A DNA stretch of 63,982 nt, the filler included, from Reticulomyxa filosa (Eukaryota > Protista > Foraminifera), in assembly GCA_000512085.1 (NCBI GenBank). It is 18 parts of 18 records of this genome, joined end to end, with 100 filler letters (N's around TTAATTAATTAA, not from the genome) between each part and the next. Parts side by side here need not be neighbours in the genome. Positions count along the whole stretch, not along the records: positions 23,922 to 29,770 come from ASPP01005413.1; 17 more parts are not named here. The stretch is one strand, 5' to 3'. The notes beneath the pieces are model-generated. The model saw nothing but the letters and a program-made list of their open reading frames with translations. It made no database searches and was not told where the DNA came from. The position numbers and the translations under genes were made by a program. Shown here piece after piece: positions 1-63,982 of the stretch. How positions within the stretch are numbered: the first letter of the stretch is position 1; the number at the start of each line of letters is the position of its first letter.

Positions 1-693
1 GACAGGAGATTTCCTTTGTGCAAAAATGCGTTGTCACATTGGAGCACTCGAAAAGGAACAAATGTATTCAATTCTGCATCACCATTCGAAAGCAATGATC
101 CTGACAATCTATGTTACGAAATTCCAAAAAAAAAAACTACACTACTTCTTTTGTTTCTTTTAAAAAAAAAATAATCAAACTGTGATAAGATGACTGCCTT
201 TCCAAACCAATGTGGCGACTGGATAGATGCAATCTCTTGCTCCTCTAATGACAAAAAGATTAGACAGTATTGTTTTGTTGGATTTGTCATTTGTTGTTTG
301 CTTTTTGTTACCGGGTTTTTTAGTATTGCACAAAATATTTTGCTACAACGTATACAACCGATGCACAACCACAGTGGGTGATAACAAAAAAAAAGGTTTT
401 GGCTTGCTGTCGGCTATTGGTTAGAGTGGCTCTTTGCTAAAAAATTTTCTCCAACCTTACCAAGAAAATGAAAGTGCAAATAAGTGGCAAGCCTTCATTC
501 CTCTCTGTTTTAGTATTTCCTAACACAAATTAACTACGTGTAGACTCCAATTTGGGCAGATCATCAAGGTCTGGATTTGCAATTGAAATGGTCCTATCTA
601 TATTTGTCAAAATATCCAAAGGATATGGTTGGATTCTTTGATTCATCTTGTAGTGTAATATGTGAACTGAATGTTGACGGAAAAGGTCACTAG
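1..693 (+). CDS. 3' part of an unidentified multi-exon gene (last exon about 544-693)
   Basis: Open frame at 544-693 follows an AG acceptor (TPIWADHQG...DGKGH*). Coding-like blocks alternate with poly-T/poly-A intron-like stretches upstream. No family recognised. Confidence 0.3.
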
Positions 694-1181
694 TTTTCAA
701 AAGACTGTCAGTTGAATCGCAAATAATGATTTGTCAAAATAATAGCATCAAAGTTTTAAGATGGCATTATTTTTTACATTAAAGTACGGTATTTTTAAAT
801 CAGAAAGTTTTAAGTATTATAGTGCCTCATTCTTTTAAGAATGTTCTTGAAATGATAGGCGTCTGATTTTGGAAGCGGTCCCTTTCTCGATAAGTATTTA
901 CTTTTATGTTGTGAAAAAGAAAGTAAAGATGCAATACTCAAACAACTGACATTCACTAATTGTAATGAATAACTGTGGTTGTTGTTTGGACTCAAAATAA
1001 AAATGTGGATTTTACAATTAAAAGGCTTTGAAAAAAATTTAACCCTCAATTTTTTGATTGAAGAAAATTATTGGAGTAAGTTCTTAAATAGAATTGTTTG
1101 TGCGTTAATTGCAGTTGACCTACTGTCCCAAAGGAGCACAAAGTTTGTTACTGAGTGAACATTTGCTTGCAATCAAGAGAA

Positions 1182-4180
1182 ATGGCAAGTCTTCTGGAAA
1201 TTTTGACATCAAAATATACTTGGTTGCTAGTGTTGTTATCGTCACTTCTAACTAGAAACTTGCCCTTTTATCTTCATGATAGATCAGCAGTGACATTGTC
1301 CTCTGGTGTTTCAACGTCAGTAACAGAAGAAATTGAGAGAAAATTGCGACACCACAAGTCTGAGTTTAATCCTCCACGAATTATTACCGTAACTGACGGT
1401 AAAATGTCACAAATAACTATGAAAAGCACATGAATTTTTCTATGTTTGTGTTTGTTCGATATGAGATAGTGTAAATCTGGCAATCGAGTTTGCACACTCT
1501 CTATATTTTGCCCTTTTTTAAAATTATTATGATTATGATTATGTCATTTGCCATTCTTCAGACTGGCTTCTCTGTGTTTGACACATTTTATTAAGGAGTA
1601 CATGTAGCAGTTGGATTTGGTCTAGCGAATTCGATTTTGATTGAGGCCCAAACATGTTCAATTCTTGTTGTTGAGTATTATTTTTTTGTTTCTCTTCCCT
1701 CCTCTCTCCCAAAAATAAAAAAAAAGTATATGTGCGCACACATGCACACGTATATCGGCATGTACCTTTACAAAAAAAAAAAGGATACAACCGAGTCAAA
1801 TACGATTGCCCAAGAGATATACAAAGCATTTGAGACGTCGGGTGTGATTGACTTCCATTCGAAGCCGATAACACATTATATATATACGCATTTCCATCCG
1901 GATCACACACAAGGGACGGAAGGCTATATTGGATTGAGCGGGCAAAAACGAGAGGACATAACAATTATAGCGCATTCCAGATGGATTCATGCCAATTATG
2001 CATTTTTGCATTTCGCAGGGATGGGCATCAATTGGAGAAGTGTGAGACAGTTTGGAAGTGAAATCCAACCCCAAGCGCTGAAAGATGGAGTCCTAGATGG
2101 GACTCCAAAAACAATCGAACCAGAATGGTTTTACCATAATGGCATTGGACCGCATCTTGACCATTTGCCAACATCAAACAAGTCGCTGCCCTTTCCTACA
2201 CAAGTCTTGAATAGCACTGTCAATGAGGTGTTTGTTGAAAATCTACGTTTGGTTATTTATCACGCTCCGGGAGAAACGGAAGACCAAATATTTATCCACA
2301 TACCAGACAAAAATGTTTTGCTCCCTGCTGACAATATTTACAAGTTGTCTTTTTTTTTTGTTTTTTTTTTTTGGTCCTATTTTTGCGGGAATCTCGGAGC
2401 AAGACAACAAAAACAACGACAAAATAGAGCCTTTCCCAATTTGTATGCCATACGTGGCTCTTCTCCTCGCCCAGTCAATGCATGGATTCGATCATTGGAT
2501 ATGATGAGAAAATTAAAAGTTTTGAGAAGAAAGAAAAAACAACTAAACAAAAACAGAGAGAGAGAGAGAAAGGGATAGGAAGCGTTAATTAAATGAAAAA
2601 AAGCTAAGGTACACACTAACATGAATACGTAGCCGTTTCCGGAACATATGGTACCTTCTCATGGCCGACCGTTAACTGGAAAAAAAGACATTTATGACGT
2701 TCTGACAGTGTATAGAGATGGTATTGCCTGGGTGCATGACCAGACTGTTATACTTTTTTCGTACACGCATTACTTCTTTTTTTTTTTTTTTTTAAATTAA
2801 ACTACTTTGCAAGAATTTTTTTTTACCTAAAAAAAAAAAAAAAAAAAAGAAAAAGCACAAATAAAAAATAAAGCTCCGTTATATGAACCGTGGATATTAT
2901 GTAGATGACATAATTCCAAAAGTAGTTTCCTTGATGCCAGCTCGCTTAAGGAATCATCCCTATCTTTGCGAATATTACGGCACTGTCGAGTGGTCTATCC
3001 GTGGCATATTTGAGTCCTACCTGGGTTGGTTTAGTGGCGATCCTTCTCATTTATTCCCATTAAACAATATTCAAAAAGGTCGACGACTTAATTCCTTTCT
3101 GTCCACGTTCTATGATCGGAAGAGCCATCTTTCAAACACTCAGGACGATAAAGAAGTGGTTGCAGAAATGCTGAAAGACCAATTGAAAATCGATCAAGCA
3201 GAGTGGTCGCAAGAACAGTGCCAATTTGTATTGGAAATGTCCACATGGTTGCTGGCCGCCGAAAAAGGAGCCCATGAAGATGGAGTTGACTCTCATTTAA
3301 AGTTTATTCTTTGCCAAAATACAAATACAAACATCACTGTTTGATGATATTTCGATGAAAAACTTTGGAGCCTCTTTTTTTTCCCCTCCCCCCCCCCTCC
3401 TTCCTCTTCTCATCTTTCTTCACAGTTGTAAGGAGAGGTACAACCAATAAAATTGATAACACGAAATAAAAAAAGTGGAGCCACCGTGACGGAAAATCAG
3501 AAAATGACCGCACTTCAAAAAAAACTTCACCAAATCAAATTTGATTCGTTATTATGTTTGTCTCGGTTTATGATATCTACAAACGCAAGAAACTATTATC
3601 TATCATCTGCTCATGAAATGAAACTAAGCGGTTTCTTTTTTTTATTTGTTTGTTTGTTTGGTATCTAAAAATAATAATTTTAAAAAAGGACAAATGAAAA
3701 GTTTGGAGGGGGGGGGGCGGGGGAAAATAAGAAAAAAGAGGGGCATACAAAAACTTACGTGATATGGCAATATTTGCAAGTAAAGTAGCAGACATTTTTT
3801 TTATGGGACGAACGAGATTTAAAGGAGATGAATACATGGGATTAAATATTACGTATACCATTGCCATCCATGATCAACATTCTGTGTTCAGTCTAGAGCT
3901 ACGTGATGGAGTTATGGAAGTTCATGAATTTATCTATCCATTGAACGCAGATATTCAGGATTATAAAAATTGGAACTCTGATGATCCCTTACTTCACGAA
4001 ATTCAACAAGTGCTAGATACATCAAAACTTGTTGTGTCCATGTCAGCAAATACTTGGCGTGAGTTAGCTATAAGCGAGTCGTTTTTAGAAAAACTCACCA
4101 CTTTTGTCACTGGAGATGTTAAGGTGATCAAAGGCTCAAAGTTAGACTTTGCTCAGATTGGAAAGCTTTTTGAAAGATAA
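1182..4180 (+). CDS. Alkyl/aryl sulfatase (SdsA1/BDS1 family, metallo-beta-lactamase fold) with C-terminal SCP2-like domain; multi-exon
   Basis: Spliced exons give GVHVAVGFGLANSILIE..ILVDT, THFHPDH (HxHxDH), APGETEDQ, ADNIYKAFPNLYAIRG, PEHMVPSHG, YYGTVEWSIRGIF..YLGWFSGDP and NARNYYL. Introns include 1670-1783 and 2344-2427. Hydrophobic N-terminus. Confidence 0.88.
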
Positions 4181-5017
4181 ACAAAAAATCACAGCCAGAC
4201 TGTTTTTCCACATTTTTTTCTGTTATAAAACTTCAATTCAGCCCTAATTATTGTAAATTGTATTCCATAAATTTGCTTTCTTATTCACAAATTTTAATAA
4301 AATTTGTTTGAGTATTTTAAAAGAAAAAACTCTTTTTGTTAAAATATTTGTAATTGAACAAATAATGTTGGTAATTTGTTTTCAAATAAATATTTTTAGT
4401 TATTGTGTTTCACAATTGATTTTCAGCACTGTGCATTGTTTTTAAGTTCTAGCAGTGATTTGTTTTTGTCCTAACAATCACAATAAAAAGAAGGTATATA
4501 GACTCACTTTAAATTTTCTAATGTTTGTTATAAATTATTTATCGTGTTTATTCTTTTTCCAAACAATTAAGTTTTGTAGGAATCAAACAAACTAAATTAT
4601 TTCATTTTTCCACTTTCTACGATGCTTGCGTAAATAAAAAATAAACTGGAAGTTTACTGATAAAATATTTTCAGTAAATACTAGTCTTTTGATATGTCTT
4701 AAAACCAATCTACAAAATTGTTTTTTCTTAAATTATTTGCACGTGTCAACATCTTTTTGCTTTTTTTTCGCTTTCATTTCGATCCTTGTTATAAATGATA
4801 ATTTTAACTAATTTTCTTATATAAATAAAACATTCGCGGATTAGTTACAATCGCAGTGAACTTGCGCATTTTATTTGATTTTCATATTTTTCTAAACATT
4901 GCAAAAATAGATATGTTTTTGACGTGAAAGTGTTTATAAACTGATTTAATTGAAGATAACTTGAATAATTGCAACAGTAACATATTCTTACATGAACACA
5001 AAAATTCAAAACAAAGC

Positions 5018-8000
5018 TTATTTAACTCGATAAAAGGCCATTTTTGTATCCACCACATGTTCAAACGCAAGTGAATCAGTCCGTAAATTTTGCAAGCTAT
5101 TGTTAGTTAGTGAGACGTAATTTAATTTTGTTTTTCCACACATTCTTTCATATCTTATTTTAAACAAGTGCAGTTTGTTATGCAATGAAGCAATTTCTTT
5201 GTTCAGTGCTAGTAAAGTCTCCTTCGTTGCTTCTTCATTCGCATTACGATTTTGTCTATATAGCTTATCGAGGAAATATGCTTTAATATCAAATACATAA
5301 TGTAGCTGTTTTTGAATCTGTTTTTTAAGTAGTCGAATCTTTGATGATTTTTGGTCACTTGATAGTTCTCCGTTTTTTGGATGCATAGGAGTACGTTGTG
5401 ACTTATCTTTAAAAAATTGCACATCGTCCAAGCTAAAGGATAATGTGCACAATTTTTTACAGAAATATGAAAATTCTAGGTCTGTAAAGTACATTTCAGA
5501 AACTACTTCTTTTGTGTTTGATTCCTTTGAGGAAATTGTAGATAGCTTTGACTTTGGCGTGAGTTGCAGACTTTTTAAACCGCTGATCTGTTGACTTTGA
5601 TTTTCTGTTGAAAGGTGCTGTTTTTGTGTGGAACGTTCTAATAATCTTGTGTTACAATTTCTCGGTGAATCATGTGATCTGAACAACAGTGTTGGCTCTT
5701 TCGAGTTCTGACAAGATGTTTCTGAAATTTTTGTGCAATAGTTAGCATCATTTTCTTTATCGTTTGATTCTTTTTTTTTTTCTTGTTCTAAACTCTCGAT
5801 TTGATGTTTATATACCATGACTTTTTCAATTAACTCGTCATTTACGTGTAGCAACATATCCTAACAGAAGCATCAAATATCTTAGGTTTTTAAATTATAT
5901 ATTTTTTATTGCTATGAAAACACGCTAGAAACATAAAGAAAGTTAAAGATATCATACAAAGAAAGAAGTTACACCATTTGTGTTTTTACTGATTTATACA
6001 ATACTTTTAATTGATTAAAATCATGTTGTTTGTTATATGTAGATATTTCGTCTCTAAATAATAAGTGAGAATTTTTCAGTGCAACTGCTGCCTCCAACAA
6101 CTCATTGTTTAGCTGCTGAATTTGATCAAGTTCGTTGAAACTTGCACTTTCAGACAGTTCTTCACTCAATTTGGCGTCTCTATTCTATTTTTTTTCCCCC
6201 AAAAAAACAGTTTACTTTTTTTTTTTTTGGGTCTTCAAAGTTCAGAACAAAACCGTTTTTGGAAGTGATTCATGCCTCTGTTGTAGTTCATTGCTTCCTT
6301 GTTCTGCAGCATTTTCCTGATTTCGTATGGAGCTGCTTTGGAGTGCTTCTTCAGACGATGTTTGAACCTGCTCACGAAAATTTTGCTTTTCGTTCTCCAG
6401 TCGTTTGTTTAAGTTTTCGATTTCCTGTGTCAATACATGGTTTTCAAATGATAAATCTTCCAATTTTATTTGCAACTGCTTGACATTATACTCATATGTT
6501 GTTTTTTCTTTGCTCATTTCCTCTTTTTCCAGAAGCAACGTATGATGGAAATCCATTAATTTTTGTTTGGCAGTGTTCAGCTGTGACGTAAGATCTTCAT
6601 ATTGCTTACATTTGGATTGTTTCAATTCATTCATTTCGCTTTTGGAAGTAAGCAATTGCTGGGTCAGATTGTTTATGACTTGTTTATGTTCTTGGAGCTC
6701 TCTGGTAAAATTTGAAGAAAAGCCCATATTGCTTGCTAGTTGAGCTTCTAGTGCTGAGAGTTTGTTTTTTAGATCTAGATTTTGCGCATTCAGTGACTGA
6801 TTTGCATTGCGCAACATTGAGTTGTCTGACTCTGTGTTAATACACATTTTCAATTTGAAACTTTTGAAGCAGAAATATTTTGTTTTTTCTTTAAGCAAAT
6901 ATAAAATTGTTCGTTAATACCTATTTGTTGCAACTGTTTTTGTAAAGACCAACTTTCTTTCATTTGTCGAATGTACAATGTTCTGAAGTTAGCTTCAAAT
7001 TGCTTTATGATTTGTTCAGATTTTGGACTTAATATGTCTGGCTCACTGTTTAGTTAAATATGTGACAGTTTTGAAGGATGCTAGGTTTACTTGCTAAGTT
7101 TACACTTTCGAAAGGGGCAATGTAGAGAATTGAAATGCCTAACTCCCAGAAGTCAGAATTTACAGATGTTGATTCTCTTGACGCAGAAGCTTTGTTATTC
7201 TTCATGGAATTTGGTTGTGATGACGTAGTTTTATTGTTTGTACTGTCGACAACTAGCTGAACACTGTCCTCTCGTTTGGCCAATGTCAGAAGCTCCGTTT
7301 TGTCTGCCTGTAGACACATATTTTCTGTACATGAGACGCTCGACAAGATAAGATTTTGTTTTGGTTCGTCAAGCTCCATTGCGAATGGCCTGAATTTAGA
7401 AGACGTGCTATAGTTCACTTTTACCTGTTTTACACGTTTCATAAAATTCAAAGTTAACAAAGTTTCTTGTAAATTTTCTTTTGACCAATGGATGCAAGCA
7501 ATCATCAAAGTTTTGCAATCGCTTAAGGAAGTTTTCAGAATTCGTGTTAATTTGCTGTTACGATAAGGAATAAAACTGCTGTTCGCATTCTCGCTAGGAT
7601 TTTCTGTGTGTTTCTTTTGCTGCGCCAAAAGAGAGGCAATCACACTATTCAAAGCCGCTAAAGATTTGTTGATAGCTGCACTTTCAGCTCTTTCTTTTTG
7701 TGAGTGCTTCTTATAGTATCCTTCTAATCTCTCAGAGCCAGCTAAATCAACAAAATGCAGCTTTCCTTGAATCAAGCGTAAGCCCGAGCTCTGAGTACAA
7801 ACGCCACGGGGAAGACGCACAGAAAGAAAAAAAACATGTTCAATTAAACTCCCAATTTTGCCAGCTAAAGAAGATATAAAATATCTAACTTCTGTTGATA
7901 TGGACTTTTCTAGCCGTAAAGTCACAATGCAATGTGATCTTGATGATCTTTTGTTGGATTTTGTAGCGCTCTTGTGTCTCAAAAAATGGGCCTTTTTGAA

Positions 8001-8968
8001 GAGAGCATTAGTTTCAGTTTTGTTTTTTACAATGTGCCATGATTGGCCTTGTACTTGAAAATTGCCTGACGAGTACTCTCTGACCTCCTTCAATTTTGAT
8101 GTTTTCGAAAGATTTTTGTTTTGCTTTTTTCTGCTTTTTTTTTTTTTTAGATTTTACAAAAAAATACTAAACCAATGAAATGTCCGTTTGGTCAGCCAAC
8201 AAGTCGAACACTCTTTCATTATAAAATTCAATTGCAGATATCATGACAACAGCCTTTACATCCTTTGCTTCAATACGTTCGTGTTGAGACAATAAGTGAT
8301 CAAACAACTCGTTGGCTGCAAGCAGTGCGATTCCAGAGTCACAGCTGATTTTATTATCGTTGACTTCTCCACTCCCACTGCCAAATATTGTATATGTTTT
8401 TCCTAAAGTTTAAATTTGAAAGTGATGTGCAAATGTTAAAAAAGAATCAAATTTTTTGATTAATATCAGGTACTGTTGCATCATATTTGCAAAAAAAAAA
8501 TTCGTGAACATCAGATTTGCACACAAGCAAGCGCTTTGCTTTGTGACCATGTCATGAGCGATATAGTCAGTTTTTTGTTTAAACCTGAGCCTGTTTGACC
8601 ATAAGCAAGAACAGTTGCGTCCGAACCTCTTGTAACGTCCCTTACAAGCGGCTGCACACATTCATAATAAAGTTGCGATTGAGTAGTTTGCTGCCCAAAT
8701 ACCGCATCCGCCTTGAAAACCTGGAGTATTTATTGTTGCGTTTTAAACAAATTTTGATTATTTTTTATTTTCAAGGGACCTGTTGTGCTGACGGAATGCA
8801 GACTTTTTTTTCGTCTGGTAACAGTTGCACTGCGACGTTTTCATTAGTTTTATCCGGACTATGCAGATATAATAATGTAAAATTGTTTTGTTGTGGATTC
8901 ACATTTGCAAAACTAAACTTTGTGAAAGGTTTGCAACGAATTACTACTTTCATTGTTTCCTCTTGCAT
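5018..8968 (-). CDS. Kinesin-like motor protein (N-terminal motor, C-terminal coiled coil); multi-exon
   Basis: MKVVIRCKP; P-loop AYGQTGSG|KT split by an intron (about 8403-8586); NKRSSRSH; LHFVDLAGSER; INKSL; IPYRNSKLTRIL; coiled-coil exons at 6242-6898, 5969-6169 and 5018-5857. Confidence 0.92.
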
Positions 8969-9429
8969 TTGGTTGGGTTCCTTTATTTGCTTCCGGGTGA
9001 CAGTATGAATTCCTTTCAAATTTCAACAAAAAAAAGCAATAATTACTCATTTTCTACGCTTTAAAAATATATTTGAAATATCATCTTATGCAAAATAGTG
9101 TGATTTATTGCTTTTATAATTTTGAAATACTTTTAACACCAATAAAAAATTATTTTCAAACCATAATAATTAAAAAGTACCGTTCTAAGTTTTGTTTTAA
9201 TTTCCAGCTGATATTCCAACTACTCGTGTCTTGTTGTAGTGCTAATCCCTCTGCTTTTTTTGCTTTTTTTCTACGTCACATTTGAGAAATTTGAAAATAG
9301 CCACAAACAAAGCTATTGGACGTTTACAGAAACGAACAAAGCTACAAAAAAAAAGGGAAAAATCATATATACAAATTAAGCTTTTCGTTTATCGATACGT
9401 ATAGTATTATTTATCAATCTCTTGAAACA

Positions 9430-10245
9430 ATGTCAAAATCTTTAGATTCAACAATTATGAAATGTCAAAGCGACAGTGATTATAGCAATGCTCTGCAAAA
9501 AGCAAAAGGAAAGCCAGTCCTCATTGACTTTTTCGCGACATGGTATTGGGGTCACACAAAAAAAAAGTTTTAAAAAATGGCAACATTAAAAAAAACTAAT
9601 TGAAAAAAAAAACTTGGAATAAAAAAGGTGTGGGCCGTGCAAAGCAATCGAACCCGAGTTAGAAAAATTGGCGAAACAATACGCGAAAGAAATAGCATTT
9701 ATAAAAGTGGATGTGGATCAATGTAGAGGCGTGGCGAAACAGTTTGGTATTCGTGCGATGCCAACATTTGTATCATTGTCCGCGGACAAAAATGAATATC
9801 AAAGACTGCAAGGAGCAGACGTAGAAAAATTGAAAGCCTTGTGTGCAGAACTGACCCAAAAATTTCAATCGTTTCAAAGCTTCAGCGGGAAAGCGCATAC
9901 ATTAAAAGACACAGGGTCCGAAAAAAATCAAAAAGAAGCAGTGGACTTATCATCGATGGCAGACCTTGTGGAAAACCTGTCCCTGAAGGATGATCAAAAA
10001 GATAAAGAAGGAATAACTGTGCAGTTGATCATGAGCGGTGGCGAAAAAAAACTCTCAAAATTGCTCCTACTACCACTGTCTTGCAATTATATGGACATGC
10101 CAAATACTTACTTGCCAAAACTCAAGATAACGAAAAACCATTCCAACTCTTAACTGGGTTTCCTCCGCAGCCCTTGCTGGAACCTAATTCCACCGCTAAA
10201 GAGGCTGGATTAAATGGAGGACGAATCACTGTCAAAATGCTGTAG
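9430..10245 (+). CDS. Thioredoxin domain + SHP box + UBX-like domain protein (probable p97/Cdc48 cofactor)
   Basis: VLIDFFATW|CGPC with intron 9543-9627; FIKVDVD; IRAMPTF; FSGKAHTL (SHP-like). After a frameshift in the A-run at about 10044-10051 the other frame reads KTLKIAPTTTVLQLYGHA...FQLLTGFPPQPL...AKEAGL (UBX FPP loop). Confidence 0.8.
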
Positions 10246-10807
10246 AAAAACAAAGGGGCAAAAAAAACAACAACATGGAAGCAGGGACGTGGGGAGGGGG
10301 AATAAACTAGAATTGAGAAAAAAAGAGGGATCAACGACAAAATTTGAAGTAGTCCAAAAAAAAAAAGTTTCCTTTTTCTTTTTTGTTTAAGTTTGGTTTT
10401 TTTAATATTAAAAAAAAATGGAGAAAACAATGTCGTTCAGTTTTTTTTTAGTTTCACTGGAAGTACACTTATTCTTTGGTACTTCAACAAGTAACTCTTA
10501 GAAACTATTTCTCGGCTTTTGCCTTTTTTTTTTCTCGCTCTTTCAGAATTAGTCTTACCCCAAAACTCCGATAAATATATTAGAAAAAAATGGAGTGGGT
10601 AGCTACTAACACTTTTTTATCCAAAACACTGCCCTTCTTTCAGAAAGTAGCATTTGTGTCAGGCAGTTTAGGTTAGGAAAGCAACAAGCAAAAGAAAAAA
10701 AATCGTAATAAAAAAATTTGACTAGTTGAGTTGTCGGAACCTTGAGGGAAAAGTGAAAGGGACAATTGTTTCCAAATTTGATTTCATTTTCAAATATAAT
10801 AGCTTGA

Positions 10808-11623
10808 ATGAGCAAAATTTCTAATGCTCTCGATCTTAGCCAGAAAGATCGAAGCATGCACGCATTGCGTGAAGATGTAGCCAAGATTGTGCGATTTTTA
10901 GAAGAACACCGCGGCGCGAATACAGTGAACAACATTCGAAACCAAACAAAAATTGACATATCGGGAAATGTAGCATTGCAAAAATCACTTCAAAAAAACG
11001 ACAAGATTATAGTCCATAACAATACCTATCAATATAAGGTAAAAGAAAAAACATTAAATAAAAAAAGACAAGTTTTGTCCAAAAAAAAAGAAAAAAAAAT
11101 TAATACAAACAAAACAATGAAACAGCCATACGTAGATAATGTGCACAACAAAAACGATTTGTGCTTGTATCTGTCAAGCAATCCTCAAGGAGTAGAAGAG
11201 AATTTCATAAAGGACGCGTATTGGGGATGTGAGAAAGATATAGCCGATTTGATAGCTCAAAAACGGGTCATCCCATTTTCGAATGTGTTGTTTTGGTATC
11301 CAGGTATTTTGAATAGTAGTGATGATCCGAAAGACTTTTTTCCCATCATTGATGAAAATATTAAGAAATTGTGGAGAGACATCAAGCTCCCAGAAAGCAA
11401 AACCGAATTGGAAAAACGACTCATTGATAACCAATTGTTAAATGACAATAACTCAGGAATGAACCGCAAACGAAAGGTTAAAAGTTCTTTGCTCAGCTCC
11501 AATCCTCAAAAGCGTCGGCGCTTAACCAACTGGACCAAATACAAAAAAAACATCACGAATCAACATTTGATGGTGGAGAACAAGCAAAAAGCAAAAGAGA
11601 ACGATGAAGTTATACATGAATGA
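10808..11623 (+). CDS. GTF2E2: General transcription factor TFIIE beta subunit
   Basis: Winged-helix-like segments YQYK|PY..NK.DL..G....IKDAY; LFW..IDENIKKLWRDIKLP; basic C-terminus KRRR...TNQHL. Intron 11039-11125. Confidence 0.75.
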   Translation: MSKISNALDLSQKDRSMHALREDVAKIVRFLEEHRGANTVNNIRNQTKIDISGNVALQKSLQKNDKIIVHNNTYQYKVKEKTLNKKRQVLSKKKEKKINTNKTMKQPYVDNVHNKNDLCLYLSSNPQGVEENFIKDAYWGCEKDIADLIAQKRVIPFSNVLFWYPGILNSSDDPKDFFPIIDENIKKLWRDIKLPESKTELEKRLIDNQLLNDNNSGMNRKRKVKSSLLSSNPQKRRRLTNWTKYKKNITNQHLMVENKQKAKENDEVIHE

Positions 11624-11945
11624 TTTGCATAACAACAATAAAATACATATAACTAATCCTGCTAAAAGGGAACTAACTCATCTTTCCTTTTCTTTTTTTT
11701 TCCAGAGTTTTGTTCTTCTATCGCTTTCATTTAATTCGGTATACTGAAACGCACTTCATCCTTCCTCTTGCTCTTTTTTTTTTCACTGCTTTATTTTTTA
11801 ATAACTCACAAATTCAAAAAAGTAAAAAATAAAAGAAAAAAGAAATAAATAAGTTGAAACACAAGTATCGGCAAAAAAGGTCAAGCCTGCATGGGATGAC
11901 AGGTCAGGAAAGGTTCTTGCGAGAACCCAGAAAAAAAACTCGATA

Positions 11946-13198
11946 ATGTCTCGACATAAGCAAGCACCACCAACCGAGCCTGTAGAGCCAAGTGATCAAG
12001 AGCCACAACAGCAGAATTCCTCCGAAGCAGCTGTTGAGAACGAGGACTTGCATACAAGCTTACAGCAACAAGAACAGCCCAAAAAAGCAAAAAAAAAGAA
12101 AGGAAAAAAGGAGATAAGAATTCATATTGTTTCGACGGTGGAAGCATGCGAAGAAGCGATCAAGACATTATCTACATTGCGGTATGTGGGATTTGATTGT
12201 GAAGGTTATTCAAGTCTATCGCGAAAAGGAAAGATAGCATTGATGCAATTTGCATCAAGTCGAGACAGTTATGTGATAGACATTCAAGCAATGAACGACG
12301 AAATACCAAAGTGTGTGAAAGATTTTTTGGAGCAAAAGCCGCACCCAAAAAAAGGTCCGATCAAAATTATTCACGACTGTCGAGCCGATCAGGACGCACT
12401 ATTTCACGTATACGGAATACGTCTCAACGGGGTATTCGACACCAGTGTCGCAAGTGTGGTGAAGCGCACGGAGCTCGGCCGCCAGCCTACGCGTTTGTCA
12501 AGTCTGTCTGGACTGATGGAACGAGTATTGCCTTATAATCTCATGGAAAACCTGTCCATCTCTTATCCGACGGCAATATCATCCCCAGATGGCCACGTCG
12601 ATCCAAATGTCGTTGATACCAAATGCGATGACATGACACGTCATGTGGATGCCAAACAAGATCAATCGACCCCTCCACTTTCATCCCCTGAAAAATTAAT
12701 TGTCACGACTACATCTTTCCAGTCCTGTTTACAATACGATCCATCAAAAAGAACCAAAGCAACAAGTTTTTTGTTTGTTTGTTTGTTTGTTTATTTAATA
12801 ATAATAATAATAATAAATATAATTGGGTTTTTCAATTAGTGAATATGTTTGGGAGCAAGGATGGGATAAAGATGAAAATGCGCAAGGATCCGAAATTTTG
12901 GGGAATTCGTCCTCTGACTAAGGAAATGATTGTGTATGCTGGATTGGATAGCTACCTCACTTTACAAGTTGGACTCCATTTTATTCACTCCTTTGCAAAG
13001 AGACCGGGACAATTTGAAGTCGCTTTTTATGTAAGCAATACCTATTGGAGTCAGAGCATTTGCAAAAAAAGTAGATATGCTCCAGGCACTGCATTTGTGC
13101 CTGCACAAATACTTAAATCTGTTAGTCACTATCCTTCTCCTTCAGAGCTACTTCCTCTTTATGCTTCTATCGAGCATGTTGCGTCGGATACGTCTTAA
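11946..13198 (+). CDS. DEDDy 3'-5' exonuclease, EXD1/Egalitarian-like
   Basis: ExoI VGFDCEG..LSRKGKIALMQ; ExoII KIIHDCRADQDALFH.YGIRLNGVFDT; ExoIII FWGIRPLTKEMIVYAGLD. One intron at about 12766-12839. Confidence 0.85.
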
Positions 13199-14213
13199 TG
13201 CTTCGCCCGTTTTGCTGGCTTTTCAATATCTTTTTATTTTACTTTTTACACATCTTGAACATATAATGACATTTTCAAATCTTCGCATCTTTACTGCAGA
13301 AAATCTTTTTGCGATGTTCTTGTGTTTTTCCTCTTTCGCCCTCACAAACTGATATAAAATATGCTTGTGTCTGGACAGTAAATATTGAAACTATAGTTCA
13401 ATTGTTTTTGAATTAAATCTGTTGAACATTTTTTTTATATACATGAAACAGTTAGTATCACGAATTAAACGATAAGTAGTAACAATCTTGCAATGGTTGA
13501 GATAAACTAGTAACATACAGAGACAATACATTTAAATCATTTAAAACTTTAAGACATAACAAATATCATTGTTTATTTATAAAACTTTTTGTCGCAAAAA
13601 ATCAAATAAATGATGAAGTTGTGGAAAAGAATAAAATGTTTGCAATTGACAAAAAACTGTAAAAAATTTTCTTTTAGGAAAACAATTTCCACTAGCTAAG
13701 TTTTCGATCCTGATTGAGGTATGTTAGATTAAGAAGCCATCACTGGATTTTTAAGAAAATGAATTAAGTGAAAATTGTGAGAATAATTTTTCTCAACATA
13801 TTTACAAGTTAATTTTAAAAGGATAGCTTCTGATACTGATAGGTGATGAAGTAAACATAGAAACAATGTATTTGTATTCAAGCGTTGAGTTAATATTAAT
13901 ACTCGTAATCAAAAATAAACAAAATACTCTAAATATTTATTGCCAAAATTAATAACTAAGTGTCTTGTAAAAAATTATTTTAAACTTTTTTTGTTTATTT
14001 TGTAGTGATATGTTCTTTTTCTTAAAACGAGATGATTTATTAACTTGAGGATAAGCTTTTGTGCTGTTGGTGAGTGCAAAAGGATGAAAGAAATAGTCTA
14101 AAATTCTGGCATCAGCTTGTGCAAATATAAATTATTTTAAAGTTTAAGTAGTTTCACGAAAACAAAAGTTTAAATTAAAAGGGATAGACGTGCGTCTATT
14201 CAGTTGAAAAGTA

Positions 14214-15945
14214 ATGTCGGACATTCCATCAAATTATGGTTCCTCACCTCCACGTCTCTTTGAGTATTTTGCCATTGTTGGTTTGGAGCAGACCAACTTT
14301 GCGTTAACTGCGAAAAGCGAGATTCCTGTTGACGCCAAAGGTAAGTAGGACAGTGAACGGTGAAAAGAGCGGGCATGTTGCATTGGATGAAGTAGATTTC
14401 TAGGATGGTGTCTGTTGTTGTGAAAAACAGATATGGGATTCCGTCCAATTATAAAATACGCCTACAATGCCAATCAGAGCGTGCAACAACGAGGGCAGAC
14501 GGTGCACGCTTCTTCGTTGTCGTCTAATCTATTGTTTTTGGACGACATAGTGACAGACAAAGAAAAAAGCGACAGCGTGAAAAAGAAGATGACAGCACAA
14601 GAGATGGAAGGAGAGAGTGAAATACTCATGCAAATGCGTAAATTTTGTTTCCCTGACTTATCCGAAATAATTAAAAGGTATTTAAATTTGAAAGCCAACC
14701 AAAAGACACAAGATCAATGTTATCGCATATTGTTTCAACATCAAACCCAATCCGAAAAATTCGACTTTGTTTTGACCAAGATCGGGGCCCAGAGGATGTA
14801 TGGGCATTGTTGTCGAGTTTTTACCATTGAAGGTAAGGAGCTCATAAACATGTACCTCCTTTTTTTTTTTTTAAAAAAAAAAGGGGGGGCAATGTTTATT
14901 GTTTTATTTATTTTAATTTTTTTTTAAAACAAACAAACAAAAAAAAAAAAAAAATTCTTTCGCAAAAAAAAAAAAAATTTGTAATGATCCCCAATGACAA
15001 CAACAAAAATAAAACCAACAAGCAAATGGTAAATGCTCTCAAATGCCGATAAGTTTGTGCTTGGTATCCAAATACCCATTTTTATCGCTGTTGGAGCAAG
15101 TGATGGACAACCTTTTGGCACGATGGCTGTGTTGTCCAGAGGCCATATTCCCGTTGTTGGATAGCATTGTGGAGCACCCCGTTCCGGCTTTGGGAGACGT
15201 GTTTCATGTGCGTGTCAAATCGCAAATCCCAAATATAGCAGATGAAGTCATCACTTTATGGCTGCAAGATACGTATCACGTTTCCTTGCGTCCTTTGTTT
15301 ATGGCGTTGTCCATTGAGGTTCTTGTTTTTGTGCTGTCCTGCATTTTAACAGAAAAAAGGTCATTTTTTTTTTTTTTTTTTTATATCATTTTCGTTTTAA
15401 CTGATTGGCATATATATGTATATACATATATGTATATATTTATTTATTTGTATACATTTATGTGTAATACGATAAATAAAAAAGAAATTTGATTGGTTGC
15501 TGGGTTAGAATAGTGTTTTCGAGTGAGTCTTTGGAGAAGCTGAGCAGTTGCATTCATGGGATAATGGCGGTAATCTATCCTTTTCGATGGCAACATATCT
15601 TTGTGCCGATATTACCTGAACAACTGTTGAACTACTTGGCGGCGCCGATTCCGTTCGTGATTGGGATCAAGTCGTACTTGATCAAGCATCTGGACAAGCA
15701 TCCCGTGAGCGAGATTGTGCTCGTAGACTTGGACAACAACACCGTCAAGTCCAGTTACGACGACTTGGTCAAGCTGCCTCAAGAGCCCACGTGGAAGTTG
15801 AAACGCGAATTGCAAAGACTTTTGAAAAGAACCAAAGAAATGCTCTCCATTGACTCGAGCACAGATACCAAAGAAAGCACCACCACCATCACCGCCAACA
15901 ATGCTTTGAAAATGAAAAAATTGAAGATTTTTGATAACATGCATG
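14214..15945 (+). CDS. DENN-domain Rab GEF (3' end truncated by contig end)
   Basis: MSDIP..RLFEYFAIVG (uDENN); KFCFP; FVLT..GAQRMYGHC; LCLVSKYPF; IVFSSESLEKLSSC..YPFRWQHIFVPILP..LAAPIPFVIG. Confidence 0.9.
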
Positions 15946-16052
15946 GTATCATTTTATTATTATTATTATTATTATTATTATCTATATTATGTTCACTCCT
16001 CTTATTGGCCCCCCCCCCCCCTTCTTTTTTTTTTTTTTTTTTTTTTTTTTTT

Positions 16053-16152
16053 NNNNNNNNNNNNNNNNNNNNNNNNNNNNNNNNNNNNNNNNNNNNTTAA
16101 TTAATTAANNNNNNNNNNNNNNNNNNNNNNNNNNNNNNNNNNNNNNNNNNNN
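16053..16152. other. Artificial contig-joining spacer (N-TTAATTAATTAA-N). Identical spacers at 18951, 20164, 23822, 29771, 32873, 34523, 38716, 40827, 45386, 46566, 49473, 50590, 52202, 53761, 61001, 62883
   Basis: Constant 100-nt spacer carrying stops in all six frames; genes are truncated at these spacers. Confidence 0.98.
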
Positions 16153-16190
16153 TGCCATTTAGGTATGGCAGTTTTTTTTGCAATCTACTG
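16153..16190 (-). mobile_element. Terminus of a TA-flanked CAGT-ended DNA transposon/MITE (family B)
   Basis: Reverse complement CAGTAGATTGCAAAAAAAACTGCCATACCTAAATGGCA closely matches 29731-29766. Followed by TA and located at a contig end. Confidence 0.6.
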
Positions 16191-19051
16191 TAGTACGACA
16201 GAATTCGATACAGTAAATAAATAATATGGACAAATGTACAAATTAGATTTAACATTCAAGTTTATTTATTTGCTATATGTGTTTTTATTTGTGAAGGCAA
16301 AATAAACAATATGTACGTATTTGTACAAATATAGAACATAATTCAAATATGGACATATGATTTCGTATATACCATATTGGGAAAGAGTAAGTGCACATTT
16401 GGAAATAAGGAGCGAGTATGAGATATGGAAACACTGGAAAGTGAATATAGTGTACATAATAGTTTGATTAGTATGTACACTAGTAGATTTCGAGCTGTGA
16501 GATTGTAGATCGAACAACGAGCAAATATCAATTATCATGATTTCATTGGATTGAAATCAAACGAAATTTGTGGCCGAAAATCATTATATGTCAATCGAAT
16601 ATATGGCAACTGGATATATTATTGACTGAACTGTATGTGATTGAATTGAATTATATTATGTAAATGTAAAATTGCGATTTGGTTGGATTGAGTTGGAAAG
16701 TGATCATATATATTAATGTAATGAGAATCGCGATTGTGATTGCACTAGATTACAATTACAATTCAATAATATCTCAGTTTTTCATCATGTATTCTATAAT
16801 GAATAAAAAAAAACAATAAACGAAAATTTTAAAAAAAGGAAAGAGTATATAGAAACGAGAGATAGAGAGAGAGAAAGGAATAGTGGAATACCTTGTTAGA
16901 AGCGATTATTTTCGAATAAAACCATTTAAGTCTATTTGTGTTTTTCTTTGTTCTATATTTAAATAAAATAAATCAAATTCAACAAACATTGATTGTGTGT
17001 TTTATTATATTTATATATGTGCTGTGTTTGTATATGAAAGGACAGAAAAATGGCGCAAAAAAAAAAGAAAGACAATCGAAACAGCGCAACAGCATTGAAT
17101 ACAAAAATTTAAGTACTTTTCTTTGTTGTTTGTATCAGGTGTTTATTAGAATGAACACTCACTGATACTAAAAGTTTTGTGGGTGGTGGGGTAATAGACA
17201 AGGTATTGATATTCCTTCGATACTACCTCTCTATATCTCTCTTTTCAGTCTCCATCCTAAATAAGTGAATAAATAAATTAATTACATGCAAAACAAATGA
17301 AAAACTGAGATAAAAGAAATTAACAAATCATTGCGATCCAATCCATTCTCTTCTGCATTCATCACTATCACAGTACAATTCAACTCAATCAAATTACAAT
17401 CATCCAATCCAATTCAATTCGATTCAATCCGATCCGGATTTGTGCAGTTCAGTCAAGCCGACCAAAACAAATCCAATCAGATGTCATTTTTTGAAAGCCA
17501 GCCGCGTTTGATGTATCCAATCCAAAAACAATTACAATTTGGATATTGAACAATTGGCAAACGTTTCGCTTCACGACGGTATCTTAAATTTGTCTTTGAA
17601 CTTTTATTTGGTGTGTTTGAAGCAAACACACTTATTAAATTTGCGATGTATAAATAGACATATTACATCTGAACATTACAATAAGAAGAGCAAGAAAGTA
17701 CCATATACATTGATTTTTTCATTGCAAATGATTGCAACTTGTATATCGTCGTCGTTTCGCTTGCTTTAATGATTGTTGCATCTATATTTAGTGTCATTAT
17801 CACGAGTAGCTGTCTCTTTCAGTTGACAAAGGTACTAATATTTTTTTTTTGTTTTCTTTATGCGAGTGAAATAAATAATGTTGAATATAAATGTTATGTG
17901 AATAGATTGATTACAAGTGAACGAGTGACAAAAAAAACTATGATGACAGATGGAGAAAACAACAGTAATTGTTTTCCTTCTAGCTGCAGTTCGTGTATTC
18001 TATTATCAGTTTTACTCGCAGTAATGACAAGAATCATTTCTTTCATCACGTTCTTACTATATTCTCCACTGACCTACATCCAAATGTATCCAGTCAATAT
18101 GACATTCACATGCAAATGAACATTAATATTATTTGGTACTGTCCAACTCAAAACCCTATTGAATTTTTTATGATGTATCTGTTTTTTATAATCATACATA
18201 CAATGTCTATGATTCATGAAAACGTTCATTTGCATTATCAAAGGAGATTTGTCGACCATATCAACAACAATTAATTGTTTTTTTTACAAAAGGTACACGC
18301 TCTATCTTTTTAATGTACAAAAACACATACGTATATATTTGGTATATACGTACATAAGTGTGTTTGTGTGTATAAATAGCTTTTGCTAGCTGAACTTTAT
18401 CAAAAAAATAATTTCGATAAAATGACTTTAAGTCATTTATTCCATCTACTCACTACGAATTGGACCCTTCTCCAATATTTATTATTTGTTATCCAATTGT
18501 CAAATTCGTGGCAAGCAACATGACATTATTGCAATCGACCATGCTATTCATGTGTCTGTCCATGTAACATTTATCATATACATAAATATATCATGTCGAT
18601 ACTTGTGATATTTTCACTTGATTGTCATATATTTATTCGAATGTTATTTGGACATTCAAACATTGAAATGATTATTAATTCCATTTCATTTGCCAAAGGT
18701 ATCAATATTGTCTATTTTTTTAATAAAAACAAATATACATTTTGTGTTACCATATGAAATACATTAAACAGATTGTAACAGAATGCCAATAAAAAAAAGC
18801 GAGTTGCAAAAAAAAATCAAAGATTTTTCTTACAACTCGATATTGTCATTCGCATACATTATTAGTAAGCCAATAGTCACATCAATGATTATTTTTACAT
18901 TCAATGCTAATCCTCCGCATTCGATCTTTGTATTTTTTATGGATATTTACNNNNNNNNNNNNNNNNNNNNNNNNNNNNNNNNNNNNNNNNNNNNTTAATT
19001 AATTAANNNNNNNNNNNNNNNNNNNNNNNNNNNNNNNNNNNNNNNNNNNNT

Positions 19052-19330
19052 CGTACTGTTATTTGCTCTTCATCAAATGATCAAACTATTCGCTCTTGGG
19101 ATATCGATAATAATAATAAATGTGCTGCAACATGGGATAATAAAATCTTTTTTTGGGATATTCGATCATGTAAAGTTTTAGATAAAATTGATGGATTTGA
19201 CGAAGAAGACTGGGGAATATTATGTCTTAAATTTTTACCACGGAAAAAGAACAATGAAAAAATAAAAAATAATTGTGGCCTTAGTTTATATTTTGGTGCA
19301 CGCAAAGGTAACATTCGTGTTATGGAGTAA
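19052..19330 (+). CDS. C-terminal fragment of a divergent WD40-repeat protein
   Basis: Reads RTVICSSSNDQTIRSWDI...DNKIFFWDIRS...GILCLKF...LYFGARKGNIRVME*. 5' truncated. Confidence 0.6.
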   Translation, partial: RTVICSSSNDQTIRSWDIDNNNKCAATWDNKIFFWDIRSCKVLDKIDGFDEEDWGILCLKFLPRKKNNEKIKNNCGLSLYFGARKGNIRVME

Positions 19331-19580
19331 TGCATTTCTGGAATATTAAACATGAAACTGCAAGGGCTTGAATGAATTTATTTTGATTGTTTTCTTGCGC
19401 TTTCCTTTACTCAGTTTTTGTTTTATGTCTACTTCAAATTTTGTGAAATTAACAAAAAAAACAAACTTCTTTCATTAAAAAAATAATGGCACGAACAAAT
19501 TTTACTTTTAAATAAAATAATCTAAAAATAAATCCAAAAACTTGTAATTTGAATTCAAACAATAAAATTAAATAAACTAG

Positions 19581-19763
19581 TCATCTTATTTTTTGGACGT
19601 AGACTTTGCGTCTCTCATTAAGTATATTATCAGTATGTGCTTTCAGTTCTTGAATTTCTTTTTTAGAATTCATAGCAAATAATTTTACTGTCCTGTCAGA
19701 TAAATGTAATATAAAATACAATCGACAAAGAAAAAGATCCCCAAAATGAACCCCTATGAACAC
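19581..19763 (-). pseudogene. Degenerate WD40 remnant
   Basis: SDRTVKLF..NSKKEIQELKAHTD resembles one WD repeat, with no intact gene around it. Confidence 0.35.
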
Positions 19764-20316
19764 TCATGAAAAGTAAATATTTATTCAGAATTCTTTTTTT
19801 AATAATATCTGCACGCCTTGGAGAACCCAAATATATATTTGATTTTAATAAAATTGTAGAAAATCATACAAAATGGTTAAATACATTTTGGGATTCTCTT
19901 CAATGTGTAGATATTATTTTAAAAAAGAGTTTTGACCAAAAAAAAAATATTCAAACGAAAGTGTTAGCATTGAAGTTTTGTGATCTTACCATTTGCACTT
20001 TTTAAAAGAAAAAAGCTAAACAAGAAAAAGAAACGTGATTTTTTTTGTCTCACTAAATTTCTCCTTTTGAATAAAACTTTTTTTTCTAATAATTCGGCTA
20101 TATATCATTTGAAAGAATTATGATGTCAGAAAAAGACTTATCTTTTACTGTGTCAACTCTTGANNNNNNNNNNNNNNNNNNNNNNNNNNNNNNNNNNNNN
20201 NNNNNNNTTAATTAATTAANNNNNNNNNNNNNNNNNNNNNNNNNNNNNNNNNNNNNNNNNNNNAAAAAAAAAAAAAAAAAAAAAAAATAATAATACATTT
20301 TTTTTTTTAAATCACA

Positions 20317-21480
20317 TTAACACGAAATCAAGTCAACTGTCAATGCTCGAATATCAATTTTGTTTCCCATCTGTTTAATTTCAGTTTGTATTTCTTCTAG
20401 TTTTCTCTTTTCTTCTTCTTCGACCTTCCACTGTCGTTCCATCTCTGTGTCTTCTTTCATCCAGTCATCCACTTTTATTCGAATGTGTTCTACGTGCGAA
20501 CCCCATCTCACGCTAGCCGTTCCAATGACATGCACATACGCTTTGTCTTCGGTGAGTGCCACGTCACAGATGGAGGATCCGCAAGGCAGAGTATGTTCAA
20601 ACTTTGTCCATTGGTTTTTTTGGATGGAATATTTATGCACCGACTTTGAGCAATCAGTTCCATCGAACCCACCAAAGAACAAGATTGCACCATTGACATG
20701 GACATATGAATAAAAATGCAAGGCTCGAATGGTCGAGCAAATCCATAATTCACGGAACTGGAAATTATTTTGAATTTCGTTATATTCAATTAACAGGCCG
20801 ATATTTTTACCAAAAAATACCATTTCAAATATATGTGTGATTTCCTTTGATCCAAAGTCATGTTTCGTCACAAGACAATAATCACTGATATCTGCATTTC
20901 CAACTGGCAACACACCTCGTTTGTCAAATTCGAGTGTGTCCAAATTAAGTACGGCAATCCTGTTGGGCGAACATACCAGAAATAATAAATTATTCTTGCT
21001 TCCACCAATCACACCACGCACTTCGCCGTCATGCTTTTTTGTGTAAATTGGATTGGATTTGTAAATCAAAGGAACCCATTCATTGAAATGTATCGCTTGA
21101 CGGATCTTCTTGTTATGCTCTTCTCCTTCATCCCAAACGCTTATGTAATTCATCACCAATGGGTTTTTTAATTTCTTTCCAAATGCCAACAACGAGATGT
21201 TGTCTGCGCTTTTTATCCACTTTATCACACAGTATCCTGACAATATCGTATCTCTTGGATAAGAGCAAATGCGCTTATACTGGTTTTTCAGTACATGGTA
21301 AGAATAGCACACAGGCATTCCACAAATGATAATCTCATTTTTATGAGATACGCTTTGCATGTGGCTAACCGCACCAGGTAAAGGTGCTAGGTAATCGCAG
21401 GCAACTGTTTTGGTCTGGCTTTTATCTCCCTTTAATGTTGCAACACTTAAGTCCATTTTAATTGAATCGATTATATCCAT
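20317..21480 (-). CDS. Kelch-like beta-propeller protein (lineage-expanded type); 3' end probably continues past the contig end
   Basis: LAPLP....MQSV.HKNEIIICG..CYSYH..KNQYK; ILFFGG..CSKSVHKYSIQKNQWTKFEHTLP. Confidence 0.7.
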   Translation of the reverse strand: MDIIDSIKMDLSVATLKGDKSQTKTVACDYLAPLPGAVSHMQSVSHKNEIIICGMPVCYSYHVLKNQYKRICSYPRDTILSGYCVIKWIKSADNISLLAFGKKLKNPLVMNYISVWDEGEEHNKKIRQAIHFNEWVPLIYKSNPIYTKKHDGEVRGVIGGSKNNLLFLVCSPNRIAVLNLDTLEFDKRGVLPVGNADISDYCLVTKHDFGSKEITHIFEMVFFGKNIGLLIEYNEIQNNFQFRELWICSTIRALHFYSYVHVNGAILFFGGFDGTDCSKSVHKYSIQKNQWTKFEHTLPCGSSICDVALTEDKAYVHVIGTASVRWGSHVEHIRIKVDDWMKEDTEMERQWKVEEEEKRKLEEIQTEIKQMGNKIDIRALTVDLISC

Positions 21481-21921
21481 GCGTTCAAGTATAGTTCTTT
21501 GTTTTAGATTAAAATTTCTTTATATCTAAAAGGGGGGATCGGAAACAAACGTTCGGACAAAAATCATTGAATTTTGTGATGATGAAATGTATTTCACTTA
21601 ATGTAGTTCTAAAATAAATCACCAAAAATTGAAGTTTTTTTTTACTGTAAAAAAATATCCAAGGTCTTGAAAAAAAAAAATCATTCATGTATGTTAAAGT
21701 CGGAAAAATGAAGAAAGATATTTACATATGGTTGGCCTTGCACGAGTAAATAAACTGCTTTTGAATTAAATGTAAGGACAAGAATAAAAAAATTCAACAA
21801 AAAAAGAGCAGATTTTTATAAACAAGTATTAATTAAGATAGATCCCAAGTAAAGAGTTAAAAATTGGAGAGTAAATAAATTGATGTGTTCACGATGGTTG
21901 CATTTTGCATCCAAAATGAGG

Positions 21922-22812
21922 TTACCCCCATAATCGAACTGTTCCGTCATGTGACGATGACATAATGGTTGTGGTATCAGGTGAGATATCGACAGCCGTT
22001 ACACTACTTAAATGTCCGTGCAATCTTTGGATTTCTTGTCCGGATGCCACATCCCATAATCGAATAGTATTATCATCTGAACACGACACAACCATGAGAC
22101 CATCTTGTGAAAAGCGTGCCTTCAAAACACTGTCGGAATGTCCTTGCAATGTTCGCACTTGTTTTGCAGATTTCAAGTCCCATATTCGAATGGAGTGATC
22201 TTCGGAACAAGAGACAAGAGTGCGATTGTCTGGAGAGAATTGTGCTGACTGAACACATCCCGAATGGCCAATGAATTCTTGAACCACTTGGAGTGTCCTT
22301 GCATCCCACAATTGAATTGTATTATCTTCTGAGCAAGATACAACAATATGACCATTTGGTGAAAACTGTACCGTTAAAACACACATGAAATGTACTTCCA
22401 ATCCAAGTGTCATTATCCCAGATGTCACATCCCATGACAGAATTTTGCCATCATTTGACCACGATACAATAGCAAGACCATCTGATGAAAATTTTGCACC
22501 AATTACCCAATGTGAGTGTTCTCGCAATTGCAACAATTGTGTTCCAGATTCCACATCCCATATTCCAATTGTTTCATCATTTGAACAAGACAACAACATA
22601 TTCCCATCTGTAGAAAATTCCACTTCATTCACGCAATCCGAATGTCCCACCAATGTGTGAATTTCCTGTCTCATGCATACATCCCAAATTTGGATTTGTC
22701 CATTGTTGGATGACAATGCCACTTTGTTGTTATCTGGAGAAAATTTCACGCTTGTTACATTATCTGATTCTGCAAAAATGTTCAGTTGTTTGAAATATTT
22801 CGTCTGCAACAT
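21922..22812 (-). CDS. Stand-alone 7-bladed WD40 protein (HET-E/NWD-type repeats)
   Basis: Seven 42-aa GH...FSPD...SCS.D.TIRLWD repeats; intronless. Confidence 0.9.
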   Translation of the reverse strand: MLQTKYFKQLNIFAESDNVTSVKFSPDNNKVALSSNNGQIQIWDVCMRQEIHTLVGHSDCVNEVEFSTDGNMLLSCSNDETIGIWDVESGTQLLQLREHSHWVIGAKFSSDGLAIVSWSNDGKILSWDVTSGIMTLGLEVHFMCVLTVQFSPNGHIVVSCSEDNTIQLWDARTLQVVQEFIGHSGCVQSAQFSPDNRTLVSCSEDHSIRIWDLKSAKQVRTLQGHSDSVLKARFSQDGLMVVSCSDDNTIRLWDVASGQEIQRLHGHLSSVTAVDISPDTTTIMSSSHDGTVRLWG

Positions 22813-23445
22813 TTTTTAATTTTTTTTTTTTTTTAATTTTTTTTTTTTTTTTTGCACTCAAATTTTTTTTCACAAAATATAATGTCAAAATTTTAACCTC
22901 TTAAACTCAACATATCGCGCAATAATTTTGTTGAAATCGTCAATCCATCCTTGCTGAATTTCCAAACATCGAATCCAACTCGCTATTATTGTCGTTACAT
23001 CTCTTTTGGTCATTTTTTTTTTTTTTTTCCCTTGAAAAGATCATTTTTGCTAAAATTTAACGCTTTTCAAACTGGATTTGGCTGTGCTTGAAATTTATCT
23101 TCTCTTTTGCCTTTGCAACTTTTCATTTCGTACGCACAAGAACCACGTCGTTCAAAATGCAAATAGTATCGCCTTTTGTTTATCGTTGGGCTTGATATGA
23201 ATTGTAGCTCAAAATGACATGATGATGAACCCGTTTGGGGGGGCATTTCTCGAAAACTCAAGTTAAAAAAAAAAAAGCGTTAATAGAAGTGATTAACAAA
23301 AATGGAAAAAAAAAAAGCCAATTCCTGTCGGTATTTGTGATCATGTTATTTTAGAATTTGAAAAACAAAACCAAAAAAAATTGCAAATATGTAAGTACAA
23401 TTGAAAAGAATGTCAATGGAAATATTGCATTACCAAAAGAAAAGA

Positions 23446-23751
23446 CTAAGAAGGCGTCAAAAAAAAGTCAGAAAAAACTTGAAATTGGGTATTGTTTCTA
23501 AGATCTGGACAAAAGTCAAAAAGTAAAAGAATGTATTGCTGCAACAAGTCAATGCAATCGAGAACGGCAGATGCCTTGCTGTTTACATCTGGTGACTGAG
23601 TATTATTGACAATTTTGGGTAGCACAGTCGAGTGCAATTCTTTAATTGTCGTGACACAGCGTGTCAATGTTTGAAGACATTGCTGTTCACTCCACTGCAC
23701 TGCTTTGCCTATTCGAGAGTAATTTGCCATCCGATCTGTCAGTGCTTCCAC
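23446..23751 (-). CDS. Internal exon of a hypothetical protein
   Basis: Coding-like 100-aa helical ORF flanked by intron-like AT tracts; no family recognised. Confidence 0.3.
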   Translation of the reverse strand: MEALTDRMANYSRIGKAVQWSEQQCLQTLTRCVTTIKELHSTVLPKIVNNTQSPDVNSKASAVLDCIDLLQQYILLLFDFCPDLRNNTQFQVFSDFFLTPS

Positions 23752-24676
23752 CGATCCTAATGAGTATATTATACGTGTATATTTCTTTTTGTATCAAAAA
23801 GTAATAATAATAATAATAATANNNNNNNNNNNNNNNNNNNNNNNNNNNNNNNNNNNNNNNNNNNNTTAATTAATTAANNNNNNNNNNNNNNNNNNNNNNN
23901 NNNNNNNNNNNNNNNNNNNNNTTTTTTTTTCCTTATCCAAATAGAAAACAACGTGCTTTTGTTTTGTTTTTGTTTTGGTGGCCAAGCAATATCATTTCTT
24001 ACCTTTTTATTGTTTCGTTTTTTGCCTTTTTCTGAATTTATTCGCTCTGTTTGTTTCTCTAAAATTTGAACGAGAATAATGCATTTTCTGTAAAGCATAA
24101 TAGCCTTTACTTTATTTTTTAGGATATTAAATTTAAATTGAAGTTGTTTTTGTATTTTCTTGGAAAAATACCACAAAAGCGCAACTTCAAACGATAAGGA
24201 TTTGAGTTTGTCATCCTAGGGGCATCACATGATACGCACAGTAATTAGTTCGGATTTGCACTATTACATATTCACCGAAAATTGCCTTAGTGTAATCTTT
24301 GTTTTTTCTAAAATCAATTTTGTTCAATTCAATGTAGTTATTCGTTACGCAGCTGCGGATTGAAATATATTTTCTATTAACTAATTTAAACTTTATAAAA
24401 TTATATTTTGGGAAAAGTGTGCTATATTTTATTATTTTACAGTGATATTCCTTTTTATTAATGTTATTTCCTTTTCATCTACGTTCACAAGAAGTCGTCT
24501 GTACTTTTCATCGACGCGAAGACAACTATATCAATTGATCTAAATAAACTATTTGCGGTTTGCTATAGATAAAGCAATTCAATCAAGAAATTAGTGTATC
24601 CTATAAGCGTCACGTGCTTTTCAAAGAACAAAGGGAGAAGTTCAATATTCAACTAAATATATTGATATTCAAACAG

Positions 24677-27600
24677 ATGTTTCGAAATGAAGGTGAATCA
24701 AACGGAAAAGATGCAGAACAGAAATTACAAAAAGAAGAAGAAAAAGCAGAGATTGGCAAAATTAAACCAGGGATCAATTTGCAAGGCTACTGCACAAATG
24801 GAGATTGTTTGGTATCAAAAGCGAAGCTTCTAGTGTGGGTAAACATTGGATTTTGCGATATTTCGTTTGATTCTAACAAAACCACTTATTATTGTCCAGA
24901 TTGCAGCAAACCGACGGTTACATCAGTTGTAAAGGCAATGTTTTTTAATGTGGAACATTCTATATGTGCAAGTGAGGATTCAATTCCAGTGAAAGATAAT
25001 TATTACCAGTGTATGTATGTGATCAAATCAAATTTATCCTATGAATTAAAAGCCAAAAAAATCAGGCAGCATGCAACAAGCCTGGAAGACTTAATAACAA
25101 GAAGTGAAAATGCAATGACAAGTGTGGAGATTGTAAATCTAGTGGCAGAGTTACAGAAATATTTAATTACGGTGGTAAAACCACCTAAAGTAAAAGATAA
25201 GATGAGATTATTGGAAAAGATTGAATGCGATTATAGAGGAGATTATAATCAAGTATTTGATGTTGGAAGATTCACTATTTTGTGTGATAATGACACCAAA
25301 TTGCAAACAGCAGTGGCAGTGATAAAGAAAGCAGAAAAATTTAATTTGGTTGTATCTGAAGATAAAGATTTTTTTGAAAAGCAATCGAAAACACATCATC
25401 GATTTCACAATATCAAATTGTATGTGCCAAATCACGAGGTTTATATTGAAATGCAAGCGACATTGAAAAATTTTACAACATTAGAAGGATACACGGCTAT
25501 CGAAAACCCCAAATTAAGTCATTTATTTTATGAGCTAATCAGAGCGTGGAAACCAAAGAATTCGGAAGAGGAAGAGTTGAAACAAGCAAGTGATGAAACA
25601 TTAACCAAGATCAATGATATCATTTGTGAGTGGATTGACGATAAGGCAATACAAAAAATGGCAAGTCGATACAAGGGACATTTGGATATTGGAATATTGA
25701 AACCGCCACAGCTATGGAAAAAAACGGAAATTGAAATTGACAATAATCTGTCTTTGAAAATGGCAAAATTTATTTATGAACAACTTTGCAAGTTTACTCC
25801 AGAGAAGGTAAAAGGAAAGGCCACTTATGTGATTTTGTATGAATATTATAAAAATTACATTGTTGGAGATAAGAACCCAGCAAGTTGTGCTGATTTCGCA
25901 TTGTTATTACAAGATTCAAGAAAACAAGAGATGGAAGAAGACATTGCTATATCTCAAGCACTTGAAACATATATCTCATTACAAGCAAATAATTATCCAC
26001 ATGTGGATGGTGACGACAATGAAAAGCAAGAAACATATGATTGCCATCAATATGTTATCGAACGTTTAGAACAAGATGAAAAAAAAAGTGAACAACAAAA
26101 AGGGGTAATGATAATCGAAGGGAAATCAGGATCTGGAAAAAGTATTTTTTGTCGTCATTTGGAAGGAACATTATGGAATAAGTATATGTCTGATTCGAAA
26201 ATGCCCATTCCTTTTTATATTTCTTTCGCAAAAATTTATAACAAACAACATGAAAAAGATATTGTTTTGCAAGCCTTACAAGCTAAAAATATCAGTAAAG
26301 AAATAATTGACGCAATTCGTGAAACAGTATCTTTTGTGTTTATTATGGATGGGTTTGATGAAATTTTTGATTTTTATCGAAAAGATATGAGTAAACCATA
26401 TTTTTGTGATCGTTTTGGTTTGAATCAATGGAATGCAACAGTGATTGTTACTTGTCGAAGCAATGTACTGAGTGAAGAAGACATTAAAAGTTCTTTGATT
26501 GGCATGAATCAAAATGACACCTCGATTGTGTATCTATGGCCATTTACCAAAATGCAAATGTATAGCTATATCGAAAAATTTGCGAAAATAAAATCTAAAA
26601 ACAAAACTGCTAACGAAAATGATTGGACTCCACAACAATACAAAGAAACATTGAATAACTATCCAAATTTACAAAAAATGATAGAAGAACCATTTCTTCT
26701 TCAACTCATTTTAAATGTTTTACCTTTGTTAGTGCAACGATATGGTGTAGAGAGTAGAATTTCAAGAGCACAAATCTATGAAGTATTTAATGATCAGTGG
26801 ATTGATATTCATGTTCAAAACATTATTTCCAAATTATCTGAATTACGAATTCAAATGGACATCAATAAAATTAAAGCAACATTAAAACGATACTGCTTCG
26901 ATTTAGCATTTGATATGTTTCATCAAGGAAGTCAAGTAGCAATTGAGTCAGAATTTCAATATCAAAATTCTAACGAGGCTGTGGGCGTATTAAATTCAAT
27001 GATGGAAAATAAAAGTATTGTGGATGAAAAAATAGAAATAAAACCAATAAGTAGAGTAGTTTCAGTTGCGAAAACAAGAGATGTTTGGGAAAAATACTTC
27101 AATGGTGATAGCGTTGCCAAATATGTATTGAGAAGGACTGGAGACAACAAATACCAATTTTTACATAAATCATGCCAAGAATATTTTGCTGCACAAAAAA
27201 TTGTGCTTGATATCATTTCATGGAAACCTGATGCTAATTTTGATCTTAATAACCAAGAATTTCAGCAACAATTCGAAGCACATGTTCCTAATTTGGCTAT
27301 TAACATCAAATTACTAAATGAAGAGTTGGGCATTATCAAGTTTATTTGTGAACGAGTTCATGACACAAATCCGATATTTGCAAATTTAAAGTCGAGGTTA
27401 TTCCGAATCATTGAAATTTCAGCGATAAATGCCAAAATCAGTATTGCAGCCGCAAATGCAATTACGATACTCAATTCAGCTTGTATTAACATGCACTATC
27501 GGGATTGGTGCAACATAAAAATCCCTCATGCGATCCTCGATGCTGCATTCCTGGAAGGAACAAATTTCCAAAATGCAAACTTAGATCAAGTTAGTTTTTA

Positions 27601-29680
27601 TCAAGCTTTTTTGAACAAAGCAGACTTTACAAATGCATCCATGAACGGAGTTTATTTTGGCGAATATGCTTGTTTGGAAGGACATGCGGATGCTGTAACC
27701 GACGTGAAATTTGCACCAGATGGCTCTAAAATTGTGTCTCGATCATGGGATAGAACCATTCGGTTGTGGGATGTATCATCTGGCACCCAAATTCAATCAT
27801 TGCAAGTAGACAGTGATGTACTTGGTGTACAATTTTCACCTGATGGCTCTAAAATCGTGTCTTGTGCAAAAGATAAAATAATTCGAATATGGGATTTGTC
27901 TTCAAGTCAAGAAATTCAGTTATTTCAAGGCCATTTACATGATATAACCGGAGTACAATTTTCGTCGGATGGTTTGAAAATTGTGTCATGCTCACGAGAT
28001 AAAACGATTAGGTTGTGGGATGTAGCATCTGGAAAGCAATTGCAATTGTTGGAAGGACATTCAGATGGTGTGAGCGGGATACAGTTTTCACGAGATTGTT
28101 CCAAAGTTGTGTCGTGTTCATTAGACAAAACAATTCGAATATGGGATTTGTCGACAATGCGACAGATCCGATTGTTAGAAGGACACTCAGACTCTATCAA
28201 CGCAGTAAAATTATCAGCAACTGGCTCTAAGATTGTATCCTGTTCAGATGATACGACTGTCCGTATTTGGGATTTCTTATCTGGAAAACAATTGCAAGTC
28301 TTGGAGGGACATACAAAATGTGTGAATGCAGCAGAGTTTTCACCAGACAGTTTTAGGATTGTATCTTGTGCCGATGACAGGACAATCCGAATATGGGATG
28401 CATTGTCTGGAAAACAGCTGCAATTATTAGAGGGCCACTTAGGTGGTATAACTGGAGTGCAATTTTTCCCAAATGACTCCAAAATATTGTCATGCTCCTG
28501 GGATAAGACAATTCGAGTATGGGATGTATCATTAACACGTAAAATTCAGTCAATAAAAGGGCATTCCAGTAGTGTATATGAAGTTCAATTTTCACCAGAT
28601 GGCTCAAAAATTGTGTCATGTTCAAGTGATAAAACAGTTCGAATATGGGAAGCTTCATCTGGAAAGCAAATACAAATATTTGAAGGACATTTGAAACGTG
28701 TACACGCAGTAGGATTTTCACCAGATATGTTAAACATTGTATCCTGTTCAGATGACAGAACAATTCGAATTTGGAATGTAATGTCTGGCAAGCAACTTCA
28801 ATTGTTAGAGGGGCATATTGATGACATTGTTGGAGTACAATTTTCTCCAGATGGTTCTAAATTGATGTCATACTCTTTGGACACTACCATACGCATATGG
28901 GATGTGTTATCTGGTCAATTAATCCAATTATTGGGTGGACATTCACGTGCTGTAACTGGAGCACAATTTTCGTCTGATGGTTCTAAAATTGTATCATGTT
29001 CAGGTGACAGAACAATTCGAATATGGGACTTGTCTTTAGGAAAACAAATCCAATTGTTGAAAGGACATTCATTTGGCGTTAGTGGAGTGCAATTTGTACC
29101 GAACGGTTCTAAAGTTATATCGTATTCATGGGACAAAACTATCCGAATATGGGACGCATCGTCTGGACAACAAATTCAATCACTGGAAGGTCATTTACTG
29201 TCTATTAACATAGCATTATTGTCAGCAGACGGATCAAAAATTGTGTCGGGTTCAGATGACAAAACTATTCGAATATGGGATGCGTCAACTGGAAAACAGC
29301 TTCAATTATTAGATGGACACTCTGACGGCGTCACTGTTGTACAATTTTCGCCTGATTGTTCCAAGCTTATTTCATATTCACGAGACAAAACTATTCGAAT
29401 GTGGGATCTATCTTCAGGACAAGAAATTCAATCGTTGGAAGGACACGTCGGTTCTGTATCCGGAATGCAATTTTCTCCAGACGGGTCTATGTTTGTGTCG
29501 TGTTCATATGATCGAACAATTCGGTTGTGGGGCAATGACGACAGTGGTTTAATGAAATGCATTTGGCAAGCAGGAGTCCAAAGTTATGGATTATCTATGA
29601 AAGACAGTGTTTGGAAGAACGCAACCGGGCTGACGCCTCAACAAAAAATGCTTGTGGGGCAACGTGGTGGAAAATTTTGA
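24677..29680 (+). CDS. NLR-like STAND protein: Cys-rich Zn-ribbon + RelA/SpoT-like nucleotidyltransferase + NACHT + pentapeptide repeat + 15 WD40
   Basis: Intronless ORF (first ATG 24677). GINLQGYCTNGDC..CPDC; KVKDKMRLLEK..DYRGD..VFDVGRFTI..HRFHNI..IEMQ..SHLFYE; Walker A GKSGSGKS (26120-26143); Walker B FIMDGFDE; VIVTCR; EPFLL; YQFLHKSCQEYF; A(D/N)F pentapeptides; 15 TIRxW repeats. Confidence 0.92.
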   Translation: MFRNEGESNGKDAEQKLQKEEEKAEIGKIKPGINLQGYCTNGDCLVSKAKLLVWVNIGFCDISFDSNKTTYYCPDCSKPTVTSVVKAMFFNVEHSICASEDSIPVKDNYYQCMYVIKSNLSYELKAKKIRQHATSLEDLITRSENAMTSVEIVNLVAELQKYLITVVKPPKVKDKMRLLEKIECDYRGDYNQVFDVGRFTILCDNDTKLQTAVAVIKKAEKFNLVVSEDKDFFEKQSKTHHRFHNIKLYVPNHEVYIEMQATLKNFTTLEGYTAIENPKLSHLFYELIRAWKPKNSEEEELKQASDETLTKINDIICEWIDDKAIQKMASRYKGHLDIGILKPPQLWKKTEIEIDNNLSLKMAKFIYEQLCKFTPEKVKGKATYVILYEYYKNYIVGDKNPASCADFALLLQDSRKQEMEEDIAISQALETYISLQANNYPHVDGDDNEKQETYDCHQYVIERLEQDEKKSEQQKGVMIIEGKSGSGKSIFCRHLEGTLWNKYMSDSKMPIPFYISFAKIYNKQHEKDIVLQALQAKNISKEIIDAIRETVSFVFIMDGFDEIFDFYRKDMSKPYFCDRFGLNQWNATVIVTCRSNVLSEEDIKSSLIGMNQNDTSIVYLWPFTKMQMYSYIEKFAKIKSKNKTANENDWTPQQYKETLNNYPNLQKMIEEPFLLQLILNVLPLLVQRYGVESRISRAQIYEVFNDQWIDIHVQNIISKLSELRIQMDINKIKATLKRYCFDLAFDMFHQGSQVAIESEFQYQNSNEAVGVLNSMMENKSIVDEKIEIKPISRVVSVAKTRDVWEKYFNGDSVAKYVLRRTGDNKYQFLHKSCQEYFAAQKIVLDIISWKPDANFDLNNQEFQQQFEAHVPNLAINIKLLNEELGIIKFICERVHDTNPIFANLKSRLFRIIEISAINAKISIAAANAITILNSACINMHYRDWCNIKIPHAILDAAFLEGTNFQNANLDQVSFYQAFLNKADFTNASMNGVYFGEYACLEGHADAVTDVKFAPDGSKIVSRSWDRTIRLWDVSSGTQIQSLQVDSDVLGVQFSPDGSKIVSCAKDKIIRIWDLSSSQEIQLFQGHLHDITGVQFSSDGLKIVSCSRDKTIRLWDVASGKQLQLLEGHSDGVSGIQFSRDCSKVVSCSLDKTIRIWDLSTMRQIRLLEGHSDSINAVKLSATGSKIVSCSDDTTVRIWDFLSGKQLQVLEGHTKCVNAAEFSPDSFRIVSCADDRTIRIWDALSGKQLQLLEGHLGGITGVQFFPNDSKILSCSWDKTIRVWDVSLTRKIQSIKGHSSSVYEVQFSPDGSKIVSCSSDKTVRIWEASSGKQIQIFEGHLKRVHAVGFSPDMLNIVSCSDDRTIRIWNVMSGKQLQLLEGHIDDIVGVQFSPDGSKLMSYSLDTTIRIWDVLSGQLIQLLGGHSRAVTGAQFSSDGSKIVSCSGDRTIRIWDLSLGKQIQLLKGHSFGVSGVQFVPNGSKVISYSWDKTIRIWDASSGQQIQSLEGHLLSINIALLSADGSKIVSGSDDKTIRIWDASTGKQLQLLDGHSDGVTVVQFSPDCSKLISYSRDKTIRMWDLSSGQEIQSLEGHVGSVSGMQFSPDGSMFVSCSYDRTIRLWGNDDSGLMKCIWQAGVQSYGLSMKDSVWKNATGLTPQQKMLVGQRGGKF

Positions 29681-29730
29681 TGTTTCCTTAGATCATATGA
29701 TTATTTTTTTGATTGGTGGTTGTTGTTGTA

Positions 29731-29770
29731 CAGTAAATTGCAAAAAACCGCAATATCTAAATGGCACTAT
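29731..29770 (+). mobile_element. Terminus of a TA-flanked CAGT-ended DNA transposon/MITE (family B)
   Basis: TA|CAGTAAATTGCAAAAAACCGCAATATCTAAATGGCA runs into the contig end and matches the reverse complement of 16153-16190. Confidence 0.6.
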
Positions 29771-29896
29771 NNNNNNNNNNNNNNNNNNNNNNNNNNNNNN
29801 NNNNNNNNNNNNNNTTAATTAATTAANNNNNNNNNNNNNNNNNNNNNNNNNNNNNNNNNNNNNNNNNNNNACTTATTTACTTATTTATTTATTTAT

Positions 29897-32005
29897 TTAT
29901 ATAAATGTAATTATTAAATATATAAACACACCGACGGGGTGCACTGATTTGGGTGAAATGTATTTTTGCTTTTCCAAAAGCAATTGAATAAGGCTTTCAT
30001 CAACAAGCTGAATGTAGCCATATATCTTTGTGGAGGGGTACTTTTGATAGAGTGTTTCCTGCTTGAACATGTAAGGATTGCTGTCTAAAATGGCCTGCAG
30101 CATATGGCCTCCTATCTTAATACACGATCGAAGGTCCCATTTATCCCCCATTTTCAGTCCCAATTTTCGACAGAGTTGGATACGTTCCATTGCATCCAAA
30201 TACTTTGACTTTTTATTTTTTCTGTATGCGTACGGGGTGGGCCGATTGTATTTTTTCAATTGGCCTTTCAATGTGTTTGTTAATATTACTGTTTTATGTT
30301 CTCCGTGTTCACTTTTATTTTCATTGTTATTATCATTTTCATCATCATTATCATCGCTATTGTCATTGTCATTGTTATTATCATTATTATCATTATTATC
30401 ATTATTATCATCATTGCTATCGTTGTCAATGAAACGTGATTCTATTACACGTCGAGTCATTTCCATATCACTTTGTCGTTGCAAAAACATGTCTTGCTCC
30501 AAAGCGGCACCAATTTCCGTCATGACTCGGTTGGAAAAGACGACAAACTGATTGGGAAGACTCTTTGTTGTCTTGTCTTTTTTTCTGGTTCTTTTTTTCT
30601 TTTGACTGTTGTCATTATTGCTATCAGCTTGGTTATCCATAGACTCGTCATTATCAATAGCATTATTATCAATAGCATCATTATCAATAGCATCATTATC
30701 AATAGTATCATCATCATCGTCGTCGTTGTCGTTGTCGTCCTTATTTGTAGCAAGAGCTACACTGCTAACATTCTGCAAGAGTTGTTGAGCATTGCTTCTG
30801 GGTTCGCCAAGACACATGCGATCCAACAGGGCGTGCACAGCAATATAGCTGACACGTTTGACATTCAAAGTGCAAAGTATCTTTTCGTCCAAAGTCAGAC
30901 GTCTGGCGCTTTTTTTTTGGTTGATTTTGAGCAGCAGATCGTTTTGGATGCGTTCGGTGAGATGCAATTCGAGCTTCTTCACCATCTCTTCGATGCGGAG
31001 CTCCAACAATGGATTCAGTTTCGCAGCGATTCCTTCGATACGATGCTTGCCTTCCAATTTCTCCAATTGATACATTTCCTTTGTCTTTTCTTCAAACTTG
31101 CCTCTTCTTTTCCATTGACTACTCATTTGTTCTCGTTTCATTCGGCTCAAAACTTTCGAGATTTGTTGCGCCTCTTCTTGCGCTTCTTGCACGCTAGTTT
31201 TCTCCATTTTGATTTGCTGCGCAATCTGCTTGTAGTCAATGCGGAGATGCGCGTTGTCCAACGCGTACTGCAGTATCTTCGAATGCAATATCTCGTCAAA
31301 CATATTCAAGTGATGTCTCAATGATATGTAATTCTCTATCTCACTCACAATTCGCTTTATTGTTGTCTCTTGTGTTTGCATCTGCTTATTCTCTTGCTCA
31401 CGACGATAATGCTTCCAAAATATCTCGCTCACTTCCTTCCACTCCTCTTCCGAGGCGGGTGGAGGCTTCACCTTTGCTTCCACTTCCAAATACACATTCT
31501 CTGGGTATGGTGGGAAATACGGAAGTTCAAACTTCCGCTTTTCCTTCATCATTACTCCTCCTCCTTCTTCTTCTTCCTTTTGCTCTTTTTCTTTATTTTT
31601 ATGCTTTCTTTGTTTTTCCATTCCCTTTTTCTCTTTTGATGAATCCAACGAAGAAGGGAACAATAAGGGGTCATTTGTTGTCAACACGGATATTTCGGGA
31701 AGTTCGAAATTTCCGGAAATTCTTGTCTTTGCGAACCCTCTACTAAACCTTAGCCAAAACGGGTATTTCACTCCAGTCATGCGAAGGTCGAGGGAAGAAA
31801 AAAAAAAAGTATTACATATGAAATACATTCACAAAAACAAAACAAAAAAACATATTTATTTCCAATTTTGTTTTTAATTTAGTCTTCTAAACTGCTGTTT
31901 TTTCGTGCTAACCGAATTCATTTTTAAAGGCCAGCATTTGGATACTGAACTGGGCATGTAAAAAGCCTGGAAGCCATTTTTCTTTCGCAATTGAACTGCC
32001 CACAT
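29897..32005 (-). CDS. Probable mitochondrial single-subunit (T7-like) RNA polymerase, N-terminal half (3' truncated)
   Basis: EIGAALEQD; KWDLRSCIKIGGHML; FKQE...KIYGYIQL; ISPKSVHP, matching the Rpo41/POLRMT N-terminal domain just before the PM..PP motif. Basic first exon from ATG 32005. Catalytic motifs lie outside the contig. Confidence 0.55.
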
Positions 32006-32316
32006 CCAAAGTGAAAGACTCACTTAGTTGCTTTTTTTTTTATAAAATAAAATAAAATTTCCTCTCAACTAAAAAAAAAATATGCTCAGACGGACCCTTC
32101 TTCTTTTCTTTCCATGATAAAAACAAGATGTTCTGTAATTGACAATAAAGGAAAAAGAAATATCGAAGAAATGGATTATTAATCAAATTAAACGTCTTTT
32201 TTCTCCTCCCAAATTCGTAAAAAAAAGATGGCACACTCCAAATGAAAAAAAACAAGTGTTCGAACATGTGCAAAAGTTATGAATACGGCCAGGATTGGAT
32301 AGCAGGACAGACTAGA

Positions 32317-32872
32317 CTATTCCTTCGCCTTTTTATTGCCCCCCCATTGGAGACGTCCATTGATCGCTTTCATGAAGCCATAGTCTCTGCCTTCAATATG
32401 CATAATACCACTTTTTAATTCTACAATCCACTCTTTTTGAAATCTGTTCACTTTGGTGAATTGGCAGTAAATCTTATTTTCAAAGTTGATGTCTTCCTCA
32501 TAGGCACTGTCGTCATCGTCAGAATTCAGAGGTGTGTGCAATTCGCTGTTGTTTGTCAATTCGTTGTGTTTTTTGGTATCATCTAATACTTTGCCTTTGT
32601 CCTCCAGAATTTCCATTTTTGCTTTGCCATCTTGCTGTTCCTCGTCGTTCTCTTCCGCTTCTTCGCTCTCGAAGCCCAGCTAATTTGTATTTAACCACAC
32701 AACACAAAAACAACATTTTGTTATCGAACACGAGAGGATGTGAGTATGAGTATGGATATGGGTATGAGTATAATGTAGAATTGTGCTTTTGCTAAACCCA
32801 ATTCGGTAGCATGGGTCCATCGAGTTGAATAATTTCAATTTGAGTTTGAGTTTGAGTTTGAGTTTGAGTTTG
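32317..32872 (-). CDS. GTF2A1: TFIIA large (alpha/beta) subunit, C-terminal part (5' truncated)
   Basis: LNSDDDD acidic region followed by NKIYCQFTKVNR..KEW.VELKSGIMHIEGRDYGFMKA.GRLQW. Upstream exon reads (QT)n-EIIQLDGP. Confidence 0.85.
32839..32872. repeat. (TTTGAG)n hexanucleotide microsatellite encoding Gln-Thr repeats in TFIIA
   Basis: Perfect tandem repeat running into the gap. Confidence 0.85.
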
Positions 32873-32976
32873 NNNNNNNNNNNNNNNNNNNNNNNNNNNN
32901 NNNNNNNNNNNNNNNNTTAATTAATTAANNNNNNNNNNNNNNNNNNNNNNNNNNNNNNNNNNNNNNNNNNNNAAAA

Positions 32977-33018
<42 letters not shown>

Positions 33019-33037
33019 GTATATAACAAAACAACAG

Positions 33038-34359
33038 GTCCTTGGTATTTCGAAGTCAATATGTTCAACTCGCGGCCAGTGAATTATCATTTCAACAGTT
33101 TGCAAGCCTTTTGGCCCTCGGTGCAAATAATGATAGGAGACATCCCTCTGGCATTGTCCACCATTGACGCGTTTTACTTCAATATCTGGAAGCCATTTCG
33201 CGGTTTGCCAGAGAGGTTTTTGTTGAATTCGTTCCAGCTGCATTCGTCCGAGAGACACTATCCCTTGCGTCCGGAACTGATTGAGTCTGTGTATTACGCG
33301 TACAAAGCGGCCAAAGACTTGCACCGTCGAGACAGATACTTGTGGATGGGCTATCAAATGTTGCAAGACATTGACCAACGGGCAAGGACCCGATATGGTC
33401 ATACTACCCTCAATGATGTGGTCACCGGAGAGTCGGGAGATCACATGCCCAGTTATTTTTTGGCAGAAACATGCAAGTATGTTATCAAATTACGATTATT
33501 ATTTTTATTATTTTTTTTATTATTTTTTTTTTTTTGCAATTGTTAAAAAAAAAAAAATAAAATAAAAAAATGAAGAGTTTGTTTGTATTGTGTTAATGGA
33601 TCTTGTCTCAGGTATTTGCTACTGTTGTTTGATGAAAAGCATCCGTTGCACGCGTTAGAACATGAACTGATATTTAGTACGGAAGGCCACATCATGCCAA
33701 TCTATTCCGACATGCAGCAATACATTACCGATGTTGTTTCCAACTCTCACATGTTATCGCAACTGGACAACGAACCATTGTCCGTGCCATTCTTCAATAC
33801 TACTTCGGTGGACTATATCTATCACTGGTACTATCTCTATGACAAACAGTCCTCTGGCGATAGTCATCCTAGTCAATTCGACTCGTCCGCCGTCGAACAA
33901 TTGGTCAATTTTCATTTGAATAGCATTCAAAATGAACTAAGTAAAAACCAACCTGTCCACGGCCCGTCTCAACAACCTAGTTCGAATTTCAATTCCGACT
34001 CCTTTGTCATTCACAATCTCGATGGCAATAACGCCGTCGAAATGCAGTCCATTTTCTTATTTGAACCCGCCGATCAAGCTATGTGCATTGCACGTCCGTT
34101 CCGATTTCACAAATGGATATATGCATCCACTTTGCAAGATAGATATCGTTACAGTGGGGCGCACTCGGAAAACGACAACAGCGACAAGAAGGAGAAAAAG
34201 GAAAGCAATTTCGATGAAGAACTCGAAGACAGCAAAATTTGGAATTTTTGGGAGTGGCTCAAAAGTATGTTTGGAATGGATATCTCCCAAGATGGCACCT
34301 TAGCACGATGTCATATCTTGGAGGTGATGATACCATTTTTCAAAGGACAAAAAGGGTGA
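33038..34359 (+). CDS. EDEM-like glycoside hydrolase family 47 alpha-mannosidase (partial)
   Basis: PWYFEVNM; SLQAFWP; GLPERF; YPLRPELIES; DHMPSYFLAETCK|YLLLLFD; IFSTEGH. Confidence 0.88.
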
Positions 34360-34622
34360 GCCCCCTCCACGGGAAAGGAAAGGAAGGGAAAGGAGGGACA
34401 TGACAAGTGAATACACAATTTTTTTTTTTTTTTTAAAAAAAAAAAACAACCGAGGTTCGATCTTGAGAGACACATTAAAGTTGATGAATGTGAATAACAA
34501 AAAAAAAAAAAAAAAAAAAATTNNNNNNNNNNNNNNNNNNNNNNNNNNNNNNNNNNNNNNNNNNNNTTAATTAATTAANNNNNNNNNNNNNNNNNNNNNN
34601 NNNNNNNNNNNNNNNNNNNNNN

Positions 34623-34653
<31 letters not shown>

Positions 34654-34968
34654 CAACTGCCGGCGGCACAGCGCAAAATCGCAATCCACGAGGATGAATG
34701 GGCAGTGATGGACTCCCCTACGGATTACAACAACATCACATCAGTGAACGAACCCTTTGCGAAAGAATTATTGGTTAGTTTTGCAGAGTTTTTGCAAATC
34801 GAAAAGTTTAAAAAGACGCAAATGGTAGCATTTATGGAAATGTTTGATTCGCAAGACTACATTGATCCAAAGCCATTCTTTGACACGTTGGAATGGGATA
34901 TCGTGCAAAACAAAGAAGAAAAAGAGCAATTACAAGATAGAAAAAAAGATAGTAATAATAATAATAAC

Positions 34969-35019
<51 letters not shown>

Positions 35020-35596
35020 CGAAATGAACTACGTTTGCGAATTCCCTTGCTGGTATTGCAATATGCCATAAGCAAGCAAGGCTTTTACGACAGTCGCCTT
35101 CGCTCATTTATGAAGTCGTTGCTTGTGTACTGTGCTGGATGCGGACGTGAGGGCGAACAATTGTGGGCGCTGTTTGCAAATGAAGAGTCGATGTTCGGAC
35201 TCATTTTGCAAGTGCTGCTGCTGCAAAAGAAGGACGCGAAAAGCTCGACCAAGTCTTGGAAGCGGTGGCTGAAAATTGGCGGCGTGGCGGTCATCGGGGG
35301 AGGCCTTATTGCCTTGACAGGTGGACTCGCAGCGCCAGTCATCGCCATCGGCGTGGGCGCCATTGGACTCACTGCCACCGGCACCTTCCTGCTCACTGCC
35401 ACTGGCACCACCACTTTGTATCTCTTGTTCGGCGCCGCCGGCGCGGGATACACCGCGAAAAAGATGAACAATAAGTGTGGGGAAATCACTGACTTTGAAT
35501 TTATACATGTGTCTCCTCGCATCACTGGATTGAATGTTATCATTGGTTATACATACTTCTCTCCTTAACATATACATATATGTATACATATACGTA

Positions 35597-35630
<34 letters not shown>

Positions 35631-36302
35631 CTTTCCCCTCCCCCCCCCCTTTCTCATATTGTGTTGAATAAAAATCATTTGTTTCGTTTGATGATATCCA
35701 AGGAATTAGCGGATGGCTCGAGGAAGACCCGATGGAACTTTTGATTAAACACGCCTGCAAACGTAAGCGACGAAAGCGACACAAGGCCAAGGCGGACAAG
35801 TCGCAAGTGGTTTCCAGCGTCGACAAGAGACCCGAAGTTTCATCATCGAATCCAACGACTCAAGTTGGTGATAGTGTCAATAAGAATTCAAGAGTCGATG
35901 ATGATGATGATGATGATGATGATGATAGCAGTGATGACAACGACAGCGATGACAATGACAATAACAATGACAATGAAGAAAAAGAAAAAGAAGGAAAAGA
36001 AGAAGAAGAAGAAAAAGAAGAAGACACTCGATACACAGAATGGCATCGCTATTGGGATAATGTGTTTGGAGAGGAATGCATGGACGTTCAATCTCGCTGC
36101 GATTGCTACGCTTTGCAATGGCAGTCGGAACAATTGTATGCGCTGGGCCAAGGCATTAACGCCTTCGTTGGCCAAAAGGCACTCACCGCCGGTGTTGGGC
36201 GTGGTGTTACGTACGGCCTGGGATACACCGCTTTTGCGACCTTAGTGAGTGCATTGGCATGGCCTGTTACTTTATTGCAAGTCGCCGATGTGGTATGCTT
36301 TG

Positions 36303-36339
<37 letters not shown>

Positions 36340-36738
36340 AAATTTAAAAAATTCAATTGTTCATTCAATTTGCTGTTGTTGATATTTACCGACATGGCTA
36401 GATCGATAATCCCTGGTCTGTTGCACTGAGTAAAGCGCGAGAAGCCGGGAAAGTCTTGGCAGACGCTTTGGCGAATGGTAATCACGGACGGCGTCCAGTG
36501 ACGCTCATTGGATGGTCACTCGGAGGACGTGTGATTTACTACGCACTGGAAGAATTGTGGAGGCGACAAAACAAGAAAAAACGAAAGCATACCAAACATA
36601 ACAGCGAAGACGAACATGCAATTGAAAATGACGATGGCGATCATATTACCAATGCCAACAATAGCAATAATAACAATGATCACAATGAAAAAGATGCAAG
36701 TAGTAGTGAAGAAGAAGATGAAAAGAATAGTGATAATG

Positions 36739-36769
<31 letters not shown>

Positions 36770-37262
36770 CAATAACAATGACAATGACAACGATAATGAT
36801 AATGATGATAAAACTGGACAGATGGCACATACTGAAATCAAAACAACTGACTCACGAGAATCCAGCAGGTCAAACTTGGCTGCAACTCAGGAAAAAAGTG
36901 ATGCCAAAACACACAATGACAACGAAAAAAAGAAAGAAAATATAACCGAAGTGGACTTGAAGAGCATCGTTGAAAACGTCATTTTGTTGGGTGCGCCTTG
37001 CACGGCCAATAAAAAAAAATGGACCCATTTGCGATCGATGGTGTCGGATCGAATCATCAATTGCTTTTCTGTCAATGATTGGGTACTCAAGTTTTTGTAT
37101 CGAACACACAATGTCACCACTAGCGTTGCCGGCTTGCAGCCTATTCGCGTCCATGGCGTTGAAAATCTCGACATCAGCACAGTCATATCTGGACATAGTC
37201 AATACTTCAACAAGACAAAACACGTCTTGGCCTACTTGTTGTCCAACGGAGTTTATGTGTAG
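34623..37262 (+). CDS. TMCO4/DUF726-family transmembrane alpha/beta-hydrolase-like protein (5' truncated)
   Basis: YDSR.R; GGGLIALTGGLAAP; FGAAGAG; ALAWPVTLL..A..IDNPW; GRRPVTLIGWSLGGRVI; VENVILLGAP; VSDRIINCFS.NDWVL; GHSQY. Confidence 0.88.
34953..35016 (+). repeat. (AAT)n trinucleotide repeat encoding poly-Asn
   Basis: In-frame run of more than 20 Asn. Further Asp/Asn-rich runs at about 35897-35975 and 36730-36810. Confidence 0.9.
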
Positions 37263-38506
37263 TCTTTTTTTTTTTTTTGTGCCACAATTTTCAATTTTAT
37301 TTTTTCGTGCCAGTGTTGGTTTGTTTACGGCTTTGTCTTTGCATTTTTTTAAAGTGAATGTCCTAGAAAGGTAGTTGTGTTTCAATACATCATATTGATT
37401 TTCTGCAACAGTAAACAAAGCACTTTGTGTATCCGTTTCCGACACTCGTTTTTGAAGACCGATTAGAAAGATTTTGTGGACAATTTTTAAAGTCGAACTA
37501 CACAAAAACATACTTTGCTGCACCACAAAACATTAACACAACAAAAAATCCATTTAGCTATAATTCGACGTATACAATGTCAAATAACTTCAATCATGTC
37601 CGAAACTCTTAGAAGAATAGTTTACTTTAGCAAATACTGATTTTTACCAACAAGTTTAAATCACTTCATTCTAAATACAAACACGAATTGACTACAAAGT
37701 TGCTTCAACGTTTTTCTGGCATCATTGCAATTATTTTCTATGTTAGCTTTTTCGATTTTCTTAGCATGGACTACTTTCTACGTCTGGCGCGTACTGTTTA
37801 GGGGAGCTAGTCATTACAAAAAAACCAGTCTGTTTTGATCAGCATGTTAATACTATTGCTTCGAACTAGTCTTCTTAAGCGAAGATATGTTCACCATGAT
37901 ATAGTATCGATACAAATCGACATGCCGTATGTGAAGTTGACATCAATTTACAGTTAGTAAAGAAAACTTTACGTAGATTATTGTCACTTGAATATAAGAT
38001 TATGAAATTATAATGACCACAACGTTGTTACAGTATATACTAACTATGTTATAGTATTTTAAAGCAATATACTTGATTTATTGTCTAATGATTACGACAA
38101 TTTTGCTACGAATTTCTATTTCGATATTTAGACTTGAAACATGATATGTGTCCAGATATGCAAATCGATTTGGACATGTTGAATTATTCATTCAATTGAC
38201 CATTTACACTGGATATTCTAAATAATATTGTGATTCTGTAAATAAGAGTTACATAAAAATATCACTTGGCTTTGTAGTGTGAATGAACAGTTAATTTAAA
38301 TATGAATAAGCATTATACTAAGATATCATTAACATTCGAACTAGTCATTACTTAGTGACAATATAGTTTATATCACTAAATATACTTGTGATAAAACCGA
38401 ACGTAATGACATTAACAATACTTTGTATATTTTCGCAGTCTTGCTACAATTACTTGTTGTATTTGCATTATAAAATGGAAACGAATATATGTTCATGCTA
38501 CAATAT

Positions 38507-38640
38507 GTTGCAAAGAAAGCTGAACGCATAAAACGATATCTTATATGATAATTGATTTTCTCAATGAAAAATCAACATTTAGACCTAATTTTTTTAAAAA
38601 AAAATATATACAAATATTGTAGTTTTTAAATATGAAATTG
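38507..38640 (+). mobile_element. Degenerate copy of the MITE family A terminal inverted repeat
   Basis: GCAAAGAAAGCTGAACGCATAAAACGATATCTTAT..ATTGATTTT..GAAAAATCAACATTTAGAC..CAAATATTGTAGTTTTTAAATAT aligns with 42870-42988. Confidence 0.6.
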
Positions 38641-38815
38641 ATTTTTTAATAACTTTTTTTTTTTGTTGGACGAAATCAACATTCTTTCAAATAATTTTAT
38701 CCAACAAAAAAAAAANNNNNNNNNNNNNNNNNNNNNNNNNNNNNNNNNNNNNNNNNNNNTTAATTAATTAANNNNNNNNNNNNNNNNNNNNNNNNNNNNN
38801 NNNNNNNNNNNNNNN

Positions 38816-39700
38816 ACTCGCATGATTACCTTTGCATAATATACATCTTTGTCTTTTTTGTTCTTTTTGTGGAAACAGTCTTTTTCTTTACACAATCTTT
38901 TGCGAAGTGGTTCAGTCCGAAACAATTCTTGCATTGGTGGAAATGTGATCTTGGTCTACTTCGAAATTTATCGAAGTATTCGCATTCTGCCACATTAAAT
39001 CCAATACAAATTTTTTCTCTTGTATGGCTCGTTTTGCATCTTTGGTATTTGAAAAGGTTACCTTGACCATTGGTAAACCTTTAAATCCTTCCACTTTCTC
39101 AACATTAAACTCCAACAATTTTATTGATTTCTGGATTTGTTATTTCTTCTTTTCTTCTGTTTCTGCTCTTCTACATATCCAAAGTTGTAGATGGAGTTCT
39201 TTGTCTTTTCTTCTTTTCTTTTTGTTCATTTTCTTGTTGCATTTCATTGAAATTATTCACAAGATTCTCCAATTGTTGTTGTGTTGTCTAGGTTTGAAAA
39301 TGCACAAATATAGTCTCCAAGTCATTGAAAATGTATGTGCTTTAATCGACGCTGCCAATGTCTTTCCTTTTTTTCCAAATATCTTCAATATAGATGTCTG
39401 TGATTTCCAGAAAAAGTCCTTTCTGACCTTCATTTTCAGCTTCCAAAAATTCTTTTCGTTTATTTCTTCGCTTTTCTTTTCTTCTTTTTGTTTCTGTTTC
39501 TCGTTCGATTGATGTTCTTGTTTATTTTGGATTGATTGCATTTAATTCAGAACATCTTTTTGTTTGTTGGTTCTGCTTTGCTGTCATCTTCAACTTCAGA
39601 CAGTCCTCTTTTTCTGTCTTTCTTTTACAAGCTCAAAATACGGGCTAATAAAAGCAGAAATTCTTTTATGAGCCGGTGTTTCTAGCTCTCGATTATGTCT
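38816..39700 (-). mobile_element. Non-LTR (LINE) retrotransposon ORF1/gag-like remnant, frameshifted
   Basis: RRM-like LPMVKVTF..KDAKRAI, then in another frame the Zn knuckle QCKNCFGLNHFAKDC (CX2CX4HX4C), and CILCKGNHAS. Confidence 0.75.
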
Positions 39701-40039
39701 GCAAAGGGAATATATACAAACCCGTAACAACCTCACTAAAGAATGAGAGTGCTGACTATATCTTGATTTGGCCGGCAAGCCTTGCCAAACGGCTTTCTTG
39801 TTAGCATTTTGCTCGATAAAAGACTCTTTCTTTTAACCGCGCGTGGAAGACCGACGACAACCACCCAAATAAACTGCAACAAATAAGTTGCCACAAAAAA
39901 TAACAAAGTGATGAAGACACACGAATTGTATAATACTAAAAAAAAAACTTTATACCACTATAAAAAAATTTTTCCAAAGTATTTCTTTCTTTTCTTGTTC
40001 GCTTGCTTTTCCTTGACTTGCGCGAAATTTCTTGACTGA

Positions 40040-40460
40040 TATCGTCACAAAATTTCAACTTCTCCATTTATTCGACCAAATGGATACTTCATCCAGACTT
40101 GCTGTAATAATTGTAATTGATTGTCCATCTCATTAACATCACTTGTAAATATTGATTGGACCACTGTCGGTAGATCATTGATATATAATAGGAACAATAT
40201 TGTGGATATCCTTGAGGAACACCAGTATTAAATTCCATCCATTCTGAATTGTTCCATTCAATACTACTCTTCCAAGTCGATCTGATAAGAAGCTGTCAAT
40301 CCACCAATACAATCTTCAATCTAATTTAAATTCATTTCTTATTTTATATCTCAATCCATTTCTCCAAACACTGAATTACAATCGAAAGACTTGTGAATCG
40401 TCTCAACCCATTCGAAAATTCCATCCAAATAGGAATACCAATGAATCAATCATTGCATTA
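40040..40460 (-). mobile_element. Degenerate LINE reverse transcriptase fragment
   Basis: FNTGVPQG (about 40210-40232) followed by LFLLYINDLP; the YADD region appears deleted; frameshifts. Confidence 0.7.
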
Positions 40461-40926
40461 CCACCATTCTTAAGCTTTGACTTAATATCTGCTAATTCAC
40501 AATATCTTGACAACATTCTCGGTCTTGGAATCGTTTTACTTCTTGTATTTGATATCCATAATCTTCCAATGTCTCCTTGATTTCGCACTCGCTTTCGCGA
40601 GTTGATAGGACATATCTATTCACTTCATGATTAGTCATTGGTTTTCTTTTTGTTTCATTTGTCCATCCTTCGCATTATTGAAATTTTGAGCTAGATGAAT
40701 TAGTTGCTGCTCATTAACATCAACTTCAAAATGAACAAATAATGTCCGAAAATTTCCAGAAAATGTATGCGCTAATACTTTTCTGGACAACGCATTCTTG
40801 TTTCTTAATCCAAGGAACTTAATCACNNNNNNNNNNNNNNNNNNNNNNNNNNNNNNNNNNNNNNNNNNNNTTAATTAATTAANNNNNNNNNNNNNNNNNN
40901 NNNNNNNNNNNNNNNNNNNNNNNNNN

Positions 40927-40963
<37 letters not shown>

Positions 40964-41089
40964 GGAGGAGGGGCAATTAATTTCAAAAAAAATTCTTTTA
41001 ATGTGCAAAAAAAAAAAAAAAAAAAAGGGGGGGGGGTACGCATTCAATTCTTTTTTTTTTTAAAATTAATTCTAAAAAAAAAAAAACCA

Positions 41090-42104
41090 ACCATTTCATA
41101 GTTGAGGAGAGATATGGAATGCCATTAACTACACATTCTTTGTTATGAAACACAACACGAGTGTTTGTGGACGGCGCCTCAAATAATAGGTACTGCTTGC
41201 GTCCGCTCCCTCGTGTGGTCAAATGCACAGAACCTGTGTCGAGCTCTTTTCCACAGCCTTCACAACGATGTCCACTACCGTGTGTTAGACCCTTTGGTCG
41301 CAGCACAAAGCCTTCAAGCCATTTCTCTTCATTATTTTGGTCAGTATTACTTTGTTGCTATTTATAATTTGTTCATTTATTAATTTTTTTTTTTTTGTGT
41401 AAAATTATTGTTATAATTATATATACATACATGTGTATGTGTATATGTGCATATGCATATAATTAACTGATACGATTGATCGCAAATGAATCATTGGATG
41501 ATTTTCGAGCAAATGTTTTTTGGATCAGTATTCGTATAGCAATGTCTTTCATAATATCTAGTACCAAATGCAAGTGCTTTTTCTTGTGCGCATCGTTTTT
41601 GATATGGTCGGTCACGGCATGATAGAACACTCCATACATATACAAACTTTGCCCCTTTGTACTCCTCTCTTTAGTCACTGTTTTCACCGAATCGCTGTCA
41701 AATAGCTGGATTATCGTCTCTGGTCCCATCTCTTCTATTGTCTGCACTTGATTCACTAAAACACTCTCGAATTCCATTTGCTCCAGCCAACTCTGAGTTG
41801 CCTTCGAAAAGTGCACTTTTTTTCCTGACGGTTTATTGCTTCCACTTTCTGCATGCTTCAACAACACTTCAAGAAATGCGTTCACCACTGTGTCCCATTC
41901 TGGAACTTCTTTCAAGTCTTGAATGAAATATTTTTCAATAGTTTGATAGCGGTGCTCAATGCTGTCCATTGCACTCTCTACACTTTCATCCTGAAATAGT
42001 GCTTCCGCTGTTGTTTTTTTGAGATTGGTTCCAACTCTGACTGATTGAAGCAATGAGAAAAATTGATTTGTTCGTCGCTTGTCTTTGTTCGAATCATCAT
42101 CCAT
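41090..42104 (-). CDS. Hypothetical protein; second exon carries a possible C2HC zinc finger
   Basis: 213-aa ORF from ATG 42104, a TA-repeat intron, then an exon with RCEGCGKEL...FHNKEC. Confidence 0.5.
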
Positions 42105-42860
42105 CTTTTGTTCCGATTTTTACAAGCACGAAATTATTTAGCAACAACGCCTGAACACTAAAGACCCACCTAATATTTGGATTCACTCCATATGTGGTGA
42201 TATTTGATAACATTAGCACACATGTAAACCAATTTAAATTTACCACAAATAACGTTACGTATTTAATTCTCTTGCTCTTATATTTAATTTTTTAGTTTTG
42301 CTGAAATTTGTTCAAAATAAGAAATTTTTATTACATTTTGTGCCAGTGACACTTCTTACAATTTATCTTTTCTACAATTTATAGGTCCATCTTTCACATT
42401 TAAAAATTGCAATTGTATTTTTGTTAGACTTTTAAAATTTTTTAGAAAATAACATATTCGTTGCAATGAATAATTACATTTTTTTGTTGACTAAATAATG
42501 TTCGATAGATGAGCGAAAAAAAGCACAATAATTTTCACATATACGAGACAGCGCAATATTAAGTATTTAATTTCATTTTTTCGCGAACTTCAGTTGTATC
42601 TTTGCCAGTCCAACATTAGTTTCTTGCAAAAAAAAAGTACAAACATATACATCAATACTAGTAGCAAAAGTGTTTTATAAAAAAAACATTCATAGAATAT
42701 TTATTGAATAATTTATTATTTATTTAAAAATTAAATTAAAGTAATATTTAAAAATATGATTAACACATATCTAATTTGGTTTCTTCAAAATTTCTTTGTT
42801 TTTACTTTATGTAATAATAATTTCGTCAAATTCATCGATAAATCTGGTTTAGAAGATATA

Positions 42861-43369
42861 CAGTAGAATGCAAAGTAAGTTGACACATAAAACGGTATCT
42901 TATAGATATTATTGATTTTTATCATGAAAAAACAACATTCAGACTAATTTTTTAAAAATATCTGCAAATAGTGCAGTTTTTAAATATCATTTTGTTTTTT
43001 TATTAAATCTTTCCTAATTGTTTAAAAAATTTGAATATTTTATTGATTTTCGAGAGAAAGTTGACCATGAAATTTGTCAACTTTTTTTAAAGTATTTTTA
43101 GAAAGTGATCAATACGTAATCATTTTTTTTAAAAAATAAAAATGATTGAAAAATACAAATATCAAACTATACTGAGCTAAAAAAAAAAAAATAAGTACAA
43201 AAATATTGAAGTAATTAGTAAATAGATAATAAAATAAAATAATATTAAAAAACTACAATATTTGTAGATATTTTAAAAAATTATGTGTAAGTGTTGTTTT
43301 TTCGTGAATAAAATCAATTATCTATATAAAGTGATGTTTTATTTGTCAACTTTATTTTGCATTCTACTG
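42861..43369. mobile_element. Complete MITE (family A), about 510 bp, with ~130-bp imperfect TIRs, CAGT...ACTG ends and TA flanks (Tc1/mariner-like)
   Basis: Left end TA|CAGTAGAATGCAAAGTAAGTTGACACATAAAAC...; right end ...GTTTTATTTGTCAACTTTATTTTGCATTCTACTG|TA. No coding capacity. Confidence 0.8.
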
Positions 43370-44822
43370 TATATCTTCTAAACAAACAAAGATATAAACA
43401 TCAAATTTTATGTAATTGAACAACAGTATAAGTTCAATATTTATATAAAATTACATACTTGTGACTTAAGTATAGTCACTTTACTTTGTATTATACTGTA
43501 TATTTCGTTTCTGAACAAATCACTTGAACAAATGATAGAATGACTTTTCTTGTTTAAATTGTGTGGAGTTTTTGCATTGATTATATATAGTTTGTACTAT
43601 GAATCGAAATTTGTGTGTTGTTATGACAAAGTATCTGTTGTTGAAACGGCAGTAACTTTTTTTGTTTTCTGGGTACTGTTCAGCATATGTATAAGCTATG
43701 ATGTTGTCATTGACTATCATCCAGCATCGCTATCGAATTGTATTTTGGATGGCGCTTCTGCGATCATTACAAAATTCATTTTGGTACAAGTGTTACTTTG
43801 AGCAATCAAATGACAGTATACGTGCTAAACTTCAATACGTACAAATAGACATGTACTTATCATTTGATCAGTCGACACAACATTCGCGTCCAGCTTAGTA
43901 ATCTGTTATTATCTTTTAAAAGTTGTCCAAATGCTATTGTATTGTTGGAAGCTGGAATTTTTTATCTGTCGATTGTGTGTCCATTTTATTTTTTATTTCT
44001 GATCTCTTTTTAAATTATTCCAATGAAATAAACATAGACAAAAAGTAAAAGTTGAAAATTAAAATGTAATCACAATGATTGGCATTATAGGGGGCAAACA
44101 TCGACACTATCTCGCAATCCTTGGAAATGTAAAAAAATATGTTGTTCATTTGCAGTAAAACAACTCATACAGCCAGTGACTTAGCAGACACTTGCTCTTT
44201 CGTTGAATAAACGTTTGTACAAGTAGTAGTTTTCATAACTAACATGTTTCATTTTACTATATCATTTTGTTGTTAGATTGCTTATTATACTATATGCACA
44301 TATACAAGCCAATATAACTACGTTCTTGCGTTATTAAATGTGGGTTACACACTAGAATTTTTTGTATGTTAGATTATTTGAGTTTAATGACATTAGTATA
44401 TTTGATACAATTTGTAGAAGATTTTCAATGTTAATGGAAGATAAATCTCACATCATTGTAAAGTTTTGTACTCCATCACTTAATTTAATTCCTCATGGAT
44501 ATCTCTACATAAGGTTTTTTCCTCCAACTTTTATCATCTGAGTAATACAAAAACAAAGAAAGGCGATTGAGGGAAAACTATGTTACAAAACTCCATTTGT
44601 GTTGTTACAAGAAGATTCAAATTCTAGGACGTCACAAAAGAGTGCTGTACTTTACAAGTGTCCCAAAATAATTTGTCTATAGTAAAAACTCTGGGACACT
44701 CCTTAGAGATCTGTCAAATGTCTGAAATCTCTATTCTCCCTCATTCTGAAATCGGTATACATCGTCAAATTAATCCCTCGCCCTTGCTTGTGACCAGTGA
44801 CGAATGGTCCAAGATAAAGTAG

Positions 44823-45313
44823 TTGCAACTTGTGTTTTCACAAACTCGTACAAAAAAAAAAGGTATATTTATCAACAGCAACAAAAAAAATGACAACAGA
44901 AAAGAGCAGGCGGGACAAAGATTAAAATATTGGAAGAGTTTGATATCTGCGGAGGAGAAAGTGAATGAGGTGTTTCAAAAACTGAAAAAAAGGTACATAA
45001 AGCCTTTACGTGTATTGGAATGCAAGAGCATGTCACCCCTTAAAAAAACGAAAGACGAGCCTCAAGTGAGCAAACAAGATCATAGGACGTTGTTCCGTGA
45101 CATTGAAATTATGGAAAAGTTGTCCACACAATTTTTGAGAGGTGCACACGCGCGCGTACATATGACAAACAAATAAACGAGCAAACAAGTATTTTCAAAA
45201 CAAGTAATAAAAACAAACAAACAAAAAAAAAGAATTGAAAGAAAACGACAGCAATGGAGAATCACAATATGAACTGGATCTGGGCATATTGTATACGTTC
45301 TGTCCATATTTTG
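44823..45313 (+). CDS. Divergent RhoGEF (DH domain)-like fragment
   Basis: RLKYWKSLISAEEK...LKKRYIKPL...LFRDIEIMEKLSTQFL, then DLGILYTFCPYF, follows the DH helix pattern. Truncated. Confidence 0.45.
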
Positions 45314-47864
45314 TAATGCACAAAAAGTTACAAAAAAAAAAGGGGGCAGGGGGGGGGGGGGGGGAGGAAGGAAGTTGCAATATACNNNNNNNNNNNNNNN
45401 NNNNNNNNNNNNNNNNNNNNNNNNNNNNNTTAATTAATTAANNNNNNNNNNNNNNNNNNNNNNNNNNNNNNNNNNNNNNNNNNNNTCTAAACCTTAATGA
45501 TGGACAAAACAGAATTTGCAGCAATATATCAATTACTTTTTTTTACATCAACACACTCATTTATCTCAAACCTACCTTATGCGTCCTATTCTTGGACTAG
45601 CCCAACATACAAAAGTAAAAAAAATGAAAAAGCACATTTAACAAAAAAATTCTTAACTTACTTGAACTTGAAGAATGACATGTTCTAAAATAAAAAATAC
45701 CTTTTGTCATAGATCCATCAACAAATGTTAAGCGCCATGATACAACAAATAGGTGCAGATTTAAGAACTTCAACACAAAAATCCTATACATTTGTTGATA
45801 ATGATGTTGGAACTCCCATAAATGAAAAAAAAATGTTCACTTTGACAAGTTCCTTTTTTCTAAATTAAATGACTGGATTGCAGAAAGACTTTAGAATCAA
45901 AATTTATAATGCAATTACAAAATAAATGATATTTGAATTTTTTTTTCAAAATTGTATATTCTATTTTAATCAGAAATATAAAAGAGTTTCAAAAATATTT
46001 TTACATTAAATAGATAAAGATTAAAACTTTATAACAAATCAGCAATTTACATAGAATGCTTTATTTAAATGCATTAAATAAATTTTTCCATTTGTTTTTT
46101 TAGTAAAGATTATTTTTTCTTTTTCTTTGAAAAATGAAAAGTATATTTATTGTTATAAGTATTTTATCATTGTATTTTATTTTTGGCCCTTTTTTTTAAT
46201 TTGAAAAAAACAACTATTCATCATTGAGAATGATAATGTTGATATGTGTTCAAATCATGTCCTTTCAAACAGATGCGAAGTCGTACTTTGTTTTGAACTA
46301 CTACAGATGTTAGTTGCCGAGATTGATATGGATTTGTGACATTTACACTACTTTGATATTATCTACATAGACTCAAAACAATCATATGTATATATAATGT
46401 CTTGATTTGTTTTTTTTGCACGTACAATAAAAAAAGGTCCACCAAATAAGAAACAGAATTGGCGCAACAGCGCAAGTCTGCGAGTAGCCGATGTTACATG
46501 CAAAGTTGAAGCAGTAAATGGGCAATATAATTCCAACTTGAAACAATAACAAAAAAATATCAGTANNNNNNNNNNNNNNNNNNNNNNNNNNNNNNNNNNN
46601 NNNNNNNNNTTAATTAATTAANNNNNNNNNNNNNNNNNNNNNNNNNNNNNNNNNNNNNNNNNNNNATGCGACTGAATTAAAAAAAAAAATAATAATGATA
46701 ATAATAATTAATAAGATATGAATTGGGGAAGATTGGAGTTGGAGGGTTATACCTTCAGTGATGACTTACCCAACAATTACGTGTCTATGCGAGAAAAAAC
46801 GTGTTGAGAGGTAATTGTGGTATGAGACACTGATGAGCCTTCTATTAAAGTCCTTAGCCGGTAGAGAGGCAATGCTGTCAGGATATTGCAAGTCTCCAGC
46901 ATTATAGGGCGACTGTCGATAAGTTGTTAAGAATGACTACAAGTCTCCGGCCCTATACATGCGACTGTAGAGAGGCAATACGGACATGCGAAATTGATCT
47001 CCCGGTACGCGATGTGAGATGTGACTGTTAACGGTCATGAGTCTCCAGCATCAGAATCACGATACCCACCCAATCTTGTCTTTTTATTTGTTTTTTTTTC
47101 ACTTTCTAATGCTCTTCCAACTATGTTCATGCCGATCACGATGTCGACCGTTAAACGACCATTTTGTTCCAAAGATACGTTTATGTTTATATTCTCATAT
47201 GCTTTTTTTCTTTCCACAAACTTCATCTTCTATTTTTGTTATAAATTGGCATTCAGTTGGTGGTTATGTGTTGTGTCAAGTGGTGCATTGTTGTGGGTCA
47301 TTGTGGTTTGTGGTGATTGTTGCGTGTTATGGTGGGTCATTACGCAATATTGGATTGTTGTGGGATGATGGTAATTGATGATTATTGATTATGGTTGGAT
47401 TGGTTTTGAGATATTAAAAAAAACAGAAGCAAAGGCCCCTCGTTTTTGTGATTTTTTTCCGTTGATATTGAAATGACGGACACTTTGTTATTTTGGTATT
47501 TGAAAAAGGTAAAATTGTTTTTACTTTAAAAAAAGATATAATGTAAATTTAAAAACTGTGTACAATTTGTTTTCCACCACAAAAAGGGTGTTATCCCATT
47601 TGAAATGGAGGATTCACAAAATACAAAGAAGAAAAGAACATTGTAGAAAACATTTTTGGGACAACTAACTTTGGACTGTCCTTCTAAGCGACGAAAATTA
47701 CAATAACATTTTTAGTATGTTGAACTTTGACGTTACAAAGCTGTTTTTTATTTCTATATCTCAATCAATTGCAAGTACTTGAACACATTTTTCTTTTTTG
47801 TGCAAAAGAGCTTATTTAAAGAATTTTTCCAAAATACTTGAGAAAAACGTTTGCATATAAATAA

Positions 47865-48116
47865 ATGGCAACAACAAGCGAATTCGGTGAGAGTTCCGGC
47901 AAAAAACGGATTGACCGGAAGCAATGGTTGCATGAGAATAAATTGAGTGATGTGAAGCAAATGTTTGATGAAAGAAGCATATATATTGAGTTGACAGAAT
48001 TTGAAGAAGAGGAACTAAATGAATTTGCGAAGGACATTGGACTGGACACGCTCCAAAGACGAAAGTTCGTGAAAGTAATTTTTTCATTAGTGCAAAAGGG
48101 CGTGGAAACTGTATAG
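47865..48116 (+). CDS. SAM-like domain ORF, possibly a pseudogene
   Basis: WLHENKLSDVKQMF....I.IEL....EELNEFAKDIGL....RRKFVK fits a SAM-like pattern; early stop. Confidence 0.4.
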   Translation: MATTSEFGESSGKKRIDRKQWLHENKLSDVKQMFDERSIYIELTEFEEEELNEFAKDIGLDTLQRRKFVKVIFSLVQKGVETV

Positions 48117-49709
48117 CCAGTTGGAGTGGGAGGACAAAAGTCTCGACAACATCAGCAGGCTCAGCATCGTCCCCAGTTTGGGCAAACAAAAAGTGGTGGG
48201 GGGATACAATAACCTCTATGTATACGTACACCTGTAAGAATATGTATGTACATACAAAAATTTGATTAATGAAAAATGAAAGGTATACTTTGGCGTCTTG
48301 GACTTCTGTCAACAATTATGCCAACGACAGCAATGCATTTATCTTTTTATTGAGAAGTTCTCGTGGAGAGAAAGGCAAGTATGCGATATATCATCACTAA
48401 TCTTACGGTCCGACCTTTGAAGCAGTCGCAGTGGAAAATCGTTGTTATCTTGCTGTTCACTACGCTATGTTCGACAATAGTCTTTCTGGAATTTTACGAC
48501 TGTTATTATTCAGATCCTTTGAAAACGTTTGTCCGAAAATTGGACCATTCAATTTTCATCACATATATACTTCATTCTTACAAACTTGACGAGAAATGGT
48601 TTTTTTTAGATGAAATTTGGGGTGCATGTTACTTTTTTCTCTACCAAGAAAAATGACAATAATATATATTAGAGATTTTAAACCTTTTTTTTCCTCATCA
48701 AATGCAATTAAGAAATCACGCATGTGGAAGAAAGCAAAGTAAGTTTCCATCATCGTTATAAATACGAATAATGATATTCAAAAATCCACACACAAAGCTG
48801 CATAAGACTTTGATTTTCATATCTACTCCACGAAAATATTAGCTTTGTCTGGAAAGAAGACGAAGATACAGAAAAATGCAAAGATGTTGCATAACAAAAA
48901 TCATAAGCGAAAAAAAAAGAGCAATATATTTAGCTGCTTTTCAAAACGTCGCAAGCAGATCACTCGACTCCAAAGGTTAATTCTAGTTTCTTACAACAAA
49001 ACAAGAAAAAAATGCGCAAAAATGAACATACAAATCTGGAAACGATTGGAGTATTTGATATGATATCACCAAAACTAGAATAAGTTTGGCGGTCAGCGGG
49101 TTCAGTAGGACATGCTATGCCCTTCTTTTGCTTTGATTAGTCTTTTGCCGGACTATACTAAATGCTCGGATAACCCTCAGGTGTTGTACAGCCTCCACAA
49201 ATTCATCTATCCTAGAGTTTTTTGATTGTTACATGCTGTTTGAAATTACAGATATAACATTTCTACACAACGCCAACGCACAAAACAAACAGACTTTGTC
49301 CAACATTGTTGCTATTGGTAACAGTATATCGAAGGTCAATACCCACTTGCAGTGAAAATAATATGATTATATCTGGCATCACCATTTTGTCAAAGATGTC
49401 ACTTCATTTAATCATGACCAGTACCAGAAAAAGTCTTGCAATCAGGAATTTCAACCTATCAAAAAAAAAAAANNNNNNNNNNNNNNNNNNNNNNNNNNNN
49501 NNNNNNNNNNNNNNNNTTAATTAATTAANNNNNNNNNNNNNNNNNNNNNNNNNNNNNNNNNNNNNNNNNNNNTTCATCGGTATCCGCTCTGGTCTAATTT
49601 AATAATAAAAAAAATAAAAAAGAGTCTTCCTCTCTATCCCCCTCCACTCATCATTCAAGTACTGAATACAGTTCCAAAACTTGCAAAGACAAGCGATTCA
49701 TTGCTTTTA

Positions 49710-50547
49710 CTAACGAACTGTCTTCACCTTGCAAAGCCTTAAACAAAGGAGTAGATTCCAAAATTGAGAAGCGTTGACACTGGGATCGCCAGTAATTGGG
49801 TCATCATTTCCGCAAATGGATCCTTTTTTTTCCGCTTGGGTTTGCTTTTTCCATTTTGCATACTTTTTTTCTGTTTTTCTTCTTCCTCGTGCATTCAACA
49901 GTGCCTTCCAACTTTCAAATGATTGTGCATGTTTGATACTTTTCATAAAGGCTTCTTCCTCAAACTCTTTTTTTTTGGAATTAAAAAAAAACAAAACAAT
50001 ATATTAACAGCAATAATAAATAATTACAATAAGAAATAGGAATGAAGTAGCATCAAAATAAATCTTTTTTTTTTTGTAATACAGATTGATACAACAGGGC
50101 ATAGGTCAAACAACAAGCTGCATGTGGCATTATTTGCAAGTTGTAACCGCCTTCCAATAACGCCACAATGCTATGAGCAACTTCATTTTTCCATTTGACG
50201 TGATTGTACAAGCAATCAATAAACTTACCATACATTGGCAGCGTCACGTTCATTCTCCCCCAAAGGATCTCCAATGCATGCGTCAAACCTGCTCGATATC
50301 ATTATCATCTCCGGCTTAAACGATTCCAGGATTAGACATATCACAGCTTCAAAACATTGCTTATATTTATTATCGCTCATTCACCTCCACAAAGACATGT
50401 CCACAACATTGTGAGCTCCGCCCGTCTCTTTCACAAATCCACTTTGTGGATAAAACGAACCATTGTCGCCATGATGAATCGATATGTAAAATACTTATCC
50501 GTCGTTCCAAAACAAGTTTTGGGTTCCATTGCCATGATGAACATTCC
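49710..50547 (-). pseudogene. Class II histone deacetylase pseudogene fragment
   Basis: NVHHGNGTQ..F.ND.*VFYISIH..DNGSFYP; FKPEMIMIS/AGFDA/GDPLG; LLEGGYNL. In-frame TAA and TGA stops, frameshifts, and D>N at the Zn-ligand DxH motif. Confidence 0.75.
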
Positions 50548-50722
50548 TTTTTTTATTATTGTTGCTATTATCATTATGGTGACGATTTTNNNNNNNNNNN
50601 NNNNNNNNNNNNNNNNNNNNNNNNNNNNNNNNNTTAATTAATTAANNNNNNNNNNNNNNNNNNNNNNNNNNNNNNNNNNNNNNNNNNNNAAAAAAAAAAA
50701 AGAATAAACTAATAATACATGA

Positions 50723-52201
50723 TTGTGTTTTTGTTTTGTATTGGGTGGTGTTGAAAACAAGGTGCATGAGAAACTGGAAGCAATGCGAAAAGAATGCAGT
50801 AGCGTGGAAGAATTGAAAGCAAAGGCAGAGCACGAATTGCTGCAAAGACACTTTTTGCTCTCGTATCAAAAGAGAAACGTGCAGCTGCATGCCATTGATT
50901 GGAACCAAAATGAAAACAGCGTGTTTGAGTTGCAAAACGGAAGCAAGATATCGTACAAAGAGTACTTGTTAAAGGCATATGGAACAAAGTCGCTTCAACA
51001 AGAAATGTGTGTAGTCAAAGATCAAGGCGGTGCTGTGTTTTTGCCACAGCATATTCGATTGACATGTTTGTTTATTTATTTTTTTTTTTTGCAATGACTG
51101 TTTGTTTATTGTTTATGTGTTGTTATGATTGTTAACAATGGTAGTAACGTCAAAGCAATCAGACAGCGCGTATGAAAGTGTCTTGTTATATGTAAATCCA
51201 TCGATCAAAGAACGATTGCACCGCATTGAAGAGTTTGTCCAACAAATTAGCCATAATGTTAACTTAGTAAAACAAGTGCACGTTTGTTTGATGAGATTGA
51301 CACCTCCTTTTTATCAGTTGCACAAAATTGTACAAAAACCAACAGAGCCAAAAAGAAAACCAAAGCGAAGAGGTTGTTACGGACTTTGAAATTGACGAAG
51401 AGGCAATGACAACACCGGCATACGTGTTGCAAATGCCAAACATAGTGATTTGTGGCGAAGAAGGACCCATTGAAAACCCAGTGGACAACTTTAAGTACAG
51501 TTTATGTCGTGGCTTTCTAGACGGCACGAAGCAATTGAAGCAATGGGGTGTCGTGTTTGAAAGCAATCCACATGACCGAAGCAAGAACGATGAACGTTCC
51601 TATCGCTCATTTGTACTTGCTTGGGAAGAGTATTGCAAAAAAAGACGAGTGACGTTGTTGAATCTTTTTTTAAAAAAAAATTGTAATGGCAAGTATAGTA
51701 TACTGTGAATATAAAAATTGACAATGTTATAGTTTAATGTGGAAACGGGACCGATGTTGTGTCCTGAACCTCGTCCTGTTTCAGATTTAATGGACGAAAC
51801 TCTTTACAATGAGACTGTCCGTCGTGGCGACGAGTTTTTGGTGTTGATACTTCCGGAAGGAATTCGCGGGAGCGAAGTCAAGGCACGCTTTACAAAGGCG
51901 GTGCAAAGACCCAACTTCCCTGTCCCCGTCATGATCCAGTGTGTCCAGGCTTCGACATGCAATAATTACAACGCCTGCTTGGGCACTTTTGAAGACATAA
52001 TGATCAAGTTTGGCAATGTCCCATATCGCATCAACCCCAACCTCCCTCACGGAACAAGTTTTATCGATCCCAACGATTGTTGGGTTGTCGGCGTTGACGT
52101 CTCGCACGTTAACAACAAGCCATCTGTTGTAATGATCAGTCTTACCCGAGATCCATTCCAAGGGTCATTGCGATCGATGCATTTTTTGTGTCGTTGCGTT
52201 T
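50723..52201 (+). CDS. Piwi/Argonaute family protein (PAZ-MID-start of PIWI), partial and divergent
   Basis: PAZ: AIDWNQNENSVF...ISYKEYL.KAYG...FLPQHIRLT. MID: FLVLILP..K..IQCV..IMIKFGNVPY. PIWI: VVGVDVSH. Confidence 0.8.
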
Positions 52202-52312
52202 NNNNNNNNNNNNNNNNNNNNNNNNNNNNNNNNNNNNNNNNNNNNTTAATTAATTAANNNNNNNNNNNNNNNNNNNNNNNNNNNNNNNNNNNNNNNNNNN
52301 NCTTCCTATCTT

Positions 52313-52540
52313 TCATACTCTCTCTTTCTCTCTTGTCTCTTGATAAACTTTAAAAAAAAGAGTGAAAAATGATGTCACACTATGCTGGGACATGTCTTCT
52401 ATATTGCTGTTTTCAATTGCGACTGTTTTGCTGCCGTTGACCACTTTCTTTTCTGGTCTGTAATCCCCCACACTTAGGAATTCCTCAGTTTCAGTATCTT
52501 TAATTATATCCTTTTCCATACTCAAATTTGGTTCGGTCAT
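52313..52540 (-). CDS. First exon of an unidentified gene (truncated)
   Basis: ATG-initiated coding-like stretch followed by an intron-like tract at the contig end. Confidence 0.3.
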   Translation of the reverse strand: MTEPNLSMEKDIIKDTETEEFLSVGDYRPEKKVVNGSKTVAIENSNIEDMSQHSVTSFFTLFFKVYQETREKERV

Positions 52541-54139
52541 CTTCTTTCAATTAGATTTTTTCTAAAATAATGCCTTAATTATATTGAATATGATTTTTTT
52601 TAAATCTTGCTTTCCCCTTTGAAAACTTTTTTTTATCAATTATGTGATTTTATGTTTTTTTTATTTAATCTATTGCTTTTTTAAAGAAAGAAAAATACAA
52701 ACAGTAGTTCAAAAATTCATTATATGTATGTGCACTTGCTCAACTTTTTTTATAATTGTTAATTGTCAAAATTTTTATCTTGCATAAAACTTTATAGTTG
52801 CGGTTGAATGTTATGTAGGGCACGTCCCTACTATGTGTTGCTGAACTCTGAAAGAGTTGAGGAGCCCCAGTGGGTTAAACTTCTCCACAAACCTTTATTC
52901 ACTCTTTGTTTGTTTTCTTTCTTTTATTATGTTCATCTTCCATTTACTTAATTTACTTTTGTTTTATCGAAAACAGATCTCTTTTTGAAACTTTTCGTAT
53001 TACATTTAGTGTAGTTTCTTATCAGCAGACGCCCCACAGTTATGTGCGGTGAACACTTTACTGCCAATATTTAGCCCTTGTTTGGTTTCAATATCTTGCT
53101 CAGCCTTTGATACTCAGCTTGCTGCTGTGCTGTCAAGCCTTTGTACTCAACATCGAAGACTGACAGATAAGGAACATAATGTCAAATTTTAATATATGTT
53201 TATTAGAGGCTTTGACAGCTGTTTATTGTATGTTAGATTGCTTTGATTTTAATTAATCATCCGAAATAAGTTTATTATTGCAATGGCATTTGGGCAAATT
53301 AATTTTTTCCACCCAAATCCAAATTAAAACATTTCGAGCATTAGTACATGTTAGACTAGTGCTGAGTTATTTTAGGCAAGTTGTACGAATAAATTGGTAT
53401 TAGTAGTTGCTACCATTCATTTTAACGAGATAATTAATATTTTTTCAAAATGGCTTGTTCCATTTCGATTTAATTTTTACTTTTATTGCTTTGTTTACTT
53501 CTGAGAATCTTTTGTAACCGAGAGAAAACAAAACAAAAACCAGTTAACGGCAAGCAACATCGCACAAAAAGACAAAGCAAAAAAAAGTGATATTACTATC
53601 CTCTCGAAGCACATTCACGTCAATCAAACTTTCAAAAAAAATTCAAACAATCAAAAACAAAAAAATCCGGGCAGACAAGACAACTAAAAAAACAAACAAG
53701 ACGAGAGAAACAACAATTCCAAAACATTGTGATATAACCCTCCCCCCCTTCCCCTCCTCANNNNNNNNNNNNNNNNNNNNNNNNNNNNNNNNNNNNNNNN
53801 NNNNTTAATTAATTAANNNNNNNNNNNNNNNNNNNNNNNNNNNNNNNNNNNNNNNNNNNNACTATTTTCAAATTTATTTTTTTTTTGCAGGGTTTTAACC
53901 ATAAGCTAACAATAAAAACAAAATAATTCTTTTGCCTCAATTGAAAACATCCAAAAATATCTTTGTCACAAATAGATAGTGATAAAGTTAAAAAACAAGG
54001 AATCATTTGAGAACAGAAAAACAAAAGTGAGTGATGTTCTAAACAAGTTAAAAAAAATTCTTGTTGTCACCAAACGAGAAGAGGCATTCCTTTTTTCTGA
54101 TTTTGATTATGCATGCTGAAGACCTGTCGAATGCAAATC

Positions 54140-56960
54140 CATTGGATTCAGGAGACTCAAAAGAAGTGGTGCATGCATTGTTTCGGAACTTGTACGCTTG
54201 TCGTATCGGATTTTGTGATGTTCTGGTACAAGATTTGCGAAGCAACGAAAAAGCGAAGCTGACAACGGGGATACATGTGCGCAAGCTGGCATTGTTTGAA
54301 AACCTGTTAGCAATTGAAACAGACAAAAGCGTAGTGGTGTATAAAAACGAACAGAATGGCAGTAATAGTAGTAGAAGTAGCAATGGGTTGACATATGTGA
54401 TGAGTCAGCAAATAGCAACAGGTACGCTGTCATGCAACTTGTTATTGATCAGTTCACAGCACTTGATATTATGTCATGAGAATTGGTTGGAGTGTTTGAA
54501 AATGGAAGAGAAAGCGCAAAAAGTGATGGAATGGAAATTCACAGCAACGATTCGTTATTTAAAAATGATTGGCGGTCCGAAAGGGCAAGAGCTAATGATC
54601 TGTGGATTGAAAACGGGCGACGTATACAAAATGGTGATAGGAAACAGCAATGCAGTGTTGCTGGCACGTCACCATGCGGCCATCCGTTGTTTGGACTTGT
54701 CACATTCATTTCATCGCATGGCGATTGTAGATGACAGCAACCAGGTGTCAATCTACGCATTGAAAGCAGGCGAGACTGCAACGAAGCCGATCGAGATTGA
54801 AGTGATGGAACAAAACTACGAAGAGGAGCGAGTGACGAGTGTGGCGATTAATTCGTATTGGGATGAGTTGTGGGTATATTCGGTATCGAATAGTATTCGT
54901 GTGAAAATGATTGGAGTGCCGACGATGTCGTTTGAAAATGGAGCGCATGCGTTTTGCGTTGGATTTGAAGGAAACAGAGTGCATTTCTATTGCAAGGGAC
55001 GAGAGGGAGTCTGGACATGATGACGATCCCGTTGTTCAAATCGATGGAATACCTGACAAAGATGAAGCAATTTGACAAGGCCTATGAACTGGCATGTCTC
55101 GGTGCCAATGACTCGGAGTGGCATTATCTGGCTCGACATTGTCTAGCGGGATTGGAGTGGAACATTGCACATAAAATTTGGAGCACTCGAAACCCCAATC
55201 GCATTCACAAAGCCGATTTGCATTTGATTCAACAGCTGGAAAAGCAAACCGAAACTGAGATTGAGACCAAAACCAAAGCGCAGCTGGCCATGGCCGAAAT
55301 GCATGCCTTTCAGGGTGAGTTTGACCAAGCCTGTGATATCTACTGTCGACACACACAGCAGTATCTGACGAAGGCTTTGGAAATGTACTTGGACTTGAAA
55401 GAATGGGACAAAGCTCAGATCATTGTGTCATTGATTGAAAAGAAACAAACACAAGGAGATAATGAGGATAATGGGAAAATCACAACGACGATGACGACGA
55501 ATGCCATTATTGTGAAACATGCACAGTGGCTGTGGCAACGACGGAGATTGAAAGATTCGTACAAACACGAAGCTGCCAAGCTGTATTGTCTTGCACGGGA
55601 TTATGACAACTTTGTTCGTGTGCTCATGGAATGCAATGACAAAGAGTGTCAAGCCTTGCAGACCGAAGTTATGGCAGTGAAGTGGGACTTGGCCCTTGGA
55701 TCTCGCGTCGCTGAAAAGCTTGAGAAAATTGGCAACTTCAAACTGGCCAAAACCATTGCTTGCCAAATTGGAAACTATGAAAAAGCTATTTCCATACTTA
55801 TGCAACAAAATGAACACAATGAAGCATTGCAATTGATACGTGAGATACATAACAATTCGACTACAAGTGCAAAAGGCAATGATACACGCAACATAAGTGA
55901 AGGGGCACTATTTGTGTATTACAAATGGCTGGCCATTAATGGACGTTTGGAGCAAGTGTTGGACGCGTTTGGATATGATAATATATCCAATAATACACGT
56001 CTCATGGATCTACTCTTCTCCATGACACAAGATGCATTGACGTCGAAACGCTATTTGAGCGCCTCTTATCTGTATTGGCTACGTTGCAAAACAAAGTGTA
56101 TCCATGAACGTACAAATTGTTGCCAAAGTTGGCTCCGTTGCAGTCAAGTGCTGTATGCGTACTTTGCCATAGATGAATATCTGTCGTCACCGCGAACACA
56201 TTATTTGCACTCTTCCATCATTGTGTTGCTGAACGCTGCACATTTCATTCTCAGCAATTGGCATCTGCTGCCAAAGGAGATCTCTAAAAGTATCGACTAC
56301 GTATCTGTGCTCTATGTTTTGGCCAAACAGTGCGTAGCATTGTCAGCATTTAAGATGTTGCATCAAGTCCTTTCGAAACTTTATCATTTTACTTTGTCCT
56401 CGGAACGGAGGCAAGACATAGAATATATGACTTTAGTCTCTCGTACCAAAAAAAAAACATGTGATGTCAATAACGAGAATGAAGTGACAGTAATTTGCCC
56501 TCGTTGCTCTTTTGATAATTTAGGTCATTGCTTTTTTCAGCAACATAACGACATTTGCTTTAATTGCAAACATCCGTATGTTCGTTGCATGGTATCGTTC
56601 ACTGTTTTACCATTGGTCGAGTTTCTAATTGCAGAAAACATCACTCATGAACAAGCTCTTCATTGTTTGAAAACTGGCAATAAAAGCGATACTGACTCTG
56701 CGGATATGTTTTATCAACAAATGATGACCTCTCCTAAAAATCCGATCATTGCGGACTTAGACGTGCTTGCACAGATCCCTGCACAACAAGTGTTTGTCAT
56801 TCAGTCCGCTACAAACCCTCCTAAATATTATCGATGCATTATTTTGGACGCTCGAATCGTTCTGTGTCACAATTGCTTTCAATTCTTTGACACAAGTAAA
56901 TGCGAGCTCGGTATCGGAAATGTTGGCAGTAAATGCCCTTTTTGTCACCACGTTTTTTAA
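54140..56960 (+). CDS. IFT122: Intraflagellar transport protein 122 (IFT-A), divergent. One frameshift near 54995; first propeller not in the window
   Basis: DVLVQDL..VRKLALF..LAI; CNLLLISSQHLILC; EW...IRYLKMIGGP.GQE..GLKTG; AYELACLG..EW..LA; C-terminal CPRC..C..CKHPYVRC.VSF.VLPLVEF; C..C..FF..CPFC. Confidence 0.88.
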
Positions 56961-57291
56961 CGTGTGCAAAACGTATATAATCTAACTGTTTAAATTACAA
57001 ATACATTTACACTTCGATGAATGTAACGATGTTCTCTTATTACAAGTTTCTAACACTTTTCCAAGCTTTACTTTTCATTTTATTTATTTTTTTGTATTGT
57101 TCAGTCCAATAAACGTTGCCCAATTGCAGACTTTTTTTAGAAGAAAAAATGTTACGAAGACTTACACTCAACGGAAAAGATTAACGGATCAAAAAAAGTG
57201 ATTAGATTTACGTTTAAAATAAATGTAAAATTTAAAACAAAAACGAAAACAAGCAAAATAATGATGTTAAAACAAAATATTTTTAAATCAT

Positions 57292-60200
57292 TTACGCTCT
57301 GTGAGCAGCTGACATGTATTCCCTCCATGACTTAATATGAATGAATTGAGAATCCCAAGGGTAATCATAAGATCTCATATATTTTTTTGCAAGAGCTTTC
57401 ACTAAACTTTTGGCTAACTTAATATTGGACACTAATGCAACGTGATAGTCCACAGCCTTTCTTCGAATGTGATACCCATCAGTATGTTCAGTTCGTTTTC
57501 CGTGTCCAGGTACATTTATTACCAAATGAATATCGCCACGCTCGATTAAATCAATAGCATTCGGATGTAAACCTGATAAATCACAAGCGAAACATTTAAA
57601 CCTCTATGATTATATAAATAATATAAAGAATTATCATTATTATAGTTATTTTCAAATCATACCAGAGGAAGGCTTAGGAACTAATATGCTAGGAATACGG
57701 TGTTCAATTAAAAATTGGTGAGTGCCTTCAGTTGCATGGAGTTTGTATCCCAGCTTGATAAGAGTTTGAGCACTTTCAAGAAAAGTGAATTTTGGTTTTG
57801 TGCCACCAATGGTCAGCAAAATGTTGCAAGTAAACTTGATAGAGAAATCGAGGATATCAGTTTGTTTGAGCTCGGAAGTGTCGGTGCTGTGATTTTCATG
57901 TTCATCTTTTTGTTGTTGAGACGAGAGTTGGGTTTGCCGTGATTCCAGTTCTTCTTTTGATTCGTCTTCGAGAAAAGCAATTAAGGATTTGTCATCAAGT
58001 AGCACCGTGTCACTTTTCAAAGAAGTCAATTTTTGTGATTTGAAAACTTTTTCAAAGTTTGTGGATTTGATAAATATCTCTCTCTTTGGTGACGCTGTTC
58101 CACTCACGGATGACGACTTTTGATGAATAATTTTGTCGAAAGGAATGCCCATATCTTCGTATATATAGTCCAATCGTAGCGAATCTCTGGACGTGGCCAA
58201 ATCTGGATTGGGGACCGGTAATTTCTGATTGCATGCCGTCAACGACTTCAGCAGTGCTTCGTGACTATTGTCGCCAAAGCATGCAACTTCACCTGTCGAG
58301 GCCATTTCAACACGCAACACTGGATCAGCACCCTAAGACAAAGTAACAAACAAACAAGTAAACAGATAATTTTTCTCTTCAAAAAAAAAAAAAAAAGGGT
58401 CCCACCTCTAATCGTGTGAACGAAAACATGGGCGATTTGACACAAACGTAATCCATATCAAACAAATTGAAGTTGACAGGACGCGCCAGATTGACCATTT
58501 GACTGGCAGTGGCCGAATCGGAGACGAGCTCTTCGAGGATTGCTCGTGTGGCCAAGTCAATGAAATTGACATTGAAAGTCTTGGAAACAAAGGGGAAGCT
58601 TCTGGAAGCGCGTAAGTTGCATTCGATGACTTTGATGTCATTGTCTTTGCACAGGAACTGGATATTGAAAGGACCGGTAATATTGAGCGCGTGGGCGATA
58701 TTCATTGTGACGCGCTTGACACGTTTGGTGGTTTCCACATACAAGTTTTGTGCGGGCAGCACCAGCGTTGCATCTCCACTGTGAACGCCAGCATTTTCAA
58801 TGTGTTCACTAATGGCGTAGTTCAAAATCACTCCGTTTTTCGCAACGGCGTCCATTTCAATTTCTTTGGCATTGGTGATAAACTTACTAATCACCACAGG
58901 ATGTTCTCGAGAGACATTGGTCGCTTGCTCCAAGTAGTCTTTGAAATCATCTTTGTTCGTTACTATGTTCATTGCAGCGCCAGACAACACGTAGCTGGGG
59001 CGGATCAATACCGGGAATCCGACATGTTCGGCAAACTCAAGGGCCTCTTCGTACGCTCTCGCCTCACACCAAGTCGGTTGATCAATATGCAAGCGATCTA
59101 ACAATTTGCTAAATCGATGTCTGTTTTCAGCGTTGTCAATACTATCTGGTTGAGTTCCTATTTATATATTACGTATACGTATACATATTTATTTATATAC
59201 ATAATACCTATACATATATATATATATTTTTTTTTGTTTAACCTAATATTCTGACTCCTTGTTGGTACAAAGGCATAGCCAAATTGTTGCTGATTTGCCC
59301 ACCAACACTGACGATGACACCACAGGATTGTTCCACTTCGTAAATGTCCAAGACCCTTTCGAAGGACAGCTCTTCGAAATACAAGCGATCGCATTCGTCG
59401 TAATCAGTGGAAACTGTTTCCGGGTTGTAATTGACGACAATGCTCGAAAACGGATTTTTTTTGCGCTTCAGTGAGTCCGAGCGGGACGAGGGTGGGTTCG
59501 TGTAGGCGTGTCCATTTCTTCGCGATTCCGCGTCTTGTTTGTGGTCACTCGAATAAAACTGATCGTCGCTGTGGACACGAGACAGACTCATTAAGCAGCG
59601 AATCGCAGACACTGCACACCAGTCGAATTCACAAGAGGAGCCAATGCTAATGTATATACATATATATATATATATATATATAATGTGAATTGTTTTATTT
59701 ACGTTTGATGTAATTCATCAAGATAAATTTTTTTCAAAAAAAGTTGTATTCAATTACCGATAGGCACCGCAGCCTAAAATCATAACTCCATTTTCATCAA
59801 ACTCCAAATCGTGTTGAGTGGCGTTATACGTGAGATACAAATAATTGGTGAAAGCAGGGAACTCAGCGGCGAGAGTGTCGATTTGTTTGACAAAGGGGAC
59901 AATGTGATGTCGTTGGCGCACGTTGCGAACGTACAGTTCTTCGGTTTTGATGCAGCGTGCGATTTGCAAATCGGAGAAGCCGAGTTGCTTTGCTTTTTGG
60001 AGGAGGAAAGGATCCATGTCATCGATTCGATCTTGGTATTCGGAAAGCATTTGTTCCATGGCACAAATGTTGCGCAATTTGCATAAAAACCAGCGATCGA
60101 TTTTGGTAAGATCGTGGATTTGATTGACCGAATATCCCCGCTTCAGCGCCAAGGCAATGGCAAAGACGCGCATATCACTCGGATATTGTAACTCCTTTTC

Positions 60201-60972
60201 CATTTGCTCATTGGTCAGTCGATGCATTTTCGACGGGACATAGCCAAAGCCGTCGCAATGATCGTTGACCATTCGCAATGCTTTGCTCATGGCCGCCTCA
60301 AAGTTGCGATCGATGGCCATCACTTCACCGACTGACTTCATTGCGGAGCCAATGCGAAAATCGACCATGTTGAACTTTTTCAAGTCCCAACGGGGAATCT
60401 TCACCACACAATAATCTAACGCCGGCTCGAAGCACGCCTGTGTGACTTTGGTAAGACTGTTCTTGATCATTGGCAACGTGCGTCCCAATGCCAGCTTTGC
60501 CGCCACATAGGCCAATGGATAACCCGTCGCCTTGCTTGCCAACGCGCTACTTCGAGACAGTCGTGCATTCACTTCAATCACCACGTAATTCTTTGACAAT
60601 GGGTCCAACGCGTATTGGATATTGCACTCGCCGACTACTTTCAAATGTCGGATTGTTCTGATCGCTGCACTTCGGAGCATATAATAGTCGTCGTTCGATA
60701 GCGTCTGCGACGGCGCCACCACTATCGAGTCTCCCGTGTGGATCCCCAGCGGATCAAAGTTCTCCATGTTGCATACTGTGATGCAGTTGTCTGCTCGGTC
60801 GCGAACCACTTCGTACTCAATCTCTTTCCATCCTCGAAGCGACTTGTCCACGATCACCTGCTCGCAGCTGGCAAATGCCTTACTGGCCAGTGCATACAAC
60901 TCCTCGTCGTTTGAGGCAAAGCCTGATCCAAGACCACCAAGAGCAAAGGCGCCACGCAGTAGCACCGGGTAT
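57292..60972 (-). CDS. carB: Carbamoyl-phosphate synthetase large-chain region ending at the MGS domain (5' truncated); multi-exon
   Basis: [10 protein letters not shown]; [12 protein letters not shown]; [14 protein letters not shown]; [23 protein letters not shown]; MKSVGEVM; [11 protein letters not shown]; [12 protein letters not shown]; RPSYVLSG; [13 protein letters not shown]; [10 protein letters not shown]; EMASTGEV; ATEGT; [11 protein letters not shown]; stop at 57292. Confidence 0.95.
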
Positions 60973-61134
60973 CTTTCATTATATATATATATATATATAT
61001 NNNNNNNNNNNNNNNNNNNNNNNNNNNNNNNNNNNNNNNNNNNNTTAATTAATTAANNNNNNNNNNNNNNNNNNNNNNNNNNNNNNNNNNNNNNNNNNNN
61101 ATATATTATATATTATATAATTAACTTGTTGAAT

Positions 61135-62850
61135 TGCAGGATAATTATGAAGACGAACAGTTCCAAAATCATCACCAGAAGCAATAAGTGAACGATCAGA
61201 AGTAACAGCAACAGAATTTAAATCAGTACCATCCCATCCTCTTTGATATAATCCTTGAACATCCCATCCAGCAACTAAAGGATCATTATGCCATTCAATA
61301 TGATCAGGATCAGGTATTTTAGTACTAAATTCAGCAGTTTTTTTATTAAAATCTAATAACCAATGAACAACTTCATAATCACGAGTTAAGCATTTAACAA
61401 TTTTACCATCAGTTGACCATTGTAAATGAGAAGGAGCAGCTCTATGATTAAAACCTTTCCATTGTTTTAAACTAATTTTTTCATTATTATCAATATTAAC
61501 AGAAATAAGATAACAATGAGCATCACCATGAGCAATAGCAATATGAGAATTATCAGGAGACCATTGAATAAATTCAATACCTTCTAATTCATTATTAACA
61601 TTAGCTAAAGGAATAAAATGTGTAGCTTTTAATTCTAATTTAGGATAAGATAAGATAGCAATAGTAGAAGTAGTAGTACCAACAGCAATCCAATTACCAT
61701 CACTACTTAAAGAGCAACATTTTAATTCCCATTTTTCAGGTGTTTTTTCATCAGTTTGTGGAGAATCTTTAGCAGAGAATTCATAAGTAGCAATACATTG
61801 ATGTGTATTAGGTGCCCAAATTCTATAATAATAAATAAATATATATATATTTATATATTTATATATATATATATAATAATAATTTATATATAATATTTAA
61901 CTTTATTGCTTTATCCCAACCAACAGTTACAAATGTTCTCTCTTTTACATGTGCTGCTACACCCCATATTTGACCATCATGTCCATCAATTAAAATATTA
62001 ACTTGTTGTGTCTTTAAATCAAATTTTGCTATTTGATTACTTTTTGTACCAAGATATAATACACCAGCATTTTCATCTATATCCATAGCAGCAGGTTGTG
62101 ATTTAAAATCAGAACCATCAATATGTAATTCTTTTGATTGCCATTTATCTTTTCCTTTACGATCAACTGCTTTAATAGTTTCATCAAGAGAACATGTATA
62201 AATAGTATCACCACTAGAATTAATACATAATGAAGTAATAGGTTTTTTATGTATTACAACTTCTTTTGATATTTTATTATCTTGTCCAAAATATAATGTT
62301 CCTGATGCACCACCTATAATCCATGAACCATCATCTGATACATAAGTACCACATATAAATGCTTTTTCTTTTGTTTTAGCAGTTATACTACGTAATCTTT
62401 GTCCTTCTAATTTTTTATTTTTTCCTGCTATTATTTTTGTTACATATAAAAATCCATCACAAAAAAACATTAATTCATCTACACAATCATTTTGATGCTT
62501 TGGATTTATTATAAATCCATGAATTATTTGACGAGTTGTTGGATATTCTAATAATATTGTTTGTACTTGTTTTGTTGCTTTTTTTCCAGGACCTAAACCA
62601 CTTGTATCATATACTTTTATTTGTTGTTCTTCACTACATATTACATATAAATATCCTGATACTGGACTCCATTGTACACGACGTATTAATCCTGTACATA
62701 CATTATCAATTAAAGCTACATCTTTCATTGTTTTATAATCCCATATCCATAATTTTGGTAAATCTTTTCCTTCTCCAGGTCTATCTTTTGGATCTTTTTG
62801 ACCACTACATACTAAAGTTGATCCAGGTCTAGGATCTACACAAATTCTGG
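61135..62850 (-). CDS. Echinoderm microtubule-associated protein-like (EML/EMAP) WD40 protein, partial
   Basis: VCSGQKD; DGHDGQIWGVAAH..ERTFVTVGWDK; HLQWSTDG; GWDVQGIYQRGWDGTDLNSV..LIASGDDFGTVRLHNYPA. Confidence 0.85.
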
Positions 62851-63639
62851 ATATATGTTATTATATTATTATATTATTATATNNNNNNNNNNNNNNNNNN
62901 NNNNNNNNNNNNNNNNNNNNNNNNNNTTAATTAATTAANNNNNNNNNNNNNNNNNNNNNNNNNNNNNNNNNNNNNNNNNNNNTGGAAGGTTTTTTGTTGG
63001 CTACTTTTGTAACATATTGTCCTTCGAACCTTTTTGTGATAATCACAAGTTGAATGTTTTTGCCTCTCCTATATGGAGCAAGGATCCCTTTGTGATCATA
63101 TTTAGATTCTTTGAGGCAACAAATTTAAACAAAACTATTGGCACTCAAAAACAAGATATGATAAAAAAGTTAAATTTTTTTTTTCCTTGGACTTTTCTTT
63201 AGTTGTTTGCCTCATTGCTGTAAAAGCTTTTCCTTTTTTTCCATATTGTTGCACTTTTTCGTTTCTCTTTTCTTTTGTTTCTTGGCCTTGTATGCTTTGG
63301 CTCCGATCTTGAAGCAGCTTTTGTTCTTTTTTCTGGCCTCTAACGGCCTTTCCTTCATTAAGTCAATTCTATTCATTTCGGTCAATCATTTGGTGATTGA
63401 TCTCCGCCGAATTCACTGTCAACTGATTAAGTTTAAGTTATGTGATGAACAACGGTATTTTAACGAAATTTACCAATTTTTTTTTTTTTTTGCGTAATCT
63501 ACATTTGCCAAGCTACCAGCAATAATGAACTATATTTAATAAAATAAAAAGAGCATAAGAAATAATTTTAATAAACACCACAAATGTAAAAAGAAAAAAC
63601 TAATAACGCAAAATAAAGTAGTCAAACAAAAATGGCAAA

Positions 63640-63795
63640 AATTTCAAAAAACTTAAAATTTAAGCAATTCTTTAAAAACAAAGATTTGATAAACCAAAAC
63701 CATATTTAAAAACTACAATATTCGTATATTTTACATCTGGATGTTGTTTCTCTATAAGGTGATGCTTTATGTTTACTTTCTTTTGCATTCTACTG
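63640..63795 (-). mobile_element. Degenerate MITE family A terminus
   Basis: ...ATATTTAAAAACTACAATATT...TTTTGCATTCTACTG|TA matches the family A TIR and has a different outer flank. Confidence 0.65.
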
Positions 63796-63982
63796 TATTT
63801 TATTGTCTGTAGTTTTGTCATTATGTGTCAATGTATTTACATTCCTCCGAATTGAACACATTTGAATTTTTTTCTACTGCTCGTTTGGAATCACTTACAA
63901 ATGTAACCCTTGTAATGTGCAGTTTTAAATCTTTCCACTTTTTTATATTAAGTTTCATTTTTTGAATAGTATATAATATTTT

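Follow-up and report, generated by a model that had tools for sequence, protein, structure and literature searches.

Does a foraminiferal receptor of the NLR type carry a RelA/SpoT-like enzyme as its effector and, if so, what would that enzyme produce? The question is raised by a gene of Reticulomyxa filosa that lies at 24677-29680 of the window, by which we mean the whole 63,982-nucleotide stretch of DNA that was analysed, filler included. A sequence-only reading had described the locus as one intronless ORF encoding an alarmone synthetase-like domain at the N-terminal side of a NACHT-WD40 receptor, and had proposed that the product makes alarmone-like nucleotides or modifies tRNA in immunity or allorecognition.

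Gene and domain architecture

The gene is intact and encodes a STAND/NLR-type receptor of R. filosa. The mechanical ORF spans 24614..29680 on the + strand, with the first ATG at 24677, and the single reading frame of 1667 aa is uninterrupted, as had been described. The start site agrees with those of the annotated paralogues P0004, P0007, and P0012, and two of these, P0012 and P0007, also lack introns on their own contigs. The features of the gene, from the N to the C terminus, are as follows.

24677..29680, + strand: complete single-exon CDS, 1667 aa plus stop (ORF list, without internal stop)
24761..25048, + strand: N-terminal Cys4 all-beta domain, aa 29-124 (paralogue alignment, AF2)
25049..25711, + strand: RelA/SpoT-synthetase-fold (Tas1/Apk-like) domain, aa 125-345 (AF2, Foldseek, VIA-align, hhalign, joint profile)
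25712..26086, + strand: conserved acidic linker from effector to NACHT, aa 346-470 (kept in paralogues; pI 4.78)
26105..27529, + strand: NACHT NTPase module with C-terminal helical region, aa 477-951 (PF05729, 38.4 bits; cut-off 26.7)
26120-26143, + strand: Walker A, GKSGSGKS, aa 482-489, intact
26339-26362, + strand: Walker B, FIMDGFDE, aa 555-562, intact
27530..27658, + strand: pentapeptide-repeat segment, aa 952-994 (PF00805, 29.5 bits over aa 952-991; cut-off 20.2)
27671..29557, + strand: 15 WD40 units of exactly 42 aa each, aa 999-1627 (15 stretches in Pfam); presumed sensor

The order of domains is Cys4 all-beta, RelA/SpoT-synthetase fold, conserved linker, NACHT, pentapeptide repeat, and 15 WD40 units. 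The tripartite STAND/NLR layout is present: an N-terminal effector, a central NTPase, and C-terminal repeats. The receptor parts that had been named from the sequence were all recovered: the NACHT module scored above the PF05729 threshold and both Walker motifs were located in agreement with GxxxxGK[ST] and hhhhDGxDE, the pentapeptide repeat exceeded its Pfam cut-off, and the 15 stretches found by Pfam correspond to the 15 WD40 units. With a period of 42 aa, these units have a mean pairwise identity of 54% (66% at the DNA level over part of the array), and they vary chiefly at unit positions 6-8, 10-11, and 26. A tRNA scan of the piece found no tRNA gene, and a Pfam search of the linker (aa 346-470) found no family. 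A look-up of sequencing runs for 24400-26400 listed none.

All close matches to the protein encoded by 24677-29680 are from R. filosa. Bacterial contamination was considered and rejected: the G+C content is approximately 30-40%, the close relatives all lie on R. filosa contigs, and some paralogues carry introns. The proposed count of paralogues yielded at least 57, with 44 full-length copies of the RelA/SpoT-like domain. Substitution rates among them indicate that this domain is under the strongest purifying selection in the protein. Specifically, dN was lowest in the RelA/SpoT-like domain (0.07-0.11), intermediate in NACHT (0.17-0.20), and highest in WD40 (0.31-0.38). The dN/dS was about 0.05-0.07, a rough value because dS is saturated (1 or more).

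The N-terminal domain had been labelled a Zn-ribbon. A conserved set of four cysteines is indeed present (CX4C...CX2C; C39, C44, and C76 invariant and C73 nearly so in 49 sequences), but the surrounding structure is not a small ribbon: it is a confidently predicted domain of approximately 100 aa, all strands (AF2 pLDDT about 97 over aa 30-129). Searches of this domain against the PDB gave no match (Foldseek E > 0.18; best VIA-align Z 5.9), only cupin and beta-sandwich background, and we therefore replaced the label with Cys4 beta domain of no recognised family. In the ESM Atlas, look-alikes at a TM of 0.60 occur in rotifer and ciliate proteins. In paralogues as in metagenomic relatives, the RSH domain is preceded by this Cys4 domain, which probably regulates the effector module or serves it for docking. 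A complex prediction of the Cys4 and RSH domains scored 0.00, which is uninformative either way on a cis-regulatory contact.

Fold and catalytic residues of the RelA/SpoT-like domain

The domain at aa 125-345 has the RelA/SpoT-synthetase fold of the toxic SAS/Tas1 type, and the structural and profile evidence for this is far beyond chance. Family models gave sub-threshold signals: Pfam PF04607 (RelA_SpoT) scored 21.6 bits on the isolated domain (E 2.7e-4) and 18.0 bits on the N-terminal half, both below the gathering cut-off of 27. Paralogue P0001, which contains two tandem copies of the domain, has a precomputed PF04607 match. NCBIfam and PADLOC returned nothing for the RelA/SpoT-like domain of the window.

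The predicted structure bore out the proposed fold. The AF2 model (pLDDT 88.7, pTM 0.82) was searched against the PDB with Foldseek, and the top 50 matches were all RelA/SpoT synthetases, with Tas1 first (E 6.8e-8). Using VIA-align, Z was 13.4 for SAS1 (162 aa, 3.3 Å) and 12.6 for Tas1 (170 aa); values for SAS enzymes and Tas1 ranged from 13.4 to 12.1, as compared with at most 8.4 for unrelated nucleotidyltransferases.

Profile searches agreed. In a single-sequence phmmer search of the PDB, Tas1 was the sole clear match (E 0.008). A profile built from the 44 foraminiferal domains brought no gain (E 0.005) because these sequences are too alike, so that distant relatives had to be added. Using hhalign, the 44 foraminiferal domains matched 14 distant relatives with a probability of 99.7% and an E of 2.8e-25. 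These relatives are mostly bacterial and occur in toxin contexts; several score on Pfam RelA_SpoT, two of them above the cut-off (40.6 and 30 bits). The joint profile of foraminiferal domains and distant relatives then matched Tas1 (1.1e-20), YwaC (1.1e-9), RelSeq (8.4e-6), and YjbM (1.2e-4) in the PDB, and in these alignments the catalytic Asp and Glu columns line up with those of RelSeq and YwaC. Relatives of the domain are carried on proteins with eCIS_core, Ntox3, and Phage_Mu_F (MuF) domains. At the locus of one relative, P0103, the toxin domain is followed by an 80-aa ORF and then by an HD_4 hydrolase (87.9 bits), an order that matches the apk2-iapK-aph1 arrangement described in PMC12226406. 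Judged by sequence similarity, the closest relatives of the domain are Tas1/Apk-type toxin domains. Two kinds of match were set aside. Pfam DUF3294 at aa 267-333 (21.0 bits with one cut, 17.8 with another) coincides with the C-terminal helices of the SAS fold and was taken as noise. P0107 and P0120, which came up in the representative search, are repeat proteins that lack an RSH domain and were dropped as spurious.

The five RelA/SpoT motifs that had been reported are all present, in order, within 25172-25549. Together with the syn3-like motif, they are as follows.

25187..25219, + strand: syn1-like motif K171-x-K173-x3-R177-x2-E180-K181 (KVKDKMRLLEK, aa 171-181); ATP phosphate binding in RSH enzymes
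aa 185-189, + strand: DYRGD motif, the second RelA/SpoT motif of the sequence-only reading
25256..25276, + strand: syn2 motif F-D195-V-G-R198-F-T200; Mg-binding Asp, with R-x-T as in adenosine pyrophosphokinases
25394..25411, + strand: syn3-like motif H-H241-R242-F-H244-N245; acceptor-base site in RSH enzymes
25448..25465, + strand: syn4 motif E258-M-Q260-A-T-L; catalytic Glu
25517..25534, + strand: syn5-like motif S-H282-L-F-Y285-E286 (H-L-F-Y-E, aa 282-286); aligns to GHKYYE of Tas1

Conservation of the catalytic residues, a check proposed together with the motifs, was evaluated in the 44 full-length paralogous domain copies, and the catalytic Asp and Glu proved invariant. More broadly, K173, D195, R198, R242, E258, Q260, and Y285 do not vary in any copy. 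In syn1, which aligns to IKSRERAMQKI of Tas1, K173 occurs in 44/44 copies and R177, E180, and K181 in 43/44 each. Invariance in syn2 extends to G197 and T200 (44/44), in syn3 to H244, with N245 in 41/44, and in syn4 to T262 (44/44); in syn5, H282 is present in 43/44, Y285 in 44/44, and E286 in 42/44. The Asp of FDLIAIR in RelSeq and of HDIAGVR in YwaC shares its column with D195, which matches RelSeq D264. Similarly, E258 aligns with the Glu of E-I-Q-I-R-T in RelSeq and YwaC, matches RelSeq E323, and is the sole invariant column in a broad alignment of 24 sequences. This invariance partly reflects shared recent ancestry, as the paralogues are all approximately 80% identical in the domain. Every residue that is near-invariant across the Tas1/Apk branch is kept in 44/44 or 43/44 copies.

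Acceptor preference and proposed mechanism

Adenosine pyrophosphokinases and RSH enzymes differ in three motifs according to PMC12226406: R-Y-T versus A-V-R in syn2, G-x-N versus S-x-H in syn3, and Y-H versus I-R after the E-x-Q of syn4. The syn2 of the window domain, R198-F-T200, is of the adenosine pyrophosphokinase type, unlike the A-V-R of RSH. In syn3, F243-H-N245, the Asn is kept (its column is the Asn of G-V-N in Tas1) and the Gly is replaced by Phe. In syn4 the two residues are A261-T262 and not Y-H; Tas1 itself has V-N there, and most of the distant relatives L-H. Because syn3 and syn4 differ from both characterised signatures, the product cannot be read from the sequence. In PMC12226406, moreover, motif swaps failed to switch specificity.

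Based on fold, homology, and architecture, our main reading, to which we assign a probability of approximately 0.6, is an NLR-type receptor with a Tas1/Apk-like pyrophosphokinase output that is switched on through NACHT and acts by ATP drain or cell shutdown. Sensing would fall to the 15-blade WD40 region, perhaps jointly with the pentapeptide segment. The NACHT NTPase would be a nucleotide-dependent switch that, as in other members of its family, oligomerises upon ligand activation. The output would come from the N-terminal domain, whose fold and homology to the Tas1/Apk branch are described above and whose activity is predicted. Most likely, it would pyrophosphorylate an adenine nucleotide at its 3'-OH, with ATP as the donor; the acceptor may instead be a tRNA 3' end or a guanine nucleotide. 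With its ATP rapidly consumed or its translation arrested, the affected part of the cell would then cease to function or die.

How far the domain resembles its characterised relatives bears on this reading. Members of the Tas1/Apk branch are (p)ppApp-synthetase toxins that belong to polymorphic-toxin and secretion systems of bacteria, among them Tas1 (Apk1) of Pseudomonas aeruginosa (PDB 6OX6) and the Apk2 MuF-toxin domains. They share with the window domain K-x3-R-x2-[EQ]-K, DY-x-GD, D-x-x-R-x-T, E-x-Q, and H-x-x-Y-E. Identity is 18-21%, and the window domain differs in having Phe for Gly in syn3 and A-T for Y-H or V-N in syn4. The setting differs as well: Tas1/Apk domains form the C-terminal end of toxins that bacteria secrete and have partner immunity proteins, whereas the window domain is on the N-terminal side of a eukaryotic NACHT-WD40 protein, with no immunity gene within the piece. 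The best structural alignments were to SAS1/RelQ (5DED) and SAS2/RelP (6EWZ, 6FGK), with Z of 13.4-12.2 over approximately 160 residues at 3.3-3.9 Å. These (p)ppGpp synthetases have the catalytic Asp and Glu columns in common with the window domain at a sequence identity of 12-16%, and carry the motifs D-x-x-G-x-R, G-Y-x-S-x-H, and E-x-Q-I-R-T; the window domain differs by R at +3 and T at +5 in syn2, Asn for His in syn3, and A-T in syn4. A third relative, CapRel SJ46 (7ZTB, 9ERV), is a fused toxin-antitoxin tRNA pyrophosphokinase of anti-phage defence and matched the fold with Z of 11.2 and 10.4. It resembles the window protein in having a toxic SAS fold as the output of an immune sensor and a covalently attached regulatory domain beside the enzyme, but its regulator is a C-terminal pseudo-zinc-finger domain in place of a STAND NTPase.

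These likenesses lend themselves to other outputs. The activated receptor might make (p)ppGpp or another 3'-pyrophosphorylated nucleotide as a messenger that downstream proteins sense or that is directed at bacterial prey or symbionts, without depleting ATP. The Z for the (p)ppGpp-making SAS1 and SAS2 (13.4-12.9) is equal to or slightly above that for Tas1 (12.6), SaEAS, an exported relative of Tas1, has a preference for guanine acceptors (PMC12691689), and manipulation of bacterial alarmone signalling has been proposed for fungal NLRs (PMC4986451). Sequence similarity, however, is clearly highest to Tas1 and the toxin-context relatives, the R-x-T of syn2 is of the adenosine-kinase type, and Asn replaces the His of the guanine-recognising S-x-H. 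We also know of no (p)ppGpp receptor in the foraminiferal lineage, and we regard a messenger of either kind as unlikely. A local translation stop by pyrophosphorylation of the tRNA 3'-CCA end, as carried out by CapRel, FaRel2, and PhRel2, would fit the presence of CapRel structures among the fold matches, and toxic SAS enzymes use this mechanism in anti-phage defence (PMC11559606). Against it, neither phmmer nor profile searches of the PDB matched CapRel or FaRel2, the nearest relatives lie in Apk-like toxin loci, and, as weak evidence, the domain has a pI of 7.8, close to neutral, and is not enriched in basic residues; we consider this output distinctly improbable.

It is also conceivable that the fold was kept and catalysis lost, leaving a nucleotide-binding or oligomerisation module in a family that may serve lineage-specific, non-immune signalling or scaffolding or be inflated by repeated duplication. 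The departures of syn3 and syn4 from all characterised enzymes would agree with this, as would the fragmented R. filosa assembly with its many partial paralogues, and STAND conflict systems often contain enzyme domains that are inactive (PMC7159879). The retention of the branch-wide near-invariant residues in nearly every copy argues the other way, as does the concentration of the strongest purifying selection on this domain. An adaptor, furthermore, would have no need of the whole set of Mg-binding Asp, catalytic Glu, and ATP-binding Lys and Arg. Loss of catalysis seems very doubtful to us, and a Tas1/Apk-like pyrophosphokinase output is the reading that we prefer.

Relation to known NLRs and implications

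RelA_SpoT-NACHT-WD40 proteins of Gaeumannomyces graminis were described as fungal NLRs by Dyrka et al. 2014 (PMC4986451), in which RelA_SpoT accounts for <1% of annotated fungal NLR N-termini; the status of RelA_SpoT as a rare fungal NLR effector, stated in the sequence-only reading, agrees with that survey. Proteins of this fungal type place RelA_SpoT ahead of NACHT or NB-ARC and carry WD40, ANK, or TPR repeats. The fungal proteins and the window protein have RelA_SpoT, NACHT, and WD40 in the same order, and in both the N-terminal domain is regarded as an enzymatic effector and is functionally uncharacterised. They differ in lineage (Rhizaria versus Ascomycota), in the size of the R. filosa family, and in the extra Cys4 beta domain in front and the pentapeptide segment between NACHT and WD40. 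HET-E-type fungal NLRs have near-identical repeats, unlike the WD40 units of the window protein, and this counts against our main reading. A whole-library phmmer search returned no recognisable fungal NLR. A further instance of the RelA_SpoT-NACHT-WD40 design is on metagenomic contig L005, adjacent to a NACHT gene. The NACHT-pentapeptide-WD40 chassis, in the same order, is shared with Mortierellomycota (Linnemannia, Mortierella), Hexamita inflata, and bacteria such as Candidatus Magnetomorum, at 26-28% identity over the NACHT region (E 1e-60 to 1e-25). These, the closest NACHT relatives found, carry other N-terminal domains, such as TIR in P0159, and none lists PF04607.

The family has traits of conflict systems, namely its at least 57 paralogues, a variable WD40 surface, and a design that recurs in fungal NLRs; by analogy, we infer that its role may be in immunity or allorecognition. 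A more specific and still tentative proposal, which we think possible but less probable than not by some way, is that a (p)ppApp synthetase of bacterial-toxin type is the built-in executioner of more than 50 NLRs of differing WD40 specificity, that a local ATP drain seals off the infected or non-self part of the foraminifer's giant, multinucleate network, and that the hitherto undescribed Cys4 domain is a cis-regulator. If true, it would have no precedent in eukaryotes as a cell-autonomous defence based on (p)ppApp.

As the RelA_SpoT-NACHT-WD40 design was described in fungi in 2014, the present system adds a new lineage to a known kind, in a form that is expanded and toxin-like. RelA_SpoT domains on eukaryotic NLRs have been catalogued since then and their activity was never explained. 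Literature searches found no description of NLR-type (NACHT) proteins for Rhizaria, and the family shows a large NLR-like expansion in that group. Among eukaryotic domains, its single-exon, highly conserved 221-aa domain stands closest so far to the Tas1/Apk (p)ppApp toxins. With so clean and conserved a domain, killing or signalling by an NLR through alarmone-type nucleotides can be tested directly in E. coli or yeast. The family also extends the theme of TIR NADases and PNP_UDP ATP nucleosidases, in which nucleotide-destroying effectors are common to bacterial conflict systems and eukaryotic NLRs.

Gene structure and domain organization

The piece of the window at 23922-29770 contains a single long ORF on the + strand, with mechanical limits of 24614..29680. 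Translation from its first ATG, at 24677, yields 1667 codons without a stop; the gene is thus intact. The ORF list and the tRNA scan revealed no further notable ORF and no tRNA gene in this piece. The G+C content was approximately 0.29 upstream of the gene and 0.30-0.42 within it. The predicted protein comprises, in order, an N-terminal Cys4 domain, a RelA/SpoT-synthetase-like (RSH-like) domain, a linker, NACHT, a pentapeptide repeat and WD40 repeats. Pfam analysis identified NACHT (38.4 bits, cut-off 26.7), the pentapeptide repeat (29.5 bits, cut-off 20.2) and 15 WD40 stretches, all of which had been listed in the sequence-only reading. The motifs described in that reading were also located in the translation, the RelA/SpoT-like set falling within the range it gave:

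nt 25187-25534, + strand: five RelA/SpoT-like motifs
aa 482-489: Walker A, GKSGSGKS, intact
aa 555-562: Walker B, FIMDGFDE, intact

These data confirm the earlier observation of the gene and its domains, and support its interpretation as regards fold, family and architecture. The predicted zinc ribbon fared differently: a conserved CX4C...CX2C set is present, but it lies in a confidently predicted all-beta domain (aa 29-124, window 24761-25048; pLDDT ~97) rather than in a small zinc ribbon. In paralogues and metagenomic relatives alike, this Cys4 N-domain lies ahead of the RSH domain. A structure search of the PDB returned no match to it. Look-alikes in the ESM Atlas (TM 0.60, 96-105 residues) occur in rotifer and ciliate proteins; an NAD-arginine ADP-ribosyltransferase domain is present in one cluster of these, and ubiquitin-like domains in another. 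Possibly, the Cys4 N-domain is a mobile module that accompanies enzymatic effectors, although the modelled likeness provides only a lead. The linker at aa 346-470 is conserved and acidic.

The NACHT-pentapeptide-WD40 chassis shares 26-28% identity with proteins of Mortierellomycota, Hexamita inflata and bacteria (P0131-P0159). Many of these relatives are from Mortierellomycota; those of Hexamita inflata are annotated as 'pentapeptide repeats-containing', and the bacterial ones include Candidatus Magnetomorum. Their N-terminal domains differ, with TIR in one. The 15 WD40 units of the window protein are exactly 42 aa each and have a mean pairwise identity of 54%, the variation being focused on unit positions 6-8, 10-11 and 26. 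At the DNA level, a tandem repeat was detected in only part of the array, with 66% matches. Based on these values, the WD40 region is variable and does not show the near-identity between repeats that is typical of fungal HET-E-type genes.

Fold and conservation of the effector domain

By itself, Pfam was insufficient for a RelA/SpoT call: PF04607 scored 21.6 bits (E 2.7e-4) on the RSH-like domain, below the cut-off of 27. Four independent lines, drawn from sequence comparison and structure prediction, together settle its assignment as RelA/SpoT-like, as the sequence-only reading had proposed. When the single domain sequence was searched against the PDB, Tas1, a type VI toxin that synthesises (p)ppApp, was the only clear match (E 0.008). 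From 44 paralogous domains, AlphaFold2 gave a confident model of aa 125-345 (pLDDT 88.7, pTM 0.82). Its best 50 Foldseek matches in the PDB were all RelA/SpoT synthetase domains; Tas1 ranked first (E 6.8e-8), and RelP, RelQ, Rel, SpoT and CapRel came next. Structural re-alignment of the model with SAS1 gave Z 13.4 over 162 residues at 3.3 A, and that with Tas1 gave Z 12.6 over 170 residues, as compared to Z ≤ 8.4 with other nucleotidyltransferases such as Cid1, URT1 and Pol mu. When 1.84 billion representative proteins were searched with HMMER, relatives at 25-35% identity emerged beyond the foraminiferal copies. Many of these score on PF04607, two above threshold (40.6 and 30 bits), and several have the polymorphic-toxin carrier domains eCIS_core, Ntox3 or Phage_Mu_F. 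The foraminiferal profile aligned with the distant relatives in hhalign at a probability of 99.7% (E 2.8e-25, 156 columns). Finally, a joint profile of the foraminiferal domains and the distant relatives matched Tas1 (1.1e-20), YwaC (1.1e-9), RelSeq (8.4e-6) and YjbM (1.2e-4), with the syn2 Asp and the syn4 Glu sharing columns with those of the matched RSH enzymes.

A marginal match to the fungal family DUF3294 at aa 267-333 (window 25475-25675; 21.0 bits, cut-off 20.6), obtained with one cut only, coincides with the helices at the C-terminal side of the SAS fold and probably represents noise. Separately, regions of two bacterial relatives of the domain, P0103:300-506 and P0106:860-1050, weakly matched the C-terminal end of the XopAD/skwp type III effector model and PRK09169 giant proteins in NCBIfam (E 1e-2 to 1e-3). 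This hints at a related RSH-like domain at the end of those effectors.

In the joint profile, D195 shares a column with the Asp in the RelSeq motif F-D-L-I-A-I-R, as does E258 with the Glu in RelSeq E-I-Q-I-R-T. These RelSeq residues are D264 and E323, reportedly described by Hogg and colleagues in 2004 as the catalytic pair of the synthetase. Eleven residues were invariant in 44/44 full-length paralogous copies (K173, D195, G197, R198, T200, R242, H244, E258, Q260, T262 and Y285), and R177, E180, K181, H282 and R289 were each kept in 43/44. In a broad alignment of 24 sequences, E258 was the sole fully invariant column, while K173, K181, D195, R198, R242, Q260, H282, Y285 and R289 were at least 90% kept. 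These alignments show that the predicted catalytic set is retained. Invariance among such closely related paralogues is not fully independent evidence, and constraint was therefore evaluated by codon comparison.

dN between the window gene and four paralogues from the R. filosa assembly, by region
RSH-like domain: 0.07-0.11, the lowest in the protein
NACHT region: 0.17-0.20
Cys4 N-domain: 0.19-0.24
WD40 repeats: 0.31-0.38

The dN/dS of the RSH-like domain was approximately 0.05-0.07, a rough value because dS was saturated. Despite this saturation, the ranking of the regions by dN is clear, and the effector domain is under strong constraint.

Placement within the RSH family and predicted product

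By sequence, the RSH-like domain groups with the Tas1/Apk toxins. Signatures at syn2, syn3 and syn4 separate adenosine from guanosine 3'-pyrophosphokinases (PMC12226406).

Residues at the syn signatures (PMC12226406) and in the window protein
syn2: adenosine, R-Y-T; guanosine (RSH), A-V-R; window protein, R-F-T, the adenosine type
syn3: adenosine, G-x-N; guanosine (RSH), S-x-H; window protein, F-H-N, its Asn in the Asn column of Tas1 G-V-N
syn4: adenosine, Y-H; guanosine (RSH), I-R; window protein, A-T, neither type

At L007:3482-5892, on a metagenomic contig, the gene for P0103, a bacterial relative of 506 aa, lies before an 80-aa ORF, after which comes a 202-aa HD_4 hydrolase (87.9 bits). 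This order matches that of apk2-iapK-aph1, encoding a toxin, an immunity protein and a (p)ppApp hydrolase (PMC12226406). The locus is flanked by transposase fragments and an AAA-WHD gene. The pI of the RSH-like domain, 7.8, is nearly neutral and does not point to a strongly basic surface for tRNA binding. Based on the Tas1/Apk placement, the syn signatures, the P0103 locus and the near-neutral pI, (p)ppApp synthesis with ATP use ranks as the most probable activity, ahead of (p)ppGpp synthesis, with tRNA pyrophosphorylation the least probable. The product is not decidable from sequence; swapping the syn motifs failed to switch specificity (PMC12226406).

Paralogue family and proposed function

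The close matches to the window protein were all from Reticulomyxa filosa and none was identical to it, so that this copy either is missing from the annotation or derives from a close relative. The paralogue family is large: over the N-terminal 470 residues, identity to at least 57 R. filosa proteins is 47-81%, and the NACHT region is common to approximately 60 proteins of R. filosa. Among the four paralogues fetched, two (P0007 and P0012) are single-exon, as is the window copy. The gene spans of the other two, P0004 (L001:3001-8171) and P0005 (L002:3001-8379), exceed their coding lengths by ~100 and 285 nt, respectively, indicating short introns. In another paralogue, P0001 (RFI_08856), the Cys4-plus-RSH module occurs twice in tandem (aa 25-339 and 392-721) ahead of NACHT; this is the sole paralogue with a precomputed Pfam RelA_SpoT match. 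Weaker metagenomic relatives (P0070, 51% identity; P0089, 40%) indicate that the module is present beyond the sequenced strain. At 508-3222 on the metagenomic contig L005, a RelA_SpoT (40.6 bits)-TPR protein (P0113) is encoded 58 nt upstream of an Ank-NACHT ORF (NACHT, 37 bits). In this second case, a member of the RSH branch is paired with a NACHT protein independently.

RelA_SpoT was described in 2014 as a domain that is rare at the N-terminus of NLRs in fungi, at <1% of annotations, in cases including RELA_SPOT-NACHT-WD40 proteins (PMC4986451), and was still uncharacterised on these receptors in a 2023 review (PMC10197012). Among bacterial NTP-dependent conflict systems, too, a RelA-type domain is occasionally used as an effector (PMC7159879). 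Full-text literature searches returned no paper on Reticulomyxa and NACHT together.

From what is known of the family, the WD40 region would mediate recognition and NACHT would drive oligomerisation, such that the effector would be activated by proximity. Judging from its nearest relatives, the effector would use ATP as its pyrophosphate donor, with adenine nucleotides as the most likely acceptors. The resulting loss of ATP would cause shutdown or death locally. We consider this function a well-founded hypothesis. Immunity is one candidate role, as are allorecognition within the syncytial network and the handling of bacterial prey.

The family is a new and greatly expanded lineage of an architecture already published for fungi yet functionally uncharacterised. 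Three features set it apart: its affinity to the Tas1/Apk branch of toxins is clear, an unrecognised Cys4 domain lies in front of the RSH-like domain, and a pentapeptide spacer separates NACHT from WD40. The family provides a tractable, toxin-like representative for asking how RelA_SpoT effectors function in the NLRs of eukaryotes.
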